Below, piece by piece: positions 1 to 64,000 of a DNA stretch of 64,000 nt (position 1 is the first letter of the stretch; each line of letters starts with the position of its first letter). Origin of the DNA: Escherichia phage vB_EcoM_DalCa. The position numbers were made by a program, and so were the translations under genes. The notes beneath the pieces were generated by a model. That model was not told where the DNA came from and did not search any database. It worked only from the letters and a program-made list of their open reading frames with translations. Where the stretch lies: the sequence record NC_054908.1, one strand, 5' to 3'.

Positions 1-1
1 T

Positions 2-1342
2 CTTAAAAAATACGGAATTCCAGGAGTAGTAGCTCTTTATCCAGGCGAATTAGGCGATAAAATTGAAATTGAAATCGTATCTAAAGCTGACTATGCAAAA
101 GGAGCTTCTGCATTACTCCCAATTTATCCAGGTGGTGGTACTCGTGCATCTACTGCCAAAGCAGTGTTTGGATATGGACCGCAAACTGATTCACAGTACG
201 CTATTATAGTTCGTCGCAATGATGCTATTGTTCAAAGCATTGTTCTTTCAACTAAGCGTGGTGAAAAAGATATTTACGATAGTAACATCTATATTGATGA
301 CTTTTTCGCAAAAGGTGGTTCAGAATATATTTTCGCAACTGCGCAAAACTGGCCAGAAGGCTTCTCTGGAATTTTAACTCTGTCTGGTGGATTATCATCA
401 AATGCTGAAGTAACAGCAGGAGATTTGATGGAAGCTTGGGACTTCTTTGCTGACCGCGAATCTGTTGACGTTCAGTTGTTTATTGCAGGTTCTTGTGCCG
501 GTGAATCTCTTGAAACAGCATCTACTGTCCAAAAACATGTTGTTTCAATTGGTGATGCTCGTCAAGATTGCTTAGTATTGTGCTCACCTCCGCGTGAAAC
601 TGTAGTTGGAATTCCTGTAACTCGTGCAGTAGATAATTTAGTTAACTGGAGAACTGCAGCAGGTTCATACACTGATAATAACTTTAATATCAGTTCAACC
701 TACGCAGCAATTGATGGTAACTACAAATATCAGTATGACAAATATAATGATGTGAATCGTTGGGTTCCATTAGCAGCTGATATTGCCGGTTTATGCGCAA
801 GAACTGATAACGTATCTCAGACTTGGATGTCTCCAGCTGGTTATAATCGCGGCCAGATTCTTAACGTTATTAAACTTGCTATTGAAACTCGCCAAGCTCA
901 GCGCGACCGTTTATACCAAGAAGCTATCAACCCAGTGACTGGTACAGGTGGTGATGGTTACGTATTATATGGTGATAAAACAGCTACTTCTGTTCCTTCT
1001 CCATTTGATCGTATTAACGTTCGTCGTCTGTTTAATATGTTGAAAACGAACATCGGACGTAGTTCAAAATATCGTTTGTTCGAATTAAACAACGCGTTTA
1101 CTCGTTCATCATTCCGCACAGAAACTGCCCAGTACTTACAGGGAATTAAAGCTCTCGGTGGAATTTATGAATATCGTGTAGTTTGCGATACAACAAATAA
1201 CACTCCGTCAGTAATTGATAGAAATGAGTTTGTTGCAACATTCTACATTCAACCGGCTAGAAGCATTAACTACATTACCTTGAACTTCGTAGCAACTGCT
1301 ACTGGTGCAGATTTCGATGAGTTAACTGGTCTTGCTGGTTAA
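2..1342 (+). CDS. 18: Tail sheath protein gp18, C-terminal part (5' end lies upstream of the window)
   Basis: Reading frame is open from the window edge to the stop at 1342; sits immediately upstream of gp19/gp20 in T4 order; hairpin follows. Confidence 0.8.
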   Translation, partial: LKKYGIPGVVALYPGELGDKIEIEIVSKADYAKGASALLPIYPGGGTRASTAKAVFGYGPQTDSQYAIIVRRNDAIVQSIVLSTKRGEKDIYDSNIYIDDFFAKGGSEYIFATAQNWPEGFSGILTLSGGLSSNAEVTAGDLMEAWDFFADRESVDVQLFIAGSCAGESLETASTVQKHVVSIGDARQDCLVLCSPPRETVVGIPVTRAVDNLVNWRTAAGSYTDNNFNISSTYAAIDGNYKYQYDKYNDVNRWVPLAADIAGLCARTDNVSQTWMSPAGYNRGQILNVIKLAIETRQAQRDRLYQEAINPVTGTGGDGYVLYGDKTATSVPSPFDRINVRRLFNMLKTNIGRSSKYRLFELNNAFTRSSFRTETAQYLQGIKALGGIYEYRVVCDTTNNTPSVIDRNEFVATFYIQPARSINYITLNFVATATGADFDELTGLAG

Positions 1343-1358
1343 TACGGTGCATTCTAAA

Positions 1359-1376
1359 GGCCTGTTTCGGCAGGCC
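1359..1376 (+). terminator. Hairpin after gene 18 (GGCCTG-tttcgg-CAGGCC)
   Basis: 6 bp GC-rich stem; weak T tract. Confidence 0.4.
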
Positions 1377-1377
1377 A

Positions 1378-1385
1378 TATAAATA
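1378..1385 (+). promoter_or_regulatory. Late promoter box TATAAATA upstream of gene 19 (distal of two)
   Basis: Exact TATAAATA. Confidence 0.5.
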
Positions 1386-1436
1386 CACTATATCCTTAAT
1401 TCTTTAATTCTATATGCCCTAGGTTAAACATAGGGA

Positions 1437-1444
1437 TATAAATA
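1437..1444 (+). promoter_or_regulatory. Late promoter box TATAAATA for gene 19
   Basis: Exact TATAAATA about 15 bp upstream of the gene 19 ATG. Confidence 0.6.
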
Positions 1445-1458
1445 CTACAGAGGCTAAT

Positions 1459-1950
1459 ATGTTTGTAGATGATGTAACACGAGCGTTTGAATCTGGTGAT
1501 TTTGCTCGACCTAACTTATTCCAAGTAGAAATTTCTTATCTTGGACAAAATTTTACATTCCAATGTAAAGCCACTGCTTTACCAGCTGGTATTGTAGAAA
1601 AAATTCCAGTCGGATTTATGAACCGTAAAATTAACGTAGCAGGCGATCGTACATTCGATGACTGGACTGTTACAGTAATGAACGATGAAGCTCATGATGC
1701 TCGCCAGAAGTTTGTTGATTGGCAAAGCATTGCTGCTGGTCAAGGAAACGAAATTACTGGTGGAAAACCTGCAGAGTATAAAAAGAGCGCTATTGTTCGT
1801 CAATATGCTCGTGATGCTAAAACAGTAACAAAAGAAATTGAAATTAAAGGTCTGTGGCCTACTAACGTGGGTGAACTTCAATTAGATTGGGATTCAAACA
1901 ATGAAATCCAAACCTTTGAAGTAACTCTTGCTCTCGATTATTGGGAATAA
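1459..1950 (+). CDS. 19: Tail tube protein gp19 (163 aa)
   Basis: 163 aa, same length as T4 gp19; position between 18 and 20; two TATAAATA boxes upstream. Confidence 0.9.
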   Translation: MFVDDVTRAFESGDFARPNLFQVEISYLGQNFTFQCKATALPAGIVEKIPVGFMNRKINVAGDRTFDDWTVTVMNDEAHDARQKFVDWQSIAAGQGNEITGGKPAEYKKSAIVRQYARDAKTVTKEIEIKGLWPTNVGELQLDWDSNNEIQTFEVTLALDYWE

Positions 1951-1982
1951 AATGAATGGGGAGAAATCCCCATCCTGCTTAA

Positions 1983-3607
<1,625 letters not shown>

Positions 3608-3608
<1 letters not shown>

Positions 3609-3847
3609 TGGAAGGTTTAATTGAAGCTATTAAATCAAACGACCTCGTAGCCGCTCGTAAATTATTTGCTGAAGCCATGGCTGCAAGAACGACTGATTTA
3701 ATTAAAGAAGAAAAAATCGCTATCGCTCGTAATTTCTTAATCGAAGGTGAAGAACCTGATGACGAGGATGATGACGAAGACGAAGATAGTGATGATAAAG
3801 ACGACAAAAAAGACAAAGACTCTGACGAAGACGAGGATGATGAATAA
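3608..3847 (+). CDS. 67: Prohead core protein gp67 with strongly acidic C-terminal tail
   Basis: 79 aa; ATGA-type overlap with gp20 stop; D/E-rich C-terminus; T4 order 20-67-68-21. Confidence 0.8.
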
Positions 3848-4272
3848 TGCTTCTGATCCCTGAAACTCATGAATTAGTTCTCGAGAATGTCGAAGCACTT
3901 ATTCCTGAAGCACAGGGTCGCTTTGACGAATTGTCTTCTGCTTTAAATAAAGACGATATAAATACAATTGTCGAGAATATGCTTGATGATGAAACTGATT
4001 TAGCGGTTGCATTAGCTTCTATTAATGAAAATATGCCGTTAAATGAATTTATCGTTAAACATGTTTCTGCCCGTGGTGAAATTACTCGCACTAAAGATCG
4101 CAAAACCCGCGAACGTAATGCATTTCAAACTACCGGGTTGTCTAAAGCAAAACGTAGACAAATTGCTCGTAAAGCTACCAAAACGAAGATTGCCAATCCA
4201 GCAGGTCAATCTCGTGCTCAGCGTAAGCGTAAAAAAGCTCTTAAACGCCGTAAAGCATTAGGATTAAGCTAA
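3847..4272 (+). CDS. 68: Prohead core protein gp68
   Basis: 141 aa, basic C-terminus; start overlaps the gp67 stop; T4 gene order. Confidence 0.8.
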
Positions 4273-4910
4273 TGAATGAACCCCAATTACTAATTGAAAC
4301 TTGGGGTCAACCTGGCGAAATTATTGATGGCGTACCAATGCTTGAATCTCATGATGGAAAAGACTTAGGTTTAAAACCGGGTTTATACATCGAAGGAATA
4401 TTCATGCAAGCGGAAGTCGTCAATAGAAATAAACGTCTTTATCCAAAACGTATATTAGAAAAAGCGGTAAAAGACTATATTAATGAGCAAGTTTTAACTA
4501 AACAAGCTCTCGGAGAATTAAATCATCCTCCACGCGCTAATGTTGACCCGATGCAAGCCGCTATCATTATAGAAGATATGTGGTGGAAAGGAAATGACGT
4601 ATACGGACGAGCTCGTGTTATTGAAGGTGACCACGGTCCTGGAGATAAATTAGCAGCTAATATTCGTGCCGGATGGATTCCAGGAGTTTCTTCTCGTGGA
4701 TTAGGTTCATTGACTGACACAAATAAAGGTTATCGTATCGTAAACGAAGGATTCAAATTAACTGTAGGTGTTGATGCAGTATGGGGTCCAAGTGCTCCAG
4801 ATGCATGGGTAACTCCTAAGGAAATTACCGAATCACAGACGGCGGAAGCCGATACAAGTGCCGATGACGCCTATATGGCTCTCGCAGAGGCCATGAAAAA
4901 AGCGTTATAA
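4272..4910 (+). CDS. 21: Prohead core protease gp21
   Basis: 212 aa, same length as T4 gp21; order 68-21-22. Confidence 0.9.
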   Translation: MNEPQLLIETWGQPGEIIDGVPMLESHDGKDLGLKPGLYIEGIFMQAEVVNRNKRLYPKRILEKAVKDYINEQVLTKQALGELNHPPRANVDPMQAAIIIEDMWWKGNDVYGRARVIEGDHGPGDKLAANIRAGWIPGVSSRGLGSLTDTNKGYRIVNEGFKLTVGVDAVWGPSAPDAWVTPKEITESQTAEADTSADDAYMALAEAMKKAL

Positions 4911-4913
4911 ATA
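4906..4913 (+). promoter_or_regulatory. Late promoter box TATAAATA for gene 22
   Basis: Exact TATAAATA about 30 bp upstream of the gene 22 ATG. Confidence 0.6.
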
Positions 4914-4940
4914 TTATTATCTAAACAACAGGACTACAAA

Positions 4941-5750
4941 ATGCTTAAAGAACAACTGATTGCCGAAGCGCAGAAAATTGATGCTTCCGTTGCTCTTGAT
5001 AGTATTTTCGAATCAGTTAATATTTCTCCGGAAGCAAAAGAAACTTTCGGCACTGTATTCGAAGCTACCGTCAAGCAGCACGCCGTTAAATTAGCTGAAT
5101 CTCATATCGCTAAAATTGCTGAAAAAGCAGAAGAAGAAGTAGAAAAAAATAAAGAAGAAGCAGAAGAAAAAGCTGAGAAGAAAATCGCTGAGCAAGCTTC
5201 TAAATTCCTTGACCATCTTGCAAAAGAATGGCTCACTGAAAATAAATTAGCAGTAGATAAAGGTATCAAAGCCGAACTGTTTGAATCCATGCTTGGTGGA
5301 TTGAAAGAGCTCTTCGTTGAACACAACGTTGTTGTTCCAGAAGAATCAGTTGATGTTGTAGCTGAAATGGAAGAAGAACTGCAAGAACATAAAGAAGAAT
5401 CAGCTCGTCTGTTCGAAGAACTCAATAAGCGTGACGCATATATCAATTATGTGCAGCGTGAAGTGGCATTGAGCGAAAGTACTAAAGATCTGACTGAGTC
5501 TCAAAAAGAAAAAGTCTCTGCTCTGGTCGAAGGTATGGATTATTCAGATGCATTCTCAAGTAAATTGAGTGCAATCGTAGAAATGGTGAAGAAATCTAAT
5601 AAAGATGAAAGCACTATTACTGAGAGTATAAATACTCCTGATACTGAAGCAGCCGGACTGAATTTCGTCACTGAAGCTGTAGAAGATAAATCTGCACAAG
5701 GTGCAGAAGATATTGTAAGTGTATATGCGAAAGTCGCATCTCGTTTCTAA
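4941..5750 (+). CDS. 22: Prohead core scaffold protein gp22
   Basis: 269 aa, E/K-rich coiled-coil-like composition; TATAAATA upstream; immediately precedes gene 23. Confidence 0.9.
   Translation: MLKEQLIAEAQKIDASVALDSIFESVNISPEAKETFGTVFEATVKQHAVKLAESHIAKIAEKAEEEVEKNKEEAEEKAEKKIAEQASKFLDHLAKEWLTENKLAVDKGIKAELFESMLGGLKELFVEHNVVVPEESVDVVAEMEEELQEHKEESARLFEELNKRDAYINYVQREVALSESTKDLTESQKEKVSALVEGMDYSDAFSSKLSAIVEMVKKSNKDESTITESINTPDTEAAGLNFVTEAVEDKSAQGAEDIVSVYAKVASRF
5627..5634 (+). promoter_or_regulatory. Late promoter box TATAAATA for gene 23, inside the 3' end of gene 22
   Basis: Exact TATAAATA about 135 bp upstream of the gene 23 ATG. Confidence 0.65.
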
Positions 5751-5768
5751 TTTTAAAGGTTAACACAA

Positions 5769-7319
5769 ATGACTATCAAAACTAAAGCTGAACTTTTGAA
5801 CAAATGGAAGCCATTACTGGAAGGTGAAGGTTTACCGGAAATTGCTAATAGCAAACAAGCGATTATCGCTAAAATCTTTGAAAACCAGGAAAAAGATTTC
5901 CAGACAGCTCCGGAATATAAAGACGAAAAAATTGCTCAGGCATTCGGTTCTTTCTTAACAGAAGCTGAAATCGGTGGTGACCACGGTTACAATGCTACCA
6001 ACATCGCTGCAGGTCAGACTTCTGGAGCAGTAACTCAGATTGGCCCAGCTGTTATGGGTATGGTACGTCGTGCTATTCCTAACCTGATTGCTTTCGATAT
6101 TTGTGGTGTTCAGCCAATGAATAACCCGACTGGCCAGGTATTCGCACTGCGTGCAGTATATGGTAAAGACCCAATCGCTGCTGATGCTAAAGAAGCATTC
6201 CACCCAATGTATGGTCCAGATGCAATGTTCTCTGGTCAGGGTGCTGCTAAGAAATTCCCAGCTCTGGCTGCTAGCACACAAACCAAAGTAGGTGATATCT
6301 ATACTCACTTCTTCCAGGAAACTGGTACTGTATATCTGCAAGCTTCTGCTCAAGTAACAATTAGTTCTACTGCAGATGATGCAGAAATTAAGAAACAAAT
6401 GGAAGCTGGCGCATTGGTAGAAATCGCTGAAGGTATGGCTACTTCTATCGCTGAACTTCAGGAAGGTTTCAACGGTTCTACCGATAACCCATGGAATGAA
6501 ATGGGCTTCCGTATCGATAAACAAGTTATCGAAGCTAAATCTCGTCAGCTGAAAGCTGCTTACTCTATCGAATTAGCACAAGACCTCCGCGCTGTTCACG
6601 GTATGGATGCTGATGCTGAACTGTCTGGTATTCTGGCTACCGAAATTATGCTGGAAATCAACCGCGAAGTTGTTGATTGGATTAACTACTCCGCTCAGGT
6701 TGGTAAATCTGGTATGACCCTGACTCCGGGTTCTAAAGCTGGTGTATTTGACTTCCAGGACCCAATCGATATTCGTGGTGCTCGCTGGGCAGGTGAATCC
6801 TTTAAAGCTCTGTTGTTCCAGATTGACAAAGAAGCAGTTGAAATTGCTCGTCAGACTGGTCGCGGCGAAGGTAACTTCATTATCGCTTCCCGTAACGTAG
6901 TTAACGTTCTGGCTTCAGTTGATACCGGCATTTCTTATGCTGCACAAGGTCTGGCTACTGGCTTTAACACTGATACTACCAAGTCAGTATTTGCTGGTGT
7001 TCTGGGTGGTAAATACCGTGTATATATCGACCAGTATGCTAAACAGGATTATTTCACCGTAGGTTATAAAGGTCCGAACGAAATGGATGCTGGTATTTAC
7101 TATGCTCCATATGTAGCTCTGACTCCGCTGCGTGGTTCTGATCCGAAGAACTTCCAACCGGTAATGGGATTCAAAACTCGTTACGGTATCGGTATCAACC
7201 CATTTGCAGAATCCGCTGCTCAGGCTCCGGCTTCTCGCATCCAGAGCGGTATGCCTTCTATTCTGAATAGCCTTGGTAAAAACGCTTACTTCCGCCGTGT
7301 ATATGTTAAAGGTATCTAA
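5769..7319 (+). CDS. 23: Major capsid protein gp23
   Basis: 516 aa; N- and C-terminal regions match T4 gp23 as I remember it; late promoter inside the 3' end of gene 22. Confidence 0.95.
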   Translation: MTIKTKAELLNKWKPLLEGEGLPEIANSKQAIIAKIFENQEKDFQTAPEYKDEKIAQAFGSFLTEAEIGGDHGYNATNIAAGQTSGAVTQIGPAVMGMVRRAIPNLIAFDICGVQPMNNPTGQVFALRAVYGKDPIAADAKEAFHPMYGPDAMFSGQGAAKKFPALAASTQTKVGDIYTHFFQETGTVYLQASAQVTISSTADDAEIKKQMEAGALVEIAEGMATSIAELQEGFNGSTDNPWNEMGFRIDKQVIEAKSRQLKAAYSIELAQDLRAVHGMDADAELSGILATEIMLEINREVVDWINYSAQVGKSGMTLTPGSKAGVFDFQDPIDIRGARWAGESFKALLFQIDKEAVEIARQTGRGEGNFIIASRNVVNVLASVDTGISYAAQGLATGFNTDTTKSVFAGVLGGKYRVYIDQYAKQDYFTVGYKGPNEMDAGIYYAPYVALTPLRGSDPKNFQPVMGFKTRYGIGINPFAESAAQAPASRIQSGMPSILNSLGKNAYFRRVYVKGI

Positions 7320-7333
7320 TCTTTGACGATTTA

Positions 7334-7366
7334 AGGGACCTTCGGGTCCCTTTAGTTGTTTTTATG
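7334..7366 (+). terminator. Rho-independent terminator after gene 23
   Basis: AGGGACC-ttcg-GGTCCCT followed by a T-rich run. Confidence 0.7.
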
Positions 7367-7367
7367 G

Positions 7368-7375
7368 TATAAATA
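7368..7375 (+). promoter_or_regulatory. Late promoter box TATAAATA for gene 24
   Basis: Exact TATAAATA between the gene 23 terminator and gene 24. Confidence 0.6.
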
Positions 7376-7402
7376 AATCATATAAACTGAAAGGAAAGCG
7401 CA

Positions 7403-8686
7403 ATGGCTAAAATCAACGAACTTCTGCGCGAATCAACCACAACGAATAGCAACTCAATCGGTCGCCCAAATCTCGTTGCTTTGACTCGCGCTACCACTAA
7501 ATTAATATATTCTGACATTGTAGCAACGCAAAGAACTAATCAACCTGTTGCTGCTTTTTATGGTATCAAATACCTTAACCCAGACAATGAATTTACATTT
7601 AAAACTGGTGCTACTTATGCTGGCGAAGCTGGATATGTAGACCGAGAACAAATCACAGAATTAACAGAAGAGTCTAAATTAACTCTCAATAAGGGCGATT
7701 TATTCAAATATAATAATATCGTTTATAAAGTATTAGAAGATACACCATTTGCTGATATTGAAGAAAGCGATTTAGAATTAGCTCTTCAGATTGCAATTGT
7801 TCTTTTAAAGGTTCGTCTATTTTCTGACGCAGCGTCAACAAGCAAATTTGAAAGCTCTGATAGTGAAATTGCGGATGCTAGATTCCAGATTAATAAATGG
7901 CAAACCGCAGTTAAATCTCGTAAACTTAAAACTGGTATCACAGTTGAATTAGCACAAGATTTAGAAGCAAATGGATTCGATGCTCCTAATTTCTTGGAAG
8001 ATTTGCTTGCAACTGAAATGGCAGATGAAATCAATAAAGATATTCTGCAGTCTTTGATTACAGTGTCAAAACGCTATAAAGTTACAGGAATTACTGATAC
8101 TGGATTCATCGATTTGAGTTATGCATCTGCACCTGAAGCTGGTCGTTCATTATACCGAATGGTATGTGAAATGGTTTCGCATATCCAAAAAGAATCAACT
8201 TATACAGCAACGTTCTGTGTTGCTTCAGCTCGTGCTGCTGCGATTCTTGCTGCATCAGGTTGGTTAAAACATAAACCAGAAGATGACAAATATCTTTCAC
8301 AAAATGCCTACGGGTTCTTAGCTAATGGTTTACCGCTTTATTGCGATACTAACAGCCCATTAGATTATGTAATCGTTGGCGTAGTAGAAAATATCGGTGA
8401 AAAAGAAATTGTTGGATCAATTTTCTATGCTCCGTATACAGAAGGTCTTGACTTAGATGACCCTGAACATGTAGGTGCATTTAAAGTTGTAGTTGATCCA
8501 GAAAGTTTGCAGCCATCTATCGGTTTATTAGTTAGATATGCTTTATCTGCAAATCCTTACACCGTAGCAAAAGATGAAAAAGAAGCAAGAGTAATTGATG
8601 GTGGAGACATGGATAAAATGGCGGGTCGTTCAGATTTGTCTGTTTTATTAGGTGTTAAACTACCAAAAATTATCATTGATGAATAA
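7403..8686 (+). CDS. 24: Capsid vertex protein gp24
   Basis: 427 aa; gp23 paralogue by position and length; terminator before, late promoter upstream, terminator after. Confidence 0.9.
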   Translation: MAKINELLRESTTTNSNSIGRPNLVALTRATTKLIYSDIVATQRTNQPVAAFYGIKYLNPDNEFTFKTGATYAGEAGYVDREQITELTEESKLTLNKGDLFKYNNIVYKVLEDTPFADIEESDLELALQIAIVLLKVRLFSDAASTSKFESSDSEIADARFQINKWQTAVKSRKLKTGITVELAQDLEANGFDAPNFLEDLLATEMADEINKDILQSLITVSKRYKVTGITDTGFIDLSYASAPEAGRSLYRMVCEMVSHIQKESTYTATFCVASARAAAILAASGWLKHKPEDDKYLSQNAYGFLANGLPLYCDTNSPLDYVIVGVVENIGEKEIVGSIFYAPYTEGLDLDDPEHVGAFKVVVDPESLQPSIGLLVRYALSANPYTVAKDEKEARVIDGGDMDKMAGRSDLSVLLGVKLPKIIIDE

Positions 8687-8690
8687 AACA

Positions 8691-8716
8691 AAGGGACCTT
8701 TCGGTCCCTTTTTATT
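8691..8716 (+). terminator. Rho-independent terminator after gene 24
   Basis: AAGGGACC-tttc-GGTCCCTT followed by TTTT; overlaps the end of the rnlB continuation on the other strand. Confidence 0.7.
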
Positions 8717-8871
8717 TAACTTACCAATTCAATCCAAGCCGGACGAAGTACATCTTGTACCATTTTAACTAATTCCTTTTTAATCAAAGAAGGATTATCT
8801 GCTTGAGTTAGAGTAATACCTTCACGAGAAGTTTCTTCCAAAATATCTTGAACAGTTAGTCCCATCACCTT
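8716..8871 (-). pseudogene. rnlB: In-frame continuation of rnlB after the TGA: 51 further codons (KVMGLTVQDILEET...AWIELVS)
   Basis: Same frame stays open for 51 codons after the TGA; 282+1+51=334, the length I remember for T4 Rnl2. Confidence 0.6.
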
Positions 8872-9720
8872 TCAAAAATCCTTCGGACCAATTTCACCAA
8901 TTTTAGAAATAACGTTATTTACTCGGTTCAGTGTAACGTAGCAAGCTAAAATTCCCACCAATTTGTTATCAGCTTCTGATAGTTCAACTTTAGCTTTAAT
9001 AGGCTTATCAGACTTTTTCTTTTCACTAAATTTGGAATTCTTGCATTTGATGGCTACACGATTTCCATTATGAAGCCAAGAAGGACAACAAGGTTTCAAT
9101 ACATATCCTTCAGCGGTAAATACTTCGCCTTTGGCTTCAGCTTTCCAAACACATTTGTTAGCGTCAACTAATCCTGCATGGTCTACTGTAAAATTATAAT
9201 CTTGGACGACAGAATCTAAATCATTTGGCAATTTAATAAGCTCTTCAAATTTACCGCGACCTAAAAGTGGAGCCATTTTAAATTTAAATGTATTACAAAA
9301 TGATTCCATCATATAATCATCGACATAAGTCACATCACCACTTTCTGTAGTGACAATAATGTCAAATACATAAAAATCTTTATCGCCATAATCGACATTC
9401 TTCTGAATGCCAGGTCCAGCGAATTCGCCAAAGACTTGATAAGATACAACCGCTGAGGTTTCCATAATATCTTGTACTGCTTTAATAGAATCTTCGTAAT
9501 TCTTTAGAATAATTTCATACCCAAAGAAATCTTCAGCAGGAAGAATTGGTCCAGTACGTTTAGCGCAAGTTACTTTATCACGCTCAATAATCAATGAGAA
9601 ATTTGTGCCGTGAATCTTTTCACGAGCTACCCACTCCCCACCAGTCAATCCCAAGCTATAAAGTTTTTCAATAAATTTAGAGTTGTAATGATTTTCAAGA
9701 CTGCTATACTTTTTAAACAT
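8872..9720 (-). CDS. rnlB: RNA ligase 2 (Rnl2), N-terminal 282 codons ending at an in-frame TGA
   Basis: Motif I lysine at residue 35 (EKIHGTN); position downstream of gene 24 region; ORF stops at TGA 8872-8874. Confidence 0.85.
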
Positions 9721-9729
9721 AATTAATCC

Positions 9730-10008
9730 TCAAAATGTAATTTCTAACCAATCACCATCACGCTGATCACTATTGACTTTAAAGCTGAATCCTTCTTTTC
9801 TCAGCCAATCACCAATTTCTTCAGTAATCAATTTATCACGAGCAATACAATAATAACTAAAATGTGTTTTACCTTGTTCAGCTGCTTTATTAGCAAGTTC
9901 CGAAAAATCTTTAATAAAACATTCTAGTTTAAACTGTTTACTTTTAAGTGCTTTTTCTCGCAATTGATTAGCAAAAGATTCATTTTCATAAAGATCATAC
10001 TGTTCCAT
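9730..10008 (-). CDS. Hypothetical protein (T4 24.2 position)
   Basis: 92 aa ORF in the minus-strand early block between rnlB and hoc. Confidence 0.6.
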   Translation of the reverse strand: MEQYDLYENESFANQLREKALKSKQFKLECFIKDFSELANKAAEQGKTHFSYYCIARDKLITEEIGDWLRKEGFSFKVNSDQRDGDWLEITF

Positions 10009-10210
10009 TTTTCACCTTTTTATTGATATGTCTTTTTCTATAGACGACTTTTTCTCGAGTTTCAAATTTATTCTTAGCAGTCATAGCTCGAGCCCATAAT
10101 ACAGCCACTTCTTTTGCCTGTAAGTTTAATTCACGAGCAATTTCAATGAATGACTTTCCAGACTCATGAAGCGTAAACACCACAACCTCAGTTCTCATAA
10201 TTAATCTCAT
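9995..10210 (-). CDS. Small hypothetical protein with possible helix-turn-helix (T4 24.3 position)
   Basis: 71 aa ORF; GKSFIEIARELNLQAKEV resembles an HTH; overlaps the upstream ORF end. Confidence 0.5.
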   Translation of the reverse strand: MRLIMRTEVVVFTLHESGKSFIEIARELNLQAKEVAVLWARAMTAKNKFETREKVVYRKRHINKKVKNGTV

Positions 10211-10267
10211 GTTATCGAGTTGGTGCCATTATATACATCATTTTCTGATTGTGTTTTGCGTGCTTTC

Positions 10268-10294
10268 AAAATGAAGAAAGGGGCCGAAGCCCCT
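10268..10294 (-). terminator. Rho-independent terminator after hoc
   Basis: AGGGGC-ttcg-GCCCCT followed by a T-rich run on the minus strand. Confidence 0.6.
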
Positions 10295-10299
10295 TATGA

Positions 10300-11715
10300 T
10301 TATGGATAGGTATAGATGATACCAGTTTCTAAAGCAGTTTTATGAATGATGTATCCATTACGCGATTCTTGGACATCAACTTCTGGATAGTCTTTAATCA
10401 TCTTCTGAAGAGTGTAACGATGCAGGTAGTATTTACTATCTGGGTCGTCAGTTTTCCAATCTTTACCTTCTTCGGTCATTTTTTGGATTTCATCCATAAC
10501 CCACCAACCGCACCAGATATAAGCTGAAGTACGATGTGGAAGAGGATGAACATAAGGTAGTTCACCTTCTGGTTCAATTGGAGTCCGTTCAGCAATAACA
10601 ACTTCAGCTGTTGAACTAATTGTCTTTGAAGTGTAATTATCTTTAGTTAATACTGCTTCAACTTTAATTGTATGAGTACCCGCTGAGGAGGTATCAATAC
10701 TATAAGTATTAGTAGAATTACTTTCTGCTACGTTGTCTTTCTTCCAAGAGTACACAATATTAGTATCACCAGGAGCACCAGTAACAGATGCTGTTAAAGT
10801 TGCAGTTCCACCAACAGTAGTATTAACTGATGGCGGAGATAAAGAAATGGTGGCACTATTAAATGTCGCATTATTAGTTACTACTGTTGCTTCTGCTGAA
10901 ATTTCTTTTGTAACATAATTTGTTGCAGAAACAGATGCGGTGCATTTAAGAGTTTTACTTCCGACTTCGGTCGGAGTGAATTTATACGTAGCAGAAGTTG
11001 CATCCGGAATATTACTGTCATCCATTGACCATTGGAATGTTATAGTAGCACCTGAAGGTGCACTAGAGACATTTGCAGTTAAAGTAATAGGAACACCAAA
11101 GACTGTAGTCGGAGACTCGGGTGTAATTTTTAGCGTCGAAGAATTAGCCTTTTTATTTACAGTCAAAGAAACCGCTGATGATTCTACTGTTTTATCAACG
11201 TAATCAGTTGCAGTCACTGTGACAGAGCAAGTTATAGACTTAGTTCCTTCAGTTGTTGGTGTATATTCAAAGGTTGATTGCTTTTGACCGTCAACATCGA
11301 CCCCGTCAACTTTCCATGTATAATCAATAGCAGCACCAATAGGTTGATTGCTTACATTAGCAGTGAATGTTGTTGCTGTTCCAATTTCTACTGCCGCAGG
11401 AGAAGCCGGAGTAACAGTGATAGTGGAATTATTTTCTTTCTTATTAACAGTGATAGTTGTTGATGCTTCAGCTATTTCCGGATCTCCTGCGGAAAGTGTA
11501 TTAGTTGCAACCACTTTAATTTTTTTTGTTCCTGCTGGAGAAGCAAGAGTATAATCCATTGTAGCAGCCGTAGAGCCCTGTGTTATATCATCTACAGTCC
11601 AGACGTATGTAATAGTACCGTCTGGGGTTTCACCTGCAGGTGTAGCAGTGAATGTTTGTGAACCTCCAATAACCCCTGTAGGAGTTAGAGGAGATAACGT
11701 GACAGTGAATGCCAT
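10300..11715 (-). CDS. hoc: Highly immunogenic outer capsid protein Hoc, four tandem Ig-like repeats plus C-terminal domain
   Basis: 471 aa; repeated ~95 aa units with T.TA...I.Y.W..D pattern; W-rich C-terminal domain; position next to inh. Confidence 0.85.
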   Translation of the reverse strand: MAFTVTLSPLTPTGVIGGSQTFTATPAGETPDGTITYVWTVDDITQGSTAATMDYTLASPAGTKKIKVVATNTLSAGDPEIAEASTTITVNKKENNSTITVTPASPAAVEIGTATTFTANVSNQPIGAAIDYTWKVDGVDVDGQKQSTFEYTPTTEGTKSITCSVTVTATDYVDKTVESSAVSLTVNKKANSSTLKITPESPTTVFGVPITLTANVSSAPSGATITFQWSMDDSNIPDATSATYKFTPTEVGSKTLKCTASVSATNYVTKEISAEATVVTNNATFNSATISLSPPSVNTTVGGTATLTASVTGAPGDTNIVYSWKKDNVAESNSTNTYSIDTSSAGTHTIKVEAVLTKDNYTSKTISSTAEVVIAERTPIEPEGELPYVHPLPHRTSAYIWCGWWVMDEIQKMTEEGKDWKTDDPDSKYYLHRYTLQKMIKDYPEVDVQESRNGYIIHKTALETGIIYTYP

Positions 11716-11724
11716 AAGTTATCC

Positions 11725-12405
11725 TTATTTTAATGTTATGAAAGAAGAATTACGAGTTTCGCGAATTAGAACTGATCCATCGCGATTAATATAATAAATT
11801 AAGCTAAATAATGTTTGGTGTGCTGACGCATGTTCAAAACTAGTTGGGTGAGATTTCCAATCCGGAGTTTCAGCAATCCATTGATAAATCCACCAAGGAA
11901 CAGTGCAGAATCCTGGATTTTTTCCAATCAGTTGAAGATTCGGACTAAAGTTTTCCGGAAGAGTAAATACAGACGGCTTTTCAGATTCAATAATCTCAGC
12001 TACAGCTTGTTCAAACTTTTCTTCAACAAACGGAGTGTCTTCAATCAAAACTGAGGTATTTTCAGGAATTTTATCCGTTTCTACTACTTCAATTTTAATG
12101 TCAGATTTAACCGGAGAATCAATCAAAAGTGCTGCTTCTGGATTGACTTCTTCATCGTCATATTTTAATCCCTCTGCGGCATCAGCAGCATCAATTAAGT
12201 CTTTAATAGATAACCCATCAGTCTCCGGCATAGGTTCACTAGCGAGCTTCTGGAGGGCTTCTTCAATATCAACAACGATATTATCAAAAGATTTATTCTT
12301 TTTGACCTTTATACCAAACTGTTCAGCATATTCAGCTAATTTAGCTTTAGCTTCTTTGTTATCATCAAGAGCCTTCAGCTCTGCAATATAATCTTTATCT
12401 ATCAT
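11725..12405 (-). CDS. inh: Inh, inhibitor of prohead protease gp21
   Basis: 226 aa, same length as T4 Inh; between hoc and uvsW. Confidence 0.75.
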   Translation of the reverse strand: MIDKDYIAELKALDDNKEAKAKLAEYAEQFGIKVKKNKSFDNIVVDIEEALQKLASEPMPETDGLSIKDLIDAADAAEGLKYDDEEVNPEAALLIDSPVKSDIKIEVVETDKIPENTSVLIEDTPFVEEKFEQAVAEIIESEKPSVFTLPENFSPNLQLIGKNPGFCTVPWWIYQWIAETPDWKSHPTSFEHASAHQTLFSLIYYINRDGSVLIRETRNSSFITLK

Positions 12406-12418
12406 AATATTTCCTCAG

Positions 12419-12426
12419 TATAAATA
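12419..12426 (+). promoter_or_regulatory. Late promoter box TATAAATA for uvsW
   Basis: Exact TATAAATA 30 bp upstream of the uvsW ATG in the divergent inh/uvsW spacer. Confidence 0.55.
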
Positions 12427-12455
12427 TAGATATATTTATTACATGGTATTTAGAC

Positions 12456-13967
12456 ATGACTGACATTAAAGTACATTTTTATGATTTTAGTCACGTGAGA
12501 ATTGATTGTGAAGAAAGTACATTTCATGAACTCCGTGATTTCTTTAGCTTTGAAGCTGATGGGTATCGTTTTAATCCGAAGTACAGATATGGCCACTGGG
12601 ATGGACGAATCCGTCTGTTAGATTATAATCGTCTTCTTCCATTCGGCTTAGTCGGGCAAATTAAAAAGTTCTGCGATAACTTTGGCTATAAAGCCTGGAT
12701 TGACCCACAGATTAACGAAAAAGAAGAATTATCAAGAAAAGATTTTGATGAATGGCTTTCTAAATTAGAAATCTATTCAGGAAATAAAAGAATTGAACCA
12801 CATTGGTATCAAAAAGATGCAGTGTTCGAAGGATTAGTTAATCGTCGTAGAATTCTTAATCTTCCAACATCCGCAGGTAAATCTTTAATTCAAGCTCTGC
12901 TTGCTCGGTATTATTTGGAAAATTATGAAGGCAAAATTCTTATTATTGTTCCAACAACTGCTCTGACAACTCAGATGGCTGATGACTTTGTTGACTATCG
13001 TTTATTCAGTCATGCAATGATAAAGAAAATCGGTGGTGGAGCATCAAAAGATGATAAATATAAAAATGATGCACCAGTCGTTGTTGGTACATGGCAAACT
13101 GTAGTAAAACAACCGAAAGAATGGTTCTCACAGTTTGGAATGATGATGAATGATGAATGCCATCTTGCTACAGGAAAAAGTATTTCATCTATCATATCAG
13201 GTTTAAATAACTGCATGTTCAAATTTGGTCTATCTGGTTCATTACGTGATGGCAAAGCCAATATCATGCAGTATGTTGGAATGTTTGGTGAAATATTTAA
13301 GCCAGTAACGACTTCTAAGTTAATGGAAGATGGACAAGTAACTGAGCTAAAAATTAATAGTATTTTTCTTCGCTATCCCGATGAGTTCACTACTAAATTA
13401 AAGGGAAAAACTTATCAAGAAGAAATAAAAATTATTACGGGGCTTAGTAAAAGAAATAAATGGATCGCTAAATTGGCTATTAAGCTTGCACAAAAAGATG
13501 AAAACGCTTTTGTCATGTTTAAACATGTATCACATGGTAAAGCTATTTTCGATTTAATTAAAAATGAATACGATAAAGTTTATTACGTATCAGGGGAAGT
13601 TGATACCGAAACCCGCAACGTAATGAAAACCTTAGCTGAAAATGGTAAAGGAATAATTATAGTAGCTAGTTATGGTGTATTTTCTACTGGTATTTCAGTT
13701 AAAAATCTGCATCACGTTGTTTTAGCGCACGGTGTTAAATCAAAAATCATTGTATTACAAACAATCGGTCGTGTATTACGTAAGCATGGTTCTAAAACAA
13801 TCGCAACAGTCTGGGACCTCATAGATGACTGTGGTGTCAAGCCAAAATCTGCTAATACTAAAAAGAAATATGTTCACTTGAACTATCTTTTAAAACACGG
13901 CATTGATCGTATTCAGCGCTACGCAGATGAAAAATTTAATTACGTAATGAAAACAGTTAATTTATAA
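12456..13967 (+). CDS. uvsW: UvsW DNA/RNA helicase
   Basis: 503 aa; Walker A-like PTSAGKS, DECH box; TATAAATA about 30 bp upstream. Confidence 0.9.
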   Translation: MTDIKVHFYDFSHVRIDCEESTFHELRDFFSFEADGYRFNPKYRYGHWDGRIRLLDYNRLLPFGLVGQIKKFCDNFGYKAWIDPQINEKEELSRKDFDEWLSKLEIYSGNKRIEPHWYQKDAVFEGLVNRRRILNLPTSAGKSLIQALLARYYLENYEGKILIIVPTTALTTQMADDFVDYRLFSHAMIKKIGGGASKDDKYKNDAPVVVGTWQTVVKQPKEWFSQFGMMMNDECHLATGKSISSIISGLNNCMFKFGLSGSLRDGKANIMQYVGMFGEIFKPVTTSKLMEDGQVTELKINSIFLRYPDEFTTKLKGKTYQEEIKIITGLSKRNKWIAKLAIKLAQKDENAFVMFKHVSHGKAIFDLIKNEYDKVYYVSGEVDTETRNVMKTLAENGKGIIIVASYGVFSTGISVKNLHHVVLAHGVKSKIIVLQTIGRVLRKHGSKTIATVWDLIDDCGVKPKSANTKKKYVHLNYLLKHGIDRIQRYADEKFNYVMKTVNL

Positions 13968-13969
13968 GG

Positions 13970-13981
13970 GCTTCGGCCCTT
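13970..13981 (+). terminator. Short hairpin between uvsW and uvsW.1 (GGGC-ttcg-GCCC)
   Basis: Tetraloop hairpin followed by TTT; possibly attenuating. Confidence 0.35.
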
Positions 13982-13992
13982 TGGAGAAAAAG

Positions 13993-14223
13993 ATGTTACT
14001 AGAATTTAAACAATTTCTTTATGAAGCTTCTATTGATGAATTTATGGGTAAAATTGCCTCTTGTCAAACATTAGAAGGTTTAGAAGAGCTTGAAGCTTAT
14101 TATAAGAAAAGAGTTAAAGAAACTGAATTAAAAGATACTGATGACATCTCAGTCAGAGATGCTTTGGCAGGAAAAAGAGCTGAATTAGAAGATTCAGACG
14201 ATGAAGTAGAAGAAAGCTTTTAA
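13993..14223 (+). CDS. uvsW.1: UvsW.1 small acidic protein
   Basis: 76 aa from ATG 13993 with GGAG RBS; separate frame just after uvsW. Confidence 0.75.
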   Translation: MLLEFKQFLYEASIDEFMGKIASCQTLEGLEELEAYYKKRVKETELKDTDDISVRDALAGKRAELEDSDDEVEESF

Positions 14224-14278
14224 ATTAAAAAAGGCCCAACCAAAAAGGAAGGGCCAAAACTATAGACTAAAGGTCACA

Positions 14279-14446
14279 CTATAGCAAAAGTTGTGTTTCA
14301 TTTAATTGTTCTTCCGAACTTTCTGAAACTGGTAGTTCTTTAATGTAATTATAGCAAGGCCCAGGATGTACAGGACCTTTGTCTGTTTCAACAACCAATG
14401 CAGAATCGATTGGAGTTTTACAGACAACACAAATCTTATCTGACAT
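14279..14446 (-). CDS. Small Cys-containing protein (55 aa, MSDKICVVCKTPIDS...) not in ORF track
   Basis: ATG with GAGGAGA RBS 6 nt upstream; co-oriented with the uvsY cluster; C-x2-C ... H-x3-C spacing. Confidence 0.45.
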   Translation of the reverse strand: MSDKICVVCKTPIDSALVVETDKGPVHPGPCYNYIKELPVSESSEEQLNETQLLL

Positions 14447-14474
14447 GATTGTCTCCTCTGAATTATATATCTAT

Positions 14475-14699
14475 TTATACAACTCTCATATGCATATCAA
14501 TGCCCATATCTTTAGAATAAAAATATTCATCAAGATATCCGGCAAATTTTCCTTTAATATAAAGAACATCTTCACCGCACGGGTGGTCGGCCAGGATACG
14601 AATATCCTGACGCTTAAGATTATGCTTTTTCATTAAGAATTGAATTTCCGTTTCAAATTCTTCTTCATAATTAAAAGCATCATCAATGCTATATCTCAT
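14475..14699 (-). CDS. Hypothetical protein immediately downstream of uvsY
   Basis: 74 aa ORF whose start overlaps the uvsY stop (coupled). Confidence 0.6.
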   Translation of the reverse strand: MRYSIDDAFNYEEEFETEIQFLMKKHNLKRQDIRILADHPCGEDVLYIKGKFAGYLDEYFYSKDMGIDMHMRVV

Positions 14700-15112
14700 T
14701 ATTTTCCAGCCTCAAATGCTCGCATGTCTTGAATATGCTTAATAGCAAATCCACGTGATTTAATAGCATCAAGAGCTCCGCTACAGAAATCTAATAAAAT
14801 CCCCCAATACTGTAACGAGGTATCAACCTTTAAAACATCCTTATCAGCTGATAGAACTGTCTTCATTTCTGATTTCTCGTAACGATCCATACTAAATTCA
14901 TCACCATCTCCTCGTCCCGAGTAGTAGTCTAATTTAGCTTTAAGAGCAACTTTTTTCTGTGCATCAATTCTAAGCATTTCCTTTTTAATACTTGAATGCT
15001 TATTAAGCCATTTACTATATAACATCACATTATTAGCTGCTTCATACTGTAATTTAGTCGAATCTATAAATACATCTTTCTTCAATTCTTCTTGAAGATC
15101 TTCTAATCTCAT
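14699..15112 (-). CDS. uvsY: UvsY recombination mediator
   Basis: 137 aa, same length as T4 UvsY; MotA-box middle promoter upstream. Confidence 0.9.
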   Translation of the reverse strand: MRLEDLQEELKKDVFIDSTKLQYEAANNVMLYSKWLNKHSSIKKEMLRIDAQKKVALKAKLDYYSGRGDGDEFSMDRYEKSEMKTVLSADKDVLKVDTSLQYWGILLDFCSGALDAIKSRGFAIKHIQDMRAFEAGK

Positions 15113-15152
15113 ATTGTTCTCTATTCAATTGTTATTGGATGGACTTAGATTC

Positions 15153-15179
15153 ATTATACCACGTTTTAACGTGAAGCAT
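15153..15179 (-). promoter_or_regulatory. MotA-dependent middle promoter for uvsY (MotA box ATGCTTCAC, 12 nt, TATAAT)
   Basis: TGCTT core of the MotA box consensus about 12 bp upstream of an extended -10 (TGgTATAAT), 40 bp before uvsY. Confidence 0.55.
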
Positions 15180-15577
15180 TATACTCTATTACTGGAAGCC
15201 AATTGCAGTTTTATCTGCTCAATATCATCAGGGTTATCGATGACCGAACAGCGTATTTCTACTATCAGAGTATAATCATCATAAACTGGTATCACATTAA
15301 CTGCTAATTTATCAATACGTGGCTCATAGTTTCTTACTGCGCTTTCGATATTGCGCTCAACTGTGTCAGCAGTAAGAGGAGTCATATTTTCAAAAAGCTG
15401 GTCTGATAAATCACATCCAAATTCAGGGTCAAACGGTCTTGAACCTTTTCTTGTTGTAATAATTCCCAAAAGACTGTTTTTAATTGACCTTAATCCAAGC
15501 GATCTGGAAACATCTTTGTTCCAATCCATTTTCATTTCTGGGTCAATGTCAGAATAAAGCTTATTAATATTTGCCAT
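15179..15577 (-). CDS. 25: Baseplate wedge protein gp25
   Basis: 132 aa, same length as T4 gp25; coupled to gp26 upstream. Confidence 0.9.
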   Translation of the reverse strand: MANINKLYSDIDPEMKMDWNKDVSRSLGLRSIKNSLLGIITTRKGSRPFDPEFGCDLSDQLFENMTPLTADTVERNIESAVRNYEPRIDKLAVNVIPVYDDYTLIVEIRCSVIDNPDDIEQIKLQLASSNRV

Positions 15578-16203
15578 TATAGTAACTCAAAGAACTCTTT
15601 GAGGCCTCTTATTACATGAGCATGGGTTTTTCCACACTCTGGACACTTAATTGGAACAGCCAAATAAACGGTAGGTTTTAAAAGCATATCTTTTATAGCT
15701 ACAATATCTGACTCTGTGATGATAGAATATAAATCTTCTAGTTCCTTTTCATTTAAGTCTTCAACTGGAATGCTTTCCCCGTTAGCATGAATCGTTTCTA
15801 TGCATGATACTATCATGTGGGCTATATTTTTATCATCAAAAATTTTAGGGTATTGGAATTTAATTTTAATGTCACCCAGTGTATACCAGAGGTCTTCTGG
15901 TGCATCTATTTGTGTATGTAATAGATTTATATGGGTTGGTATTTCAGTTCCACAGGTGCACTTCCAAGAGTTTTCGTGATTAACTTCACCAAGAGAATGC
16001 GCCCATAAATGAATCAGTAATAGTTCTGATTCTTGGCGGTTTAAATCTTTTGCATTTGTACAGTCTTTGATTAGCTTTTTAACAATCTCTTCTACTGAAC
16101 CATTCTTTTTAGCAGTAATAAGTTCTAGATATTCTTTAAGCGTGAATGCGCGACAATTGATTATTTTAGAACCAACTCTCACATCAAATTTGTATTCATA
16201 CAT
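15577..16203 (-). CDS. 26: Baseplate hub protein gp26
   Basis: 208 aa; divergent from gene 51 across an intergenic region with TATAAATA boxes on both strands. Confidence 0.85.
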
Positions 16204-16225
16204 ATTTTAGCTCCTTTATTTATCA

Positions 16226-16237
16226 TATTTATAAATA
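16226..16237. promoter_or_regulatory. Divergent overlapping late promoter boxes for gene 51 (+) and gene 26 (-)
   Basis: TTTATAAATA reads as TATAAATA on both strands between the divergent genes 26 and 51. Confidence 0.5.
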
Positions 16238-16254
16238 GAATAAAAGGAGCATCT

Positions 16255-17004
16255 ATGGCAAACATTATTCGTTGTAAATTACCAGATGGTGTTCATCGTT
16301 TTAAACCATTTACGGTAGAAGATTATCGAGATTTTTTGTTAGTTCGAAACGATATAGAGCATCGGTCACCACAAGAACAAAAAGAAATAATTACTGATTT
16401 AATTGATGATTATTTTGGAGACTATCCGAAGACTTGGCAACCATTTATATTTTTGCAGGTATTTGTAGGGTCAATAGGTAAAACTAAAGTACCGGTCACA
16501 TTTGTATGTCCAAAATGTAAAAAAGAAAAGACAGTTCCATTTGAAATATACCAAAAAGAATTAAAGGAACCTGTTTTTGATGTAGCTAATGTTAAAATTA
16601 AATTAAAGTTTCCTTCTGAGTTTTATGAAAATAAAGCAAAGATGATTACTGAAAATATTCATTCTGTCCAAGTAGATGAAATATGGTATGATTGGAAGGA
16701 AATTAGCGAGTCCAGTCAAATAGAACTTGTTGACGCCATCGAGATAGAAACATTAGAAAAAATTCTCGATGCAATGAATCCTATTAATTTAACTCTACAT
16801 ATGTCATGCTGTAATAAGTATGTAAAAAAATACACTGATATAGTAGATGTGTTTAAGCTATTAGTTAATCCAGATGAGATATTTACTTTTTATCAAATTA
16901 ATCACACGCTTGTAAAAAGTAATTATAGCTTAAATTCAATAATGAAAATGATTCCTGCTGAGCGCGGATTCGTATTAAAACTGATTGAGAAGGATAAACA
17001 ATAA
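16255..17004 (+). CDS. 51: Baseplate hub assembly protein gp51
   Basis: 249 aa; late promoter upstream; order 51-27-28-29. Confidence 0.85.
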
Positions 17005-18176
17005 TGAGTATGTTGCAACGCCCCGGATATCCAAATCTCAGCGTTAAATTATTTGAGAGTTATGACGCTTGGAGTAATAATAGATTTGTTGAATTAGCTG
17101 CTACTATTACCACATTAACTATGCGGGATTCTCTTTATGGTCGAAATGAAGGAATGCTACAATTTTATGATTCTAAAAATATCCATACAAAAATGGATGG
17201 AAATGAAATAATTCAGATTTCTGTAGCTAATGCAAACGATATTAATAATGTTAAAACAAGAATTTATGGATGTAAGCATTTTTCTGTATCTGTAGATTCA
17301 AAAGGTGATAACATCATTGCTATTGAATTGGGAACTATTCATTCTATAGAAAATCTTAAATTTGGTAGACCATTTTTCCCTGATGCCGGTGAATCTATAA
17401 AGGAAATGCTTGGCGTAATTTATCAAGATCGTACATTATTAACTCCAGCGATAAATGCTATTAATGCTTATGTTCCTGATATTCCATGGACTAGCACATT
17501 TGAAAACTATTTGTCATATGTAAGAGAAGTTGCTCTAGCGGTAGGAAGCGATAAGTTCGTATTTGTATGGCAAGACATCATGGGAGTTAACATGATGGAC
17601 TATGATATGATGATAAATCAAGAACCATATCCAATGATTGTAGGTGAGCCAACTTTAATAGGTCAATTCGTCCAAGAATTGAAATATCCATTAGCATATG
17701 ATTTTGTTTGGTTGACTAAATCAAACCCGCATAAACGTGATCCAATGAAAAATGCTACTATCTATGCTCATTCATTTTTAGATTCTTCATTACCAATGAT
17801 TACTACAGGAAAGGGTGAAAACTCTATTGTAGTGTCAAGGTCAGGTGCTTATTCTGAAATGACTTATAGAAATGGATATGAAGAAGCTATTCGTCTTCAG
17901 ACTATGGCGCAATATGACGGCTATGCTAAATGTTCTACTGTCGGTAATTTTAACTTGACTCCTGGCGTTAAAATTATTTTTAATGATAGTAAAAACCAAT
18001 TTAAAACAGAATTTTACGTTGATGAAGTTATTCACGAATTATCAAATAATAATTCCGTAACTCATCTATATATGTTCACTAATGCAACGAAACTGGAAAC
18101 AATCGACCCAGTTAAGGTTAAAAATGAATTTAAAACTGATACTACCACTGAAGAAAGTAGTTCTTCCGATAAGTAA
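17004..18176 (+). CDS. 27: Baseplate hub protein gp27
   Basis: 390 aa; ATGA overlap with gp51 stop. Confidence 0.9.
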
Positions 18177-18657
18177 TAAAGAAGTTTCTATTCCTAAGAT
18201 GGGTCTTAAACATTATAACATTTTAAAAGATGTTAAAGGTCCTGATGAAAATTTAAAGCTTCTTATTGATTCTATTTGTCCAAATTTATCACCGGCAGAA
18301 GTTGATTTCGTTTCTATTCATTTATTGGAATTTAATGGAAAGATTAAATCTCGTAAAGAAATAGATGGCTATACTTATGACATTAATGATGTTTATGTAT
18401 GCCAAAGATTAGAATTTCAATACCAAGGAAATACATTTTATTTTAGACCTCCTGGAAAATTTGAACAATTTTTAACGGTGAGCGATATGTTATCTAAATG
18501 CTTGCTTAAGGTCAACGATGAAGTTAAAGAAATTAATTTTCTTGAGATGCCAGCATTCGTTTTAAAATGGGCAAATGATATTTTTACAACTTTAGCAATT
18601 CCTGGCCCTAATGGTCCAATAACTGGAATTGGCAATATTATTGGATTATTTGAATGA
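18124..18657 (+). CDS. 28: Baseplate hub distal subunit gp28 (177 aa from internal ATG)
   Basis: Track ORF begins at a TTG inside gp27; the ATG at 18124 gives 177 aa; overlaps gp27 3' end. Confidence 0.75.
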
Positions 18658-20426
18658 AAAAGCCACAAGAAATGCAAACGATGCGTAGAAAAGTTATTTC
18701 AGATAATAAACCAACACAGGAAGCGGCTAAATCCGCTTCCAATACTTTATCTGGACTTAATGACATTTCTACAAAATTGGATGATGCTCAAGCTGCTTCT
18801 GAATTAATAGCTCAAACCGTTGAAGAAAAATCGAATGAAATAATTGGAGCAATTGACAATGTAGAAAGCGCAGTGAGTGATACTACTGCTGGTTCTGAGT
18901 TAATTGCTGAAACTGTAGAAATTGGCAACAATATTAATAAAGAAATCGGTGAATCACTCGGAAGTAAATTAGATAAATTAACGAGTTTACTAGAACAAAA
19001 AATTCAAACAGCTGGAATTCAACAGACAGGAACCAGCTTAGCTGTAGTCGAAAGTGCTATTCCCGTTAAAGTTGTTGAGGATGATACAGCTGAATTTGTT
19101 GGTCCATTATTACCAGCTCCTGAAGCAGTTAATAATGATCCTGACGCTGATTTTTTCCCTGCCCCTCAACCAGTTGAACCTAAGCGAGAGTCACCGGAAG
19201 AAAAACAGAAAAAAGAAGCATTTAATTTAAAATTATCTCAAGCTTTAGATAAATTAACAAAGACTGTTGATTTTGGATTTAAAAAATCCATTTCAATTAC
19301 TGATAAAATATCAAGCATGCTATTTAAGTATACTGTCAGTGCTGCTATTGAAGCTGCTAAAATGGTTGCATTAATAATGGCTGTTGTTATTGGAATAGAC
19401 CTACTGATGGTTCATTTTAAATATTGGTCAGATAAATTTTCAAAAGCCTGGGATTTGTTTAGCACTGATTTTAAAACTTTTTCAAGCGAAACCGGAACTT
19501 GGGGTCCTTTATTACAGAGCATCTTTGAATCTATTGATGAAATTAAAAAGTTCTGGGAAGCGGGAGATTGGGGCGGTTTGACGGTAGCTATTGTAGAAGG
19601 GCTTGGAAAGGTTCTTTATAATTTAGGAGAACTTATTCAGCTTGGAATGGCTAAATTATCAGCAGCAATTCTTCGAGTTATTCCTGGTATGAAAGATACT
19701 GCTGACGAAGTAGAAGGAAGAGCGCTGGAAAATTTCCAAAATTCTACTGGAGCATCTCTCAATAAAGAAGACCAGGAAAAAGTTGCGAATTATCAAGATA
19801 AACGAATGAATGGAGACCTTGGTCCGATAGCAGAAGGACTAGACAAAATTGCGAACTGGAAAACTCGTGCATCTAACTGGATTCGTGGTGTTGATAATAA
19901 AGAAGCATTGACAACTGATGAAGAACGCGCAGCAGAAGAAGAAAAATTAAAGCAGCTTTCACCAGAAGAAAGAAAAAATGCTTTAATGAAGGCTAATGAA
20001 GCCCGTGCCGCGATGATTCGTTTTGAAAAATATGCTGATTCAGCTGATATGAGTAAAGACTCAACAGTTAAATCAATTGAAGCCGCTCATGAAGACCTTA
20101 AAAAACGGATGAATGACCCGGATTTAAATAATTCACCTGCAGTTAAAAAGGAGCTTGCTTCTAGATTTGCTAAAATTGATGCTACTTATCAAGAGCTTAA
20201 GAAAAATCAACCTGAGGCCAAACCTGAAACTTCTGCTAAATCGCCAGAAGCAAAACAAGTCCAGGTAATAGAAAAGAACAAAGCACAGCAAGCTCCTGTT
20301 CAACAAGCATCTCCTTCAATCAATAATACTAATAATGTTATTAAGAAAAATACTGTCGTTCATAATATGACACCCGTAACGAGCACAACTGCTCCTGGTG
20401 TATTTGGCGCGACTGGAGTTAATTAA
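18654..20426 (+). CDS. 29: Tail tape-measure / baseplate hub protein gp29
   Basis: 590 aa; ATGA overlap with gp28; order 28-29-48-54. Confidence 0.9.
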   Translation: MKKPQEMQTMRRKVISDNKPTQEAAKSASNTLSGLNDISTKLDDAQAASELIAQTVEEKSNEIIGAIDNVESAVSDTTAGSELIAETVEIGNNINKEIGESLGSKLDKLTSLLEQKIQTAGIQQTGTSLAVVESAIPVKVVEDDTAEFVGPLLPAPEAVNNDPDADFFPAPQPVEPKRESPEEKQKKEAFNLKLSQALDKLTKTVDFGFKKSISITDKISSMLFKYTVSAAIEAAKMVALIMAVVIGIDLLMVHFKYWSDKFSKAWDLFSTDFKTFSSETGTWGPLLQSIFESIDEIKKFWEAGDWGGLTVAIVEGLGKVLYNLGELIQLGMAKLSAAILRVIPGMKDTADEVEGRALENFQNSTGASLNKEDQEKVANYQDKRMNGDLGPIAEGLDKIANWKTRASNWIRGVDNKEALTTDEERAAEEEKLKQLSPEERKNALMKANEARAAMIRFEKYADSADMSKDSTVKSIEAAHEDLKKRMNDPDLNNSPAVKKELASRFAKIDATYQELKKNQPEAKPETSAKSPEAKQVQVIEKNKAQQAPVQQASPSINNTNNVIKKNTVVHNMTPVTSTTAPGVFGATGVN

Positions 20427-20434
20427 GGAATAAT

Positions 20435-21529
20435 ATGGCAATTGTTAAAGAAATAACTGCTGATTTAATTAAAAAGTCCGGTGAGAAAATTTCAGCCGGA
20501 CAGAGTACTAAATCAGAAGTAGGAACTAAAACATACACAGCCCAGTTTCCAACTGGGCGTGCTAGTGGGAATGACACTACAGGGGACTTCCAGGTAACAG
20601 ATCTATATAAGAATGGATTATTATTTACTGCATACAATATGTCATCTAGGGATTCTGGAAGTCTCAGAACGATGAGATCTAACTACTCTTCTTCATCTTC
20701 TAGTATTTTACGTACAGCCAGAAACACTATTAGTAGTACAGTATCAAAACTATCAAATGGATTAATATCAGATAATAATTCAGGAACAATAAGTAAAGTT
20801 CCTGTTGCAAATATTCTTTTACCGAGATCTAAATCCGATGTTGATACATCATCACATAGATTTAACGATGTTCAAGATAGTCTTATTACAAAAGGTGGAG
20901 GTACTGCTACTGGCGTGTTAAGCAATATGGCTTCAACTGCAGTATTTGGAGCACTGGAAAGTATAACACAAGGTATAATGGCTGATAATAATGAACAGAT
21001 TTATACGACAGCCAGAAGTATGTATGGTGGTGCTGAGAATAGAACTAAAGTGTTCACTTGGGATTTGACTCCGCGTTCCACAGAAGATTTAATGGCTATT
21101 ATTAATATCTATCAATATTTTAACTATTTTTCTTATGGTGAAACGGGTAAATCTCAATATGCTGCTGAAATAAAAGGATATCTAGATGAGTGGTATCGCT
21201 CTACTTTTATTGAGCCATTAACTCCAGAAGATGCAGTTAAAAATAAGACGTTATTTGAGAAAATGACATCGAGTTTAACTAACGTTCTTGTAGTTTCAAA
21301 CCCGACAATTTGGATGGTTAAAAACTTTGGCGCAACTTCTAAATTTGACGGAAAAACAGAAGTGTTTGGACCGTGTCAAATTCAAAGTATTAGATTTGAT
21401 AAAACTCCGAATGGTAATTTTAACGGATTAGCTATTGCTCCTAACCTTCCAAGTTCTTTTACACTCGAGATTACTATGAGAGAGATTATCACGTTAAACC
21501 GTGCTTCTTTATATACGGGGACTTTCTAA
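20435..21529 (+). CDS. 48: Baseplate-tail tube junction protein gp48
   Basis: 364 aa; position. Confidence 0.85.
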   Translation: MAIVKEITADLIKKSGEKISAGQSTKSEVGTKTYTAQFPTGRASGNDTTGDFQVTDLYKNGLLFTAYNMSSRDSGSLRTMRSNYSSSSSSILRTARNTISSTVSKLSNGLISDNNSGTISKVPVANILLPRSKSDVDTSSHRFNDVQDSLITKGGGTATGVLSNMASTAVFGALESITQGIMADNNEQIYTTARSMYGGAENRTKVFTWDLTPRSTEDLMAIINIYQYFNYFSYGETGKSQYAAEIKGYLDEWYRSTFIEPLTPEDAVKNKTLFEKMTSSLTNVLVVSNPTIWMVKNFGATSKFDGKTEVFGPCQIQSIRFDKTPNGNFNGLAIAPNLPSSFTLEITMREIITLNRASLYTGTF

Positions 21530-22494
21530 TGTATTCTTTAGAGGAATTTAATAATCAAGCAATAAACGCAGATTTTCAACGTAATAATATGTTTAGCTGC
21601 GTTTTTGCGACAACTCCATCAACTAAAAGCTCTTCGTTGATAAGTTCAATTAGCAACTTTTCTTATAATAACTTGGGTCTAAATTCAGACTGGTTAGGAT
21701 TGTCTCAAGGTGATATTAATCAGGGAATTACCACGCTAATTACTGCTGGCACACAAAAACTGATAAGAAAATCAGGGGTTAGTAAATATCTTATTGGTGC
21801 CATGAGTCAACGTACAGTTCAAAGTTTATTGGGTTCATTTACAGTTGGTACATATTTAATTGACTTCTTTAATATGGCGTATAATTCATCTGGATTGATG
21901 ATATACTCTGTAAAAATGCCAGAGAATAGATTATCCTATGAAACTGACTGGAACTATAATTCTCCTAATATTCGTATAACTGGGAGAGAATTAGACCCTT
22001 TGGTTATTTCATTTAGAATGGATTCAGAAGCTTGTAACTATCGTGCAATGCAAGACTGGGTTAACGCTGTTCAAGACCCAGTAACTGGATTACGTGCTTT
22101 GCCACAAGATGTCGAGGCAGATATTCAGGTTAATCTTCATGCTCGTAATGGATTACCTCATACTGCGGTGATGTTCACCGGATGCATTCCAGTGTCAGTG
22201 AGCGCTCCTGAGTTATCATATGATGGAGATAACCAAATAACTACATTTGATGTTACTTTTGCATATAGAGTCATGCAGGCTGGAGCAGTTGATAGGCAAG
22301 CTGCGCTTGAATGGCTTGAATCTGCTGCTATAAATGGTATTCAAAGCGTTCTCGGAAATAGTGGAGGTGTTACTGGACTATCTAATTCGCTTTCACGACT
22401 CAGTAGATTAGGGGGAACTGCAGGAAGCATTTCAAACATTAATACTATGACAGGAATTGTCAATTCGCAGAGTAAAATATTAGGAGCAATATAA
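21529..22494 (+). CDS. 54: Baseplate-tail tube initiator gp54
   Basis: 321 aa; ATGA overlap with gp48; strong terminator follows. Confidence 0.85.
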   Translation: MYSLEEFNNQAINADFQRNNMFSCVFATTPSTKSSSLISSISNFSYNNLGLNSDWLGLSQGDINQGITTLITAGTQKLIRKSGVSKYLIGAMSQRTVQSLLGSFTVGTYLIDFFNMAYNSSGLMIYSVKMPENRLSYETDWNYNSPNIRITGRELDPLVISFRMDSEACNYRAMQDWVNAVQDPVTGLRALPQDVEADIQVNLHARNGLPHTAVMFTGCIPVSVSAPELSYDGDNQITTFDVTFAYRVMQAGAVDRQAALEWLESAAINGIQSVLGNSGGVTGLSNSLSRLSRLGGTAGSISNINTMTGIVNSQSKILGAI

Positions 22495-22498
22495 CAAT

Positions 22499-22528
22499 GG
22501 GGACCTTTCGGTCCCCATATTTTTATTT
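22499..22528 (+). terminator. Rho-independent terminator after gene 54
   Basis: GGGGACC-tttc-GGTCCCC followed by ATATTTTTATTT. Confidence 0.7.
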
Positions 22529-22813
22529 ACGGAATGAAATAAAAGCAGAAACTGAAGCAACTAAACTATCTTCAATATAAACTTCAATTTTTACCGGAGC
22601 TTCTGACTCAAATTTACCTGTTACTACACCCTGAAAAATACTTTCAGTCTGTTCTGGCTTTGAAAAATTTTCAGAAGGAAAAATTCCAAACTTTTTATCG
22701 GTTCCAAAAATTTTAATAAATTCATCATAAACTGCTTCATTGAAAGCGTTATCAGCGGGAATAACGCCCTCAACTACAAGTTCTTGACCTAAAAAGCGCA
22801 AAGAAGATTTCAT
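22523..22813 (-). CDS. Hypothetical protein downstream of the Alt pair
   Basis: 96 aa ORF with its own GTTTACA-17-TATAGT promoter-like element and SD. Confidence 0.55.
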   Translation of the reverse strand: MKSSLRFLGQELVVEGVIPADNAFNEAVYDEFIKIFGTDKKFGIFPSENFSKPEQTESIFQGVVTGKFESEAPVKIEVYIEDSLVASVSAFISFRK

Positions 22814-22844
22814 TTTGTGTTCCTCATGTTATGTAAGTAAGACT

Positions 22845-22873
22845 ACTATAACACAACATGATGGACTTGTAAA
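22845..22873 (-). promoter_or_regulatory. Early sigma-70-type promoter (GTTTACA-17-TATAGT) upstream of the 96 aa ORF
   Basis: Near-identical about 45 bp element also upstream of alc. Confidence 0.5.
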
Positions 22874-24931
22874 CTACATTTTGAACTTTTTAGACATTCC
22901 GTTAATGTTAACCAAAGAAGCTAAGATTTGAGAAACTTCATTTTCCTCTTCTTTTGATTCTTCTACAAGGAATTGATTAAATCCAGCCATTGGACGAACT
23001 TCACCAGTTTCCATTAGATGGTCTCCATCATATACTGATTCTTCTAATTGTTCAGAAGGAGGAACGATTGTACCTTCGATTAGATACTTGTTATAAGCAG
23101 TTTCTTTCATAAAGTACGTACTTACTTTATTAATCTTCAGTAAAATTCCACGTGGTAGAATAACTTCAGCTTCTGATGGAAATCCTGATAAATGACCCGG
23201 AACGATAACTTTGATTCGCTCAGCTCCTTTAATTACCATACCCACGCTAGTTTCAGCATCTTCATTAGCATATGTAGAATGACTACCCATATGCATCAAA
23301 TCTTCTGCATCAACAGAACCTTCTCCTTCGCCAGAAAATACTGCACCGGAATCATCTAGAGCCATATAGTTTTTACCATGCTCACCGAAGATATTTGGTT
23401 TAAGTGATGTCGATACGAAGTTCTTGAAATAGAACATTTTATTTTCAATATTGTGACGCAAAGTTTTAAAGGTAACTTCTTGTCCACGGTAAAGTGTAGT
23501 TCCTGGAGGAAGAACTGAACCTTTAGCGAATGCAGAATCCAGCGTCTCAATATGTTTAATAGCTCGTTCCATATATTCTTCACGGGTAGAATCTGGTTTA
23601 CCCAAAAGGAACGAGTTCATTTCAACATATGAATCTGCACAATAATCTTCAATTACGTCAGATTCAGCCTGAGTTAATCCTTTTGGAGTTACTTCAGTAC
23701 TTGCATATTCATATGCCTGAGCGGCAGATTCATTAATCAATTTATAAATGCCATTCATGACAAATTGAATAATAGCTGTCTTTTCATCTGGCGTAGCTTT
23801 AGAACCTTTAACTAAATCATTGACAATTTTCTTAATAACATCAAAACTATTAGAAATATTAATATCAGCAAGATCGCTTAAAATTTTATCAGTTTTATAA
23901 TCAAAGAATTCTTTATTCTTTAAATATTCTTGAGAACCTTGATATGTTATATCGCTCTGCAGCTTGATAGATGGATCGCGTAAACGTGCATGGGCCAATG
24001 CAATATGATTTCGGAAGTTTTCTAGTTCATAATCGTTAGATTTAAAACGAGAAGCACTTCTCATACCACCGATAGCTCCTTTGCTAAAGTTTGAACCAAT
24101 CTGAATAACGCCAGAGTTCATCGGACCTTCTGCTTTATATACCGGAACTTTAGATTCAAACTCTTGATATTTCTTGGCAGCAAAGCTATCACCCTGAAGT
24201 GAAGCATCAACAGTAGAATATTGAGCTTGTGCTGCTAATCGACGACTTATTTTAGTTTTCTGAATAACAGCTTGGTCCGTGCGCTTATCATTTTCTAAAG
24301 CAATAGAAGCAGCAACAGCGACAGCTTTAGGAACAGCATTTCCTGTTTTAACGTCTACATAAACATCACCGACCTTTGATTCAACTTTTGTGAATAACTC
24401 AGTTGAAATAGGAGGTACACCTGGAATGTCTTCTAAATTGGCATTTTTACGGTAAACCATAATATATGCATATTTCTTATCATAGTCCCAGATTTCCTTT
24501 AAAAGAACATATCGACCTGCTCCTTTAGTACGTACTAAACGGTCAGCAATAACTTGCATTTGACGAGCTGCGCCATTTGTTTTACTTTTTAGTACGCGGA
24601 ATAGGCATGCGTCGATTTTATACTGTTTCATTGTTTGAAGAGCAGTATCAAAAACGGCATTAATGACACCAATTGGATTTCCACCCAAGTTTCTAAGTTT
24701 AACCAGTGATAGTTTCTCATTAACACCTATCATTACGATATGCATCATTTTATCGCCTGGCTTAACGTTTTTATTCGTATCACCACCAGAGGTGTATGTA
24801 CAAAATCTAAATCCAGGAAGCACGCTTTCTTCGCCGGCTTGAATAGCAAAAATTTGTGGTATTTTATGCTTAGGATTTAAGTTAACAACCGGCGCCGAAG
24901 CGCCGTCAAATAATTCTGTAATAAGTTCCAT
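22874..24931 (-). CDS. Alt-like mono-ADP-ribosyltransferase paralogue (685 aa)
   Basis: N-terminus MELITELFD... near-identical to the neighbouring Alt; R-S-E motifs (TLYRGQ, FVSTSL, EAEVILPRG). Confidence 0.8.
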   Translation of the reverse strand: MELITELFDGASAPVVNLNPKHKIPQIFAIQAGEESVLPGFRFCTYTSGGDTNKNVKPGDKMMHIVMIGVNEKLSLVKLRNLGGNPIGVINAVFDTALQTMKQYKIDACLFRVLKSKTNGAARQMQVIADRLVRTKGAGRYVLLKEIWDYDKKYAYIMVYRKNANLEDIPGVPPISTELFTKVESKVGDVYVDVKTGNAVPKAVAVAASIALENDKRTDQAVIQKTKISRRLAAQAQYSTVDASLQGDSFAAKKYQEFESKVPVYKAEGPMNSGVIQIGSNFSKGAIGGMRSASRFKSNDYELENFRNHIALAHARLRDPSIKLQSDITYQGSQEYLKNKEFFDYKTDKILSDLADINISNSFDVIKKIVNDLVKGSKATPDEKTAIIQFVMNGIYKLINESAAQAYEYASTEVTPKGLTQAESDVIEDYCADSYVEMNSFLLGKPDSTREEYMERAIKHIETLDSAFAKGSVLPPGTTLYRGQEVTFKTLRHNIENKMFYFKNFVSTSLKPNIFGEHGKNYMALDDSGAVFSGEGEGSVDAEDLMHMGSHSTYANEDAETSVGMVIKGAERIKVIVPGHLSGFPSEAEVILPRGILLKINKVSTYFMKETAYNKYLIEGTIVPPSEQLEESVYDGDHLMETGEVRPMAGFNQFLVEESKEEENEVSQILASLVNINGMSKKFKM

Positions 24932-24934
24932 GAT

Positions 24935-26992
24935 TTATCCTTGAACGAACTTGTAAGGCATGTTTGCAATATCTATACAAGACGCAATAATTCCAAGAGA
25001 TGATTCTACTTTCTGTTTAACATTTGATGAAACAAATGATGCAAAGTCAACTCTGTCTTCTACTTCAATATCACCTGTCATTGCAACCAATTCACCAGTT
25101 TCCATTAAATGGTCTCCGTCATAGATTACCGATTCGGTGAGCTCTTCCGTGGTCATAACTTCAGCTTGAATAAGCTTGTTGTTAGTTTTAACTGTTCCAT
25201 CATTGTAAGATGCATCAGTTATTTTATTAACTTTGACCATTAATCCACGTGGCAAAATAACTTCCATTTCATTTGAAGGCGCTAAACTTCCACCGGGTAA
25301 AACAACATTGACTTTATCAGCCCCAGTAATAACCCATCCAATTCCGACTAAATTATCGCTAGAATTAACAAGCCCTTCATCATTTTTATCGATAGAAATG
25401 TTTAGACGCTTTTCATCTGGTAAAACACCAACAGCTGAATCAGTCATCCAAGTACCAAAAATGTTTGGATATAATGATGTTGATACAAAATTTCTAAAAT
25501 AAAAAACTCGATTTTTTACCAATGCTTCATATATTGAAGGTAACATTCGCTGTGAACGATATAAAGTAATACCTTTTGGCAATCGATCACCATTTTTAAA
25601 GGCTGAATCTAAATTATCAATAGCTTTTTCTATGTCAGATGCTGTCAAAATACTTGTACGCTCATCTGGATTATATAATCCCAAAAGAGCATTATTTATG
25701 TCTACATATCCTGAACCTACGTATTCACGAATTCCGCGTTTTTGTGCTGGTGTGTATTTAGATGAATCTTTATTTTCGACTATAGGATGTAATGACCATC
25801 CAGCTGTAAGAGCATATCCACGTAATTCTCTTCGAATAATCTTTGTTTTTATTGCATTCCAAGAATTTTGTACTAACTCATTTGCAGCATCTTGGTTTAA
25901 ATGCGAATGTTTGTTAATATTTCTTTCAAACCAAGCACCTTTATATTTTTCTAAAGTATCATCGACGATAGAAGCAATAGTTTCTAAAGTTTTTATTGAA
26001 GTAATAGATTCTTTTCGTAATTTTTCTAAAGCTTTATTTTTTATTTCTGCATTAATAATGGATTCTTTATCTTCAGGAATTATAGAAGCTTCTCTGAATG
26101 CCATCCCAGCTGTAACACTGCTAAGAGCATTCTCTAGTGCAAATCCTGAAGTAGAAATTACCGTTAATTCATTAGAATCAGAAATTAAAGGCGCGTCCGC
26201 TGGTTTATTTAATTCTGCCGCTGAAGCCTCAAATTTTTGAAACATCGGTGTTTCAAATCTAGAAGATTCCAATGACTGACTTTGTGCAATTGCTCTACGG
26301 GAAATTTTAACTTTAACGATTACAGCTTGGTCAGAACGTTTATCATTTTCTTGTGCAATAGATGCTGCAATTGCCTCATTTTTGGTTACTTGAGCTCCGG
26401 TATCTTTATTGATATAAACATCACCGACCTTCGATTCAACTTTAGTAAAGAGCTCGGTACTAATTTCCGGAACTCCTGGAATGTCTTCTAGTGATACATT
26501 TTTGCGATGTATAAGAATATATGCATACTTTTTATCATAATCCCAGAGTTCCTTAAGAAGGACGTATCTGCCACCTGAACGACTACGGATAAGTCTATCA
26601 GCAATAACTTGAATTTGTCGAGCTTGACCAGCGGTTTTAGACTTAAGAATACGAAGCATACAAGCATCAATTTTATACTGACGCATTGTTTGCATTGCAA
26701 CAGTAAAAACTGAATTGATATAATTAATTGGGCTTGGACCAAGACCTTTTAATTTAGCAATTGAACCTTTAGCAGTTAATGTAAAAGGAACAATATGCAT
26801 CATTTTATCGCCCATTTTTAAATCGCGATTAGTATCACCTCCAGATGTATAGGTACATAAACGAAAGCCTGGTTGTTCAATTGCATCATCAACATGAACT
26901 GAAAAAATTTGCGGTATTTTCTTCTTTGGATTTAAGTTTGTAATCGGAAGAGTAGTATCTTCGTCAAATAATTCTGTAATAAGTTCCATCAT
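24935..26992 (-). CDS. alt: Alt ADP-ribosyltransferase (685 aa)
   Basis: N-terminal packaging-type sequence MMELITELFDEDTT...; R-S-E motifs (TLYRSQ, FVSTSL, EMEVILPRG); adjacent to gene 30. Confidence 0.8.
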   Translation of the reverse strand: MMELITELFDEDTTLPITNLNPKKKIPQIFSVHVDDAIEQPGFRLCTYTSGGDTNRDLKMGDKMMHIVPFTLTAKGSIAKLKGLGPSPINYINSVFTVAMQTMRQYKIDACMLRILKSKTAGQARQIQVIADRLIRSRSGGRYVLLKELWDYDKKYAYILIHRKNVSLEDIPGVPEISTELFTKVESKVGDVYINKDTGAQVTKNEAIAASIAQENDKRSDQAVIVKVKISRRAIAQSQSLESSRFETPMFQKFEASAAELNKPADAPLISDSNELTVISTSGFALENALSSVTAGMAFREASIIPEDKESIINAEIKNKALEKLRKESITSIKTLETIASIVDDTLEKYKGAWFERNINKHSHLNQDAANELVQNSWNAIKTKIIRRELRGYALTAGWSLHPIVENKDSSKYTPAQKRGIREYVGSGYVDINNALLGLYNPDERTSILTASDIEKAIDNLDSAFKNGDRLPKGITLYRSQRMLPSIYEALVKNRVFYFRNFVSTSLYPNIFGTWMTDSAVGVLPDEKRLNISIDKNDEGLVNSSDNLVGIGWVITGADKVNVVLPGGSLAPSNEMEVILPRGLMVKVNKITDASYNDGTVKTNNKLIQAEVMTTEELTESVIYDGDHLMETGELVAMTGDIEVEDRVDFASFVSSNVKQKVESSLGIIASCIDIANMPYKFVQG

Positions 26993-27027
26993 AGCCTCTC
27001 TAGTGTTTATTCTATTTATAAAATTAA

Positions 27028-27045
27028 AGGCCCGAAGGCCTTTAG
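27028..27045. terminator. Hairpin between alt and the 62 aa ORF (AAAGGCC-cgaa-GGCCTTT)
   Basis: Perfect 7 bp stem with tetraloop; function not established. Confidence 0.4.
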
Positions 27046-27230
27046 TAATCTAGTGGTAAGAGAGTACGATATATTTCAAACTTTGGTCCTTTTTCATAGG
27101 CATCAAATGTTTCTGTAAATTTATTATAAGCGTATGCATCTACAAATTCGAGAATGACTTGTGATACAGAAGTAGAAACATCTCCACCTTCTTTTTGAGC
27201 AATGACAATTGTTTCTAAGTAAGCTTTCAT
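27042..27230 (-). CDS. Hypothetical small protein between gene 30 and alt
   Basis: 62 aa ORF overlapping the gene 30 stop by 4 nt; hairpin after it. Confidence 0.5.
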   Translation of the reverse strand: MKAYLETIVIAQKEGGDVSTSVSQVILEFVDAYAYNKFTETFDAYEKGPKFEIYRTLLPLDY

Positions 27231-28690
27231 AAACCAGTTACCTCATGAAAATCACCAAATACATCCTCGAATGTATTAGCTTTAGTTTTATCTTCACGTA
27301 AACGAATCGCAATCGGAAGAAATAATTTAACGTAATCAGTGCGGCCATCAGATTTTAACCAACCGTTGCATTCGCACTCTAGAATTTTTCCAATATAATA
27401 ATTTTGGTTTTCCATAATGCGAGTACGGTCAAGTTCATGTGATTTTACGCCGGCTTTGTCTTTTAAGCCTGAACCAGCATTTACCTTAATTTTTCCACAC
27501 TCTGACTCAAGAATAAATCCACCTGCTTTAGTAGGGTCTTTACGGTGAGGATAAATTCCTACAATTTTTAAATCAACATCAATTACTTCTTTAAATTTAT
27601 AGAGATTTTTTGAACGAGCATTTTCCCATAACCCATCAACGTTTTTGAGAATAATACCTTCAAGACCTTGATCAATATACTTTTTATAAATTACCTTAGC
27701 TTCATCTAGGTTATTTACTACCTGGTTTTCAATTAAAATTACTTTATCATAACCTGATGTCATTTGTTCTAGTTTAGAAAAACGTACATCATATTTCAAA
27801 CGAAATGCAGGAAGACCGTATATTTCTACCAACGGGACATAATCCCAGACCTGAAACTTCATGCATTGAGCTTCTTTTTCAGAAATGGTTCCCTTTAAAG
27901 ATTTATTGGCGATGCCATTAGATGCAGTACGTGATTCAGCTACTTCGGCGAATTCTTTAGCTTTACTAATTTCAGGATAAGCATCAAAAAGAAAATCTAG
28001 GCCTTCTGGCTCCTTTTCAACTTGCTCATGGTATACCAATTCGCCATCAATTAACACACCTTCTGGATGAATCTGGCGAGCTTCTGCAGTCATTTTGATT
28101 AACTCTTCCTTAAGAAGATCTAATCCTAGATATTCATTACCAGCTCGTGATAAAAGACGAACATCATCTAATTCATCACCTCTAACTTCAGCAAAACACC
28201 GAGCTCCATCAGCTTTTAACTGGGCAAAGGCTGGAAATTTGATATTCTTATTAATGCCTTTTTCATCATAAGAACTTGCAAGCATTTGAGGTTGTTCAGG
28301 AATTAAACCTGGCCAAACTTTGTTCGCAATAGATACTGAAGCACCACATTCAAGGTCTCGCATCATCACCCGACGCAAAACTTCAACATCATCTTTTTTA
28401 CCGTCAGTAATATATCCAGTTAATTCCTCAATTGCCGCATTTCCAGTCAATTTCCGAGTAGCTAACGTGAATTCAATGAAGTCAAGCATATCGGTAAGAG
28501 TCAACATTCCAAAACTCTGGGTAGCAATACCCGGTTTAGGCCATTTCTTGATATAATACTGTAACCCACGAGAATAAGTCAGACGATATACTCGTTTAAG
28601 CAATTCATTATCTTTATTCTTTTCAAGAATTGCTTGCTTCTGCTTAGTTGAACCAATAGATGCTATTTCGTTCAGAATTTTAAGAATCAT
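27227..28690 (-). CDS. 30: ATP-dependent DNA ligase gp30
   Basis: 487 aa, same length as T4 DNA ligase; KADG adenylation motif (QLKADGARCF). Confidence 0.9.
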   Translation of the reverse strand: MILKILNEIASIGSTKQKQAILEKNKDNELLKRVYRLTYSRGLQYYIKKWPKPGIATQSFGMLTLTDMLDFIEFTLATRKLTGNAAIEELTGYITDGKKDDVEVLRRVMMRDLECGASVSIANKVWPGLIPEQPQMLASSYDEKGINKNIKFPAFAQLKADGARCFAEVRGDELDDVRLLSRAGNEYLGLDLLKEELIKMTAEARQIHPEGVLIDGELVYHEQVEKEPEGLDFLFDAYPEISKAKEFAEVAESRTASNGIANKSLKGTISEKEAQCMKFQVWDYVPLVEIYGLPAFRLKYDVRFSKLEQMTSGYDKVILIENQVVNNLDEAKVIYKKYIDQGLEGIILKNVDGLWENARSKNLYKFKEVIDVDLKIVGIYPHRKDPTKAGGFILESECGKIKVNAGSGLKDKAGVKSHELDRTRIMENQNYYIGKILECECNGWLKSDGRTDYVKLFLPIAIRLREDKTKANTFEDVFGDFHEVTGL

Positions 28691-28956
28691 TGTTCATCCT
28701 TTAGAGTTTGGTTTACAGCTCTATTATAAATCAATTCATCATTAAGCTCAGTCAAAGACCTGTGGTACGTGGTTCTAACTTTATTTCCTTGCATCCAGTG
28801 CTTGACGTAAATGAAACCTTGCTCTACACATTTTTTAAAAATTCGTTCGTCTTTTTGAGCTCGGAATTCTGGATTGCATCTAAAAAATTGATTTACGTGA
28901 CCGTAATCACGTGTAGTATTACCTTCATTTTCATAAATAGTGTGAACAACAAACAT
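28687..28956 (-). CDS. Hypothetical protein (30.1 position)
   Basis: 89 aa ORF coupled to gene 30. Confidence 0.55.
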   Translation of the reverse strand: MFVVHTIYENEGNTTRDYGHVNQFFRCNPEFRAQKDERIFKKCVEQGFIYVKHWMQGNKVRTTYHRSLTELNDELIYNRAVNQTLKDEQ

Positions 28957-29810
28957 TAGAATGCTCCTTGGAAAATATTATCACCACTACCACTAGTAAG
29001 TCTATTAAAATACCCTGCGTCGCCAGGCTTAATATAACTCCACGTATGGAATGGATGCATCTGATGTGAGTGTGTATAATATGGATGATATGGATTATAA
29101 GGATTAAATCCAGGAGTTCTCCAAGTAGTGTTCCAACGAAAAGAATCGTTTTTAATCATCTTCTCAATTACATCTTTTATAACTTTTTCACTATCAAAAC
29201 TTTCTTTATTTTCCTTCGATGGAAAAAGCTTATTCTCTACATCATTCCATGTATAAACTCGCTGTGCAGTTTTTGGAATACTGTCACGTTCCCCTCGAGC
29301 CATCCAATAAACAGGAACATTTAATATTTCACTCGCGTGATCGCAGTGGTGAGCGAGATCGTCAATATAACAAATTACGTTATATTTTTCTTTTGCCTTT
29401 TTGAACAACTCTTCTTTTGAAGAATCATGACCACACATCAGTACTTCTGAGAAGGCACCAGGAAAAAGAGCATTCAAATTAAATTGACGATTCAGCAGAG
29501 CGTCAATAGAATCACCCAATGCTGTAACAGCTACAAAATTATAATCTTCTTTTAATTTGTTAATTACACACAGAGCATCTTTATATGGAGACAAGTAACG
29601 AATAAAATCTGAACGATTGTATTTTTCAATTAGCTTGACGCCAAGTTCTTCGTCACAATTAAAGAGTTTACCTGGAGAAATAAATTTCTCATCCTGGATC
29701 ATTTTTAAAATATGTTCTAACGGAAGATTATATTTCTGAGCAAAATAAGGAAGACCTGATTGCCAGCTTAAACATACTCCATCAATATCAGTTAAAATAG
29801 TAGGCTTCAT
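28956..29810 (-). CDS. HAD-superfamily hydrolase-like protein with His/Pro/Tyr-rich C-terminal tail (30.2 position)
   Basis: N-terminal LTDIDGV (HAD motif I DxDGx); 284 aa; C-terminus NPYNPYHPYYTHSHQMHPFH. Confidence 0.6.
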   Translation of the reverse strand: MKPTILTDIDGVCLSWQSGLPYFAQKYNLPLEHILKMIQDEKFISPGKLFNCDEELGVKLIEKYNRSDFIRYLSPYKDALCVINKLKEDYNFVAVTALGDSIDALLNRQFNLNALFPGAFSEVLMCGHDSSKEELFKKAKEKYNVICYIDDLAHHCDHASEILNVPVYWMARGERDSIPKTAQRVYTWNDVENKLFPSKENKESFDSEKVIKDVIEKMIKNDSFRWNTTWRTPGFNPYNPYHPYYTHSHQMHPFHTWSYIKPGDAGYFNRLTSGSGDNIFQGAF

Positions 29811-30271
29811 AGAGAGTCTCTTAATAGGTTTAACACATCAATAAATTCAGCTTCGGTTAGTATTGTATCATCTTTTGTTAGACCACTAGCCATGCTGTGC
29901 TTCAAAACTTTTCCTTTCGAGGCTTGTAATGCATCACGGAAGCCCTTGTTTTGGATCACTGCTTCAAAATATGCATTTGTGTATAATTCTTTCCACGCCG
30001 GGGAGTATCTTGAAAATGGAACTCCAAGCCAGAAGAGGGTCCCACGGTCCTGAGCTCTAGCATAAGACCTTCCAGCTTGTTGAGCGGCAAGCCCGGATAA
30101 CCCAAATATACGACGTTGTTGTTCAACGTTTTTTACCTTGCATCCTTGGAGGAATCCTTCAAGACCTCCAAATTGAATACCATCCATAACGAAAGGCCAT
30201 TGGGCGAAATTGCTTAATGCACATGATGGCCATCTAAAATTGCTTCTTATCTCTAGCTCAGACATTTTCAA
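29807..30271 (-). CDS. NADAR / YbiA-like (DUF1768) domain protein (30.3 position)
   Basis: 154 aa; SNFAQWPF..DG..F...E.FLQ pattern typical of the YbiA/NADAR family; call is from memory, not a search. Confidence 0.6.
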   Translation of the reverse strand: MKMSELEIRSNFRWPSCALSNFAQWPFVMDGIQFGGLEGFLQGCKVKNVEQQRRIFGLSGLAAQQAGRSYARAQDRGTLFWLGVPFSRYSPAWKELYTNAYFEAVIQNKGFRDALQASKGKVLKHSMASGLTKDDTILTEAEFIDVLNLLRDSL

Positions 30272-30464
30272 TACTTATAATTTCAACATCAGCCCAATGA
30301 CCATAGCAAGGAAGACGAAATTCAACTGGCCAGTTAGGGTCCTTTTCTAATATAATAGACTTAACTTGTGGTTCTTCATGTTCATCGGTATACGGACCTT
30401 TATACGTTACTTTATATGTGACCTTAATGTACTGAATTCCAAAAATCTTATTAATTATATTCAT
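30258..30464 (-). CDS. Hypothetical small protein (30.x block)
   Basis: 68 aa ORF, coupled overlaps on both sides. Confidence 0.5.
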   Translation of the reverse strand: MNIINKIFGIQYIKVTYKVTYKGPYTDEHEEPQVKSIILEKDPNWPVEFRLPCYGHWADVEIISIENV

Positions 30465-30658
30465 ACTAATTCCTTTAATCCATAGATAGGAGATAATTCA
30501 TCACCCATACGAAGGTCTTCATTTCCATCTACCCAGGAAACAATATAAGCCTCTTTTATTTGAACGTCTCTCCATTTAAATGCAGGCAAAACCTTAGAAA
30601 TTAATCCAGGTATACCGACTCCCTTTAATTCAACAGTTTGACCCAAAAAGAATTTCAT
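30461..30658 (-). CDS. Hypothetical small protein (30.x block)
   Basis: 65 aa ORF, overlapping starts and stops. Confidence 0.5.
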   Translation of the reverse strand: MKFFLGQTVELKGVGIPGLISKVLPAFKWRDVQIKEAYIVSWVDGNEDLRMGDELSPIYGLKELV

Positions 30659-30945
30659 TAGAACCTCATCTGAAATCCGTGCGATTTAACATTACCACCA
30701 CCAATGTCAGAAATATTAATTTCACTCGCAATTGAAGGGTCAATGTCAATTTCACGATTGAGTTTAATGATTGCTAGAGTATCACGTCCATTTACAGTAC
30801 GGAACTCTAAAGGACATACTACATTAACGTAGTTTTTAATCGATTCACTGGTAGGCTGCAAATGAGCAGGAAGGTCTTTAGGCGCCTTAGAGAAAACCAC
30901 TTCACAGAAATTTTTGCGGGTATCAAAATAAGTAGTCATAAACAT
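30658..30945 (-). CDS. Hypothetical protein (30.x block), about 95 aa from ATG with GAGGAAA RBS
   Basis: Track ORF runs through an upstream hairpin; ATG at about 30945 has a proper SD. Confidence 0.55.
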   Translation of the reverse strand: MFMTTYFDTRKNFCEVVFSKAPKDLPAHLQPTSESIKNYVNVVCPLEFRTVNGRDTLAIIKLNREIDIDPSIASEINISDIGGGNVKSHGFQMRF

Positions 30946-30958
30946 AGTATTTTCCTCA

Positions 30959-30974
30959 GTAAGGGGCCGAAGCC
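30959..30974 (-). terminator. Intergenic hairpin in the 30.x block (GGGGC-ttcg-GCCCC)
   Basis: Sits between a stop and the next RBS. Confidence 0.4.
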
Positions 30975-30985
30975 CCTGTTTTATT

Positions 30986-31363
30986 TTAAATATCAAATTC
31001 GTTAAGAACTACATCAAAGATTGCTTCAAGATGCTCAGGTTTAGCTCTGTTACTCAGAATATGACGAATCCAAGTTTTAACCAGAAGCTTACGATTGACG
31101 CCATTCCAACAAGGATGAGTCCCTAAATCACGTTGACGAAAATCATCATCCAGAGCGATTTTAAAAGAAGAACCTTCTTTCGTGATTGAAACCGTAATGC
31201 CATTTTCAAATCGCATATAAACGTAGTTAGGAGTCATATACTGTTCAATTTCGCATACTGATCCATTTTGATGTTTCCAAAGGCAAATAGTATCAATAGA
31301 ACCTGCAATACCGTTAGAAACATATTTACGTTCAAAGTTAATGTAGTTCATTTTATTCTCCAA
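30986..31363 (-). CDS. Hypothetical protein (30.x block)
   Basis: 125 aa ORF; early promoter-like element with flanking inverted repeat upstream. Confidence 0.6.
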   Translation of the reverse strand: MENKMNYINFERKYVSNGIAGSIDTICLWKHQNGSVCEIEQYMTPNYVYMRFENGITVSITKEGSSFKIALDDDFRQRDLGTHPCWNGVNRKLLVKTWIRHILSNRAKPEHLEAIFDVVLNEFDI

Positions 31364-31387
31364 GATGTTTAATTGCGGTACAGGTAT

Positions 31388-31416
31388 ATAATATCATATC
31401 CTGTACCAAAGTAAAC
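31388..31416 (-). promoter_or_regulatory. Early promoter-like element (GTTTACT ... ATATTATA) bracketed by an 8 bp inverted repeat
   Basis: GGTACAGG / CCTGTACC flank the -10 region upstream of the 125 aa ORF. Confidence 0.4.
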
Positions 31417-31418
31417 AA

Positions 31419-31751
31419 TTATTTTACTAATTTCCAATGCTTCATGTCAAGTTTGCCAACTTTTTTCATCTTCTCAATTAAGCGTTCGGCACGCTGGCGA
31501 GCTGTAACATAATACCATTCACCCAATTCATTTTGTTCAATTTTTCCAACGATTACTGTATTCAATTCATAAATCCAACCAGTAAAGAAATTATGAACTT
31601 GAATTGTAAAGGTGAAATCTGTTCCCATACCTTCTGTTGTTTCTACTTCAACAATATCACCTTCAACTGCCATTAAGAACCACATAGTTTCATCATATTT
31701 ACCATTGAAGCATTTAGTTTTAACTGCAGCGTTCAGATTAATCGTTTTCAT
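31419..31751 (-). CDS. Hypothetical protein (30.x block)
   Basis: 110 aa ORF; GTTTACA promoter-like element and SD upstream. Confidence 0.6.
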   Translation of the reverse strand: MKTINLNAAVKTKCFNGKYDETMWFLMAVEGDIVEVETTEGMGTDFTFTIQVHNFFTGWIYELNTVIVGKIEQNELGEWYYVTARQRAERLIEKMKKVGKLDMKHWKLVK

Positions 31752-31778
31752 TTTATTCTCCTTTGTTTGTGTAAGATA

Positions 31779-31809
31779 ATACTATCACAAAGGAACCATA
31801 CTGTAAACA
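31779..31809 (-). promoter_or_regulatory. Early promoter-like element (GTTTACA ... ATAGTAT) upstream of the 110 aa ORF
   Basis: Same architecture as the other GTTTACA elements. Confidence 0.4.
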
Positions 31810-31861
31810 ACTTTGTGCAATCTTTGGAAAATAAAAAAGGACTCCCGAAGGAGTCCTCAAC

Positions 31862-32038
31862 TTATGCTTTCTGCTTACCAAAACGAGAAGCATCATCTCG
31901 AAGAACCGCACGTGCTCGGCGCATGATCTTCTCAACAGTTTGATTGATACGAGAGTTCGACCCACGCTTGTAACCAGCGCGTTTAGAATCACCAACTTTC
32001 TTTTCAACTGCTTTCTTTGCTTTAGCTTGTTTTGCCAT
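31862..32038 (-). CDS. Small highly basic protein (about 58 aa, MAKQAKAKKAVEKK...)
   Basis: Encoded on the minus strand (reverse complement reproduces the track protein although the track labels it +); ATG at about 32038 preceded by AAAAGAG. Confidence 0.5.
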   Translation of the reverse strand: MAKQAKAKKAVEKKVGDSKRAGYKRGSNSRINQTVEKIMRRARAVLRDDASRFGKQKA

Positions 32039-32281
32039 TATAAATTCTCTTTTAAATGAAAATGCAGGACTTATTGGCATTGCCTGCGCAAGCCCTCAAG
32101 GGGAACATAGGTTTTGTATATTTACCGACAGGATAACCATAAACCCGTCATCATTCACATTCAAGAGGTACACCGTAAAACTGCCGGGGTCTTAAAACTA
32201 TAATGATTCGCAAATCATTAATCAGACAGTTCGACGGCTCCTCGATTTTAGCTCACACTAAGGCAGTGAATCTCCAATAAA

Positions 32282-32530
32282 TTACTTCAATGTTACCACA
32301 AAGTGACGAACTGCTTTTCGTGCAGCAGAAGCCAGAGGCTTAGCATATTTAAGTTCATCTTTTTCCTGAAGCTCAGCAGCTAATGCAGTTTGAGCAGGAT
32401 TCAGATGTTTGAAATAACGCAGGATTTCAAGAGCTTCGGCTTCAACATCAATAGATGCGCCATAGTTTTCGTGACCATTATTCCATGCGTTTCGTTGCAG
32501 TTCAAGAGCGTGTTGTAATTGTTTAATCAT
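32282..32530 (-). CDS. rIII: RIII lysis-inhibition accessory protein
   Basis: 82 aa, same length as T4 RIII; adjacent to gene 31; TATAAATA about 150 bp upstream. Confidence 0.8.
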   Translation of the reverse strand: MIKQLQHALELQRNAWNNGHENYGASIDVEAEALEILRYFKHLNPAQTALAAELQEKDELKYAKPLASAARKAVRHFVVTLK

Positions 32531-32677
32531 TTAAAAATTCTCGTTAGAGATTAAAACTCGGTAGTCACGTTCTTCTGAATTTCATCTTCTTTCGACAGAT
32601 CTCTCAGTTGTAGACTACCACATAGAATTGTTCGGTTAACTTATTATTCCGACACCCAATTCATATTATTATTTATA

Positions 32678-33013
32678 TCACTTATAAAGACACGGAATAG
32701 CTTTATAGTGACAAGTAACGAATTTTTGTTTAATTTCTTTTGGCTGCTTAAGACCCAGAGCTACAAAAGGATGCGGAACATTTCGAATTTGACCAACTGG
32801 AAGAGAAGTCAAATCACCAACTTCGCAGAAACCTTCAGGAACATCAGGACCGACAGAGTGAACTACACACAGTTCAGGAACTTCACCTTGAACACGTTTA
32901 CCGATAATAAGTCCTGATTCTGTAACTTCTTCATCACCGGCTTGTGCAGGTTCAGAAACTAAAATAACATATTCACCGACAGCACGAATTGGTAGCTGTT
33001 GTACTTCAGACAT
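32678..33013 (-). CDS. 31: Co-chaperonin gp31 (GroES-like)
   Basis: 111 aa, same length as T4 gp31; position. Confidence 0.9.
32680..32687 (-). promoter_or_regulatory. Late promoter box TATAAATA upstream of rIII
   Basis: Exact TATAAATA on the minus strand at the gene 31 stop, about 150 bp before rIII. Confidence 0.4.
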
Positions 33014-33069
33014 CGTTTTTCCTTTTTGTTAACAGATGAATTAATAATAACAAATAATTCTTAAAGCAT

Positions 33070-33378
33070 TTATTTACCAATAAATTGGAGCAAATGCTCA
33101 ACTTTCATACCATTAACGGAAATCAATTTGTCAATAGAAAAACCTCGCCATGCACCAAGTTCAACATCAAATACTGGAATCATATCAGTAGATTCTTTCC
33201 GAGTAGATTCAGTCAATTTACCAGTTTGCATGGTTGGCATAAAGTCAGCATCGCGAGTACCTTTCATAACACGAATAGTACCATCAGACTTTTCAAAAAC
33301 TACGTTTGAAACACCCATGGACAATTTAGTTTTCAAAATTTCACGAATTGCTACTTTTTGTTCAGTCGTCAGTTTCAT
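33070..33378 (-). CDS. Hypothetical protein (31.1 position)
   Basis: 102 aa ORF. Confidence 0.6.
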   Translation of the reverse strand: MKLTTEQKVAIREILKTKLSMGVSNVVFEKSDGTIRVMKGTRDADFMPTMQTGKLTESTRKESTDMIPVFDVELGAWRGFSIDKLISVNGMKVEHLLQFIGK

Positions 33379-33615
33379 TTATTTACCTATTACAGTTTTA
33401 ATATGAGTTGTTCCACGTTCTTTAAGAGTGGAAAGTAATTTTTGGCATTTTTCTAAATCAGATTTCCAACTATGTGGTCTATCAATACAAACCCAGTTTG
33501 ACTTATAATACTGCTTCCATTTAGAGAAAAAATACTTCTTATACTCTACAGCAAATGAAATGTTCTCGTTGGAATAAGAACTAATTGCTGTGAGCTGTAC
33601 CAAACGAAATTTCAT
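33379..33615 (-). CDS. Hypothetical protein (31.2 position)
   Basis: 78 aa ORF coupled to cd. Confidence 0.55.
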   Translation of the reverse strand: MKFRLVQLTAISSYSNENISFAVEYKKYFFSKWKQYYKSNWVCIDRPHSWKSDLEKCQKLLSTLKERGTTHIKTVIGK

Positions 33616-34196
33616 TATTCACCACAGAATTCGTTGATATTTTCCCAGTTTAACTTATTTAAGTTTTTCTTAGGAACATTAAACACTTCAATACCTGCAT
33701 TTCGCAGAATATCATCCCAGCCAGGTTTATTTTTATCGTATGTTTCACAATAAACCAGCTTTTTAATTCCAGATTGAGCTATTGCTTTTGCACAATCTGG
33801 GCAAGGAGAAAGTGTTACATACATAGTAGCACCTTCAATTGAAGAACCGTTTCGTGCAGCAAACAAAATCGCATTTAGTTCAGCATGAATTTCATTTTTA
33901 GACGACCATTCAGAGTGCGCGCTACGATGTTCTTTCGCCAATACAAAACGATCAGTTGAACCAAACGATACACATTCAGGCTTATGACCTTGAATGATAG
34001 TATGTTTAGGCTTATTCAGCAACCAACCTTGCTCAGCAGCATAATCACAGCAGTTCACACCACCTGCAGGTGAACCATTATATCCAGTAGAAATAATACG
34101 TCCATTCTTTTCAATTACTGCTCCTACTTTCCAGGAGCAACATTTTGATTCTTGTGATACTAAATATGCAATTTGAAGTACTGTACTCGCTTTCAT
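33615..34196 (-). CDS. cd: dCMP deaminase
   Basis: 193 aa; zinc-binding HAE and PCxxC motifs (HAELNAI, SPCPDC). Confidence 0.9.
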   Translation of the reverse strand: MKASTVLQIAYLVSQESKCCSWKVGAVIEKNGRIISTGYNGSPAGGVNCCDYAAEQGWLLNKPKHTIIQGHKPECVSFGSTDRFVLAKEHRSAHSEWSSKNEIHAELNAILFAARNGSSIEGATMYVTLSPCPDCAKAIAQSGIKKLVYCETYDKNKPGWDDILRNAGIEVFNVPKKNLNKLNWENINEFCGE

Positions 34197-34531
34197 TTCA
34201 TAATCACCAGATAAGCAGATTTAGCAGTTTCAACACGATAAATTTCGTGACGAAGTTTAGTTATACTTTTAATAACAGAACTAATTATATTCTGCCCATC
34301 TTTAAAGCGGTTTTTCTTATCAATAAAAATTGCGCCAACCATCTTTTTGTGAAGCTCAACCGGATACTTCGTCACAATAATAGCATCATACACAGAAGGA
34401 TGAATACTATTCACCAGAGTATCATTCATTAAAGTTATTCTAATGAACTTTGCTGTTTCAGAGTCAAGCGCTCTATGATCGCCAGTATCATTTTCAAGAC
34501 AATTATCAATTATATCAGTTAAATTCATCAT
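34193..34531 (-). CDS. Hypothetical protein (cd.1 position)
   Basis: 112 aa ORF, ATGA-coupled. Confidence 0.55.
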   Translation of the reverse strand: MMNLTDIIDNCLENDTGDHRALDSETAKFIRITLMNDTLVNSIHPSVYDAIIVTKYPVELHKKMVGAIFIDKKNRFKDGQNIISSVIKSITKLRHEIYRVETAKSAYLVIMK

Positions 34532-34764
34532 AGTACGCCATACACCCTTTGTGCTTCAACTAATCCATCAAAATCCAATTTGAGATGTGTTATTTGGTCA
34601 CCATCACCTGGATTCACAATTACTAATACCGAACGAGGAGTTTCGGTAATAACACGAACCGACGTTTCAGGAAATCGTTCAGAAACCTTATTTACCAATT
34701 CTTGAGCAAATAGTTTAACTTTTTCTTGGAATTCTTTAACAGTAATTGGTTTTTCGCTTAGCAT
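34528..34764 (-). CDS. Hypothetical protein (cd.2 position)
   Basis: 78 aa ORF, coupled. Confidence 0.55.
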   Translation of the reverse strand: MLSEKPITVKEFQEKVKLFAQELVNKVSERFPETSVRVITETPRSVLVIVNPGDGDQITHLKLDFDGLVEAQRVYGVL

Positions 34765-35285
34765 GTTGATCCTAGCTCCTTACTTTCAACATTTTTAACT
34801 AATTTGACAGAAACTAATTCAGCATCTTGGGTAATCATTACCGGACCTTCTTCATGCTCTTCAAGATATTCTAGAGCTTTCTTTTTAGCTTCTTCCTTCG
34901 TATCAGTTTGAGCATAGATATAGAACATACAACCAGTAATACCTACTACTTTCCACTTAATTTCTTTATCAGTTTTAATTTCAAATTTACTTACAGAATC
35001 ATCTTTTTGAACTTCTTCGAAAAAAGAATATTCTAACATATAAGCAATTGAAAATAACGGGCTAACTTTATAGGATTCACCCATTACATCAACAGCTTTA
35101 TACCAACAATCATCAATTTCACGTTTAATGCTAATAACATTTTTCGCAGGATCTATTTTTACTTTAAATGAATTTTCCCCAATAAACTGGGCAATTCGTT
35201 TATTAGCCCCGCAAGTTTCATTAAAAATATCTTTATATCCAGCTTTAAAGCGATAAACCTTATCTTCTTCAAACCATTCGCTCAT
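34758..35285 (-). CDS. Hypothetical protein (cd.3 position)
   Basis: 175 aa ORF with early promoter-like element upstream. Confidence 0.6.
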   Translation of the reverse strand: MSEWFEEDKVYRFKAGYKDIFNETCGANKRIAQFIGENSFKVKIDPAKNVISIKREIDDCWYKAVDVMGESYKVSPLFSIAYMLEYSFFEEVQKDDSVSKFEIKTDKEIKWKVVGITGCMFYIYAQTDTKEEAKKKALEYLEEHEEGPVMITQDAELVSVKLVKNVESKELGSTC

Positions 35286-35315
35286 TTCAATTTCCTCATT
35301 TGTTTTGGTAGAGCT

Positions 35316-35345
35316 ATAATATCACAACTCTACCGTAAAGTAAAC
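35316..35345 (-). promoter_or_regulatory. Early promoter-like element (GTTTACT ... ATATTATA) upstream of the 175 aa ORF
   Basis: Same architecture as the other GTTTACA elements. Confidence 0.4.
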
Positions 35346-35347
35346 TA

Positions 35348-35653
35348 TTAAATTGCTTTGAATTCTGATGTCTGTGATTCAAAGCGAATGTCGCCTTTGA
35401 TAACTAGCTCAGCATCAAGACCGAATACAACAATGATATGCGCGGAACCTGGATACAACGTAATGGCAATAGAATCCACCTGGTCTGGAAGCAAAGTGTT
35501 CAATACATGAGTCACTTGAGCGTGGATTCGAAGCTCAGCTGCATTATCAAGCTTTTCAAACATGTTATTAGCGATAATTTGGCTAAACACTACTTCTACG
35601 ATTTTAGAGTAAGTCGGAAACATATTTACCTCACATAATTTTCTTCGAGCCAA
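35348..35653 (-). CDS. Hypothetical protein (cd.4 position)
   Basis: 101 aa ORF. Confidence 0.55.
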   Translation of the reverse strand: MARRKLCEVNMFPTYSKIVEVVFSQIIANNMFEKLDNAAELRIHAQVTHVLNTLLPDQVDSIAITLYPGSAHIIVVFGLDAELVIKGDIRFESQTSEFKAI

Positions 35654-35826
35654 TCAATAACATCCAAAGCGTTATCAAAAGTTGCGCCATCTACTTTGTC
35701 TTCTGTTTCATAATCAAGAACATCTAGGCCTACTCTTCCGTCAACAATAGGCCATAGACAAAATAGATATTTCTTTTCTTTTTCAATTTTATCACAAAGA
35801 CGATAAATCTTTTCTAGGTTATTCAT
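35626..35826 (-). CDS. Hypothetical small protein (cd.5 position)
   Basis: 66 aa ORF. Confidence 0.5.
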   Translation of the reverse strand: MNNLEKIYRLCDKIEKEKKYLFCLWPIVDGRVGLDVLDYETEDKVDGATFDNALDVIDWLEENYVR

Positions 35827-36015
35827 ACGTTTTCCATGGTAAAGGCAGTTTAGTTTTCTTTACTGTTAGTTCAACATCAGGATTCTTTTCTCTTAATTTA
35901 AGGCATTCCTCCCATGCTCTATTTTCACTAGTGAATACACAAAATTGCCCATTACTAGTACCGACTAAACCACTATTTACAATAATAATAGCCCAAGTTT
36001 CATGATGCAAAGCCA

Positions 36016-36016
<1 letters not shown>
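35819..36016 (-). CDS. Hypothetical small protein coupled to the pseT stop
   Basis: About 65 aa from the ATG that overlaps the pseT stop (TAATG); the track ORF starts further upstream inside pseT. Confidence 0.45.
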
Positions 36017-37216
<1,200 letters not shown>

Positions 37217-37220
<4 letters not shown>

Positions 37221-37447
37221 TTATTTTTCTCAACCAATGATTGAATATAATCATGCAGGTCTTTAGATGCTTTACCCCACTTATTTTGATATTCATTTTT
37301 GAGATTAGCGCGTGATTGAGCTAATAAAACATCATTAGTTGGAGGTAAAGATTCTAATCGTTGAATCTGTCGTCCATAAATCATTGCAGCCATCTCGGAT
37401 TCATAAATTAATCCTTTTAGATGTTCAAATTGATACCATGAAATCAT
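37217..37447 (-). CDS. Hypothetical small protein
   Basis: 76 aa ORF coupled to neighbours. Confidence 0.5.
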
Positions 37448-37743
37448 TTACATTTATCCTCTTTTAGCTCTTGACGATAATAACATATCATAGTTTTCTG
37501 GTCATGTACATATCGTTTTACATCATTAAGCCAAATACGAAATTCCTGAGAATCTTCAAATGGCATACCTACCCAAGCTTTACCATCAATAACTTTAACT
37601 TGCCAAGATAGTTTAGCTTCGTCATATGACTTTATTTGTACAGGCCAATTAGGATGAACTGTTTCTTTCTTTACTTCTAGAGGCTTTGTCGAACAACCAG
37701 CTAGAAGACCAATAGATAATATTACTGCTGATAGTTTAATCAT
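37444..37743 (-). CDS. Outer-membrane spanin (o-spanin) lipoprotein
   Basis: 99 aa; signal peptide with lipobox LLAGC; 4-nt overlap with the upstream membrane coiled-coil ORF. Confidence 0.7.
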   Translation of the reverse strand: MIKLSAVILSIGLLAGCSTKPLEVKKETVHPNWPVQIKSYDEAKLSWQVKVIDGKAWVGMPFEDSQEFRIWLNDVKRYVHDQKTMICYYRQELKEDKCK

Positions 37744-38093
37744 TTAGAAAGGTCCTGGATGTCTTCTGCGAACTTGTTGAAGGAGTTGTTGATTTGTTTT
37801 TCAACCAATCCTGGCTTATGAGCCACCACATCCGCCTTCTTTGCGTCTTTGCGCAGCTTTTCATTTTCACGCTCAATAGCAGCAATCGCCTCACGATTTT
37901 TATTATTCATCGCATCAATATAATTATACTGAATTCGCAAATTATTTAATGCTAAGGCGTTTTCATTGGCCGTTTTTGTAATTTCTACAACAGACGTTTC
38001 TAATCTTTCTACCTTATTTTTTAAAATAATAGATGTTCCGCCAAATGCTATTACAAGTAATAGCAATCCAGCTGTAAAATTACTTACATGCAT
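37740..38093 (-). CDS. Inner-membrane spanin (i-spanin)
   Basis: 117 aa; N-terminal transmembrane segment then coiled-coil-like region; directly upstream of the lipoprotein. Confidence 0.7.
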   Translation of the reverse strand: MHVSNFTAGLLLLVIAFGGTSIILKNKVERLETSVVEITKTANENALALNNLRIQYNYIDAMNNKNREAIAAIERENEKLRKDAKKADVVAHKPGLVEKQINNSFNKFAEDIQDLSK

Positions 38094-38590
38094 AAAGTTT
38101 TAATAACCTCTATAATATCGTCTTGAGAAAGACCGTTAATTAAAATATGATGTTCAGCTGGAGATTTAGAAATTTTAAAGCATGCCGCAACATCTTCTGC
38201 CATATCCGATGCGCTACGATTTGGATTACTAATTCCAAGACGATGTTTTCCCGTCAAAGGATTAACGATGATGTAGCATTTGCAATTATTGATATGAACA
38301 TTAGGTTGAGTCTGATTAATAAACACTTCACAATCATATTTCGCAAGCTGATTTTCTAAAAAGACTTTCATCTCCTCAACCGCATCAGGAAGCATATCAC
38401 GGGCTTGCTCAAGACGACGATTTCGATATTCTTTAATGGTCGTTTTCCGCTTGACTTGCTTAGCTAAATCTTTCTTAAGATCGGTGATATATCCAACTCG
38501 ACGATTTCCTTTAAATACAGAAATCCCATCTGTAGTATCACCGTATGCTTCAACGACCATTTCAGTAGTAATAAGCTGTAAATCCATCAT
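38084..38590 (-). CDS. alc: Alc, inhibitor of host transcription
   Basis: 168 aa; position between rnlA and the spanin pair as in T4; GTTTACA-17-TATAGT promoter-like element upstream. Confidence 0.7.
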   Translation of the reverse strand: MMDLQLITTEMVVEAYGDTTDGISVFKGNRRVGYITDLKKDLAKQVKRKTTIKEYRNRRLEQARDMLPDAVEEMKVFLENQLAKYDCEVFINQTQPNVHINNCKCYIIVNPLTGKHRLGISNPNRSASDMAEDVAACFKISKSPAEHHILINGLSQDDIIEVIKTLCM

Positions 38591-38618
38591 AAAGTCCTCA
38601 TGTTATGTCAGTAAGTCT

Positions 38619-38647
38619 ACTATAACACAACACGAGGGGTTTGTAAA
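38619..38647 (-). promoter_or_regulatory. Early sigma-70-type promoter (GTTTACA-17-TATAGT) for alc
   Basis: Shares CCTCATGTTATGT.AGTAAG.CTACTATAACACAACA with the element at 22845. Confidence 0.5.
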
Positions 38648-38651
38648 CAGC

Positions 38652-40239
<1,588 letters not shown>

Positions 40240-40266
40240 AATAAAATGGGCCTTGCGGCCCACTCC

Positions 40267-41445
40267 TTAAAAGTATTTTTTAAAACTCATCATAACTTTA
40301 TCATCAACATCATTATCAATCTGTGCAACAAGATAAGATGACAGTTCTACTTCTTGCGGCGCGGATTGAACATTATCAGAATTAAGGTATTCACGAATCC
40401 AAGGATATGGATGTTTAACCGGAGCATCGGTAATCGGGCATGGAAGACCACACTGTTTCATACGAGATACAGTTAAGTAATCAATAAAGCTCCACATGCT
40501 ATTTGTATTTAATCCAGGAACATCGCCATCTTTAAATAAATGAACTGCCCAATCTTTTTCTTGGCGGTTAACTTCCATGAAAATATCAACTGCTTCTTGT
40601 TCACACTCTTGAGCAATTTTAACCCATTGATCGCCATCAGTACCAGATTGAAGTTGACGAATAATATATTGTGTACCTTTAAGATGAAGCTGCTCATCAC
40701 GTGCAATGAACTTCATAATCTTGGCATTACCTTCCATGATTTCCATGTTTTTATGGAAGTTAAAGGTACACGCAAAGGATACATAAAAACGAATAGCTTC
40801 CAGAGCATTGATAACGTGCAGACAGAGATAAAGCGACTTCATCAGGTCTCGTTTACATTCTTCCAAATGAGTGAGACTGTTTGAATATGCTTCTAAATCA
40901 TATTCATTTTCAGCAAAATAACTAAAGTTTTCTTTGGCGTTTTCCCAAATACGTGTCTTGTCCAGAACATCATCATAATAACGACCAATAGATTCAGCAC
41001 GTTTCATGATAGCTTTATCTAATACAATCTCATCAAATACCTTTGACGGATCAGTATAAAGATTTCGCATAATATGAGTGTATGAACGACTGTGAATAGT
41101 TTCACTAAAAGTCCATGTAGCAACCCATGTATCAAGGCTTGGGTCTGAAATCAATGACATAAGTACAGCAGACGGTGCACGACCCTGAATGCTATCCAGA
41201 AGTGATTGATACTTCAGATTATTAGTAAAAATATTCTGCTGATATTGAGGAAGCTTATTAAACTGTGCAGCATCCATCATTAAGTTTACTTCTTCAGGAC
41301 GCCAGAAAAATGACAACTGCTTTTCGGTTAAATCTTCAAAAACTTTATGACGTTGAATATCATAACGCGCAATACCAAGACCTGAACCAAAAAACATAGG
41401 TTCTTTTAAAACATCAACTGGATTTGTATTAAAAACTGTGCTCAT
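40267..41445 (-). CDS. nrdB: Ribonucleotide reductase small subunit NrdB, uninterrupted
   Basis: 392 aa continuous ORF; di-iron ligand-like E..H motifs; order denA-nrdB-nrdA. Confidence 0.9.
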   Translation of the reverse strand: MSTVFNTNPVDVLKEPMFFGSGLGIARYDIQRHKVFEDLTEKQLSFFWRPEEVNLMMDAAQFNKLPQYQQNIFTNNLKYQSLLDSIQGRAPSAVLMSLISDPSLDTWVATWTFSETIHSRSYTHIMRNLYTDPSKVFDEIVLDKAIMKRAESIGRYYDDVLDKTRIWENAKENFSYFAENEYDLEAYSNSLTHLEECKRDLMKSLYLCLHVINALEAIRFYVSFACTFNFHKNMEIMEGNAKIMKFIARDEQLHLKGTQYIIRQLQSGTDGDQWVKIAQECEQEAVDIFMEVNRQEKDWAVHLFKDGDVPGLNTNSMWSFIDYLTVSRMKQCGLPCPITDAPVKHPYPWIREYLNSDNVQSAPQEVELSSYLVAQIDNDVDDKVMMSFKKYF

Positions 41446-41496
41446 AAATTTTCCGCTTAGTTAATAGTTGGTGACTCGTCCGTGAGTCAAATTATA

Positions 41497-43761
41497 TCAT
41501 AATTTACAGGATGAACAATCTTCAGCTTTTGGAGTTTCTATTTCATAATCATCAGTACCAGAACCGTCACGGGTATTATGATAATAGAAATTTTTTCCGC
41601 CAAAATACCAGAAATACAAAAGGTCATCAATCATTATTGACATTGGAACCTTGCCTTTAGGGAAGATTTGGGGGTCATAGTATGTATTCGCCGAAGCTGA
41701 TTGACAAACCCATTTCAGCATAATAGCTACCTGCGTAAGATAAGGTTTATTACCTTTCTTAGCTAATTTCCATGTATAATCATAAAGGTCTATGTTATGC
41801 TCAATATTGGGCACGACTTGATTAAAGGAGCCCTCTTTTGATTCTTTAACAGAGACTGGTCCACGTGGAGGCTCGATACCGTTTGTACTGTTAGAAACTT
41901 GGGAAGATGACTCACATGGCATAAGTGCTGATAGTGTGCTATTACGGATGCCAAAGAGCTTAAGGTCTTCCCGCAGCGACGACCAGTCACAAACGTATTT
42001 TGGAGCTGCGATTTGGTCAATCTTTTTATTGTACCAGTCGATAGGTAATTCGCCTCGAGACCAACGAGTGTCTGAATAATATTCACAAGGTCCTTTTTCT
42101 TTGGCGAGTTTAATGGATGCTTTAATAAGTCCATACTGTAATCTCTCAAATAGTTCATGTGTTAAATCGTTAGCATCTTCATAAGAAGCAAAGTTACTTG
42201 CCAACCAAGCTGCATAGTTAGTAACACCTACACCGAGGTTACGACGCTTTTTAGCTTTTTCTGCTTCAGGAACTGGATATCCTTGGTAATCCAAAAGATT
42301 ATCAAGAGCACGAACCTGGACTTCTGCCAATTCATTAATTTTATCTTGGTCTTGCCAGTCAAAATTATCCAGTACGAATGCAGAGAGAGTACACAATCCA
42401 ATTTCAGCATCAGGACTATTCACATCATTTGTTGGAATAGCAATTTCACAGCACAAGTTACTCTGACGAATAGGTGCCTTTTCACGAATAAACGGAGTAT
42501 AGTTATTCGTATTATCAATGAACTGTACATAAATCCTTGCTGTTCCTGAACGTTCAGTCATGAGCAATTCAAATAGTTCACGGGCTTTAATACGCTTTTT
42601 ACGAATATTAGGGTCTTTTTCTGCTGCTTCGTATAATTCACGGAAACGGTCTTGGTCTTTAAAATAAGAATAATACAGCTCTCCACCCATTTCATGTGGA
42701 CTGAACAAAGTAATGTAATCGTTCTTTCCGAATCGTTCCATCATCAAATCATTCAGTTGAACACCATAATCCATATGACGAATGCGGTTTTCTTCTACGC
42801 CTTTGTTATTTTTCAAAACGAGAAGATTTTCAACTTCCAAATGCCAAATAGGATAATAAGCAGTAGCAGCGCCGCCACGAATTCCGCCCTGTGAGCATGA
42901 TTTAACAGCAGTCTGAAAATGTTTCCAAAAAGGAATAACACCAGTATGACGCACTTCACCCATGCCAATCTTAGAACCTTCGGCACGAATCATACCAACG
43001 TTAATACCAATTCCAGCACGTTTGGAGATATATTCAACAATTGAAGCAGAAGCCTTATTAATAGACTTTAATGAATCACCTGCCTCAATAACAACGCATG
43101 AACTAAACTGCCGAGTTGGAGTACGGCAACCAGCCATAATAGGAGTTGGTAATGAAATCTGTCGAGTAGATACTGCTTCATAAAAACGAATAACATGTTT
43201 TAATCTATCAACAGGTTCATCTTGATGCAATGCCATTCCAATAGTCATAAATGCAAACTGAGGAGTTTCATAAATTTGACCAGTGGTTTTATCTTTAACT
43301 AGATATTTTTCTTTTAATTGCATCGCCCCGGAATAAGTAAATTCCATATCCCGTTCGTGCTTAATTTTTGATTCTAAAAATGTAATTTCTTCTGCTGAAT
43401 ATTTTGACAACAATTCAGGGTCATATTTACCTTCATTTACACAGTAAGAAATATGGTCAATAAATGAACGTGGTTCATACTGCCCATAAACATGCTTACG
43501 AAGAGCGAACATTAGACAACGTGCAGCTACATATTGATAATCAGGCTCTTCAACCGAAATAGAATTCGCAGCGGCCTTAATGACAATAGTCTGAATATCA
43601 TCAGTTGTCATTCCATCACGGAGATAAGATTTAATATTTTCATATAATTCATAAGGATCTACTGATGTTCCCTCAGCTGCCCAAGATAAAACTTTAATAA
43701 TTTTTTGTGGGTCAAAGCTCTGAGAAACACCACTACTTTTGATAACATTAATTAATTGCAT
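41497..43761 (-). CDS. nrdA: Ribonucleotide reductase large subunit NrdA
   Basis: 754 aa; C-terminal CSSCKL redox cysteines. Confidence 0.9.
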   Translation of the reverse strand: MQLINVIKSSGVSQSFDPQKIIKVLSWAAEGTSVDPYELYENIKSYLRDGMTTDDIQTIVIKAAANSISVEEPDYQYVAARCLMFALRKHVYGQYEPRSFIDHISYCVNEGKYDPELLSKYSAEEITFLESKIKHERDMEFTYSGAMQLKEKYLVKDKTTGQIYETPQFAFMTIGMALHQDEPVDRLKHVIRFYEAVSTRQISLPTPIMAGCRTPTRQFSSCVVIEAGDSLKSINKASASIVEYISKRAGIGINVGMIRAEGSKIGMGEVRHTGVIPFWKHFQTAVKSCSQGGIRGGAATAYYPIWHLEVENLLVLKNNKGVEENRIRHMDYGVQLNDLMMERFGKNDYITLFSPHEMGGELYYSYFKDQDRFRELYEAAEKDPNIRKKRIKARELFELLMTERSGTARIYVQFIDNTNNYTPFIREKAPIRQSNLCCEIAIPTNDVNSPDAEIGLCTLSAFVLDNFDWQDQDKINELAEVQVRALDNLLDYQGYPVPEAEKAKKRRNLGVGVTNYAAWLASNFASYEDANDLTHELFERLQYGLIKASIKLAKEKGPCEYYSDTRWSRGELPIDWYNKKIDQIAAPKYVCDWSSLREDLKLFGIRNSTLSALMPCESSSQVSNSTNGIEPPRGPVSVKESKEGSFNQVVPNIEHNIDLYDYTWKLAKKGNKPYLTQVAIMLKWVCQSASANTYYDPQIFPKGKVPMSIMIDDLLYFWYFGGKNFYYHNTRDGSGTDDYEIETPKAEDCSSCKL

Positions 43762-44078
43762 AAGTCCTCAACTTGAAAATCGTCTTTAAACAATCGGTTA
43801 ACTATATGAGCTATTATATCACCATGACACGGCTTTGGTTTACATGTGCATCCTAGCCTCATTCCACGTAAAGGCTCTAAATGTGCTTTAGTTATTTCTC
43901 CGGATTTAATTCGACGTATAAAATCTTTTTTGAATAATTCAATGGCAACCTCCCGGCTGCCAGCATCTTTACCGACGTAATTTCCCCAAAATGTACCACG
44001 GTGAATATTAACATCAAAGTCGGATTTGTATTTATTCACTACCCGACATAGACGGCCCGCGCGGTGATAATTCGGCAT
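43752..44078 (-). CDS. Hypothetical Cys-containing protein between td and nrdA
   Basis: 108 aa; [12 protein letters not shown] cluster; overlaps the nrdA start by about 10 nt. Confidence 0.55.
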
Positions 44079-44295
44079 ATTGTTTTTCCGTTAAAACAGT
44101 AATATCGTAGTAACAGTCAGAAGAAGTTTTAACTGTGGAAATTTTATTATCAAAATACTCACGAGTCATTTTATGAGTATAATATTTTTTGCCATAAATG
44201 ATAATAGGCTGATTTGGTCCTGGAACTTCTAGCTCACTTGGATTAGGAAGTGTAAAAAGAACAACGTCAGAAGTATCTTTAAATCGTAAAATCAT
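44032..44295 (-). CDS. Hypothetical small protein between td and nrdA
   Basis: 87 aa ORF overlapping the td stop by 4 nt. Confidence 0.5.
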
Positions 44296-45152
44296 ATTGC
44301 CATTTTCCCTTTAATTGCTGGATGCGATTCATAATTTTCAAGGATAAAATCTTTCGGTTTCATGTATTCAGTTAACCAGTAAAGCTGTGTTTCGGTGTCA
44401 CAATTTCCAAACTCTATAGGCCAATCAATTTTAAGTTCACATAGTTCTTTAGGCTCACGACGTAAAATTTCTTTACATTGCTCAGTATGATTCATATAGA
44501 TGTGAGTATTACCACCAGAAAATATCAAATCTCCTGGGATAAGATTACACATCTTAGCCACAATATGCGTCAAGGCAGCGTACGAGGCAATGTTGAATGG
44601 CAATCCCAAGAAAACATCTACACTTCTTTGGTACCATTGTAAATCAAGATAACCATTACGCACATTAAACTGATAGAACATATGACAGGGCGGTAATGCC
44701 ATTTGATTGATTTCAGCTGGATTCCATGCTGAAACGATTTGACGTCGATCAGTTGGTAATTTTTTAATACGATCAATAGTTTCAACTAATTGATCCACAC
44801 CGCCGAAATCACGCCATTGTTTACCGTATATAGGACCAAGTTCACCACTATGATATCCTAGGTCTTTAGCCTGGTTTTCATAGTTATCGTCCCAAATAGT
44901 TTTACCTTGAATAAGACTACCATGTGTGCGAAGACGTAAATCATTAACATTGGTAGAACCGGAAATAAACCATAGAAGCTCAGCAATGCATGCATTCCAC
45001 GCAAGCTTCTTAGTTGTTACCGCAGGAAAACCTTTAGTTAAATCCCAACGTAATTTAGTACCGAACAAAGCAATTGTTCCTGTGCCTGTTCGGTCATCGG
45101 TTTCATAGCCATTTTCAAAAATGTCTTTAATTAAATCTTGGTATTGTTTCAT
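44292..45152 (-). CDS. td: Thymidylate synthase, uninterrupted
   Basis: 286 aa continuous ORF; active-site region [10 protein letters not shown]. Confidence 0.95.
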
Positions 45153-45197
45153 TTAGTACCTTATATAAATTATAATACATTTTATGAAGCTAAATAA

Positions 45198-45545
45198 TCA
45201 ATACGGTTTAGCATCAAATTTTCTCTCAATTTCAGGCGTGAAATATAATTCTTTACCGCGTTTGGAAAAGCGACCAATAATATGATAATTATTCTCATCA
45301 AACGTGATATTACCAATATCCATAGCTTTCAACCAAATATCGATATTTCTATCCAGCTTTATGTCAAAATTCCAATACGGTGAACTATTACCGAAAATAC
45401 TGCAAGCGGATTCAGTGAAACAACTGCTATAAATCTTGTCTTTAGGAACTACTAATTGATAGACACCTTTAATAAACTGAGGACCCTGCCACTTTGGCTG
45501 TTTCGTGTCTTTTTCTAATAGAATAGGGTAATAATTAAAATTCAT
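45198..45545 (-). CDS. Hypothetical protein located between frd and td
   Basis: 115 aa ORF flanked by short spacers; no recognisable nuclease motif. Confidence 0.6.
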   Translation of the reverse strand: MNFNYYPILLEKDTKQPKWQGPQFIKGVYQLVVPKDKIYSSCFTESACSIFGNSSPYWNFDIKLDRNIDIWLKAMDIGNITFDENNYHIIGRFSKRGKELYFTPEIERKFDAKPY

Positions 45546-45564
45546 ATTTCCGCCACGTGTTATT

Positions 45565-46394
<830 letters not shown>

Positions 46395-46404
46395 ATTATT
46401 TTCC

Positions 46405-46647
46405 TTAAACAGACTTTTTCACAATTTTCCAATCAGCTTTAAACTGCTCGACGTCAGAATGGTAAATCCAGAATCCTGCGCTTTCACCGTCTTCATAAAG
46501 CGGACACCCATCACATTCATCTTCCCATCCCATGCCACGTAAAAGGTGTTCAGCTTTTTCAACAAGTTCAGAATCTTTACCGATGATATTAAAATACCAT
46601 TTACCTCTAACTTCTGAATCTTTGATGCTCTGGCGTTGTAATCTCAT
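46405..46647 (-). CDS. Hypothetical protein (frd.x block)
   Basis: 80 aa ORF with TAAGGAGAATAAA RBS. Confidence 0.55.
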   Translation of the reverse strand: MRLQRQSIKDSEVRGKWYFNIIGKDSELVEKAEHLLRGMGWEDECDGCPLYEDGESAGFWIYHSDVEQFKADWKIVKKSV

Positions 46648-46657
46648 TTTATTCTCC

Positions 46658-46726
46658 TTAGCAAGCTTTAATCAAAAGATATAAACAGACCAACATAACT
46701 GCTGCCATAATATAAGGTGCGAACAT
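46658..46726 (-). CDS. Candidate 22 aa hydrophobic micropeptide (MFAPYIMAAVMLVCLYLLIKAC)
   Basis: ATG with GGAG 9 nt upstream; its stop lies within the RBS of the next gene; single TM-like segment. Confidence 0.3.
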   Translation of the reverse strand: MFAPYIMAAVMLVCLYLLIKAC

Positions 46727-46785
46727 TTTCTTTTCTCCATTAGTTTTGATAGGGTAATAGTATCACACTACTACCCTTCTGTAAA

Positions 46786-47151
46786 CTACTTTTTGAAAGT
46801 TTTTCGCAAAAGTTCAATGATTTCATCTACATTGTTTTCGTCAACAATGCAGTGAATTTTTGTTACGCCAGAAACTTTGTCTTTGACTTCATCTTCTTCA
46901 GAAGTCGGTTCTTTATACTCACGAAAACAATGAAATTCGTCTTCACAAACGTTAAAGTAAAAATGCTTTCCATTTGCGCATTCAATGTGTTTTATTACTC
47001 TAAATCCATCAACAAAGAAAGCTTCTTTAACTTCAAACCATCCGCCATTTTCTTGAATAATTTTAACTATTGCTGAATTAGAACGTGGGCGATAATTAAT
47101 AAATGTATCAATAAGTCTTGGAACAAGTTCATACTTTTTACCGATATACAT
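46786..47151 (-). CDS. Hypothetical protein (frd.x block)
   Basis: 121 aa ORF. Confidence 0.6.
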   Translation of the reverse strand: MYIGKKYELVPRLIDTFINYRPRSNSAIVKIIQENGGWFEVKEAFFVDGFRVIKHIECANGKHFYFNVCEDEFHCFREYKEPTSEEDEVKDKVSGVTKIHCIVDENNVDEIIELLRKTFKK

Positions 47152-47195
47152 TATGTTTTCCTCATTTTAACGGGGCTGTAATAGCCCCTTGATAA

Positions 47196-47423
47196 TTATT
47201 GTTCAATCAATCCCATGTAAAATTCTGCGTCTTCAGAATCCATACCATCACAATATTCATTAGCCATAAAGCGGGTGAGGTCTTCAAGAGGACCTTCAAT
47301 AACGATTTGAATACTCCAAAACTTAGAATCTTGCACGCTTGTGATACTAAGTTCAGGATAACGATTACGAATAATTTCTTCGATATATTCAAAATCAACG
47401 ATGTCAATATCAACTTTAGCCAT
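47196..47423 (-). CDS. Hypothetical acidic small protein downstream of gene 32
   Basis: About 75 aa from the ATG at 47423 with AAGAGGAAA RBS; track ORF extends further upstream. Confidence 0.5.
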
Positions 47424-47520
47424 ATTATTTTCCTCTTTAATCATCAGCAGTATTGCCGATAGTTGTATAGTACCATGGAAGGACAAGGATGTAAACCGTT
47501 TTGTGAAAAAATTTTTGAAA

Positions 47521-47545
47521 TAAAAAGGGGACCTCTAGGGTCCCC
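47521..47545 (-). terminator. Rho-independent terminator after gene 32
   Basis: GGGGACC-ctag-AGGTCCCC followed by TTTTTATTT on the minus strand. Confidence 0.7.
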
Positions 47546-47567
47546 AATTAATTAGTAATATAATCTA

Positions 47568-48476
47568 TTAAAGGTCATTCAAAAGGTCATCTAGGTCCGT
47601 GTCATCAGCACTAGATGAACTGCCAGAGCTTGAGCTCATAAAATCATCTTCAGTTTTTGTATTGAAGTCATCAACATTGAATGCATCCAAATCATCAGCA
47701 ACTTTATCAGCTTTCTTAGCAGCAGTTGCAGCAGCACCGCCCATCACAGCAGTTCCCATAACTTGACCGAATTTAGTGCTCAGTTCTTCAAACGATTTGA
47801 ATTTATCTTTAGAAGTCATTTCAGAAAGGTCAACCATTTGTTCGAACAGTTCTTTCTGGAAAGATTCATCGTCAATGTTTGGAATCGCAGATTGATTCAG
47901 GAATTTAGATTCGTCGTAGTTACTAAATCCAGAAACCTGTTTAACTTTCAGTACAAAGTTAGCACCTTCCCACGGACAAGTTACATCAACCGGAGTTTCA
48001 CCCATTTCAACATCAACTGCAATCATTGCGTTGATTTTATCCCAGATTTTCTTACCGAAACGGTATTTAAATACTTTACCTTCATTTTCTGGAGCAGCTG
48101 GGTCTTTTACTACAAGAATGTTAGCCCAGTAAGAAGTTTTACGTTTAACAAGACCGTACTCTTTATTGTCAGTGTTATACAAATCATTTTTACTGATGTA
48201 CTGACATACTGGACAAGAATCGTAATCACCGTGGGTAGATGAACAGTTTTCAATATACCATTTACCATTTTTCTTGAAACCGTGATTTACAAGAATTGCG
48301 AATGGTGCTTGTTCATCATTTTTAGACGGAAGAAAACGAATTACTGCTTGACCGTTACCCGCATTGTCGAGTTTCAGTTTCCACTCGCCTTTATCTTCAG
48401 AAGAAAAACCACCTTTATTTCCAGCCAGTTTAGCCATTTGTGCAGCGAGTTCAGCAGTAGATTTACGTTTAAACAT
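47568..48476 (-). CDS. 32: Single-stranded DNA-binding protein gp32
   Basis: 302 aa; acidic Ser/Asp-rich C-terminus; pseudoknot-like leader upstream; strong terminator downstream. Confidence 0.95.
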
Positions 48477-48508
48477 TTTTATTTCCTTTTTAATTTAATT
48501 AACAGTTG

Positions 48509-48543
48509 GTGCTATGACGATGTATGACCTCATAGCTGGTCAG
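48509..48543 (-). promoter_or_regulatory. Gene 32 mRNA leader pseudoknot-like element (translational operator)
   Basis: Minus strand UGACC-AGCUAUGA-GGUCA-uacaucg-UCAUAGC: two interleaved stems, followed by an A/U-rich stretch to the ATG. Confidence 0.55.
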
Positions 48544-48550
48544 TGAGGTA

Positions 48551-48576
48551 ATTATAATCTATTTATAATAAGCAAT
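48551..48576 (-). promoter_or_regulatory. Gene 32 promoter cluster (MotA-box-like ATTGCTTAT, TATAAATA and TATAAT)
   Basis: Minus strand reads ATTGCTTATTATAAATAGATTATAAT upstream of the gene 32 leader. Confidence 0.5.
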
Positions 48577-49229
48577 TAATACCTACAAGATTTCACAGTT
48601 TCAATGAAAACACTTTTAGCTTTCTGTGAATCAATATTTAAAATTTTTCTATAAGCCTTTAACTTTATAGAATAATTATTCCAGACTAAATTATCAGTCT
48701 GTTCATCATGTTTATCAATTATATTTAAAAACGAATCAAGCAAGATAAACGTTTCAAACGAAATTATATTCGATTGAAGTAGTTTAAAAATATAACTTGA
48801 TTGAACTTTTGGATTATACTCAAAGATTTCTTTAAAAGCAGAAACTTCAACTTTTTTACTAAAATAATAAATGTTGCGAATATCTTCTTCAAACTTAAAT
48901 TTAATTTGCTTTAAGCGTCCGATATATTCACGATAAAACACAAGTGCATCAGCGTCAGAGATGTCACCAATCCAAGCATCTTGGTTAGCTACAAGATTGC
49001 TAATAAAAATTAAAGTTAATTCTTTTAATTTATACTTTTCTGATAGCTTTTGGAAAAAATACTTATCCCTTCGCTTTTGATAAGCGGCATCAGACACCCG
49101 CATGCACCAATTATACTTAATTACATCATACTTTCCATTCATATGTTGTTTTATCATTAAGTATAATTTATAAACTGATTTACCATCAATGTATCTTTCA
49201 CCACCAGCAGGCATGCGGAGTTTAATCAT
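48576..49229 (-). CDS. 59: Helicase loader gp59
   Basis: 217 aa, same length as T4 gp59; order 59-32. Confidence 0.9.
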   Translation of the reverse strand: MIKLRMPAGGERYIDGKSVYKLYLMIKQHMNGKYDVIKYNWCMRVSDAAYQKRRDKYFFQKLSEKYKLKELTLIFISNLVANQDAWIGDISDADALVFYREYIGRLKQIKFKFEEDIRNIYYFSKKVEVSAFKEIFEYNPKVQSSYIFKLLQSNIISFETFILLDSFLNIIDKHDEQTDNLVWNNYSIKLKAYRKILNIDSQKAKSVFIETVKSCRY

Positions 49230-49564
49230 AGTAGAAAATCTAATGTATTAGTTTTTTCACAACGAACAACAGAAGGACGTAAAAGATTTTCGTCAATGGC
49301 TTCTGACTGAATTTTTTCAATTATACCCGAAGGAATAAATTTAGCAAATTGAGTTTCAGGAATAGAGTTTTCTTCCAAGAATGCTGTCGTAGCTTCAAGA
49401 TAACTCATTCCAAACTCTTCTACCATTTTTTCAATGATAAATCCATTTTCTTGACGATCGAGAAGCTTTGCTATTTCATCCTTTTCTTTCTTAATTGAAA
49501 GTTCTTTTTCTGAAAGTCCGGTCTCATCGACCGGACGAATATCATTTAGAGAAAACTGTGTCAT
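49226..49564 (-). CDS. 33: Late transcription co-activator gp33
   Basis: About 112 aa from the internal ATG; coupled to gp59. Confidence 0.85.
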   Translation of the reverse strand: MTQFSLNDIRPVDETGLSEKELSIKKEKDEIAKLLDRQENGFIIEKMVEEFGMSYLEATTAFLEENSIPETQFAKFIPSGIIEKIQSEAIDENLLRPSVVRCEKTNTLDFLL

Positions 49565-49811
49565 AAAGTTCAACTACCTCTTCAGTTTCAGCTTCAAACA
49601 CATCACGATTATCTTTATGATACAAAGCTAATAGACGATTAAACATCTTACCATCAACGCCAAGTTCATCTTTGGCACGAATTCGAATATCTTTAATCAG
49701 TTCATTATAACCGGAAATTTTCAGTTTATGATCAGATGCTTCTTTAATAAATTTAGCCAAGTCTTCGCCATGGATAGCTTCATCAAATTCAACCATTTCT
49801 TTTTTAGCCAT
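49542..49811 (-). CDS. dsbA: DsbA double-stranded DNA-binding protein
   Basis: 89 aa; position between rnh and 33. Confidence 0.8.
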   Translation of the reverse strand: MAKKEMVEFDEAIHGEDLAKFIKEASDHKLKISGYNELIKDIRIRAKDELGVDGKMFNRLLALYHKDNRDVFEAETEEVVELYDTVFSK

Positions 49812-49819
49812 TATTCACC

Positions 49820-50737
49820 TCAAAATTCATTAATGCTATTAGTTAATTTAGAAAGACCCGCTTTTACAAAATATGAATAAATTTTGCCACGCGGTGGTAA
49901 TTTATATGAATTATAGTAATTCACAATGTTTGAAGCAATATTATCAGGAATATAATCAAAATCAATTAGAACTAAATTTTCTTTATAACGATTATATTCA
50001 GATTCTGTGAGAAGCACCTTAGCTTGTTCACGGTCATTAGCAATAGCTTCAACGATTGAAGTTTTCATTGAAGGAGTTCGTTCACCTTCAACTTTGGTAA
50101 ACCAAAAGTCAGATCGTACTTTAACTGAAGCAACGTTATCCTTTTTGTCACCTTTAAGGATTTTAGTCATACAGTCAATTTCAGCAGAACCGCTTTTAAT
50201 TTTAACCCATTTCTTATGCATCGGTGACCATTGCTTAACATTTGGGTATTTGTGAAGCTGTGTAAAGTCACCATCCGACGAAATGATTAAAATCTTATGT
50301 CCTTCTAAAGAGAACTTTTTAACAAGAACAGCAATATGGTCATCTGCTTCATACTTATCAATATCCATAACAATGTATGGCATATAAGCTTTCAATTCAT
50401 CTATAACTTTATGACTGGATTCAAAATAACCTTCCCAGTCCCAAGTAGATTCTTCTCGTGCTTTTCCACGGTTTTTCTTATAATAATAAGCGAAATCACG
50501 ACGCCAGTATCCAGATTTCGCGTTATCAATACACAGTACAATTTTAGTGTATCCAAGCGTTTTTGCTTTTTTGACATTAAACTTAATTGAGTTCAATATC
50601 AAATGACGAACCATTGATAAATTAATTTTTTCTTTATCTGGGAAGTTTACCAGAGCAGTTGAAAGAGCAATTTGACTAAAGTCAATAAAGCAAATTCCTT
50701 CTTTGTAATCTTCATCCAGCATCATTTCTAAATCCAT
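49820..50737 (-). CDS. rnh: RNase H (5'-3' exonuclease / flap endonuclease)
   Basis: About 305 aa from the ATG at 50737; position before gene 34. Confidence 0.85.
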   Translation of the reverse strand: MDLEMMLDEDYKEGICFIDFSQIALSTALVNFPDKEKINLSMVRHLILNSIKFNVKKAKTLGYTKIVLCIDNAKSGYWRRDFAYYYKKNRGKAREESTWDWEGYFESSHKVIDELKAYMPYIVMDIDKYEADDHIAVLVKKFSLEGHKILIISSDGDFTQLHKYPNVKQWSPMHKKWVKIKSGSAEIDCMTKILKGDKKDNVASVKVRSDFWFTKVEGERTPSMKTSIVEAIANDREQAKVLLTESEYNRYKENLVLIDFDYIPDNIASNIVNYYNSYKLPPRGKIYSYFVKAGLSKLTNSINEF

Positions 50738-50799
50738 ATGAACCTCGTTCAATTAGTGAGATTTCTATTATATACTATCTAAATCTTAAAGTAAACAGG

Positions 50800-50807
50800 T
50801 ATAAATA
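50800..50807 (+). promoter_or_regulatory. Late promoter box TATAAATA for gene 34
   Basis: Exact TATAAATA about 35 bp upstream of the gene 34 ATG. Confidence 0.6.
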
Positions 50808-50841
50808 CTTATTATTGAAAACACAATAGGAGCCCGGGAGA

Positions 50842-53800
50842 ATGGCCGAGATTAAAAGAAAGTTCAGAGCAGAAGATGGTCTGGACGCAGGTGGCGATAA
50901 AATAATCAACGTAGCTTTAGCTGATCGTACCGTAGGAACTGACGGTGTTAACGTTGATTACTTAATTCAAGAAAACACAGTTCAGCAATATGATCCAACT
51001 CGTGGATATTTAAAAGATTTTGTAATCATTTATAATAATCGTTTTTGGGCAGCAACGGATAATATTCCAAAACCTGCTGGAAATTTTAATAGAATTCGTT
51101 GGAAAGCATTACGTACTGATGCTGTATATACAACCGTATCATCTGGACCGTATCAATTAAAATCCGGAGAAGCAATTTCAGTAGATACATCAGTTGGTAA
51201 TGACATTGAGTTTACTTTACCACCTTCTCCGCTCGATGGAGAAACAGTAATAATTCAAGATATCGGTGGAAAACCTGGTATAAATCAGGTTAAAATAAGT
51301 TCTTCAAATCAGAGCATTGTTAATTTTAGAGGTGAACAAGTACGTTCAGTTTTAATGACTCATCCAAAGTCACAGATGGTATTCATTTTTAATAATCGTT
51401 TGTGGCAAATGTATATTGCTGATTATAGCAGAGAAGCTGCGATTGTTACTCCATCGACTGCGTATCAAGCACAATCTAATGATTTTATCGTACGTAGATT
51501 TACTTCTGCTGCACCAATTAATGTTAAACTTCCGAGATTTGCTAATCATGGCGATATTATTAATTTCGTTGATTTAGATAAACTGAATCCACTTTATCAT
51601 ACAATTGTTACTACATACGATGAAACGACTTCAGTACAAGAAGTTGGAACTCATTCCATTGAAGGCCGTACATCGATTGACGGTTTCTTGATGTTTGACG
51701 ATAATGAGAAATTGTGGAGATTGTTTGACGGGGATAGTAAAGCACGTTTACGCATTATAACAACTAATTCAAATATTCGTCCAAATGAAGAAGTCATGGT
51801 ATTTGGCGCGAATAATGGAACAACCCAAACAATTGAACTTCAGCTTCCGACTGATATTTCTGTTGGTGATACTGTTAAAATTTCCATGAATTACATGAGA
51901 AAAGGACAAACAGTTAAAATCAAAGCTGCTGGTGAAGATAAAATTGCTTCTTCAGTTCAATTGCTGCAATTCCCAAAACGTTCAGAATATCCGCCTGAAG
52001 CTGAATGGGTAACAGTTCAAGAATTAGTTTTTAACGGTGAAACTAATTATGTTCCAGTTTTACAACTTGCTTATATAGAAGATTCTGATGGAAAATACTG
52101 GGTTGTACAGCAAAACGTTCCAACAGTTGAAAGAGTCGATTCTTTAAATAATTCTACTAGAGCAAGATTAGGCGTAATTGCTTTAGCTACACAAGCTCAA
52201 GCAAATGCTGATTTAGAAAATTCTCCGCAAAAAGAATTGGCAATTACTCCAGAAACGTTAGCTAATCGTACTGCTACTGAAACTCGCAGAGGTATTGCAA
52301 GAATAGCAACTACTGCTCAAGTGAATCAGAACACCACATTCTCTTTTGCAGATGACCTTATCATCACTCCTAAAAAGCTGAATGAAAGAACTGCTACAGA
52401 AACTCGCAGAGGTGTCGCTGAAATTGCTACGCAGCAGGAAACTAATACAGGTACTGATGATACTACAATCATTACTCCTAAAAAGCTTCAAGCTCGCCAA
52501 GGTTCTGAATCATTATCTGGTATTGTAACTTTTGTATCTACCGCAGGAGCTACTCCAGCTTCTAGTCGTGAATTAAATGGTACGAATGTTTATAATAAAA
52601 ACACTAATAATTTAGTTGTTTCACCTAAAGCTTTGGATCAGTATAAAGCTACTCCAACGCAACAAGGCGCAGTAATTTTAGCAGTTGAAAGTGAAGTAAT
52701 TGCTGGACAAAGCCAAGAAGGATGGGCAAATGCGGTTGTAACGCCAGAAACGTTACATAAAAAGACATCAACTGACGCAAGAATTGGTTTAATTGAAATT
52801 GCTACACAAAGTGAAGTTAATACAGGAACTGATTATACTCGCGCAGTCACTCCTAAAACTTTAAATGACCGTAGAGCAACTGAAAGTTTAAGTGGTATAG
52901 CTGAAATTGCTACGCAAGTTGAATTCGACGCAGGCGTCGACGATACTCGTATCTCTACACCATTAAAAATTAAAACCAGATTTAATAGTACTGATCGTAC
53001 TTCTGTTGTTGCTCTATCTGGATTAGTTGAATCAGGAACTCTCTGGGACCATTATACCCTTAATATTCTTGAAGCAAATGAGACACAGCGTGGTACACTT
53101 CGTGTAGCTACACAAGTTGAAGCTGCTGCAGGAACATTAGATAATGTTTTAATAACTCCTAAAAAGCTTTTAGGTACTAAATCTACTGAAGCACAGGAAG
53201 GTGTCATTAAAGTTGCAACTCAGTCTGAAACTGTGGCTGGAACGTCAGCAAATACTGCTGTATCTCCAAAAAATTTAAAATGGATTGTGCAGAGTGAACC
53301 TACTTGGGCAGCGACTACTGCGATAAGAGGTTTTGTTAAAACTTCGTCTGGTTCAATTACATTCGTTGGTAATGATACAGCTGGTTCAACACAGCCATTA
53401 GAATCATATGAGAAAAATGGTTATGCAGTATCACCATATGAATTAAATCGCGTATTAGCAAATTATTTGCCATTAAAAGCAAAAGCCGTAGATAGTAATT
53501 TATTAGATGGTCTAGATTCGCTCCAGTTCATTCGTAGGGACATTGCACAAACAGTTAATGGTTCACTAACCTTAACCCAACAAACGAATCTGGGTGCCCC
53601 TCTTGTATCATCTAGTACTGCTACATTCGGTGGATCAGTTTCAGCAAATAGTACATTAACTATTTCTAATACTGGAACGGCAACTCGTCTGATTTTTGAG
53701 AAAGGACCTCAAACTGGAACAAACCCGGCTCAAACGATGACAGTCAGAGTGTGGGGAAATCAATTTAGTGGGGAATCAGACACAACACGTTCTACCGTAT

Positions 53801-54711
53801 TTGAAGTTAGTGATGAAACGTCTAGTCATTTTTATTCTCAGCGTAATAAAGCTGGAAATATAACATTTAATATCAACGGTACAGTAACACCGATAAATGT
53901 TAATGCTTCAGGAACATTGAATGCAAATGGTGTAGCAACATTTGGTAATTCAGTCACTGCAACTGGTGAAATTATTTCTCGAAGCGCAAATGCTTTCCGT
54001 GCTATTAACGGAAATTATGGTTTCATTGTTCGCAATGATGGATCAGTAACGAATTTTATGCTTACTGCATCGGGTGATCAGACTGGTGGATTTAATGGAT
54101 TACGTCCTTTAGCTATTAATAATGCATCTGGCCAAGTAACGATTGGTGAAAGCTTAATCATTGCCAAAGGTGCTACTATAAATTCAGGCGGTTTGACTGT
54201 TAACTCGAGAATTCGTTCTCAGGGCACTAAAACATCTGATTTATACACCCGCGCTCCAACATCTGATACTGTAGGATTCTGGTCAATTGATATTAACGAT
54301 TCAGCCACTTATAACCAGTTCCCGGGTTATTTTAAAATGGTTGAAAAAACTAATGAAGTGACTGGACTTCCATACTTAGAACGTGGTGAAGAAGTTAAAT
54401 CTCCTGGTACATTGACTCAGTTTGGTAACACACTTGATTCACTTTACCAAGATTGGATTACTTATCCAACGACCCCAGAAGCACGTACCACTCGCTGGAC
54501 ACGTACATGGCAGAAAACCAAAAACTCTTGGTCAAGTTTTGTTCAGGTATTTGACGGAGGTAACCCTCCTCAACCTTCAGATATAGGAGCGATCCCATCT
54601 GATAATGGAATAATAGGTAATCTTACTATTCGCGATTTCTTGCGAATTGGTAATGTTCGCATTATTCCTGACCCAGTGAATAAAACTGTTAAATTTGAGT
54701 GGATTGAATAA
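50842..54711 (+). CDS. 34: Long tail fibre proximal subunit gp34
   Basis: 1289 aa; TATAAATA at 50800-50807; repeated ATETRRG.A.IAT motifs. Confidence 0.9.
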   Translation: MAEIKRKFRAEDGLDAGGDKIINVALADRTVGTDGVNVDYLIQENTVQQYDPTRGYLKDFVIIYNNRFWAATDNIPKPAGNFNRIRWKALRTDAVYTTVSSGPYQLKSGEAISVDTSVGNDIEFTLPPSPLDGETVIIQDIGGKPGINQVKISSSNQSIVNFRGEQVRSVLMTHPKSQMVFIFNNRLWQMYIADYSREAAIVTPSTAYQAQSNDFIVRRFTSAAPINVKLPRFANHGDIINFVDLDKLNPLYHTIVTTYDETTSVQEVGTHSIEGRTSIDGFLMFDDNEKLWRLFDGDSKARLRIITTNSNIRPNEEVMVFGANNGTTQTIELQLPTDISVGDTVKISMNYMRKGQTVKIKAAGEDKIASSVQLLQFPKRSEYPPEAEWVTVQELVFNGETNYVPVLQLAYIEDSDGKYWVVQQNVPTVERVDSLNNSTRARLGVIALATQAQANADLENSPQKELAITPETLANRTATETRRGIARIATTAQVNQNTTFSFADDLIITPKKLNERTATETRRGVAEIATQQETNTGTDDTTIITPKKLQARQGSESLSGIVTFVSTAGATPASSRELNGTNVYNKNTNNLVVSPKALDQYKATPTQQGAVILAVESEVIAGQSQEGWANAVVTPETLHKKTSTDARIGLIEIATQSEVNTGTDYTRAVTPKTLNDRRATESLSGIAEIATQVEFDAGVDDTRISTPLKIKTRFNSTDRTSVVALSGLVESGTLWDHYTLNILEANETQRGTLRVATQVEAAAGTLDNVLITPKKLLGTKSTEAQEGVIKVATQSETVAGTSANTAVSPKNLKWIVQSEPTWAATTAIRGFVKTSSGSITFVGNDTAGSTQPLESYEKNGYAVSPYELNRVLANYLPLKAKAVDSNLLDGLDSLQFIRRDIAQTVNGSLTLTQQTNLGAPLVSSSTATFGGSVSANSTLTISNTGTATRLIFEKGPQTGTNPAQTMTVRVWGNQFSGESDTTRSTVFEVSDETSSHFYSQRNKAGNITFNINGTVTPINVNASGTLNANGVATFGNSVTATGEIISRSANAFRAINGNYGFIVRNDGSVTNFMLTASGDQTGGFNGLRPLAINNASGQVTIGESLIIAKGATINSGGLTVNSRIRSQGTKTSDLYTRAPTSDTVGFWSIDINDSATYNQFPGYFKMVEKTNEVTGLPYLERGEEVKSPGTLTQFGNTLDSLYQDWITYPTTPEARTTRWTRTWQKTKNSWSSFVQVFDGGNPPQPSDIGAIPSDNGIIGNLTIRDFLRIGNVRIIPDPVNKTVKFEWIE

Positions 54712-54719
54712 GAGGTATT

Positions 54720-55835
54720 ATGGAAAAATTTATGGCAGAGTTTGGACAAGGATATGTCCAAACACCATTTTTATCGGAAAGCAATTCAGTAAGATATAAA
54801 ATAAGCATAGCGGGTTCTTGCCCGCTTTCTACTGCGGGGCCATATGTTAAATTTCAGGATAATCCCGTTGGAAATCAAACATTTAGTGCAGGTCTTCATT
54901 TAAGAGTTTTTGACCCTTCTACGGGAGCATTAGTTGATAGCAAGTCATATGCTTTTTCTGCTTCAAACAATACAACATCTGCCGCTTTTGTCAGTTTCAT
55001 GAATTCTTTGTCAAACAATAGACTTGTTGCTATATTAACTAGCGGAAAGGTTAATTTTCCTCCTGAAGTGGTATCTTGGTTAAGGGGAGCAGGAACTTCA
55101 GTTTTTCCATCAGATTCAGTATTGTCAAGATTTGACGTATCATATGCTGCTTTTTATACTTCTTCTAAAAGAGCTATTGCATTAGAGCATGTTAAACTAA
55201 GTAATAGAAAAAGCACAGATGATTATCAAACTATTTTAGATGTTGTATTTGATAGTTTAGAAGACGTCGGAGCGACAGGATTTCCAAAAAGAACTTATGA
55301 AAGTGTAGAGCAATTCATGTCAGCAGTTGGTGGAACTAATAACGAAATTGCGCGATTGCCAACTTCAGCTGCTATAAGTAAACTTTCTGACTATAATTTA
55401 ATTCCTGGTGATGTTCTTTATCTTAAAGCACAGTTATATGCTGATGCTGATTTACTTGATCTTGGAACTACAAACATATCCATTCGTTTTTATGATGCAT
55501 CAAATGGATATATTTCCTCGACCCAAGCTGAGTTTACTGGGCAAGCTGGGTCTTGGGAATTAAAAGAAGACTATGTAGTTGTTCCAGAAAACGCCGTAGG
55601 ATTTACGATATATGCACAAAGAACTGCTCAAGCAGGTCAAGGCGGCATGAGAAATTTAAGTTTTTCTGAAGTATCAAGAAATGGCGGCATTTCAAAACCT
55701 GCCGAATTTGGCGTCAACGGTATTCGCGTTAATTATGTCTGTGAATCGGCTTCACCTCCAGATATAATGGTACTTCCTACACAAGCCTCTTCTAAAACTG
55801 GCAAAGTGTTTGGACAGGAATTTAGAGAAGTTTAA
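54720..55835 (+). CDS. 35: Long tail fibre hinge protein gp35
   Basis: 371 aa; order 34-35-36-37. Confidence 0.85.
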   Translation: MEKFMAEFGQGYVQTPFLSESNSVRYKISIAGSCPLSTAGPYVKFQDNPVGNQTFSAGLHLRVFDPSTGALVDSKSYAFSASNNTTSAAFVSFMNSLSNNRLVAILTSGKVNFPPEVVSWLRGAGTSVFPSDSVLSRFDVSYAAFYTSSKRAIALEHVKLSNRKSTDDYQTILDVVFDSLEDVGATGFPKRTYESVEQFMSAVGGTNNEIARLPTSAAISKLSDYNLIPGDVLYLKAQLYADADLLDLGTTNISIRFYDASNGYISSTQAEFTGQAGSWELKEDYVVVPENAVGFTIYAQRTAQAGQGGMRNLSFSEVSRNGGISKPAEFGVNGIRVNYVCESASPPDIMVLPTQASSKTGKVFGQEFREV

Positions 55836-55839
55836 ACTG

Positions 55840-55865
55840 AGGGAGCCTTCGGGTTCCCTTTTTCT
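55840..55865 (+). terminator. Terminator after gene 35
   Basis: GGGAGCC-ttcg-GGTTCCC followed by TTTTTCTTT. Confidence 0.6.
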
Positions 55866-55866
55866 T

Positions 55867-55874
55867 TATAAATA
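55867..55874 (+). promoter_or_regulatory. Late promoter box TATAAATA for gene 36
   Basis: Exact TATAAATA between the gene 35 terminator and gene 36. Confidence 0.6.
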
Positions 55875-55897
55875 ATATTAAAATAAAGGGGCATATA

Positions 55898-56548
55898 ATG
55901 GCTGATTTAAAAGTAGGTTCAACTGTGGGTGGATCTGTCATTTGGCATCAAGGAAATTTTCCATTGAATTCAGCCGGTGACGATGTACTCTACAAATCAT
56001 TTAAAATATATTCAGAATATAATAAACCGCAGGCAGCTGATAACGATTTCGTTTCTAAAGCTAATGGTGGTACTTACGCCGGTCCAATTACTATTAATTA
56101 CGGGGTAAATAGTTATCTTCAATTAAGTAATAATGAAACCCCTATCCGAATTCGTTCTGGTGGCGGCACTGGTAATACTCTTGTAGTTGGCGGCTCTTCC
56201 GGTGGTATTAGTTTTAGACCTGCAGGTAGTGAAATCACTACTGGACAAATTACTATTACGCCAGAAGGTTTGACAACATTTACCAGGGCTGTAACGGCTC
56301 CATCGGTAACTGTTACATCTACTCCTTCCGCAGCATCTGATGTTACTCGCAAAGATTATGTTGATGGAGCAATAAATACTGTTACAGCAAATGCAAACTC
56401 TAGGGTATTACGCTCTGGAGACACTATGACAGGAAATTTAACTGCGCCAAACCTTTTTTCACAGAATCCTGCATCTCAACCTTCACACGTTCCACGATTT
56501 GACCAAATCGTAATTAAGGATTCTGTTCAAGATTTCGGCTATTATTAA
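55898..56548 (+). CDS. 36: Long tail fibre distal connector gp36
   Basis: 216 aa; terminator and TATAAATA upstream. Confidence 0.85.
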
Positions 56549-56556
56549 GAGGACTT

Positions 56557-59523
56557 ATGGCTACTTTAAAACAAATACAATTTAAAAGAAGTAAAACTGC
56601 AGGTCAACGTCCTGCTGCTTCAGTATTAGCCGAAGGTGAATTGGCTATAAACTTAAAAGATAAAACAATTTTCACAAAAGATGACTCAGGTAGTGTTATA
56701 GAATTAGGTTTAAAATATGGAGGAACAATTGATGGTTCTTTAACTGTTAATGGAAACATAATTGGAAATTTAACAGGTAACGCTGCAACTGCAACGAAAT
56801 TAAAAACAGCACGAAAAATTAATGGTATATCCTTTGATGGGTCAAAAGATATCACGCTAACTCCATCTGACATAAATGTCAATAGCACAACGTTTATAAA
56901 AAATAACGGCGAATTACCTGTTGATGCTAATTTAGATGAGTATGGGCCTGTTGAAGAATATCTTGGAGTTTGGTCGAAAGCAACTTCAACCAACGCTCAA
57001 CCAGCAAATAAATTTCCAGAAGAAAATGCTGTAGGTGTTCTAGAAGTATTTGTGGCCGGTCAATTTGCTGGTACTCAGAGATATACAACTAGATACGGAA
57101 ATGTTTATATTCGTTCCTTGACTGCTACATGGAACGGAGTAAACGGTCCGTGGAGTGCGTGGCGAAATATTCAATCTGGTACTCGTCCACTGTCAACAAC
57201 GATTGATCTTAATGATCTAGGAGGCGCTGAACACCTTGGTTTGTGGCGAAATAGTTCAAATTCCATTGCTACCTTTGACAGAAATTTCCCAGAAGAAGGA
57301 TCGTCCGCTCAAGGACTTTTAGAAGTATATGAAGGTGGAAACTATTCTCGCACACAGAGATATACGACCAGATTTGGTGTTGTTTATACTCGTTGTCTTG
57401 CTGCTGCGTGGGATGCTTCTGCGCCTAAATGGGGACCTTGGCAACAAGTCGGTAATGTCACACCGGCGACTTTCTATGACGGAGATCTGAATGATTTTAA
57501 AACTCCTGGGTTATATAATATTTTAGGCACTGATGCCGTTATTAACTGTCCTACCGGTGAAGGTTTACCAGCCGTTATTGTTGGTTTGCTGGAAGTTAAA
57601 CAGCGTGCTTCTGGTGGTGCTATTTTCCAAAAATTTACTACTGCCGGAACGGGTGCAACTACTCGCGATCGTATTTTTGAGCGTGCATATACTGGTGGTG
57701 TGTGGGGTGCATGGAACGAAGTATATACATCTTATTCCCTGCCAATTACTTTGGGTATGGGTGGTATTAAAACTCAATTAGCGGAGTTAGATTGGCAAAC
57801 CTTTGATTTTGTCCCTGGTAGTATGTTTAGTGTTCCTTTGAACAAAATAAAGAATATGCCAGCAAATATGGATTGGGGCACGATTGATGGAAACCTGGTT
57901 ATGTTTTCCGTTGGTCCTAGCGAACACACTAGCACAGGACGTACTGTTCAGATTTGGCGCGGCACCGTATCCCAGACAAACTACCGTTATTTTGTCGTTC
58001 GTGTGTTCGGTAATTCTGGAAATAGAACTTGCACAGTTCGTCGTGTTGTTCTTGAAGACGGATCACATACTTGGACTGCTAAACAAGATTTTAATGGCGC
58101 AGTTAACTTTAACTCTACTGTTAACCTTAATAACACTACCACATTTAAAACAGAAGTTAAATTTCGCTCATTGAATGCATTCCGTATGTATGGCGGAAAA
58201 TTTGGTACATTTTTACGTAATGATGGAGAGAGTCTTTATATTCTTTCCACCGACGAAGATGATCAAGATGGAAACTTTAATACAAATAGACCTTTCCGTT
58301 ATGAATTAAGAACTGGTGATGTTACTTTGGGTGGTGCTAGTGGTGCTAACGTTTTAAAATTAAAACGTGATTCTCTCACCGCATTTTTTGGCGGTGATAT
58401 TAACATTAAAGGCATGATGACTTTTGACGCCGGACGTTTAGGATCACGAGATTATTTTAAATTTAACCATTGGGGTGATAGTAATAATGCGCGTGATAAC
58501 ATTATTCAGTTAGAAGACAGCAAAGGCGCTCATTTTTCCACTGAACGTACTTTAGCGACTGGTGCAATTAAGACTAAATTTTTTGGTGAAATTGAATCCG
58601 ATGGTAAATTGGTTATTAAACGTCCGGGTGATTCTATTGTATTATCAACAACTGCTAGTAATTCTTTGCATATTCGCGGTGATATAGACGGGACTGGTAA
58701 CTGGTATATTGGTAAAGGTGGTGCTGATAATGGATTAGCGTTCTATAGTTATGCTACTAATGCTGGTGTATACATTACAAACGCAGGAGATATCTCGCTA
58801 AGTCCAAAGGGTGCCGAAATGGCTCAGGTCAATAACGTTCGATTATATGTTCATGGTGAACGTTGGACCGCTAGTCAACCAGGTGATTGGGGCAGTCAGT
58901 GGCAAGTGGAAGCGCCAATATTCGTCGATCATGGTTATGTTGGACCAGATAGCTATTATCCAATTATTAAAGGAAGAAGTGTAATCACCAATCAAGGGTT
59001 TGTAACTGCCGTCGATCTTGGTATTCGTCGTGTCCCTAACAATTGGGGGCAAGCAATTATTCGTGTTGGATCTGCAGAGGCATCGCCAGCGGCTGGACAC
59101 CCTAACGCGGTATTTGAATTTCATTACGACGGTACTTTCTATTCTCCTGGTAATGGTAACTTTAACGATGTGTATATTCGTTCCGATGGTCGTCTTAAGA
59201 TTAATAAAAAAGAGCTAGAAAACGGAGCACTTGAAAAAGTATGCCGACTGAAAGTTTATACATACGATAAGGTTAAGTCTATTAAAGATCGTAGTGTTAT
59301 TAAACGTGAAGTTGGTATTATTGCTCAGGATCTTGAAAAAGAATTACCGGAAGCTGTGTCTAAAGTTGAAGTTGATGGATCTGATGTTCTGACAATTTCT
59401 AACTCCGCTGTGAATGCTCTTTTAATTAAGGCTATCCAAGAAATGAGCGAAGAAATTAAAGAATTAAAAACGCCTTTCTTCACTAAAATTGCTCGCAAAA
59501 TTAGTAAATATTTTAAATTCTAA
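56557..59523 (+). CDS. 37: Long tail fibre distal subunit gp37 with C-terminal self-cleaving chaperone-like domain
   Basis: 988 aa; N-terminus [19 protein letters not shown] typical of fibre proteins; SDGRLK motif about 113 aa from the C-terminus. Confidence 0.9.
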
Positions 59524-59529
59524 CAACAA

Positions 59530-59548
59530 GGGGGCAACGCCCCCTTTG
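59530..59548 (+). terminator. Hairpin after gene 37 (GGGGGC-aac-GCCCCC)
   Basis: 6 bp GC stem followed by TTTGG; just upstream of the gene 38 RBS. Confidence 0.5.
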
Positions 59549-59558
59549 GAGATAAATT

Positions 59559-60359
59559 ATGGCAGTAGTTGGTGTTCCTGGTTGGATTGGTAGTTCATCC
59601 GTAAATGAAACAGGACAACGATGGATGAGTCAAGCGGCTGGTCAATTAAGATTGGGTGTTCCTTGCTGGATGAGTCAATTTGCAGGTCGCTCACGAGAAA
59701 TTATTCATACACTTGGAGCAGACCATAACTTCAATGGTCAATGGTTCCGAGATAGATGTTTTGAGGCCGGTAGTGCACCTATAGTGTTTAATATTACAGG
59801 TGATTTAGTATCATATTCTAAAGATGTTCCTTTATTCTTCATGTACGGGGATACGCCTAATGAATATGTTGTTCTTAATATTCATGGTGGTGTTCATATG
59901 TGGGGTCGTGGTGGTAATGGTGGATACACTCACTCGGGAGGCGACGGTAACGGTACACAAGGCGGTCATGTTATTCAAAATGATATCGGTGGACGGCTTC
60001 GTATTTGGAACTACGGTGTTATAGCTGCTGGCGGTGGCGGCGGTGGTGGTATTGCATATCGTCCACACTCAGGGGCAAACTGGCAAGATATCGGTGGCGG
60101 TGGTGGTCGACCTTTCGGTGGCGCTGGCGGTGGCGGTTATTCCGGTGGTGCTGCTTCGTATGAAGGTCCGGGTGGTGGTTATGACTATGGTAACGCACAC
60201 TCCGGCGCAGGTGGTAATGCTGGTGCTGCTGGTCAGAATGCATGGTCTGACGGCGGTAAAGTTCTTAAAGTTGGTGTTGGTGGTGCGTCTGGTCATGCAG
60301 TGTTTGGGTCTTCTCCAACTTGGGGTGCTGTTGGAACAATTTACGGACCAAGAGTATAA
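59559..60359 (+). CDS. 38: Receptor-recognising adhesin gp38, T2-type with glycine-rich motifs
   Basis: 266 aa; several poly-Gly stretches (GGGGGGG, GGGGG, GGAGGGG) separated by variable segments. Confidence 0.85.
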
Positions 60360-60389
60360 TTTGAATAAATATCCTTAAAAGGAGGGTCT

Positions 60390-61046
60390 ATGGCAGCACC
60401 TAGAATATCATTTTCGCCCTCTGATATTCTGTTTGGTGTTCTAGATCGCTTGTTCAAAGATAACGCTACCGGGAAGGTTCTTGCTTCCCGAGTAGCTGTC
60501 GTAATTCTTTTATTTATGATGGCGATTGTTTGGTATAGGGGAGATAGTTTCTTTGAGTACTATAAGCAATCAAAGTATGAAACATACAGTGAAATTATTG
60601 AAAAGGAAAGAAATGCACGCTTTGAATCTGTCGCCCTGGAACAACTCCAGATAGTTCATATATCATCTGAGGCAGACTTTAGTGCGGTGTATTCTTTCCG
60701 CCCTAAAAACTTAAACTATTTTGTTGATATTATAGCATATGAAGGAAAATTACCTTCAACAATAAGTGAAAAATCACTTGGAGGATATCCTGTTGATAAA
60801 ACTATGGATGAATATACAGTTCATTTAAATGGACGTCATTATTATTCCGACTCAAAATTTGCTTTTTTACCAACTAAAAAGCCTACTCCCGAAATAAACT
60901 ACATGTACAGTTGTCCATATTTTAATTTGGATAATATCTATGCTGGAACAATAACCATGTACTGGTATAGAAATGATCATATAAGTAATGACCGCCTTGA
61001 ATCAATATGTGCTCAGGCGGCCAGAATATTAGGAAGGGCTAAATAA
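60390..61046 (+). CDS. t: Holin T
   Basis: 218 aa; single N-terminal TM segment and large periplasmic domain; position after 38. Confidence 0.9.
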   Translation: MAAPRISFSPSDILFGVLDRLFKDNATGKVLASRVAVVILLFMMAIVWYRGDSFFEYYKQSKYETYSEIIEKERNARFESVALEQLQIVHISSEADFSAVYSFRPKNLNYFVDIIAYEGKLPSTISEKSLGGYPVDKTMDEYTVHLNGRHYYSDSKFAFLPTKKPTPEINYMYSCPYFNLDNIYAGTITMYWYRNDHISNDRLESICAQAARILGRAK

Positions 61047-61319
61047 TTATTTGTTCGTATACATCTCTAGATATCGATATACACCCTCAAAACCCTCGTT
61101 GAATTCGTCGATGAGGGTTTTCTTATCTTCTTGAGTTAATTCAGAAACAATTTTACGGAATGAATTCTGATTTAACTTTCTACCTTCATGCGTTACTCCA
61201 ATCTCATTCAGAAATGCAATAAAATTAGCACGATTCTCAACAATATCTTCTCTGGAAAATTTAATCAAAATAGACGCAACAGTAATAATTTCACGAACTG
61301 TATCAATGTTTTTATTCAT
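61047..61319 (-). CDS. asiA: Anti-sigma-70 factor AsiA
   Basis: 90 aa; TTTACA-17-TATTAT promoter upstream. Confidence 0.9.
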   Translation of the reverse strand: MNKNIDTVREIITVASILIKFSREDIVENRANFIAFLNEIGVTHEGRKLNQNSFRKIVSELTQEDKKTLIDEFNEGFEGVYRYLEMYTNK

Positions 61320-61331
61320 TAACTATACCAC

Positions 61332-61484
61332 TCAATTAGTTGACTTTGTTATAATATCATCAGACACTTGATTTGTAAACTGGTCTGTGTTATTTTCTTC
61401 AAAAATTTTTTCTACGAATTCCTTGAACGACTCGCGTTCCTGAGCTACATTATGCTCGATTACCATTTCAAGATTATGACTCAT
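61332..61484 (-). CDS. Candidate 50 aa ORF (MSHNLEMVIEHNVAQERESF...) not in ORF track
   Basis: Its ATG overlaps the arn stop codon (ATGA coupling); contains the asiA promoter in its 3' part. Confidence 0.4.
   Translation of the reverse strand: MSHNLEMVIEHNVAQERESFKEFVEKIFEENNTDQFTNQVSDDIITKSTN
61351..61379 (-). promoter_or_regulatory. Early sigma-70 promoter for asiA (TTTACA-17-TATTAT)
   Basis: Good -35/-10 with 17 bp spacer about 30 bp upstream of the asiA ATG. Confidence 0.5.
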
Positions 61485-61759
61485 TCGAAATAATCTTCAA
61501 TTTCGTAATCATGGACATAAATCATTATAGTTTTTAATACATCATCAATACTTTTTCCTGGAGCTGGAATTACGTAAAAATATCCTGCTTTTGAGAGGTC
61601 TTTATAAGTTCCAATCAAGAAATCATTATTCTCAAGATGTAACTCTTCAACTAATTCATTGACAATTGAATGGTATAGGTTTGGTAGAAACTTATATAGC
61701 TTTTCTAGAATATCAATTTTGATTGTGTATTGAACCACGGACTGAGAATCAATAATCAT
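61481..61759 (-). CDS. arn: Arn-like anti-restriction protein
   Basis: 92 aa acidic protein; position between asiA and motA. Confidence 0.75.
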   Translation of the reverse strand: MIIDSQSVVQYTIKIDILEKLYKFLPNLYHSIVNELVEELHLENNDFLIGTYKDLSKAGYFYVIPAPGKSIDDVLKTIMIYVHDYEIEDYFE

Positions 61760-61842
61760 AGACCTTCCCCTTATGTTTCTGTTTGCGATTAGATTCTTTA
61801 AACGCTTTCTTCTTATCCTTATGAACAGAAGCTTTATTAAAA

Positions 61843-62061
61843 TTATGCTTTGCGACTAAATTGTTCATAGTGCTGAATTACCTCTCTTAAACATTTGCAT
61901 GTGAATGAAAACTTTTTAGCTACACCACATTCAAATATATGTTCTCTTAAATCACGTGTATCAGTATATCCCATCTCAACAATAAAATGCCTTATTAGAT
62001 TTTTATCTTTATCATTGAGAGAATTAAAATAATCAGATTTTGAATTAATTTCCCTGGCCAA
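61843..62061 (-). CDS. Hypothetical small protein (arn.x block)
   Basis: 72 aa ORF. Confidence 0.5.
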   Translation of the reverse strand: MAREINSKSDYFNSLNDKDKNLIRHFIVEMGYTDTRDLREHIFECGVAKKFSFTCKCLREVIQHYEQFSRKA

Positions 62062-62341
62062 ATTGAATCACCTTCAGTTGACGTTTTAGCTCTTTTATCA
62101 TCTCTTCGTTCATCGCAATATAAAGATCGCGTAAAGCAGGTTTTATCATTCCATTTATTGGGGAACTAAATGGGCATACATAATCTTTTCCTACGAGCTT
62201 TTTAGTGAATTCCATATCACAAAACTGAAATGCAGGTTCATTAGCATAAATTCCCCAATTGGTTGACATCATTTTATTGGCATATTCCAATGCTTGGATT
62301 TGATTAGTAATTCCATCAATTTGAAACTTTTTAATATTCAT
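62045..62341 (-). CDS. Hypothetical protein (arn.x block)
   Basis: 98 aa ORF. Confidence 0.55.
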   Translation of the reverse strand: MNIKKFQIDGITNQIQALEYANKMMSTNWGIYANEPAFQFCDMEFTKKLVGKDYVCPFSSPINGMIKPALRDLYIAMNEEMIKELKRQLKVIQFGQGN

Positions 62342-62808
62342 TAGTAAAGGTCCTCGGAGTAAAGTTCTTTTTCACTACCACCACGTTCAATACGCACTTG
62401 TCCAGCGTAAGTTGCAATAATCATTGCTTCTTCACGTGTCCAGTAATTGCTATACTGGTCAATAAATCCTTGGTCTTCACCACAAACATGGTCTGATACA
62501 AGTTTATCACTTACCTGGTCAAGAACTTCAGCCATATCTTTAGAATAATGACGAGCACCAGGAATAACCAGAGTCCCACCATCTTTTAACTTAAAGCGGT
62601 TGGCTGCACACACAATTCGACGTTGATATTTTTCATTATTGTTCCAATGAGCTACTTGCCAACAGATTTCAGGAACCTCTTCTAAAACATCCTCTTCCGT
62701 ATATTCGGTGTAGTCGCCATAGGCCTGTAATTTAGCTGCTAGACTTTCTGGAGTTTCACGTAATAAAGCCAGGTCTAATAATTCAAGACGCTCTTTGAAG
62801 GTTTTCAT
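62341..62808 (-). CDS. Hypothetical protein (arn.x block)
   Basis: 155 aa ORF; ATGA overlap with the downstream ORF. Confidence 0.6.
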
Positions 62809-62960
62809 TTGGTTTCCTCAACACTTTTAATTTTTATAGCTTGTTTAGAACTTTCAAAGCATTGACAATATACTCTTACCGCATCAAACTGGTTGGCCGC
62901 TTTAAGATGGACTACACCTTCGTCGTTATAAAATTCTACGACAATTTTAAATGTTTTCAT
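62805..62960 (-). CDS. Candidate 51 aa ORF ([20 protein letters not shown]...) not in ORF track
   Basis: ATGA overlap with the upstream 109 aa ORF stop and with the downstream 155 aa ORF start. Confidence 0.5.
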
Positions 62961-63286
62961 TTAAACCATCCTTTAATACGTTGCCATAAAGTTTTCTGTT
63001 GAGCTTTGTTAACACCAATTGAACGAATAACTGGTTGAGATTCCTGAAATTCTTTATAATCAGCAAGGTAAATTTCGTAAGCTGCATCCGTAAATGAACT
63101 TATCGCTGCCATAAAATTATTGCGAATACCTACTGGAGCATCTTTACTTTCACGAATAATCATGTATTTACCAGTCTTAATCTTTACGATAGTTCCAAGA
63201 TAAGCTCCATGGTACCAGATGTCCCAACCCTCTTGAGTAGGTTCTACACAACGACGAAGTTCATTGACAATTTCTAACTTGTTCAT
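62957..63286 (-). CDS. Hypothetical protein downstream of motA
   Basis: 109 aa ORF. Confidence 0.55.
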   Translation of the reverse strand: MNKLEIVNELRRCVEPTQEGWDIWYHGAYLGTIVKIKTGKYMIIRESKDAPVGIRNNFMAAISSFTDAAYEIYLADYKEFQESQPVIRSIGVNKAQQKTLWQRIKGWFK

Positions 63287-63296
63287 TATTTATTCC

Positions 63297-63932
63297 TCAC
63301 AGTTCAGATGCTACAGTGATTACAGCTTCAATGTTTTCTGCCGAGCGTTTAATGTCAAGATACACATTACCGTTTTTAGCGATTTTACATGACATTCCGA
63401 TATCAGTAAATTTCTGAATATGATGTTCCATCATTTTGTATCCAAAAATTCGCATATTTCCATTATTGTTAATTTCAAAATTACGAATTCCGTGAGTGCG
63501 TTTTTCTAAAATGGCAAGATAATTACTACGATAAGTTTCAACCTTTTTAAGAACAAATCCATTTTCATCTAAAAGTTTTAACATGAGGTCTTTATCTTCT
63601 TCCATATCAGAAGTAATCTCACGAGCTTTACGAGTTGCTCGTTTTTTCAGTAGTTCAGGAGCATTTTCCTGTGCATATAAAGTTGCCGCATTTGAAATAA
63701 TATCCTGAGCTTCACCAGTAATGATTAATCCATCACCAGATTTCTCCACCAGGCCTTTTTTAATCAATACCCCAATATTACTATTAACTACTGCGTTACC
63801 TAAATCTGGATGCACCTCACGAACTTCTGCGGCTGTAATGAAATCTTTCTTAGCAATGGTAATTAAAATCGCAGCAGTTTTTTCATTCAGAACATCGTTA
63901 GAAGCTTTGATGATGTAAGTTACTTTAGACAT
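63297..63932 (-). CDS. motA: MotA middle-promoter transcription activator
   Basis: 211 aa, same length as T4 MotA; position. Confidence 0.9.
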   Translation of the reverse strand: MSKVTYIIKASNDVLNEKTAAILITIAKKDFITAAEVREVHPDLGNAVVNSNIGVLIKKGLVEKSGDGLIITGEAQDIISNAATLYAQENAPELLKKRATRKAREITSDMEEDKDLMLKLLDENGFVLKKVETYRSNYLAILEKRTHGIRNFEINNNGNMRIFGYKMMEHHIQKFTDIGMSCKIAKNGNVYLDIKRSAENIEAVITVASEL

Positions 63933-64000
63933 TTTAATCTCCGTTTCAGTTCATTTATTTGATAGGTCTATAGTATCATGTTTAAAGCAGAAGTAAACAC

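Follow-up and report, generated by a model that had tools for sequence, protein, structure and literature searches.

The window, a 64,000-nucleotide stretch of Escherichia phage vB_EcoM_DalCa (NC_054908.1), is part of a T4-like coliphage genome of the genus Tequatrovirus, and over the whole region it is matched best by Escherichia phage Pinarejo (98.3% over 25 kb). Genes 23, 24, rnlB, 24.2, 24.3, hoc, inh and uvsW follow one another in the order seen in both T4 and Pinarejo, so that the RNA ligase 2 (Rnl2) gene, rnlB, lies between gene 24 and 24.2/24.3/hoc as its T4 ortholog (gene 24.1) does. Phages of this group nearly all carry the gene: 651 records match over 80% or more of the query. In the window it occupies positions 8716-9720 of the minus strand, and its 334 codons run collinear with those of T4 Rnl2, the sole break being codon 283, where the frame meets a TGA. 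The features of the locus are as follows.

9728 to 9731, minus strand: GAGG Shine-Dalgarno sequence of rnlB, assigned from the sequence, 7 nt before the ATG; it overlaps the TGA stop of gene 24.2 and is the same in Pinarejo.
8872 to 9720, minus strand: truncated rnlB frame with an ATG start, 282 codons and a premature TGA, from the ORF list and translation.
9601 to 9621, minus strand: motif I, E34-K35-I-H-G-T-N40, with the AMP-accepting Lys35, from the translation; invariant in 29 homologues.
8872 to 8874, minus strand: premature opal codon TGA replacing Gly283 (GGA in relatives), in the context GAT TTT TGA AAG, that is, UGA followed by A.
8716 to 8871, minus strand: orphaned 3' part of rnlB, residues 284-334, comprising 51 sense codons and the original TAA (8716-8718).
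8690 to 8711, no strand: GC-rich hairpin flanked on either side by T runs, in the gap where gene 24 and rnlB converge, terminator-like on both strands.

As judged from the DNA, rnlB has kept its expression signals, both the predicted ribosome-binding site and the hairpin terminator that follows the gene. The late promoter consensus (TATAAATA) does not occur on the minus strand near rnlB, and sigma-70-like matches in the vicinity are at chance level, so no promoter was assigned.

A preliminary description of this DNA had identified the minus-strand ORF 9720..8872 as rnlB from its motif I lysine at residue 35 (EKIHGTN), and had reported 282 codons ending at TGA 8872-8874 followed by 51 further open codons to a TAA. 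All of these coordinates and counts hold, and the identification is confirmed by translation, by alignment with T4 and by Pfam. The sum 282 + 1 + 51 = 334, which had been matched to the full length of T4 Rnl2, agrees with T4 rnlB (NC_000866) at 1005 nt, or 334 codons plus the stop. The conceptual product of 334 residues can be aligned with T4 Rnl2 (PDB 2HVQ, E = 6e-223) over its full length, with ∼98% protein identity, and the 51 residues past the TGA, for which a comparison with T4 residues of about 284-334 had been proposed, are identical to T4 residues 284-334. The two sequences differ in the stop in place of Gly at 283, in a Cys for Tyr at 212 and, as a predicted consequence for the primary product, in the loss of residues 283-334.

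The catalytic part of the enzyme is encoded in full. Besides motif I (KxHGxN in the Rnl2 family), the other nucleotidyltransferase motifs Ia (R55), III (E99), IIIa (F119, D120), IV (E204, K209) and V (K225, K227) are all present and invariant in the alignment, and the Pfam RNA_ligase domain (PF09414) spans residues 29-226 with 81.8 bits against a cut-off of 27. [quoted passage not shown] Profile positions 2-38 of 82 correspond to residues 246-282 of the ORF, which stops there, and positions 40-81 lie past the TGA; since both halves of the profile are matched, one in the ORF and one in the tail, the tail is homologous sequence and not a chance open frame. The DNA therefore still encodes the whole helical C-terminal domain (residues 244-329), although no longer in one polypeptide. 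Motifs, domains and synteny place the gene in the Rnl2 family, and its predicted primary product would lack the complete C-terminal domain of that family.

In comparison with five aligned relatives, codon 283 has changed from GGA to TGA, a transversion of G to T in the coding strand. Among 29 full-length homologues with identities as low as 55%, Gly283 is invariant, as are V285, G287, T289, D292, E296, E300, K314, R326 and W329 downstream of the stop. Structure prediction for a 99%-identical full-length homologue places the C-domain helices at residues 249-259, 264-274, 279-299 and 310-333, so that the TGA falls in the first turn of predicted helix 3 and the orphaned part encodes the greater part of helix 3 and the whole of helix 4. 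One of the readings offered in the preliminary description was a ligase lacking most of its C-terminal nick-binding domain. A truncation of that domain is indeed what the sequence specifies, but "most" overstates its extent: the stop removes 47 of the 86 C-domain residues (244-329), or ∼55%, equivalent to helices 3 and 4 of four.

Over a 1251-nt region, the window differs from its closest relative at four bases. Two of the differences are synonymous, one is the GGA to TGA change at codon 283, and the last is a TAT to TGT change at codon 212 (Y212C).

9085 to 9087, minus strand: codon 212, TGT (Cys) against TAT (Tyr) in all relatives; the other private change in rnlB.

Position 212 is free to vary across the family (Y/F/S/V/N/K/I/R in homologues). 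An 81-mer around this change has an exact match in none of 435 phage records.

The TGA may be present in the phage itself or only in its deposited sequence. The substitution turns TTTTGG into TTTTTG, that is, T4G2 into T5G1, at the boundary of two homopolymers, the typical form of an artefact in signal-based base calling. Were it such an artefact, the true genome would have GGA at codon 283 and an intact rnlB. The distribution of the allele is compatible with this. A megablast search with an 81-mer centred on the TGA against 50,697 phage records gave 323 matching records, none of them identical and the best having one mismatch; 14 of 14 close relatives have G at the mutated base; and codon 283 is GGA in every one of the 13 other contigs reached via the window's exact Hoc protein that covers the position. 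Exact 24- to 28-mers with the TGA likewise have no match in three collections of viral, genome and metagenome contigs, among which the viral contigs are a weak control (the wild-type 24-mer was found in one contig only), leaving the phage records as the meaningful denominator. An exact-protein look-up returned no record of the 282-residue product. We note that the 51 codons downstream carry no damage, as would be the case after a sequencing or assembly error; the same lack of any private change in the orphaned tail indicates, for a real mutation, that the stop is recent.

The quality of the surrounding sequence argues in the other direction. When ∼90 annotated Pinarejo proteins were mapped onto the window, an internal stop was found in rnlB only and no frameshifts were found, so the assembly does not have the look of an error-prone one, and a real, recent nonsense mutation is the likelier source of the TGA. 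Y212C, the other private substitution, is 212 nt distant and off any homopolymer. Among 6,753 positions at which 12 or more relatives could be compared, the only private bases of the window are these two (G283stop and Y212C), and under the error explanation two errors in 6.7 kb would have had to hit one gene. Both change the protein, and the chance of both landing in rnlB is ∼0.02, an enrichment calculated from two events only. A synonymous change at codon 58 was dropped as a third private change, as it proved to be shared once more relatives were compared, and Hoc M440I is not private. Independent rnlB lesions in other phages, described below, also make a real inactivation plausible. Taken together, we assign a probability of about 0.72 to a real, recent nonsense mutation confined to one lineage, in rnlB as an accessory gene of a T4-like coliphage. 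That the mutation is real in one sense or another, with all readings other than error combined, is very probable, and a sequencing or assembly error is unlikely, though it retains appreciable weight. Truncated ligase, partial readthrough and sequencing error had been put forward side by side in the preliminary description; a real nonsense allele now emerges as the most likely of these, an error is less likely, and a basal leak is expected that is unlikely to be functional.

In an ordinary host using code 11, translation would end after residue 282 and give a main product with a computed mass of 31.8 kDa. This product would keep the entire adenylyltransferase domain and C-domain helices 1 and 2, and it would lose helices 3 and 4 and with them Asp292, which forms a salt bridge with Arg266. 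The R266-D292 salt bridge seen in the crystal structure is described as holding the Rnl2 C domain together (PMC4599027). D292 lies beyond the premature stop; our literature search found no mutational data for Asp292 or Arg266. The N domain of T4 Rnl2 (1-243) can on its own carry out ligase adenylylation (step 1) and form the phosphodiester where the end is already adenylylated (step 3), whereas step 2 and nick binding depend on the C domain (244-329; PMC3884662, PMC3149579).

The best available model for the behavior of the natural product appears to be Rnl2(1-249), with which it would share a retained adenylyltransferase domain and the absence of a working C-terminal domain. Rnl2(1-249) is the engineered "T4 RNA ligase 2, truncated" that is used in adapter ligation; in published work it keeps steps 1 and 3 and loses step 2 and nick binding (PMC3884662, PMC3149579). 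The natural product comes from mutation and not from design, and it would carry 33 more residues (250-282, C-domain helices 1 and 2) that are possibly unfolded or destabilizing. By analogy with Rnl2(1-249), the 1-282 product would retain self-adenylylation (step 1) and the joining of 5' ends that are already adenylylated (step 3), and would be defective in binding nicked duplexes and in transferring AMP to the 5' phosphate (step 2); its activity and stability are extrapolated here, as it carries half a domain, unlike the characterized enzyme. At best, the natural product would behave like laboratory Rnl2(1-249), and it may be unstable. We infer that it would be essentially null for the sealing of RNA nicks, or unstable, and that the stop probably disables RNA ligase 2, a non-essential enzyme.

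The downstream frame is intact, and we therefore considered whether the stop could be read through to a useful extent. Of the stop codons, UGA leaks most in E. coli, and an A after it makes misreading by tRNA-Trp especially likely (PMC5289835). In reporters, premature TGA codons are read through at levels from <1% to tens of percent, according to context and conditions, with insertion of Trp (PMC11126739). At the UGA-A of rnlB, a small share of ribosomes would insert Trp and yield a 37.7 kDa full-length G283W protein. Such a protein would have Trp at an invariant Gly, and its activity is doubtful; because Gly283 is invariant, the expected basal leak is unlikely to be functional. The proposal that the codon is leaky enough, whether by tRNA-Trp misreading or by an opal suppressor tRNA of the phage or host, to supply useful full-length ligase, perhaps beside a truncated isoform, meets the same difficulty at the start of helix 3 with Trp, Cys or Arg as the inserted residue. 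The local sequence gives it no further help. The flanks of the TGA are identical to those of relatives carrying GGA, so no readthrough signal has evolved around it, and TGA terminates 28 of the window's 85 conserved genes; ten of the 28, among them gene 24.2 just upstream, are ordinary genes ending in TGA-A. No relative has the allele, and hence there is no sign of selection for TGA. We consider functional readthrough to be a slim prospect.

Programmed readthrough is a more specific proposal, to be recognized by conservation of the stop and the downstream frame among relatives and by a stimulatory element, a SECIS, a suppressor tRNA or a reassigned code. The TGA is found in 0 of 323 phage records and 0 of 14 close relatives, and within the window none of these elements is present: there is no SECIS or other Rfam element and no tRNA gene, the T4-type tRNA cluster of the phage being outside the window. 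Reassignment of TGA to Trp is ruled out by the 28 genes that end in this codon. Selenocysteine or another structured recoding signal is likewise ruled out, as there is no Rfam match and the flanks match those of the GGA relatives. The TGA allele is a private nonsense mutation of the ordinary kind in a very well known gene, and not a recoding device or a new mechanism.

The same frame also offers a possible point of re-entry for ribosomes immediately after the stop.

8863 to 8868, minus strand: in-frame GTG and ATG, a putative restart 3 and 6 nt past the stop, with AAGGA 10-13 nt upstream; from the GTG start the ORF runs over 8716 to 8868.

Restart at these codons would give a C-terminal peptide of 49-50 residues, which could be imagined to reassemble non-covalently with the 282-residue fragment and so rebuild the C domain. 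The AAGGA and the two start codons are what recommend this split enzyme. They are, however, the same bases as in intact relatives (e.g. Pinarejo), where GTG and ATG are ordinary codons, so the putative restart is not an evolved signal. The break would moreover fall within the predicted helix 279-299 and not in a loop, and such a split is without precedent or conservation, with fragment complementation unsupported. Restart at the GTG or ATG is conceivable but unsupported, and a functional split enzyme is close to negligible in likelihood.

A related proposal is that the stop is maintained for the sake of two products, either an abundant truncated Rnl2 for pre-adenylylated ends accompanied by a little readthrough nick-sealing ligase, or fragments that reassemble after restart. 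Three of the five natural rnlB lesions (the E246 stop, the frameshift near 272 and the G283 stop) spare the catalytic domain, which would be consistent with selection for a form without the C domain. Maintenance of the stop for two products is nonetheless very improbable in our estimate.

The nonsense allele is best viewed beside the other disruptions of rnlB that we encountered. HY03 has a 1-nt deletion in codon 113 that shifts the frame; vB_EcoM_ACG-C40 (NC_019399) has TGG changed to TGA at Trp215; Logan contig ERR15324756_390 has an ochre codon, GAA to TAA, at Glu246; and protein cluster P0072 has a 285-residue product whose C-terminal end is as expected from a 1-nt deletion near codon 272. 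Two further clusters are without the N-terminal part. The four lesions resemble that of the window in being independent disruptions of rnlB in otherwise intact genomes, and differ from it in site and in mutation. In ACG-C40 the opal codon replaces a Trp codon and readthrough with Trp would recreate the wild type, whereas in the window it would give G283W. The differences in rnlB among relatives are mostly synonymous. This pattern of lesions fits a gene that is useful in nature and dispensable on many hosts.

The phage would be expected to tolerate the loss of rnlB because no essential role of Rnl2 is known. The separate tRNA-repair pair of Pnkp and Rnl1, which counters the PrrC anticodon nuclease, is encoded by pseT (301 aa, 36016-36921, minus strand) and rnlA, both of them intact in the window. 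In Pinarejo, pseT (locus L007 3313-4217) is annotated as two CDS of 129 and 169 residues, which suggests a lesion there. The role of Rnl2 in T4 infection is itself unknown (PMC3884662). The G283 stop adds a new natural nonsense allele to those of one of the best-characterized phage enzymes, and alone it matters little. Together with the four other independent lesions it indicates that Rnl2 has been lost repeatedly in otherwise intact T4-like phages, which fits a conditional role in infection. A pair of phages differing at codon 283 alone would be a tool with which to seek the host or defense system where Rnl2 matters. For annotation, rnlB should be recorded as a disrupted gene and not as two proteins.

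Several other features of the window deserve mention. Bases that differ from all five relatives compared there are found at 6124 (gp23 S119N), 15249 (gp25 F110C), 15167-15168 and 15202; the gp23 and gp25 changes are non-synonymous and lie in structural genes. All of these bases come from a five-genome comparison and may not be truly private. The homing endonuclease genes of T4 or of close relatives are absent, these being segD, from the gap between genes 23 and 24 (7320-7402), segE, from the gap between inh and uvsW (12406-12455), one gene from the gap between genes 32 and 59, and, from the gap between the tail sheath and tail tube genes, a Pinarejo CDS of 216 residues whose function is unknown (∼48476-48579 and ∼1344-1458 for the last two gaps). 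The thymidylate synthase gene td (44292-45152, minus strand) is a single uninterrupted ORF of 286 codons, and Rfam finds no group I intron anywhere in the window. The td intron is thus apparently absent here, in contrast to Pinarejo, where td is annotated in two pieces. Two Alt-like ADP-ribosyltransferase genes of 685 residues each stand in tandem on the minus strand (22874-24931 and 24935-26992), with a mutual identity, taken from cross-matches, of only ∼41%. Hoc (10300-11715, minus strand) has 471 residues as against 376 in T4 (1131-nt CDS). The long form is also present in Pinarejo, and near-identical forms of 472 residues occur in U115 and KarlGJung, whereas ESh30 and Elenatom have Hoc of T4 length; the additional length is probably one extra Ig-like repeat.

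Follow-up and report, generated by a model that had tools for sequence, protein, structure and literature searches.

We can be highly confident that the gene at positions 10300..11715, on the minus strand of the 64,000-nucleotide stretch of DNA analysed here (the window), is hoc, from a T4-like phage of the genus Tequatrovirus, and that it is an RB69-type allele encoding four Ig-like domains that arrived as a cassette. The Hoc protein (highly immunogenic outer capsid protein) of the window consists of four Ig-like domains, versus three in T4, followed by a Trp-rich capsid-binding domain. Because an RB69-like patch lies within a T4-like backbone, comparison of the sequences indicates that the four-domain form most likely arrived by allele (cassette) exchange, i.e., by homologous replacement between genera. 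Recombinational mosaicism among T-even phages is well known in general. Among the papers searched, we found none on hoc cassette exchange between Tequatrovirus and Mosigvirus, or on domain-boundary mosaics or duplication in Hoc.

Identity of the gene and architecture of its product

The hoc coding sequence is an intact open reading frame of 471 codons, with an ATG start and a TAA stop at 10300-10302. Its identification as Hoc, made in the earlier note from the DNA letters, was confirmed by matches of the protein to PHROG 1149 ('Hoc-like head decoration', E 9.9e-136) and to the 376-aa T4 Hoc chain 5vf3_Z (E 5.9e-141), as well as by a T4-like neighbourhood. When the open reading frames of the window were compared with the T4 and Paracelsus annotation, the gene order rnlB-24.2-24.3-hoc-inh-uvsW was found to be the same as in T4. 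As judged from the T4, Paracelsus and RB69 annotation, hoc sits between inh and 24.3/rnlB and shares its strand with inh. The latter gene (11725..12405, minus strand), which encodes the prohead protease inhibitor and was assigned from its open reading frame and the T4 and Paracelsus annotation, lies directly upstream of hoc across a 9-nt gap, and uvsW, beyond inh, is on the opposite strand. Downstream of hoc is a homologue of gene 24.3 (9995..10210, minus strand), assigned from its open reading frame, the T4 and Paracelsus annotation and informative sites of the T4 type (T-type).

Several differences from T4 were observed in this neighbourhood. The product of the gene 24.3 homologue has 71 aa in the window and in Paracelsus versus 56 aa in T4, and identity to T4 falls to 66% around 10042-10141, within this gene. 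In rnlB, the gene for RNA ligase 2 (8716..9720, minus strand), an in-frame TGA at approximately 8869-8871 replaces the GGA codon (Gly283) of T4 and Paracelsus. The rnlB open reading frame is consequently 282 aa long and not 334, and the 50 codons past the TGA stay in frame and still match T4 RnlB. T4 carries homing-endonuclease genes between genes 23 and 24 (segD) and between inh and uvsW (segE). Both are absent from the corresponding positions of the window, ~7330-7391 and 12405-12456, respectively, where the alignments to T4 skip positions 522-1312 and 6045-6681 of the T4 locus.

Four successive units of about 95 aa had been described in the earlier note, and each of the four peptide strings quoted there was found, one per unit. 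The units are mutually related beyond chance, with local alignment scores 10-25 sd above those of 500 shuffles and pairwise BLASTP E values that range from 1.6e-22 (domains 2 and 3) to 0.03 (domains 2 and 4). Ig-like domain 1 (aa 1-92; 11440..11715, minus strand) is of the RB69 type and is 61% identical to domain 1 of T4 Hoc, and its beta strands are modelled with pLDDT above 90. Ig-like domain 2 (aa 93-190; 11146..11439, minus strand), likewise of the RB69 type, is 55% identical to T4 domain 2 and matches Pfam PKD, with the best stretch at residues 100-174. The extra domain is Ig-like domain 3 (aa 191-286; 10858..11145, minus strand), which falls in an alignment gap and has no counterpart in T4 Hoc; PKD_3, PKD_4 and Big_3_5 stretches lie within its residues 200-261. 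Ig-like domain 4 (aa 287-381; 10573..10857, minus strand) aligns with T4 domain 3 and shows Ig_3 and I-set matches at 290-360. The remainder is the capsid-binding C-terminal domain (aa 382-471; 10303..10572, minus strand), which is 98% identical to the C-terminal domain of T4 Hoc. This domain is Trp-rich, as previously noted: the final 90 aa of Hoc include 4 Trp and 13 aromatic residues. The whole protein exceeds the gathering scores of Pfam Ig_3, PKD and I-set. The Big_2 family, which had been proposed as a suitable profile, is absent among the 14 Pfam families listed (E up to 1), and Ig_3, PKD, I-set and PKD_3 match instead.

Alignment to T4 Hoc located the additional length. HMMER aligned the two proteins in two blocks, query residues 1-190 to T4 residues 1-190 and query residues 289-471 to T4 residues 194-376, and MAFFT placed a single clean 95-residue gap in T4 Hoc opposite aa 191-286. 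Because of this two-block alignment, the 95-aa length difference is assigned to one whole domain and not to linker. The size of about 376 aa and the three Ig-like domains given for T4 Hoc in the earlier note agree with the alignment, which puts T4 one domain short; the window Hoc has one extra Ig-like domain and not the same domain count with expanded linkers. An AlphaFold2 model based on 25 homologues contains four all-beta units, each a beta sandwich, with a shared strand pattern, with pLDDT of approximately 85-96 over residues 1-375 and approximately 85-95 in the extra domain. Expansion of a linker in place of a domain was ruled out by the block alignment and this model. When the model was compared with the PDB by Foldseek, the top matches were four-Ig fragments of Dscam1, Sidekick-2 and ICAM-5 D1-D4, with more than 400 columns aligned, and domains 1-3 of RB49 Hoc (3shs) were matched as well.

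The C-terminal domain is modelled with low confidence (pLDDT below 50 for residues 379-405 and 444-471), and the model was not used there. Because the model is poor in this region, the assignment of the C-terminal fold rests on identity to the solved T4 domain; the domain is homologous to T4 Hoc residues 281-376. The region 407-471 matches PHROG 21694, and an ESRNG motif is present at 450-454. According to a published survey (PMC10385173), this Glu-Ser-Arg-Asn-Gly stretch is a conserved part of the Hoc capsid-binding domain.

The RB69-like patch and its distribution

In a 100-nt identity profile, the Ig-coding region of hoc shows 54-77% identity to T4, with the gap in addition, and 93-99% to RB69. 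For the flanks in the window (24.3, inh and uvsW), the values are 96-100% for T4 and 50-80% for RB69. Sites that distinguish T4 from RB69 are T-type up to ~10400-10500, of the RB69 type (R-type) up to ~11800 and T-type again thereafter. These comparisons delimit an RB69-like (Mosigvirus-type) recombinant patch of ~1.3 kb at 10500..11800, with approximate breakpoints at ~10400-10550 and ~11800. On the basis of the switches from T-type to R-type and back, one breakpoint was placed within the conserved part of hoc that codes for the C-terminal domain and the other at the 3' end of inh, in its last 80-100 nt or so. Typing of the domains gave the order A_69-B_69-C_69-D_69-Ct, i.e., all four RB69-type domains in their RB69 order.

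RB69 hoc is 96.1% identical to the window gene at the DNA level, over 1416 nt without gaps, with 55 nucleotide and 17 amino acid differences. It also encodes 471 aa (NP_861884) and carries the annotation 'hoc' in AY303349 and NC_004928. The RB69 protein is like that of the window in length, in its four Ig-like domains and C-terminal domain, in its position between inh and 24.3 and in its pI of 4.72, the figure published for RB69 Hoc (PMC10385173). It differs in its setting, since the backbone of the window is T4-like and the gene thus sits in another genus. A 471-aa Hoc with four Ig-like domains is therefore already known, having been public since the RB69 deposit (AY303349) and being annotated in several phages.

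Copies of hoc that are 100% identical at the DNA level were found by megablast in the Escherichia phages Paracelsus (Bas36, of the BASEL collection), vB_Eco_F26 and HEMP5 and in Yersinia phage PYps35T, whose hoc genes thus show no difference from that of the window, and copies at 99.5-99.9% DNA identity were found in five more phages. Paracelsus is classified as a Tequatrovirus, and for the other phages with hoc copies at 99.5% or higher, identity to the T4-like first 25 kb of the window is 97.5-98.3%. Over these 25 kb, Paracelsus, PYps35T and HEMP5 match the window at 97.7-98.3%; none of these genomes is identical there, the best reaching 98.3%. The six checked hoc copies with 95.6-98.4% identity all belong to Mosigvirus (RB69, NRG-P0074, LNA2, 348Ecol098PP, ESh27 and a20). 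Of the 664 matching phage records, 29 contained the extra-domain type at 90% identity or higher, and all others fell below 60%.

In the exchange that we propose, homologous recombination would have involved crossovers in the region coding for the C-terminal domain and in the 3' end of inh. The extra domain is an old paralogue of the domain-2 type, carried within a ~1.3 kb cassette that the window lineage and Mosigvirus phages such as RB69 have in common. The greater diversity of this allele in Mosigvirus hints that this genus may have been the donor.

Some Mosigvirus records annotate hoc in two or three fragments (NRG-P0074 301-1717, a20 520-1935 and OLB35 301-1431). These are frameshifted, truncated or mis-sequenced copies of the RB69-type allele, which fits the dispensability of Hoc.

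Ig-like domain number and the origin of the extra domain

That Hoc homologues differ in how many Ig-like domains they carry, from 1 to 10, is established knowledge. The published survey describes 650 Hoc homologues built on the plan of an anchor and a string of Ig-like domains, from one such domain in phage PG7 to ten in Muldoon, and RB69 Hoc is among the proteins that it aligns and tabulates by pI (PMC10385173); the Hoc of ΦPNJ-9 is a two-Ig variant (PMC11853027). We typed each unit of ~95 aa in the best 120 cluster representatives against the T4 and RB69 domains. Hoc lengths among these representatives were discrete, at 375-379, 468-472 and 567-570 aa, and the relatives carry 3, 4 or 5 Ig-like domains (376, 471-472 and 567-570 aa, respectively). 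The T4-type arrangement of D1-D2-D3-anchor was found in 79 of the best 120 representatives, two copies of T4-type domain 2 in 29 and three copies in 8.

The RB69-type arrangement of the window allele and mosaics of T4-type and RB69-type domains were also present. In the five-Ig, 567-aa form of P0002 and phage CCU7 (L009 49-1752), T4 D1-D2 is joined at 'SLTVNKK' to RB69 D2-D3-D4 and the anchor. The 376-aa form P0011 consists of RB69 D1-D2 followed by the last Ig domain of T4, the 472-aa form P0013 combines T4 D1-D2, RB69 D2 and T4 D3, and the 379-aa form P0004 is without domain 1. The switch point in all mosaics is the conserved domain end 'SLTVNKK'.

These shorter forms bear on the possibility that the four-domain arrangement is ancestral and that a deletion at a domain boundary removed the third domain from the T4-type Hoc, a history under which 'gain' would be a misnomer but the allele exchange would still hold. 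In its favour, P0011 joins RB69-type D1-D2 directly to the T4-type last Ig domain in a 376-aa protein, P0004 does without a domain-1 type, and the published two-Ig variant lacks domain 3 (PMC11853027). However, the extra-domain type is rare among the 664 matching records, with none in the range of 60-90% identity besides the 29 at 90% or higher, and three-Ig forms dominate among the cluster representatives. We consider this history rather unlikely, though it deserves some weight.

A scenario in which this phage lineage recently duplicated an Ig-like domain in tandem would agree with the length of Hoc, which surpasses that of T4 Hoc by exactly one domain unit (95 aa), and with the genuine and rather recent duplications of T4-type domain 2 in other alleles (472 aa and 568 aa), which have two or three copies of the domain-2 type, each 81-86% identical to T4 domain 2. 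However, Tandem Repeats Finder (minimum score 30) detected no DNA-level repeat within hoc, and seed extension returned only short, chance-like matches of 60-88% and no direct repeat. A recent duplication that left a DNA-level repeat was ruled out by these empty searches. Furthermore, the closest paralogue of the extra domain, domain 2 (E 1.6e-22), is just 40% identical to it, and the other domains are 33-36% identical to it, the identity between Ig-like domains across Hoc being 29-40%. RB69 possesses the same four-domain gene at 96% DNA identity, and the flanks point to acquisition of the whole Ig-coding region rather than of one unit. A recent duplication in this lineage is thus highly improbable. 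Given an identity of only ~40% to this paralogue and the lack of a DNA-level repeat, the duplication behind the extra domain is old. The 'domain gain' suggested in the earlier note stands insofar as Hoc has one domain more than its T4 counterpart, but the gain was neither in this lineage nor recent, given the RB69-type allele, the distant paralogue and the missing DNA repeat.

That the extra length is an artefact of misassembly, read-through, pseudogene formation or linker expansion, for which the split or frameshifted hoc of NRG-P0074, a20 and OLB35 might be cited, can be practically dismissed, as the intact open reading frame is identical in four independently sequenced phages, and residues 191-286 share the strand pattern of the other units at the pLDDT given above and themselves match Ig/PKD-type profiles.

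Arrival of the old four-domain allele by cassette exchange, which we prefer over these alternatives, raises a broader and more tentative idea. The mosaic pattern behind hoc domain shuffling is shown by the forms described above. It is possible, though we would not yet favour it, that the Ig-coding part of hoc in Tequatrovirus and Mosigvirus is an exchangeable shuffling cassette, in which whole alleles move between genera by recombination in the C-terminal-domain region and inh and single domains are added, dropped or swapped at 'SLTVNKK'; this would be a diversification mechanism, perhaps undescribed and perhaps adaptive, for a capsid-surface adhesin. If true, such shuffling would yield fibres of three, four and five domains as well as T4/RB69 mosaics, comparable to the swapping of tail-fibre adhesins. 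The inter-genus exchange and the boundary mosaics together show a capsid surface diversifying on a fixed anchor. The same plan, a conserved anchor with a variable Ig string, is found in the 472-aa and 568-570-aa forms and in the Hoc proteins of CCU7/P0002, ΦPNJ-9 and Muldoon. The 472-aa and 568-aa forms differ from the window allele in that they lengthen by repetition of T4-type domain 2, whereas the window allele has a distinct extra-domain type that they lack.

Predicted fibre properties and transcription signals

T4 Hoc binds as one monomer at the centre of each gp23* hexamer, with 155 copies per T4 head, and is dispensable for growth. The Hoc of the window would likewise be a monomeric capsid-decoration fibre, with a string of four Ig-like domains projecting from the head in place of the three in T4. 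Because its C-terminal domain is near-identical to that of T4, binding at the gp23* hexamer centre is expected, and by homology to the T4 anchor one Hoc would be anchored at the centre of each hexamer. Extrapolated from the 180 Å of the T4 fibre, a fibre with one more Ig domain would measure ~220 Å if linear.

The adhesive role of the fibre can be anticipated from work on its relatives. The Ig-like domains of Hoc from T4, RB49, ΦPNJ-6 and ΦPNJ-9 are described in two publications as mediating adhesion to mucin glycans or bacterial surfaces (PMC10385173, PMC11853027). By analogy with T4, the window Hoc may provide weak, reversible adhesion to such glycans or surfaces. Residue D341, in domain 4, aligns with T4 D246, which is altered in the mucus-adaptive D246N change, and is invariant in 25 homologues. 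Hoc is acidic, with a pI of 4.72, and could thus, as suggested by studies of T4, give the capsid a dispersing surface through electrostatic effects.

T4 Hoc (NP_049793; PDB 5vf3 chain Z, 8t1x and others; 376 aa) is homologous to the window protein over its whole length, and the two are alike in gene order, in acidity and in the conservation of T4 D246 as D341. They differ in that T4 Hoc has three Ig-like domains and the window Hoc has an extra one between T4 domains 2 and 3, and in that the Ig-like domains of the window are merely 55-61% identical to domains 1 and 2 of T4. The discovery value of the four-domain Hoc is small, and its practical use is modest. For studies of Hoc antigen display or mucus adherence with Paracelsus/Bas36, PYps35T or ES19/ES21, the fibre is one Ig-like domain longer than that of T4. 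Users of antigen display would work with Ig-like domains that are ~55-61% identical to those of T4 and with an anchor that, judging from its sequence, should be interchangeable with the T4 anchor.

A strong hairpin resembling an intrinsic terminator, AAGGGGC-TTCG-GCCCCTT followed by a T-rich tail, was identified by a terminator scan and in the sequence itself at 10278..10295 on the minus strand, 4 nt past the hoc stop codon. Phages NBG2 and NRG-P0074 have an annotated terminator at the corresponding position. The minus strand has no late promoter TATAAATA immediately before hoc, nor any between hoc and 14472. The hoc gene is probably co-transcribed with inh.

None of the TATAAATA sites in the window lies directly upstream of hoc or inh on the minus strand. 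This T4 late-promoter motif occurs 18 times in the whole window, versus 8 ± 3 occurrences expected, and examples include the sites at 7368-7375, upstream of gene 24, and at 12419-12426, upstream of uvsW.

Follow-up and report, generated by a model that had tools for sequence, protein, structure and literature searches.

In bacteriophage T4, the genes e, soc, 49 and I-TevI are carried on long RNAs in which the Shine-Dalgarno sequence (SD) or the AUG is sequestered, and an internal promoter gives a translatable RNA (Uzan and Miller 2010). The gene mobE of phage Aeh1 belongs to this type as well, and the same review reports similar leaders predicted in T4 relatives. The combination of a masking hairpin and an internal promoter is classical in T4, and the early-promoter version proposed here would be a variant of that known mechanism. 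A second related system is the PeSL (Arbiol 2010; Comeau 2014), a unit that comprises an AT-rich segment, an early promoter, a stem-loop, an SD and an ATG, occurs repeatedly in a genome and is exchanged through recombination; in RB49 and phi1 its stem-loops often lie between the -35 and -10 elements or over the -10. The texts of Arbiol 2010 and Comeau 2014 make no mention of alc or alt. The T4 early promoters themselves are characterized by a GTTTAC that spans -36 to -31 and by a GT-rich segment located 5’ of the -10 (Nolan 2006), with ‘additional regions of consensus’ (Hinton 2010). Our literature search found no description of the hairpin reported below, but it covered the older T4 literature only in part, and an earlier description there is possible.

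The window analyzed here is a 64,000-nt stretch of the genome of Escherichia phage vB_EcoM_DalCa (NC_054908.1), a Tequatrovirus with 97-99.9% identity to many T4-like coliphages, vB_EcoM_C2-3 being the best match. Reading and alignment of the sequence showed that its minus strand carries one 54-nt element twice, at 22821-22874 (copy A, extending from the -35 through the SD; 22874-22821 reads GTTTACAAGTCCATCATGTTGTGTTATAGTAGTCTTACTTACATAACATGAGGA) and at 38595-38648 (copy B; 38648-38595 reads GTTTACAAACCCCTCGTGTTGTGTTATAGTAGACTTACTGACATAACATGAGGA). The two copies are identical at 48 of 54 positions, and the borders of identity are sharp: on the 5’ side the stop codon of the preceding gene, on the 3’ side the position just past GAGGA. 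The sequence-only reading had proposed that a near-identical element precedes a 96-aa ORF and alc, and this was borne out when we searched the window for the extended element with a degenerate 54-mer, allowing up to three mismatches, and recovered copies A and B as the only sites, with no match in 100 dinucleotide shuffles. An independent repeat search of the window returned the same pair as one family (54 nt, 89%, spacing 15,774).

Copy A lies between a gene for a 685-aa Alt-like ADP-ribosyltransferase upstream (22874-24931) and alt.-3 downstream, which is the 96-aa ORF (DUF5498) with its ATG at 22811-22813 on the minus strand; the G of the TAG stop codon of the Alt-like gene is the G of the copy A GTTTAC. 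Copy B is located between rnlA, encoding RNA ligase 1 (38652-39812), and alc (38084-38590), whose ATG codons are at 38588-38590 and 38585-38587 on the minus strand. The genes flanking copy B are conserved, and copy A is at the border of a variable region. Next to copy A the window has an intact alt paralogue, compared to the remnants alt.-1 and alt.-2 in T4.

In both copies the minus strand reads GTTTACA, 17 nt and TATAGT, followed by an SD and the ATG, as had been proposed. The SD reads GAGGA, a TG lies ahead of the -10, and the two hexamers match the sigma-70 consensus at 10 of 12 positions. In copy A the GTTTACA is at 22868-22874 (TTTACA at 22873-22868) and TATAGT, preceded by the TGT of an extended -10, is at 22845-22850; the span singled out earlier, 22845-22873, corresponds exactly to these two hexamers. 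The predicted +1 of copy A is near A22838, 7 nt past the -10. The corresponding elements of copy B are GTTTACA at 38642-38648, TATAGT with its TG at 38619-38624 and a putative +1 near A38612, all on the minus strand. GTTTAC, at 22874-22869 in copy A and 38648-38643 in copy B, matches the -35 position of early promoters; the GTGT-TATAGT sits 17 nt after TTTACA, and the -10 agrees with TATAAT at five of six positions, with TATAAT or TACAGT found instead in some relatives. The -40 to -44 region reads AAAAT in copy A and ACTAA in copy B, the latter with A/T runs farther upstream. The homologous alc site in OL960580.1 is annotated as similar to the T4 early promoter GTTTAC(N14)gtggTAttaT. Because both copies fit the T4 early consensus, we consider their assignment as T4 early promoters well founded. 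The motif GTTTAC-N18-TAnnnT had eight matches on the minus (early-gene) strand of the window and none on the plus strand, compared to 1.4 expected for both strands together. Less conserved GTTTAC elements, which had also been pointed out, are present on the minus strand at 31416, 31808, 35345 and 61380, and we found three more at 46786, 47496 and 50796. Generic sigma-70 scans of the AT-rich window were uninformative, with 53 and 59 sites compared to 61 and 51 in shuffled sequences.

The sequence-only reading attributed the conservation beyond the hexamers to the extended T4 early promoter consensus. On that account the copies would be two plain, strong early promoters, and all of their shared sequence would belong to the consensus (UP, -35, TGn, -10 and initial transcribed region). 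The eight promoters of the window do share GTTTACA, GTG(T) before the -10 and TAnnnT (column consensus GTTTACA...tTgTGaTAttATA...TA.c.A.A.aA), and the GT-rich stretch and additional consensus regions cited above point in the same direction. However, the published consensus leaves the N14 spacer free, and all other promoter pairs in the window have an ungapped identity of 21-39/54, compared to 48/54 for copies A and B and 53/54 for the T4 copies. The agreement between A and B amounts to 10/14 in N14 and 22/24 in the transcribed leader (14/14 and 23/24, respectively, between the T4 copies). Since N14 and the leader are unspecified in the consensus, the consensus fails to explain this extra identity, which reflects a hairpin shared between spacer and leader together with the common descent of the copies. 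The earlier proposal was therefore right about the early promoters and not about the source of the additional similarity.

The sense RNA of both copies folds into a hairpin that includes the SD. In copy A the 5’ arm, UCC-A-UCAUGUUGUGU (22851-22865, minus strand), lies in the -35/-10 spacer and holds the anti-SD, and the 3’ arm, ACAUAACAUGAGGA (22821-22834), includes the SD GAGG at 22822-22825. In copy B the 5’ arm, CCUCGUGUUGUGUU (38624-38637, minus strand), is likewise in the spacer, its last base being the first base of the -10, and the 3’ arm, GACAUAACAUGAGG (38596-38609), includes the SD GAGG at 38596-38599. In the predicted fold the GAGG pairs with CCTC of the spacer, and a small inner stem takes in some of the -10 (AGUA) as well as the nucleotides surrounding the predicted +1. 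The minimum free energies were -18.6 kcal/mol for copy A (z -2.95) and -22.8 kcal/mol for copy B (z -4.35), compared to -23.0 and -24.7 kcal/mol for the T4 copies; z ranged from -2.95 to -4.92 across the four folds, and none of 200 shuffles folded as stably as the window and T4 copies. Relative to the predicted transcription start, the first base of the 3’ arm is at about +2 to +4. The 5’ arm lies between the -35 and -10 elements and would therefore be absent from a transcript initiated at the element’s own promoter. A partition function calculation gave a probability of the SD being unpaired of 0.001 for alc and 0.005 for alt.-3 with 100 nt of upstream RNA, compared to 0.53 and 0.20, respectively, in the predicted own-promoter transcript. 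The value for copy A, an SD only 20% unpaired in the model of its own transcript, counts against the reading proposed below.

An intrinsic-terminator scan made no call at either hairpin and neither is followed by a U-tract, and the possibility that they are intrinsic terminators was rejected on these sequence grounds. A RegB target was rejected by inspection, as the SD is GAGGA and contains no GGAG motif. Rfam returned no match at the gathering threshold across the whole window. At the alc copy Rfam gave only sub-threshold matches to generic hairpins (miRNA-precursor).

Across lineages, the sense strand had no consistent advantage in stability over the antisense strand (9/23, Wilcoxon p = 0.87); a sense-strand bias, of 7-9 kcal/mol, was found in Tequatrovirus only. 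Because thermodynamics show no consistent sense bias, assigning the structure to this strand, and to RNA as opposed to DNA, rests on its link with the SD, and it is the constant involvement of the SD that argues for a role of the hairpin at the mRNA level. Promoter-proximal early genes do not generally mask their SD: in a survey of 125 genes from four genera, their median probability of an unpaired SD was 0.39 compared to 0.41 for other genes (p = 0.2), and just a few genes were strongly masked. Strong masking is gene-specific, occurring at alc in most lineages, at alt.-3 in Tequatrovirus, at a 30.8-like ORF and perhaps at rnh.

To characterize the hairpin at alc, we collected the rnlA-alc spacers of other Tevenvirinae genera and of 42 IMG/VR loci obtained with an Alc alignment query. 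The spacer is always about 60 nt long, and the rnlA stop codon is 0-4 nt before GTTTAC. A hairpin that pairs the SD was found in 25 of the 32 distinct alc promoter-leader sequences, with arms that differ in sequence; in these 25 the anti-SD is CCTC, CTCC or CCCC, located two to five nt past GTTTACA, and a contiguous stem of 8-15 bp continues inward with an inner sequence that varies by lineage. The arm pairs TCTCCATTTGGTT/AACCAAATGGAGA, TCCTCATCAG/CTGATGAGGA and CCTCTCGTTTTTG/CAAAAACGAGAGG are examples from other lineages. The order GTTTACA, anti-SD arm, -10 and leader arm with SD is kept in Gelderlandvirus, Karamvirus, Jiaodavirus, Dhakavirus and further IMG/VR lineages.

We compared each spacer and leader with foreign combinations, in which the two come from different clusters. 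The mean duplex energy was -14.8 kcal/mol for a spacer with its own leader and -6.9 kcal/mol across lineages, a difference that none of 20,000 permutations reached. We also aligned the arms on the match between anti-SD and SD, which means that pairing at the anchor was imposed by choice; each of the 19 distinct rows comprised 13 nt from either arm with an artificial A8 linker between them. In this alignment 88.3% of the cells pair, compared to 65.5 +/- 2.1% in column shuffles (0/500), and pairing falls to 36-54% when the partners are slid. Both sides change in 10 of the 13 pairs, and the four pairs just inside the anchor are intact in every one of the 19 rows, each being represented by two to four pair types. 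The alignment excludes nine sequences that have no exact anchor, two of which nevertheless form the hairpin, with a single wobble or mismatch. Applied to a plain MAFFT alignment of 25 regions upstream of alc, RNAalifold returned no consensus structure, as the loops vary in length and the 3’ halves do not line up. The comparison with foreign combinations, the anchored alignment and the variation within Tequatrovirus described below support the view that the pairing at alc is under selection and kept by compensatory change.

Masking of the SD is the commonest arrangement at alc but not a universal one, because some lineages carry hairpins that spare the SD. In some alc lineages (L041/L058 and L048) the hairpin encloses only the -10 and stops just short of the SD, and in Mosigvirus and L060/L062 a short hairpin lies entirely within the spacer. 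In Gaprivervirus an additional ORF is inserted.

The same comparison bears on the plain-promoter account. The N14 of alc varies freely across genera but always in step with the leader, and this co-change speaks against two plain promoters because contact with the polymerase would not yield such a pattern. We regard that account as very improbable.

The position of the upstream stop codon raises the possibility of translational coupling, in which ribosomes ending at the stop would melt the base of the hairpin and on read-through RNA alc and alt.-3, instead of being silenced, would be translated in proportion to the translation of rnlA and alt. In most lineages that have a GTTTAC promoter this stop adjoins the -35 or overlaps it: in copy A and many alc lineages the G of a TAG is also the G of GTTTAC, and elsewhere a TAA is followed by 2-4 nt. 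The distance from the stop to the anti-SD is 8-15 nt. A ribosome at termination occupies about 10 nt beyond the stop, which puts the first pairs of the stem within its reach. However, the Tequatrovirus alc anti-SD begins 14 nt past the stop, and most of a 14-20 bp stem would stay closed. Coupling also gives no role to a promoter placed such that its own transcripts miss the 5’ arm, and we consider it improbable.

For the hairpin to act on translation, RNA from upstream would have to enter alc and alt.-3. A late-promoter consensus, TATAAATA, is located at 27013-27020 on the minus strand just upstream of the first alt gene, directly preceded by a terminator hairpin at 27025-27044 on the same strand. 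The minus-strand terminator scan made no call between this promoter and 22518. A bidirectional terminator-like hairpin at 22497-22518, between gene 54 (plus strand) and alt.-3 (minus strand), is the first minus-strand terminator-like site after the alt late promoter and lies beyond alt.-3. The RNA of alt should be late and reach alt.-3, because the late-promoter consensus fits late synthesis; Alt is a head protein that is injected along with the DNA (Hinton 2010). The promoter at 27013-27020 is the likely source of a late RNA that traverses both alt genes and enters alt.-3. Only weak terminator-like sites were found on the way from the promoters at 46786 and 47496 to alc, and we infer that the long RNA entering alc would consist of prereplicative transcripts through nrd, denA and rnlA.

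T4 (AF158101) has the same two sites, before alt.-3 and alc, and they are identical at 53 of 54 positions. Using the 67-nt alc copy of T4 as a blastn query, we found 995 places in 498 records. Among the matches listed, all 59 full-length records have two places, and the lone single-copy row is a 13-kb partial record. We compared 21 Tequatrovirus copies and found that substitutions in the stem mostly preserve pairing: G16A (GU to AU), which recurs at both loci, T44C (GU to GC), C12T and C15T (both CG to UG), and G40A. One substitution that disrupts pairing was seen, once. The 3’ arm and SD (positions 41-54) vary at T44C only, with the pairing kept. Concerted evolution of the copies was considered and rejected: they differ at up to six positions within one genome (the window and EcNP1), and there is therefore no ongoing homogenization.

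Outside Tequatrovirus, alt.-3 is preceded by a different form of the element. In Dhakavirus, Gaprivervirus, Mosigvirus, Karamvirus and one further lineage, the GTTTACA promoter of alt.-3 contains a short covarying hairpin inside the spacer with the loop A[AT]GGA[AT], and the SD is free. The alc-type cassette occurs at alt.-3 in Tequatrovirus only. The most economical explanation is that the SD-masking form was ancestral at alc and, in the ancestor of Tequatrovirus, replaced a different promoter form at alt.-3, possibly through recombination or gene conversion confined to the 54-nt cassette. The direction of copying from alc to alt.-3 is suggested by the outgroups only, as the similarity of the leaders does not decide it. 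One Dhakavirus contig (L046/L075) has a chimeric alc cassette in which the last 32 nt are those of its own alt.-3 leader, with the hairpin kept.

A neutral duplication, in which recent gene conversion of one promoter region onto the other left no function beyond that of a promoter, would account for the sharp borders of identity and the 53/54 agreement in T4, and exchange between the loci has occurred at least twice. Against a recent and neutral event, the copying is older than the radiation of the Tequatrovirus sampled here (498 records), and the copies later diverged independently, by up to six differences per genome. In addition, most changes in the 5’ arm keep the pairing and the 3’ arm and SD are nearly invariant as described above, and compensatory change maintains the alc hairpin in many other lineages. 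A neutral origin of this kind seems to us highly improbable.

The exchanges between loci also recall the PeSL model, according to which the stem-loop would attenuate or terminate upstream transcription, the cassette would be a recombination site and pairing with the SD would be incidental. PeSLs are defined as an early promoter with stem-loop, SD and ATG (Arbiol 2010; Comeau 2014), and were reported for the PST/T4 pair with the promoter TTTACW-N17-TAYWAT (Comeau 2014). The movement of the cassette between two loci, the chimeric Dhakavirus alc cassette and the variable region beside copy A, with its alt paralogue where T4 has remnants, are all in line with this model. On the other hand, both hairpins lack a U-tract and a terminator call, and in most lineages the A-rich spacer from SD to ATG forms the 3’ flank of the hairpin. 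The SD and the 3’ arm coincide in 25 of 32 alc sequences, a match that neither a terminator nor a recombination role needs, and Comeau 2014 puts the PST/T4 stem-loops upstream of the promoter and not across it. Crossover between the two copies would be lethal, because only two copies, 15.8 kb apart, flank essential genes. The PeSL model is, in our judgment, an unlikely explanation for these loci.

We propose instead that the element is a portable cassette of an early promoter and an SD-masking hairpin, ancestral at alc and copied to alt.-3, that permits translation only from its own promoter, and we assign this reading a probability of about 0.6. The otherwise unconstrained -35/-10 spacer of the promoter would encode the 5’ arm of the hairpin, and the SD-bearing leader would be the 3’ arm. 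An RNA started at the cassette’s own promoter would contain the 3’ arm alone, leaving the SD free and allowing alc or alt.-3 to be translated right after infection. An RNA from upstream would contain both arms and form a hairpin of about 20 kcal/mol that hides the SD; such RNA would be the long prereplicative transcript via rnlA in the case of alc and the late alt transcript in the case of alt.-3. Translation of the two genes would then be essentially confined to the firing of their own early promoters. We know of no biological reason to bar later synthesis of Alc or Alt.-3.

A broader reading, which we put forward tentatively and at somewhat less than even odds, is that alc has an ancient gate for own-promoter-only translation, which became a portable module copied to alt.-3 and was partly re-exchanged in a Dhakavirus. 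The alc spacer would have stayed complementary to the SD through many turnovers of sequence across Tevenvirinae. At alt.-3, an early gene within the late alt transcript would be silenced, a mirror image of gene e. Similar gene-specific gates seem to be present before the 30.8-like ORF and rnh.

If the proposal is correct, such gates would help to shut off particular early proteins while read-through transcription continues. A few T4 early genes, above all alc, the inhibitor of host transcription, would depend on their own promoters through RNA structure in addition to transcription, and synthesis of their products would end when early promoters are shut off, though RNA polymerase still reads through the genes. 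This would be a concrete contribution to early-protein shut-off, the mechanism of which is incompletely understood according to reviews including Hinton 2010. A promoter and a translational gate copied as a unit between unrelated genes would also back the view that T4-type genomes evolve by cassettes. The locus further suggests caution in annotation, in that phage promoter similarity past the hexamers can stem from RNA structure and not from polymerase contacts.

Compared to described systems, the cassette resembles the T4 early promoters (Pe) in its GTTTAC, its spacing, its GTGT and TATAGT and its position directly before an early gene on the minus strand; the Pe consensus, with its A-rich UP region, omits the N14 and the leader, where most of the similarity between copies A and B lies. 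Like the PeSLs, it combines an early sigma-70-like promoter with an overlapping stem-loop and an SD/ATG in intergenic space, and recombination between copies is evident, both at the two loci in Tequatrovirus and in the Dhakavirus chimera. The PeSL stem-loops are read as terminators or attenuators and are often G/C-rich, whereas the cassette has no terminator features at the sequence level. PeSLs are also many per genome and clustered in hyperplastic regions, in contrast to exactly two cassettes per complete genome, and in PST/T4 the PeSL is drawn upstream of the promoter, whereas the 3’ arm of the cassette is the SD itself. The resemblance to e, soc, 49 and I-TevI lies in an upstream segment that pairs with the SD and in a promoter inside the structure, such that transcripts from that promoter, given the predicted start sites here, lack the 5’ strand. 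The effect is established for e, soc, 49 and I-TevI and predicted from sequence here, where the same cassette occurs twice per genome. In those T4 genes the internal promoter is late (or middle) and silencing affects early transcripts; the cassette has a sigma-70 early promoter as its internal promoter, the spacer of which forms the 5’ arm, and the proposed silencing would take place in later or longer RNA.

Pairing between the promoter spacer and the Shine-Dalgarno sequence (SD) was also found at two other GTTTAC early promoters of the window, both on the minus strand: 31779-31808, before a 110-aa 30.8-like ORF (31419..31751), and 50767-50796, before rnh (49820..50737). The spacer of each is complementary to its own SD, and the hairpin arms at the 30.8-like ORF are TCCTTTG/CAAAGGA. 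The computed probability that the SD is unpaired was 0.005 in read-through RNA versus 0.89 in the promoter's own transcript for the 30.8-like ORF, and 0.036 versus 0.61 for rnh. Spacer/SD complementarity also occurs in a Karamvirus gene of the 30.7/30.8 region, with different arms (CTCCGTTGT/ACAACGGAG). Three further minus-strand early promoters carry hairpins that begin directly after the -35 element and enclose or include the -10 element, leaving the SD free; these lie at 46757-46786 (arms AGGGTAGTAG/CTATTACCCT), 35316-35345 (GGTAGAGTT/AGCTCTACC) and 31388-31416 (GGTACAGG.../...CCTGTACC). Rfam returned no match at the gathering threshold anywhere in the window.

Outside Tequatrovirus, the alt.-3 promoter has a short hairpin located entirely within the -35/-10 spacer (fetched loci L019:656-715, L020:640-698, L021:708-739, L022:6219-6279 and L074-L088, ~330-400), and so does the Mosigvirus alc promoter (L017/L047). 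These hairpins combine a conserved loop, A[AT]GGA[AT], with covarying stems (CCACA/TGTGG, GCAC/GTGC, ACACA/TGTGT, TCCAC/GTGGA). Such a spacer-internal hairpin can form only in read-through RNA or in single-stranded DNA.

An identical 32-nt sequence (ACCTTACACAAACATGAGGAGAACATTATGAA) is common to the alc and alt.-3 leaders of the Dhakavirus contig IMGVR_UViG_2706795356_000001 (alc locus L046, ~646-705; alt.-3 locus L075, ~330-400). The alc cassette of this contig is a chimera, its 5' half being Dhakavirus alc and its 3' half alt.-3, and it is a second, independent exchange between alc and alt.-3. In the Gaprivervirus phages VR25 and VR20, an additional 77-aa ORF preceded by a terminator-like hairpin (AAAAAGGGGTGTACAAGCCCCTTCTTTCT) separates rnlA from alc (rnlA-alc loci L015:289-604, L021:14909-15228 and L033/L034), and the gap of ~10-13 nt between this ORF and alc contains no GTTTAC promoter.

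On the minus strand, 27013-27044 holds a terminator hairpin (TAAAGGCCTTCGGGCCTTTA) and, immediately after it, the late-promoter consensus TATAAATA, with the alt start next in line. The predicted terminator and late promoter would form a compact switch that divides the early gene 30 region from the late alt genes. The window contains 18 copies of TATAAATA, where 8 +/- 3 would be expected, and most of them lie on the plus strand in its structural-gene half. The terminator stem-loop GGGACCTTTCGGTCCC is present twice, at 22497-22518 and 8693-8708 (repeat family D9), and the copy at 22497-22518 is predicted to be a bidirectional terminator in the gap between gene 54 and alt.-3. The minus strand of 22874-26992 encodes two intact tandem alt paralogues, their similarity marked by repeat families D8 and D12. 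In T4 the second paralogue is replaced by the remnants alt.-1 and alt.-2 only. The Dhakavirus MX01 has three alt paralogues.

Strong intrinsic-terminator hairpins lie immediately upstream of two GTTTAC promoters on the minus strand, at 47527-47545 (promoter 47467-47496) and at 31837-31858 (promoter 31779-31808). The terminator-then-promoter order at 47467-47545 and 31779-31858 is the layout drawn for the promoter-early stem-loop (PeSL) of PST/T4 (Comeau et al. 2014). The hairpin promoters at 46757-46786, 35316-35345 and 31388-31416 resemble the RB49-type PeSL layout.

Follow-up and report, generated by a model that had tools for sequence, protein, structure and literature searches.

Alt is the textbook case of a phage enzyme that enters the cell together with the DNA and reprograms the host, and nearly all knowledge of it comes from T4. 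In T4, about 40 copies are present in the mature head, and RNA polymerase alpha is ADP-ribosylated by it at Arg265. Two Alt-family genes lie side by side in the Escherichia phage vB_EcoM_DalCa (NC_054908.1; the window is the whole stretch of 64,000 nucleotides that was analysed). We asked whether the second is an artefact, a decaying duplicate, a redundant copy or another injected enzyme with substrates of its own. The reading that we hold to be probable is a late two-gene operon of an Alt orthologue and an intact second paralogue in a modular locus, with both products packaged, injected, active and acting on distinct substrates.

Layout of the alt locus

The window is from a T2/T4-like coliphage of the genus Tequatrovirus, and vB_EcoM_C2-3 matches it at 99.7% identity. 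Two paralogous ORFs of 685 aa each were located in tandem on the minus strand, at 24935-26992 (alt1) and 22874-24931 (alt2), exactly where a sequence-only reading had placed two Alt-family genes (22874-26992). They are 41% identical overall (BLASTP, E = 1e-162) and both match PF03496 (ADPrib_exo_Tox; 123 bits for alt1 and 72 bits for alt2, gathering cutoff 23.4). The start of alt1 is most likely its second ATG, at 26989, giving a predicted protein of 684 aa that begins MELITELFDE like T4 Alt. The pair lies under a late promoter, with DNA ligase/alt.1 on one side and alt.-3/gene 54 on the other, as expected of the T4 Alt family, and alt.-3 flanks the locus in every arrangement seen. The two proteins are built alike, in five parts. 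An N-propeptide of 6 residues precedes a basic N-module (alpha/beta, about 230 aa), and a centre made up entirely of helices, an ART domain and an acidic C-propeptide follow. Coordinates are given in Table 1.

Table 1. Features of the alt locus in the window (positions counted from the first letter of the window).
Feature	Position	Strand	Remarks
alt1 (T4 Alt orthologue)	24935..26989	-	684 aa from second ATG; mechanical ORF start 26992
alt1 N-module, aa 7-238	26276-26971	-	
alt1 centre and ART cassette, aa 239-619	25133-26275	-	
alt1 catalytic residues	R478 25556-25558; S503-T-S505 25475-25483; E574-M-E576 25262-25270	-	
alt1 gp21 sites	E6 26972-26974; E619 25133-25135	-	sites from PMC5694885
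alt1 C-propeptide	24938-25132	-	
alt2 (second Alt paralogue)	22874..24931	-	685 aa; intact form of T4 alt.-1/alt.-2
alt2 N-propeptide, aa 1-6		-	
alt2 N-module, aa 7-238	24218-24913	-	
alt2 helical centre, aa 239-415	23687-24217	-	
alt2 ART domain, aa 416-631	23039-23686	-	
alt2 catalytic residues	R482 23486-23488; S507-T-S509 23405-23413; E587-A-E589 23165-23173	-	
alt2 predicted gp21 site, LEE-631	E631 23039-23041	-	
alt2 C-propeptide, aa 632-685	22877-23038	-	
alt.-3	22523..22813	-	96 aa, Pfam DUF5498; downstream neighbour, conserved
Terminator-like hairpin TAAAGGCCTTCGGGCCTTTA, then T run	27025..27044	-	end of alt.1, just upstream of alt late promoter
T4-type late promoter motif TATAAATA	27013..27020	-	about 20 nt upstream of alt1 start
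alt2 Shine-Dalgarno AAGGA	24938..24942	-	within last alt1 codons
Early-type sigma-70 promoter	22845..22873	-	TTTACA, 17 nt, TATAGT, TG extension; directly after alt2 stop
9-nt direct repeat CTAAAAAGT, 5' copy	24584..24592	-	left breakpoint of 1,699-bp T4 deletion
9-nt direct repeat CTAAAAAGT, 3' copy	22885..22893	-	right breakpoint of T4 deletion; last alt2 codons

A tandem pair could be produced from a single alt gene by faulty assembly or annotation. Some other phages do have a single-gene arrangement; beyond that this is a general possibility, and it was rejected on two counts. The DNA of the two genes is about 60-78% identical even in the N-module, with no 31-mer in common, and the same arrangement was found in at least 138 independently sequenced genomes at 97-99.7% identity, with about 400 carrying alt2. 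The chance of an artefact is negligible.

Expression signals

The motif TATAAATA at 27013-27020 is the sole minus-strand late promoter motif from 16.2 kb to 32.7 kb and must therefore serve both alt genes; the search for late motifs on this strand found none belonging to alt2 itself. At the junction, the alt1 stop codon (TAA, 24935-24937) is separated by 3 nt from the alt2 ATG (24929-24931). As read from this layout, both genes would be transcribed late from the single TATAAATA promoter with translation of alt2 coupled to that of alt1, and the pair probably forms a late bicistronic operon. Sigma-70-like matches inside the alt genes were at chance level (19 found, 18.3 expected). The predicted sigma-70 promoter that follows alt2 is assigned to alt.-3 and not to the alt genes.

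Comparison of the two proteins

Identity between alt1 and alt2 was uneven. The N-termini, which had been described as almost identical, are 68% identical over aa 1-238, with unbroken identity over the first 9 residues only. The divergence expected of the central regions was confirmed (aa 239-415, 17-19% identity, unalignable), and the ART cores are 39-41% identical. The extreme C-termini, taken earlier to be clearly divergent, instead share the invariant motif YDGD..E.GE and, close to the terminus, a conserved K-F. The segment from STS to ExE is 9 aa longer in alt2 (77 aa vs 68 aa in alt1), and the loop before ExE reads HLSGFPSEAE in alt2 vs GSLAPSNEME in alt1, with an aromatic residue (F) in alt2 where Alt has none.

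The R-S-E motifs reported for both proteins were all present (TLYRGQ/TLYRSQ, FVSTSL, EAEVILPRG/EMEVILPRG). Loss of catalytic residues from one copy was looked for; R482, S507, S509, E587 and E589 (alt2 numbering) do not vary across 15 sequences drawn from both types. A T4 Alt variant, ‘E577A’, was reported to be catalytically dead (PMC11404850). The second Glu of ExE is E576 in the NC_000866 translation and was assumed to be the residue published as E577.

Each protein matches PHROG 802 (‘Alt-like’) over its full length (E = 1e-256 for one, 1e-262 for the other), and alt2-type proteins carry a precomputed Pfam assignment to PF26846 (Tevenvirinae_ADPRT), in keeping with an Alt-specific N-terminal module. 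An AF2 model of alt2 (mean pLDDT 72, ART core mostly 70-90) was searched with Foldseek and matched Vis, Certhrax, CDTa, C3, VIP2 and iota toxin (E = 4e-7 to 1e-4); Vis, C3, VIP2, CDTa and iota were found at probability 1.00, with target-normalised TM scores of up to 0.63 for this predicted model. A profile search of the PDB aligned two Alt motifs with the C3-type chain 4xsg_B: ‘LyR’ with its ‘vYR’, and ‘EaEviLPRG’ with its ‘QyELLLPRN’. Direct comparison of alt2 with PDB sequences using phmmer gave no match, the toxins being reached only by profile and predicted fold.

From these motifs and the predicted model, both proteins are probably arginine-specific mono-ADP-ribosyltransferases of the R-S-E / C3-VIP2 clade. 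With catalytic residues intact, each would move ADP-ribose from NAD+ onto arginines of host proteins. The bacterial toxins (C3, VIP2, iota, CDTa, Vis and Certhrax) have the same catalytic fold and motifs, the ExE being that of the arginine-specific iota and Vis, but are only 14-20% identical to the Alt pair in sequence. They depend on secretion or a binary B component, whereas Alt is packaged in the phage head, and nothing in them corresponds to the N-module or the helical centre.

Relation to T4 Alt and to T4 alt.-1/alt.-2

Each domain of alt1 has 96-100% identity to its T4 Alt counterpart, and T4 Alt likewise lies between alt.1/DNA ligase and gene 54 with the same late-promoter layout and the same gp21 sites. 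The papers cited here name the RNA polymerase alpha subunit as a T4 Alt target without naming the residue; modification of Arg265, known for T4 Alt only, is plausible for alt1 given the identity. With alt2, T4 Alt shares the five-part architecture, the catalytic R/STS/ExE and both cleavage motifs.

The T4 counterpart of alt2 is a stump. DNA of T4 alt.-1/alt.-2 aligns with the first 376 nt across the alt2 start at 96% identity and has the same flanks; past that region 1,699 bp between CTAAAAAGT repeats are deleted, so that the sequence continues with the last alt2 codons, and a 1-nt deletion adds a frameshift. In the T4 RefSeq annotation the two ORFs are already noted as duplicating the initial part of alt. 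On this alignment alt2 is the same gene as alt.-1/alt.-2, with the ancestral form intact in the window.

Distribution of alt2 and selection

At a threshold of 90% nucleotide identity, the alt2 cassette was found in 400 phage records, T2 included; the T4-type deletion was found in 91, T4 among them. The gene pair is common, and hundreds of GenBank/RefSeq genomes already have it annotated; alt paralogues, such as 44RR ORF187c, were noted previously (Nolan et al., 2006, PMC1524935). T2 alt2 (EcT2_00208) is 99% identical to that of the window, with 58 synonymous and 5 non-synonymous differences (dN/dS = 0.022); over the ART domain, comparison with ECML-134 gave 21 synonymous and 0 non-synonymous differences. 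alt2 is under strong purifying selection.

These counts bear on whether alt2 is a decaying or catalytically dead duplicate that is heading for the T4 state and plays no part in infection. In T4 and 90 other records the stump is all that remains, truncated alt2-type proteins form clusters of their own (P0007, 624 aa; P0008, 528 aa; P0010, 415 aa), and the PF03496 score of alt2 is the lower of the two, all of which would fit decay. The dN/dS ratio, the absence of non-synonymous change in the ART domain, the invariance of every catalytic residue and a reading frame that is full length in 400 records do not, nor do natural fusions that keep the alt2 body and lose that of alt1. A positional orthologue is also conserved in Dhakavirus (dhabil_259, JS10 Alt), where gene order is the same and identity to alt2 is 46% in the centre, 59% in the ART domain and 58% in the tail. 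Decay is very improbable, and alt2 is taken here as a functional gene. About 91 phages of natural and laboratory origin, including T4, do well without it, and it is therefore dispensable on some hosts at least.

Modularity of the locus

Clustering follows the genome for the N-terminal 238 aa but the paralogue type for the centre, the ART domain and the tail. Paralogues of one genome have N-modules that are 65-68% identical, vs 42-46% between genera, neighbouring genes being 56-63% identical between the same two phages; the N-module of the Dhakavirus alt2 orthologue is nearer to alt1 of its own genome than to alt2 of the window. T2 alt1 and window alt1 are 97-100% identical in nucleotides over aa 1-238 and beyond aa 627, and 39-71% between. 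Two alt1 cassette types were counted, the T4-type in 173 records and the T2-type in 319. Three independent single-gene fusions of an alt1 N-module to an alt2 body were found (ECML-134, L004 and P0006). That the fusions are assembly artefacts was considered and rejected: there is no shared 31-mer, the finished RefSeq genome of ECML-134 has one, and the three crossover points differ. As judged from these comparisons, the alt locus is modular, with the N-module and C-propeptide as constant flanks and the centre and ART block behaving as an exchangeable cassette.

A profile of the N-module was searched against 1.84 billion representatives and matched 73 clusters. Ten clusters of odd length or low score were scanned; most carry PF03496, and the others have the size of Alt. 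A Pfam ART match is lacking in four odd proteins, P0183 included, of which P0180 and P0182 hold degenerate ART-like motifs; a clean fusion of the N-module to non-ART cargo was not seen among those inspected. In a separate Foldseek search of BFVD, the N-termini of phage proteins annotated as Zeta toxin, deaminase and ParB were matched at TM ~0.5 and 10-17% identity. On structural and sequence similarity, a GNAT acyltransferase fold was weighed as a candidate for the N-module.

A constant delivery or processing segment joined to a variable effector body is also the logic of T4 internal proteins IPI-III and of polymorphic toxins and polyvalent proteins (PMC3012670, PMC5512222), and the internal proteins, like Alt, have different alleles at one locus in different phages. 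Their capsid-targeting peptide is about 10 aa, whereas in Alt the constant part comprises the C-propeptide and a whole folded domain (about 230 aa), and the variable part of Alt has so far always been an ART or a divergent ART-like region, unlike in those systems. We suggest, tentatively and with some doubt, that the T-even alt locus is a polymorphic injected-effector locus rather than a single ‘RNA-polymerase modifier’ gene. The genome-specific N-module and the conserved C-propeptide would be head-delivery and processing elements and recombination anchors, between which cassettes are swapped, fused or deleted, and alt2 and T2-type alt1 might have host targets unlike those of T4 Alt, possibly defence or toxin-antitoxin proteins.

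Processing, packaging and substrates

T4 Alt is cut by the gp21 prohead protease at ITE-6 and LTE-619 (PMC5694885). The same motifs are present in alt1, whose predicted mature mass (68.2 kDa) is the same as that published (PMC5694885), and ITE-6 and LEE-631 in alt2; ITE-6 and (L/I/M)xE-S motifs are kept in 15/15 sequences. Both proteins would enter the prohead core, be trimmed by gp21 at both ends at (I/L)xE motifs (for alt2, going by motif conservation) and be ejected along with the DNA. Trimmed alt2 would span residues 7-631, with a mass of about 69 kDa. Packaging and injection of both are likely because of the single late promoter, translational coupling, the retention of both gp21 motifs and the shared N-module. 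Full-text searches of the papers available returned nothing specific on the function or virion presence of alt2, and no virion proteome of a two-copy Tequatrovirus.

An active alt2 could also stay unpackaged and act late in the producing cell like ModA/ModB, or be packaged yet redundant with Alt on the same targets. The former would agree with the literature searches, which found no record of alt2 in virions; for the latter, T4 Alt has many in vitro targets (Depping et al., 2005, as cited in PMC9503650 and PMC5512222), which makes overlap conceivable, and the ART cores are similar to the extent given above. However, alt2 retains both gp21 propeptide sites, the N-module and the C-propeptide, and this full architecture would be needless in a purely intracellular enzyme; ModA/ModB are absent from the match list of the 73 N-module clusters, nearly all of them Alt-sized. 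Redundancy is opposed by the 17% identity of the centre and the differences in STS-to-ExE length and in the loop before ExE, and the retention of two copies since before the Tequatrovirus/Dhakavirus split argues against it in its simple form. Together these alternatives are unlikely, and packaging of two distinct enzymes is preferred.

Different host substrates for alt1 and alt2 are plausible because the centres are unalignable and because the two proteins differ in the STS-to-ExE segment and in the loop before ExE. These differences would give alt2 substrates other than those of Alt, whose targets include RNA polymerase alpha. In vitro T4 Alt is promiscuous, so alt1 and alt2 may have substrates in common.

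Implications

As a genome-scan finding the gene pair is ordinary: it is real, functional and already annotated. It is T4 that is atypical at this locus. About four fifths of its sequenced relatives encode a second Alt-type enzyme, and in about two thirds the cassette of the first gene differs from that of T4. If the cassette reading is true, T4, with a minority alt1 allele and alt2 lost, under-represents what T-even phages inject. If the targets of the paralogues differ, host takeover by T-even phages, possibly including anti-defence, would be broader than the T4 model, and phages used in therapy or biocontrol would vary in a host-modifying activity.

The alt locus

ORFs were listed over 20-30 kb of the window. 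Two minus-strand ORFs of 685 aa each were found (alt1, upstream; alt2, downstream), and the claim of the sequence-only reading that two adjacent ORFs of this length belong to the Alt family of ADP-ribosyltransferases was borne out by the ORF listing, BLASTP and Pfam. The products were 41% identical (BLASTP, E = 1e-162) and matched PF03496 (ADP-ribosyltransferase exoenzyme) with 123 bits (alt1) and 72 bits (alt2), the Pfam gathering cutoff being 23.4. The neighbours gp29 (590 aa), gp48 and gp54 lie on the plus strand, alt.-3 (DUF5498, 96 aa) lies between gp54 and the pair, and alt.1 (Pfam 'Phage_blade') and DNA ligase (487 aa) lie beyond the pair on the minus strand; this set of neighbours identifies a T4-like phage and its alt locus. 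Megablast of 22400-27300 returned vB_EcoM_C2-3 (99.7% identity across the entire interval) and 137 more records covering at least 80% of it, in which both genes are labelled 'alt_1/alt_2' or 'Alt-like RNA polymerase ADP-ribosyltransferase (x2)'. Given the ORFs, Pfam matches, neighbours and annotated records, the pair is real and already known as annotation, labelled Alt-like in hundreds of records.

Alt paralogues of T4-like phages, including the alt.-1/alt.-2 remnant of T4, have been on record since 2006 (PMC1524935). Published surveys cover the Alt/VIP2 clade together with its head-packaging contexts (PMC5512222, PMC9503650). For copy 2, the literature searched, which covered few subscription-journal papers, yielded no study of function, targets or presence in virions.

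Features of the alt locus and of related loci (window coordinates unless a record is named)
Feature	Coordinates	Strand	Remark
Terminator-like hairpin	27025-27044	minus	3' of alt.1
T4 late-promoter motif TATAAATA	27013-27020	minus	after the hairpin; followed by Shine-Dalgarno, then alt1
alt1	24935-26992	minus	685 aa
alt1 C-propeptide	24938-25132	minus	aa 620-684
ORF antisense inside alt1	25632-26240	plus	202 aa; length its sole support, probably spurious
alt2	22874-24931	minus	685 aa
alt2 C-propeptide	22877-23038	minus	aa 632-685
Direct repeat CTAAAAAGT (9 nt)	24584-24592 and 22885-22893		both breakpoints of the T4 deletion
alt.-3 early-type promoter	22845-22873	minus	TTTACA, 17 nt, TATAGT; starts right after the alt2 stop
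Bidirectional terminator hairpin	22497-22518		ends alt.-3; common to convergent gene 54
T4 Alt	L001 6458-8503		NC_000866
T2 alt1	L002 1904-3997		697 aa
ECML-134 fusion	L005 3202-5262		finished RefSeq genome NC_025449; crossover ~aa 148-159
Fusion on 65-kb contig	L004 5001-7055		crossover ~aa 175-193
P0006 fusion			protein; crossover ~aa 222-228
P0182	L006 552-3980		1,142 aa

Identity of alt1 and T4 Alt

Identity between alt1 and T4 Alt was 100% in the N-terminal module (N-module, aa 1-238), 99% in the centre (aa 239-415), 96% in the ADP-ribosyltransferase (ART) domain and 99% in the tail, and these values make the two genes orthologues. Its start is most likely the second ATG (26989), giving MELITELFDE as in T4. 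A catalytically dead T4 Alt mutant was published as E577A (PMC11404850). In the NC_000866 translation, ExE comprises E574 and E576, with Val at position 577; the published numbering would be off by one against this translation, with which that of the LTE-619 cleavage site (PMC5694885) agrees exactly.

Origin of the T4 remnant

alt2 was 99% identical to a T2 protein annotated only 'hypothetical protein'. In place of alt2, T4 has a pair of short ORFs, alt.-1 of 61 aa and alt.-2 of 67 aa, which the RefSeq note says 'reflect an old duplication of the first part of gene alt'. Across the alt2 start of the window, the first 376 aligned nt of the T4 segment were 96% identical in DNA. T4 lacks 1 nt near window position 24772, and the resulting frameshift separates alt.-1 from alt.-2. 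Past the aligned 376 nt, T4 DNA skips straight to the final alt2 codons. The DNA alignment, the frameshift and the location of both breakpoints at CTAAAAAGT repeats show that alt.-1/alt.-2 arose from a full-length alt2 by a 1,699-bp deletion rather than by partial duplication.

With the T4 junction placed mid-query, 91/498 records, independent environmental isolates among them, gave a full-length match. About 400 records matched it solely as two separate halves, which implies an intact alt2 in those records; this number agrees with the 400 records carrying the alt2 cassette (centre plus ART) at ≥90% nucleotide identity and with the roughly 400 tblastn hits at ≥80% identity.

Truncated alt2-type proteins of 624 aa (P0007), 528 aa (P0008) and 415 aa (P0010, 14 contigs) recur in the protein collection, covering 61-91% of alt2 at 98-99% identity. 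Alternative gene calls or additional decay alleles may account for them.

Catalytic residues, fold and selection

R482, S507, S509, E587 and E589 (alt2 numbering) did not vary among 15 aligned Alt-type proteins, which included both kinds. The profile from this alignment matched solved C3-type and binary-toxin ARTs; on chain 4xsg_B, Alt 'LyR' aligned with 'vYR' and 'EaEviLPRG' with 'QyELLLPRN'. E-x-E, not Q-x-E, fits arginine specificity in the C3/iota family. The AlphaFold2 model of alt2 (mean pLDDT 72.4) had three confident blocks, alpha/beta (aa 12-237), all-helical (aa 250-470) and beta-rich (aa 480-622), and Foldseek matched it to Vis, Certhrax, CDTa, C3, VIP2 and iota toxin (E = 4e-7 to 1e-4).

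Window alt2 differed from that of T2 by 58 synonymous and 5 non-synonymous changes (dN/dS = 0.022; 0.058 for alt1 vs T4 Alt). The ART domain of alt2 differed from that of ECML-134 at 21 synonymous and 0 non-synonymous sites. Selection on alt2 is strongly purifying. Loss of the R-S-E residues from one copy, which would have left it inactive, was not found; alignment and dN/dS agree with the reading of both as intact.

Expression, processing and packaging

No second TATAAATA was found on the minus strand at 16.2-32.7 kb. The alt1 stop (TAA) is followed after 3 nt by the alt2 ATG, and AAGGA lies within the end of alt1. From the promoter position, this spacing and AAGGA, alt1 and alt2 appear to form a single late operon with coupled translation. 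Despite its name, alt.-3 would be regulated separately from the late operon, given its own early-type promoter and terminator.

Mass spectrometry has shown that the prohead protease gp21 cleaves T4 Alt at ITE-6 and LTE-619, leaving a mature protein of 68.2 kDa (PMC5694885; summarised in PMC9026906). Every sequence examined keeps (I/L)-x-E at residue 6 and (L/I/M)-x-E-S/A at the C-terminal site. The computed mass of mature alt1 (68.2 kDa) equals the published value; the motifs in alt2 are ITE-6 and LEE-631, and its predicted mature mass is 69.2 kDa. Just past the C-terminal site, a YDGD..E.GE block is invariant in both paralogues and several genera, and a K-F is conserved close to the end, so the C-propeptide is itself constrained. 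Charge differs between the parts, with a basic N-module (pI about 9.6) and an acidic centre, ART domain and C-propeptide (pI 4.2-4.6 for the last). The C-propeptide may be a targeting, tethering or auto-inhibitory element.

Packaging of both Alt proteins in the head is the most economical reading. In a single-copy Klebsiella relative the Alt homologue is abundant in virions (PMC13119998), and no virion proteomics of a two-copy Tequatrovirus was found in the literature searched (few subscription-journal papers covered).

Divergence of the two effector bodies

The centre was unalignable between alt1 and alt2. The STS-to-ExE segment, which in C3-like enzymes bears the phosphate-nicotinamide and ARTT loops, was poorly conserved (77 aa in alt2 vs 68 aa in alt1), and model confidence for alt2 was low within it (aa 516-540). 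The residues before ExE are HLSGFPS-EAE in alt2 and GSLAPSN-EME in alt1. These differences are compatible with different targets, and the sequence-only reading of the pair, as two packaged enzymes with different host substrates, is reasonable.

The N-module

Modelled alone, the N-module gave a confident prediction (pLDDT 84, pTM 0.82). A relationship to GNAT had no sequence-profile support. A profile search matched only 73 clusters among 1.84 billion representatives, nearly all Alt-sized; most of the ten odd-length or low-scoring clusters scanned have PF03496, and a few odd proteins have divergent or unassigned C-terminal parts. Four metagenomic proteins (P0180, P0182, P0183, P0187) have an Alt N-module followed by long regions with no match to PF03496 or to the remainder of the Alt PHROG profile. 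P0180 and P0182 carry degenerate ART-like motifs with the catalytic Arg replaced (LYK for LYR). In a Foldseek search of predicted viral structures (E = 1e-7 to 1e-4, TM about 0.5), large uncharacterised proteins of phages, some annotated Zeta-toxin, deaminase or ParB, had N-module-like folds at their N-termini. These models are suggestive of a common head-delivery domain.

Recombination at the locus

The Dhakavirus phage dhabil has the same gene order as the window (ligase, alt.1, alt1, alt2, alt.-3, gp54), which places the duplication before the Tequatrovirus/Dhakavirus split. The flanking gp48, gp54, alt.-3 and alt.1 were 56-63% identical between the two phages.

Protein identity by region, within genomes and between window and dhabil
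Region	alt1 vs alt2, within genome	Cross-genus
N-module (aa 1-238)	68% (window), 65% (dhabil)	orthologues 46%, non-orthologous pairs 42%
Centre	14-17%	alt2-alt2 46%, alt1-alt1 34%
ART	39-41%	alt2-alt2 59%, alt1-alt1 65%
Tail	36-44%	alt2-alt2 58%, alt1-alt1 58%

By these identities the N-module clusters by genome and the remainder by paralogue type. Either N-modules have been homogenised within each lineage, or cassettes exchanged between lineages; both routes require recombination at the N-module boundary. T2 alt1 is a direct example, a cassette swap. It was 97-100% identical in nucleotides to window alt1 both in aa 1-238 and downstream of ~aa 627, and only 39-71% identical between these, where it is nearer Dhakavirus alt1. 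Against T4 Alt, the T2 protein was 31% (centre) and 66% (ART) identical in the cassette and 95-100% in the N-module and tail.

Further direct examples of such recombination are three single-gene fusions of an alt1 N-terminus to an alt2 body, each with a different crossover point. Those of ECML-134 and L004 sit between alt.1 and alt.-3. Collapse of the two copies during k-mer assembly was considered and rejected, since no 31-mer is common to alt1 and alt2; the longest stretch over which they agree exactly is 28 nt, at the 5' end. The fusion phages have lost the T4-type Alt effector body and kept the alt2 body.

New here are the exact origin of the T4 remnant, the strength of selection on alt2, the conservation of both protease sites and, beyond existing annotation, the cassette-like, recombining structure of the locus. 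In the phage collection the alt2 cassette occurred in 400 records, the T4-type remnant in 91, the T4/window-type alt1 cassette in 173 and the T2-type, the majority allele, in 319. T4 thus has a minority alt1 allele and no alt2, and with the T2-type cassette in the majority, substrate results for T4 Alt may not carry over even to most 'first' alts.

Follow-up and report, generated by a model that had tools for sequence, protein, structure and literature searches.

The two neighbouring genes described here, both on the minus strand of a 64,000-nucleotide window from a Tequatrovirus (a T4-like phage), most probably encode two independent enzymes—the counter-defence hydrolase AdfN (gp30.3) and an NT5C-type phosphatase (gp30.2)—that probably share a transcript with the DNA ligase gene, a reading to which a probability of about 0.8 is given. 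An earlier note, made from the raw sequence, recovered a real counter-defence gene; its further idea, a common ADP-ribose/nucleotide theme uniting the HAD protein, the NADAR protein and the Alt pair, is not supported by the dispensability of gene 30.2 under DarTG1 or by the gene neighbourhoods.

Gene order and transcription

Both open reading frames, 28956..29810 and 29807..30271, are present where the earlier note had placed them, the former being T4 gene 30.2 and the latter, counted from 30265, T4 gene 30.3. The start listed for the second frame, at 30271, is a TTG produced by the rule used for listing the frames; the start corresponding to the one annotated in T4 is, however, the ATG at 30265, which yields a protein of 152 residues. 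The two genes belong to a chain of overlapping minus-strand genes in the order 30.4–30.3–30.2–30.1–30 (ligase)–alt.1 (Table 1). As read from the sequence, the stop of 30.3 and the start of 30.2 have 4 nt in common (ATGA at 29807–29810), the stop of 30.2 and the start of 30.1 share 1 nt (TAATG at 28956), and 30.1 overlaps the ligase gene by 4 nt (28687–28690). The overlaps of 1–4 nt described previously are thus correct for these two junctions of 30.2, but not for that between 30.4 and 30.3, which amounts to 8 nt (30258–30265) with the ATG start.

The operon picture is drawn from these overlapping stop and start codons, together with a promoter-like site ahead of gene 30.7 and, following alt.1, a terminator-like hairpin; it should be pointed out here that both promoter and terminator were called by consensus matching alone and that the promoter-like sites are no commoner than in shuffled sequence. 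The gene run seems to reach from about gene 30.7 as far as alt.1, the hairpin would mark its end before alt, and 30.3 and 30.2 are probably transcribed together with the ligase gene. Concerning the Alt pair, it was found as two paralogues of 685 residues (22874–24931 and 24935–26992), 41% identical to each other; its proposed tie to the 30.x genes is not supported, since the terminator-like hairpin lies between them and alt and since the ADP-ribosyltransferase gene of the Acinetobacter phage Minot runs on the other strand.

Table 1 Features of the ligase region in window coordinates (A1, alignment of 46 gp30.2 homologues; A2, 39 gp30.3 homologues; A3, 123 distant relatives of gp30.2)
Feature	Position	Strand	Remarks
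Terminator-like hairpin 3' of alt.1	27025..27044	-	8-bp stem with 4 GC pairs, then a T-rich tail
Gene 30, ATP-dependent DNA ligase	27227..28690	-	Ligase annotation in matching records; conserved position next to the HAD gene, on its downstream side
Gene 30.1 (DUF3045)	28687..28956	-	PF11243, E 2.9e-64; shares nucleotides with 30.2 and with the ligase gene
Gene 30.2, C-terminal tail (residues 201-284 and stop)	28956..29210	-	Pro/Trp/Tyr/His-rich, predicted disordered; varies among homologues or is missing
Gene 30.2, catalytic core (residues 1-200)	29211..29810	-	Predicted HAD-superfamily phosphatase fold with four-helix C1 cap, NT5C-like
HAD motif IV, Asp150-Asp151	29358..29363	-	Predicted Mg2+ ligands; both in at least 90% of A1, D151 in at least 90% of A3
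HAD motif III, Lys132	29415..29417	-	Invariant in A1 and A3
HAD motif II, Thr96	29523..29525	-	In at least 90% of A1; end of strand 91-96
HAD motif I, DIDGV	29775..29789	-	Predicted nucleophile D8 and general acid/base D10; D8, D10 and G11 invariant in A1, D8 and D10 in A3
Gene 30.3 (adfN), NADAR-family DNA (guanine) ADP-ribosylglycohydrolase, 152 aa	29807..30265	-	PF08010 and identity with T4
His123 codon, third catalytic position of gp30.3	29897..29899	-	Invariant in A2; marks the phage (gp30.3-type) NADAR subfamily
Lys43 codon (AAG), catalytic, gp30.3	30137..30139	-	In at least 90% of A2; codon checked in the window
Glu36 codon (GAA), catalytic, gp30.3	30158..30160	-	Invariant in A2; codon checked in the window
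Gene 30.4	30258..30464	-	Extends 8 nt into the start of 30.3

gp30.3 is the phage NADAR hydrolase AdfN

The protein gp30.3 contains LSNFAQWPFVMDGIQFGGLEGFLQG, exactly the pattern from which a NADAR (YbiA-like) fold had been proposed, and it is a NADAR-fold protein of the phage gp30.3 subfamily. It matches the profile PF08010 along all its positions (1–138 of 138) with 234.2 bits, where 36 would suffice (E 4.9e-70), far above chance, and is identical to T4 AdfN in 150 of 152 residues (99%), the lengths being equal. When its AF2 model (pLDDT 94.3) was compared with the PDB by Foldseek, the only significant matches were YbiA (2b3w; E 5.6e-5, TM 0.67) and the NADAR proteins of G. lovleyi (8bat) and P. 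nicotianae (8bau), i.e. the three NADAR structures in that database. The gp30.3 family profile matches YbiA as well, at E 1.3e-3; family profiles were needed for both gp30.3 and gp30.2, because the single-sequence searches against PDB sequences gave noise only. The Pfam NADAR model PF08719 and the PADLOC models did not score gp30.3, the divergence being too great, and the NCBIfam and PADLOC searches were uninformative for both proteins.

The catalytic residues E36, K43 and H123 are all in place, the first two being the counterparts of E43 and K50 in PnNADAR. The third catalytic position is occupied by Glu in YbiA and by Asp in the DarG1-type proteins, the His defining the phage gp30.3-type subfamily (PMC11125620, PMC11543638).

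A role against DarT toxins, which had been put forward as plausible, has been established experimentally for T4 AdfN, published in 2024–2025 as a DNA de-ADP-ribosylating enzyme acting against DarTG1 (Johannesman et al. 2025, PMC11825919; Toxins 2024, PMC11125620). Supplying AdfN ectopically is by itself enough to rescue phage RB69 from DarTG1; the mutation E36A weakens this rescue and abolishes de-ADP-ribosylation in vitro, and K43A impairs the rescue. In the T4 HIDEN-SEQ transposon data, insertions in 30.3 are lost under DarTG1 (log2FC -7.25) and those in 30.4 mildly depleted (log2FC -1.79), the latter probably by a polar effect on 30.3. For gp30.3 of the window, we infer the same activity from the 99% identity, so that the idea of a phage NADAR reversing DNA ADP-ribosylation by DarT is correct, but, having already been demonstrated for this gene in T4, not new.

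In the proposed mechanism, the host DarTG1 would ADP-ribosylate guanines of the phage DNA and block its replication; AdfN would cut the guanine–ADP-ribose N-glycosidic bond by means of E36, K43 and the phage-type H123, which would free ADP-ribose and leave the DNA replicable again. No DarT1 partner adjoins gp30.3, whose neighbours are 30.4 and 30.2, nor did PADLOC give any match, so that the arrangement is not that of a DarTG1 operon; AdfN is an orphan antitoxin-like NADAR hydrolase, in agreement with the published view that it works like DarG1, yet as an orphan.

gp30.2 as a probable NT5C-like HAD phosphatase

The sequence of gp30.2 is MKPTILTDIDGVCLSW, with the DIDGV motif, noticed previously near its start, at residues 8–12. 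All four HAD catalytic motifs (DxD, T/S, K and DD/DxxxD) are present and conserved, with D8, D10, T96, K132, D150 and D151 retained. The AF2 model of the core (pLDDT >90) places four helices (16–26, 32–40, 46–50 and 54–66) as a cap between motif I and motif II, and the structure search gave 111 matches within the HAD superfamily at E<1e-3, far above chance; the core has the Rossmann-like HAD fold. The capless (C0) core of the PNKP-type HAD 3'-phosphatases, which admits polynucleotide ends, does not agree with these four helices. It should be noted that gp30.2 scores below every Pfam HAD threshold (the best being HAD_PNKP, with 12.5 of the 27.6 bits required) and that NCBIfam offers no HAD match; its membership is therefore based on structure and motifs. 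The profile and Foldseek comparisons suggested earlier have thus placed the NADAR protein above threshold and recovered the HAD protein by structure, no Pfam HAD threshold being reached by gp30.2 alone. Judged by its motifs and model, gp30.2 is a genuine HAD-fold protein with the catalytic motifs intact.

The C-terminal tail is modelled with pLDDT <50 at residues 249–284, holds nearly all the differences between the window and T4 gp30.2, and is lacking in many homologues, which stop at about 196–220 residues. Within this variable tail there is a semi-conserved motif, (G)IEYLxxxPT, which may serve as a protein-docking element.

Kinship with the NT5C family is indicated by the relatives of gp30.2. 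The window protein itself gives no match to PF06941; two relatives that were scored, P0300 and P0346, reach 29.4 and 32.3 bits, respectively, against a cut-off of 24.8, and 34 of 123 relatives match Pfam NT5C at E <=1e-3, more than any other HAD family. The profile of the 46 homologues matches mouse cdN (2jao) at E 0.042, and hhalign of the distant-relative family with the NT5C of Vibrio phage PVA8—a bona fide member with 43.4 bits on PF06941—gave a probability of 96.8% (E 2.8e-10). A search with the gp30.2-like profile collected 1377 cluster representatives. No HAD–ligase fusion (Rosetta stone) was found among the relatives, the long ones being without a ligase domain. One long relative carries an N-terminal domain assigned to a 'DNA polymerase' phrog with a GDLD motif, for which the PDB and NCBIfam searches gave no identity.

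From fold, motifs and family links, gp30.2 would belong to the HAD phosphatases of the NT5C, i.e. 5'(3')-deoxyribonucleotidase, type and depend on Mg2+. D8 would form the phospho-aspartyl intermediate with D10 as general acid/base, T96 and K132 would grip the phosphate group and Mg2+ would be coordinated by D150/D151; the substrate on which the four-helix cap (residues ~13–75) shuts would be small and most likely a nucleoside monophosphate, with the family-invariant W16, R108 and N111 as candidate contacts to base and phosphate. Neither a functional study nor a published activity of gp30.2 turned up in the literature searches, and the T4 reference annotation still lists a hypothetical protein. 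A fuller description can now be given, that of an NT5C-like HAD phosphatase, near-universal in T4-like phages, ligase-tied, non-essential and outside the anti-DarTG1 mechanism, which leaves a clear and cheap biochemical question, namely which phosphoester it hydrolyses.

Genomic neighbourhood and possible roles of gp30.2

The physical coupling of the HAD gene to the DNA ligase gene, claimed in the earlier note, is real and strongly conserved: besides the overlapping chain described here, the ligase gene lies within 2 kb of the HAD gene in 24 of 27 dereplicated HAD lineages. A NADAR gene is found beside the HAD gene in 10 of these 27. Viewed from the NADAR side, only 20 of 82 loci, in a survey whose HMM had been widened to take in a canonical NT5C, have an NT5C-like HAD gene within 4 kb, and general NADAR–HAD adjacency was rejected. 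Also rejected, by tblastn, was the supposition that genomes with no NADAR beside the HAD gene have none at all: NADAR occurs in 1509 phage records with a genus spread like that of the HAD gene, often elsewhere in the genome. In T4, insertions in 30.2 are neutral under DarTG1 (log2FC -0.12, p 0.61, 71 sites) as well as on K-12, in data that represent one defence system, one host and one medium and that would not reveal a redundant role. The neutral insertions, the ratio of 24 to 10 among the 27 lineages and the 20 of 82 NADAR loci are the grounds for regarding 30.2 and 30.3 as independent. Gene 30.2 is thus an accessory gene, non-essential and almost universal among Straboviridae, that is kept by the ligase and other replication/repair genes; it probably plays no part in DarTG1 counter-defence, and where it adjoins adfN, in T4-type phages, this would reflect gene order, not a common pathway.

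A two-step pathway, in which AdfN frees ADP-ribose (or a phosphorylated derivative) and gp30.2 then detoxifies or recycles what was freed, or else a nucleotide derived from it, has to be seen against the same data. Insertions in 30.2 are cost-free under the system that eliminates those in 30.3, AdfN by itself suffices for the RB69 rescue, many Straboviridae have NADAR elsewhere with the HAD gene staying by the ligase, and about 60 diverse NADAR loci are without a HAD gene within 4 kb. Such a pathway is improbable, even though the two genes share the ATGA overlap and probably a transcript, occur in about 1450–1500 phage records with a near-identical genus distribution, and have a parallel at a different locus, by gp47 of KVP40-type Vibrio phages, where NADAR overlaps a canonical NT5C. 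The latter may be an independent juxtaposition; with two separate NADAR→NT5C-type pairs, nevertheless, a real functional link is conceivable.

A further rival role is that of a PNKP-like end-healing 3'-phosphatase that would ready nicks in nucleic acid for the adjacent DNA ligase; the structural match of gp30.2 to T4 PNK comprises the core only (129 residues), and this role is considered improbable. Equally improbable is a separate counter-defence enzyme directed against a phosphorylated nucleotide signal or a toxic nucleotide of another host immune system. The gene is non-essential on K-12 yet kept in about 1450 phage genomes, the early region is rich in anti-defence genes such as adfN, and the variable, fast-evolving tail is typical of host–phage conflict proteins; on the other hand, 30.2 is absent from the HIDEN-SEQ main text and never highlighted among its hits, the coverage for this gene being two resampling sheets, one of them that for DarTG1. 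PADLOC is silent on gp30.2, as it would be expected to be for an anti-defence gene. Unlikely, finally, is that gp30.2 defines a large, phage-centred branch of NT5C-like phosphatases with a specific role of its own, kept by the ligase and replication/repair genes across Straboviridae; that role might consist in removing a by-product, a damaged or an immune-derived nucleotide hindering replication or ligation, and might involve cooperation with NADAR enzymes, given the pairs at two loci.

Comparison with known systems

gp30.3 shares with T4 AdfN the residues E36/K43/H123, the intact C-terminal helix and the genomic position, and differs in two substitutions only, V103A and M125I (the window residue given first), nothing suggesting a functional difference. 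With the DarG1 antitoxins and YbiA (8bat, 8bau and 2b3w) it has in common the alpha+beta NADAR fold (TM up to 0.67) and the SNFA...DG...E.F.Q.K motif with the catalytic Glu and Lys, whereas it is an orphan without DarT and has His where these have Asp or Glu.

As far as gp30.2 is concerned, it shares with the NT5C 5'(3')-deoxyribonucleotidases (cdN/mdN 2jao, 2i7d and 1q92; Staphylococcus 3bwv; PF06941) the HAD core with a helical cap, the D-x-D-G-V-type motif I followed by an aromatic residue (W16 in gp30.2, Phe in cdN) and the IDD motif IV; it is distinguished by a cap larger by ~40 residues, an extra disordered tail of ~85 residues and a score below the Pfam cut-off. The HAD 3'-phosphatase of T4 PseT (1ltq and 5uj0), in contrast, is capless and acts on polynucleotide 3' ends, whereas gp30.2 has the four-helix cap and groups with the mononucleotidases.

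Identification of gp30.3 as AdfN

The product of gene 30.3, which carries LSNFAQWPFVMDGIQFGGLEGFLQG—exactly the pattern that the earlier note had associated with the NADAR fold—is AdfN with a probability of about 0.97. It is identical to T4 gp30.3 at 150 of 152 positions and matches the Pfam family PF08010 ('Phage_30_3') with 234 bits, and the profile of its 39 homologues reaches E. coli YbiA at an E-value of 1.3e-3 across the SNFA...DG...E.F.Q.K motif. Its AlphaFold2 model (pLDDT 94.3) has only three meaningful PDB matches—YbiA (2b3w) and the NADARs from Geobacter lovleyi (8bat) and Phytophthora (8bau)—so that the Pfam and structure searches proposed as a check bear the assignment out. Of the catalytic residues, E36 and H123 do not vary among the 39 homologues, and K43 hardly varies. 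NADARs are defined by a Glu and a Lys present throughout, the third catalytic position being His in the phage subfamily, Glu in YbiA and Asp in DarG1-type proteins (PMC11125620, PMC11543638); E36, K43 and H123 are thus the features by which both NADARs and their phage subfamily are defined.

The counter-defence role against DarT, likewise put forward earlier, agrees with published work on T4. Resistance of T2 and T4 to DarTG1 was mapped to gene 30.3, renamed adfN; rescue is impaired in the E36A and K43A variants, and purified AdfN strips ADP-ribose off DarT1-modified DNA (Johannesman et al., Nat Commun 2025, PMC11825919). Hydrolysis of guanine-ADPr in vitro by T4 gp30.3 was reported in a 2024 Toxins paper (PMC11125620), and 30.3 insertions are lost on a DarTG1 host (HIDEN-SEQ, the 2025 transposon study). 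The hydrolysis of the guanine-N2-ADP-ribose adducts that DarT1 puts on phage DNA has been demonstrated in T4, and the window protein would, by its identity, act in the same way.

Truncated gp30.3 ORFs of 86–126 aa occur in many T4-like phages (proteins P0104–P0107, P0113, P0116 and P0117), besides the published RB69 frameshift, which suggests recurrent loss or disruption of adfN. The internal out-of-frame ORF 30.3' of the T4 annotation is broken in the window, its ATG being replaced by ACG and an in-frame stop following after 57 codons, which argues that it is not a conserved gene.

The HAD-like protein gp30.2

For gp30.2 (N-terminus MKPTILTDIDGVCLSW), a HAD enzyme with the motif DIDGV had been claimed; the fold and all four motifs were recovered, although the protein alone passes no Pfam or NCBIfam threshold. 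Its PHROGs family, phrog_420, is labelled 'function unknown'. D8, D10, G11, T96, K132 and D150-D151, constituting the four HAD motifs, are among the invariant or near-invariant residues in 46 homologues, which come exclusively from T4-like phages or metagenomes. The AlphaFold2 model, confident at residues 1–190 (pLDDT above 90), has a HAD core in which four helices, making up a C1 cap, are inserted after motif I and before motif II. All 111 PDB matches found by Foldseek at E<1e-3 belong to the HAD superfamily, the lowest rmsd and highest target TM-scores (0.64–0.69) being those of 5'(3')-deoxyribonucleotidases.

An exhaustive HMMER search gathered 1377 cluster representatives of the family, mostly of 190–215 aa. 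Among 123 diverse relatives, Pfam NT5C is matched at an E-value of 1e-3 or better by 34, 'Hydrolase' by 13 and HAD_2 by 10; two tested relatives exceed the NT5C gathering score, hhalign of the family against a bona fide phage NT5C gives a probability of 96.8%, and the family profile matches mouse cdN (2jao) at an E-value of 0.042. All 123 sequences have D8, D10, R108 and K132, and conservation is at least 90% for V12, W16, N111 and D151. In the match to 2jao, W16 is aligned with the Phe following motif I, which in mdN/cdN structures would stack on the nucleobase.

The structural and family evidence for a HAD phosphatase is strong, and the subfamily, as defined by sequence links, is of the NT5C type. 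An active phosphatase is predicted with high confidence and a mononucleotidase with even odds; the enzyme would depend on Mg2+, work through a phospho-aspartyl intermediate and dephosphorylate a small substrate, for which a nucleoside monophosphate is the most likely candidate, as part of the module for replication and nucleotide metabolism.

gp30.2 ends in a tail of ~85 residues, rich in Pro, Trp, Tyr and His. This tail is missing in many homologues, contains almost all differences between the window and T4 proteins, and has a pLDDT below 50 over its last 36 residues (249–284). Among the aligned homologues the disordered tails close with a semi-conserved short motif—GIGTGIEYLNRQPTA in Klebsiella and Enterobacter phages, GIEYLYNRPT in T4, degraded to AGYFNRLTSG in the window—that may be a protein-docking element. 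A metagenomic fusion protein of 591 aa (P0254) has a gp30.2-like HAD as its C-terminal domain; the domain at the N-terminus hits phrog_24943 'DNA polymerase' with an E-value of 1.7e-34 and bears the GDLD motif typical of Pol-beta-like nucleotidyltransferases. GenBank OR062944 names a gp30.2 homologue 'RNA repair pathway DNA polymerase beta'.

Genomic context

Features of the alt to 30.7 region in window coordinates
Feature	Position	Strand
Alt-type paralogue	22874-24931	minus
alt	24935-26992	minus
Hairpin and T-run	27025-27044	
alt.1	27042-27230	minus
30 (ligase)	27227-28690	minus
30.1	28687-28956	minus
30.2	28956-29810	minus
30.2 tail (residues 201-284)	28959-29210	
30.3	29807-30265	minus
30.3' (broken)	29902-30129	minus
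30.4	30258-30464	minus
Sigma-70-like site	31421-31450	

The gene order from alt to 30.4 is that of T4, and the 1.9 kb surrounding 30.2 and 30.3 shares 99% identity with Escherichia phage Paracelsus and 95–99% with hundreds of Tequatrovirus genomes. Both ORFs are present with the patterns quoted for them. The listed 30.3 start at 30271 is a TTG, an artefact of the ORF-listing rule; the T4-annotated start maps to the ATG at 30265, from which a protein of 152 aa is encoded. The 1–4 nt overlaps ascribed to the neighbours hold for 30.3/30.2 (ATGA) and 30.2/30.1 (TAATG), but not for 30.4/30.3, where the overlap from this ATG is 8 nt; 30.1 and the ligase gene overlap by 4 nt.

The Alt pair is also present, as two full-length tandem ADP-ribosyltransferase paralogues of 685 aa that share 41% identity. 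Where the second copy lies, T4 carries just the fragments alt.-1 and alt.-2, explained in its annotation by an old duplication of the initial part of alt. A consensus scan found, as weak evidence, a near-perfect sigma-70-like site upstream of 30.7 and a hairpin with a T-run just after alt.1, promoter-like sites overall not being enriched in it over shuffled sequence; this is consistent with a single unit from 30.7 to alt.1, apart from alt.

The shared theme proposed for HAD, NADAR and Alt is not supported. That gp30.2 and AdfN are functional partners is unlikely, given that on the DarTG1 host versus control 30.3 has a log2FC of -7.25 (adjusted p 0) and 30.2 one of only -0.12 (p 0.61, 71 TA sites; HIDEN-SEQ Extended Data Table 6). 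Moreover, a NADAR lies within 2 kb upstream of the HAD gene in only 10 of 27 usable lineages (82 loci dereplicated at 70% identity), and a gene resembling gp30.2 or NT5C lies within 4 kb in only 20 of 82 NADAR loci, although the HMM had been widened to take in a canonical NT5C. The partnership is retained at this low level because KVP40-type Vibrio phages have, adjoining gp47, a canonical NT5C gene that shares 14 nt with a gp30.3-type NADAR gene. An example is Vibrio phage vB_ValM_PVA8 (locus L085:3007-3961; PF06941), a second NADAR–NT5C-type pair at a locus different from that of the ligase-linked gp30.2 homologue.

The ligase gene, on the other hand, shares the strand of the HAD gene and lies no more than 2 kb from it in 24 of the 27 lineages, so that the stable link, by both locus counts, is that of HAD with ligase. 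Genomes without a NADAR beside HAD need not lack the gene: each of the two is present in about 1450–1500 phage records, distributed over the same genera, and Karamvirus is an example in which the NADAR is ~60 kb away from the HAD–ligase pair. Acinetobacter phage Minot has contiguous NADAR–HAD–ligase genes, a KVP40-like Vibrio phage has two small ORFs between HAD and ligase, and HAD loci without an adjacent ligase have UvsX, gp59, a PD-(D/E)XK nuclease or the clamp loader as neighbours. In IMG/VR contig 3300029986_000086 (L105:3905-5753) NADAR is followed directly by an ATP-dependent DNA ligase homologue, without HAD between. Functional independence of gp30.2 from AdfN is the probable reading; on K-12, too, 30.2 is dispensable, 72 of 72 sites having taken insertions (HIDEN-SEQ).

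The published T4 data show a mild depletion of 30.4 insertions on the DarTG1 host (log2FC -1.79, adjusted p 0.014), which probably reflects polarity or translational coupling acting on adfN, whose start 30.4 overlaps; 30.4 itself may also contribute.

Relation to known systems

That T4-like NADARs are early genes near ADP-ribosyltransferase genes was remarked already by Iyer et al. 2022. With its function published for T4, the central anti-DarT hypothesis is right and the main feature, the NADAR gp30.3, had been described before; gp30.2, itself uncharacterised, belongs to an established kind of enzyme.
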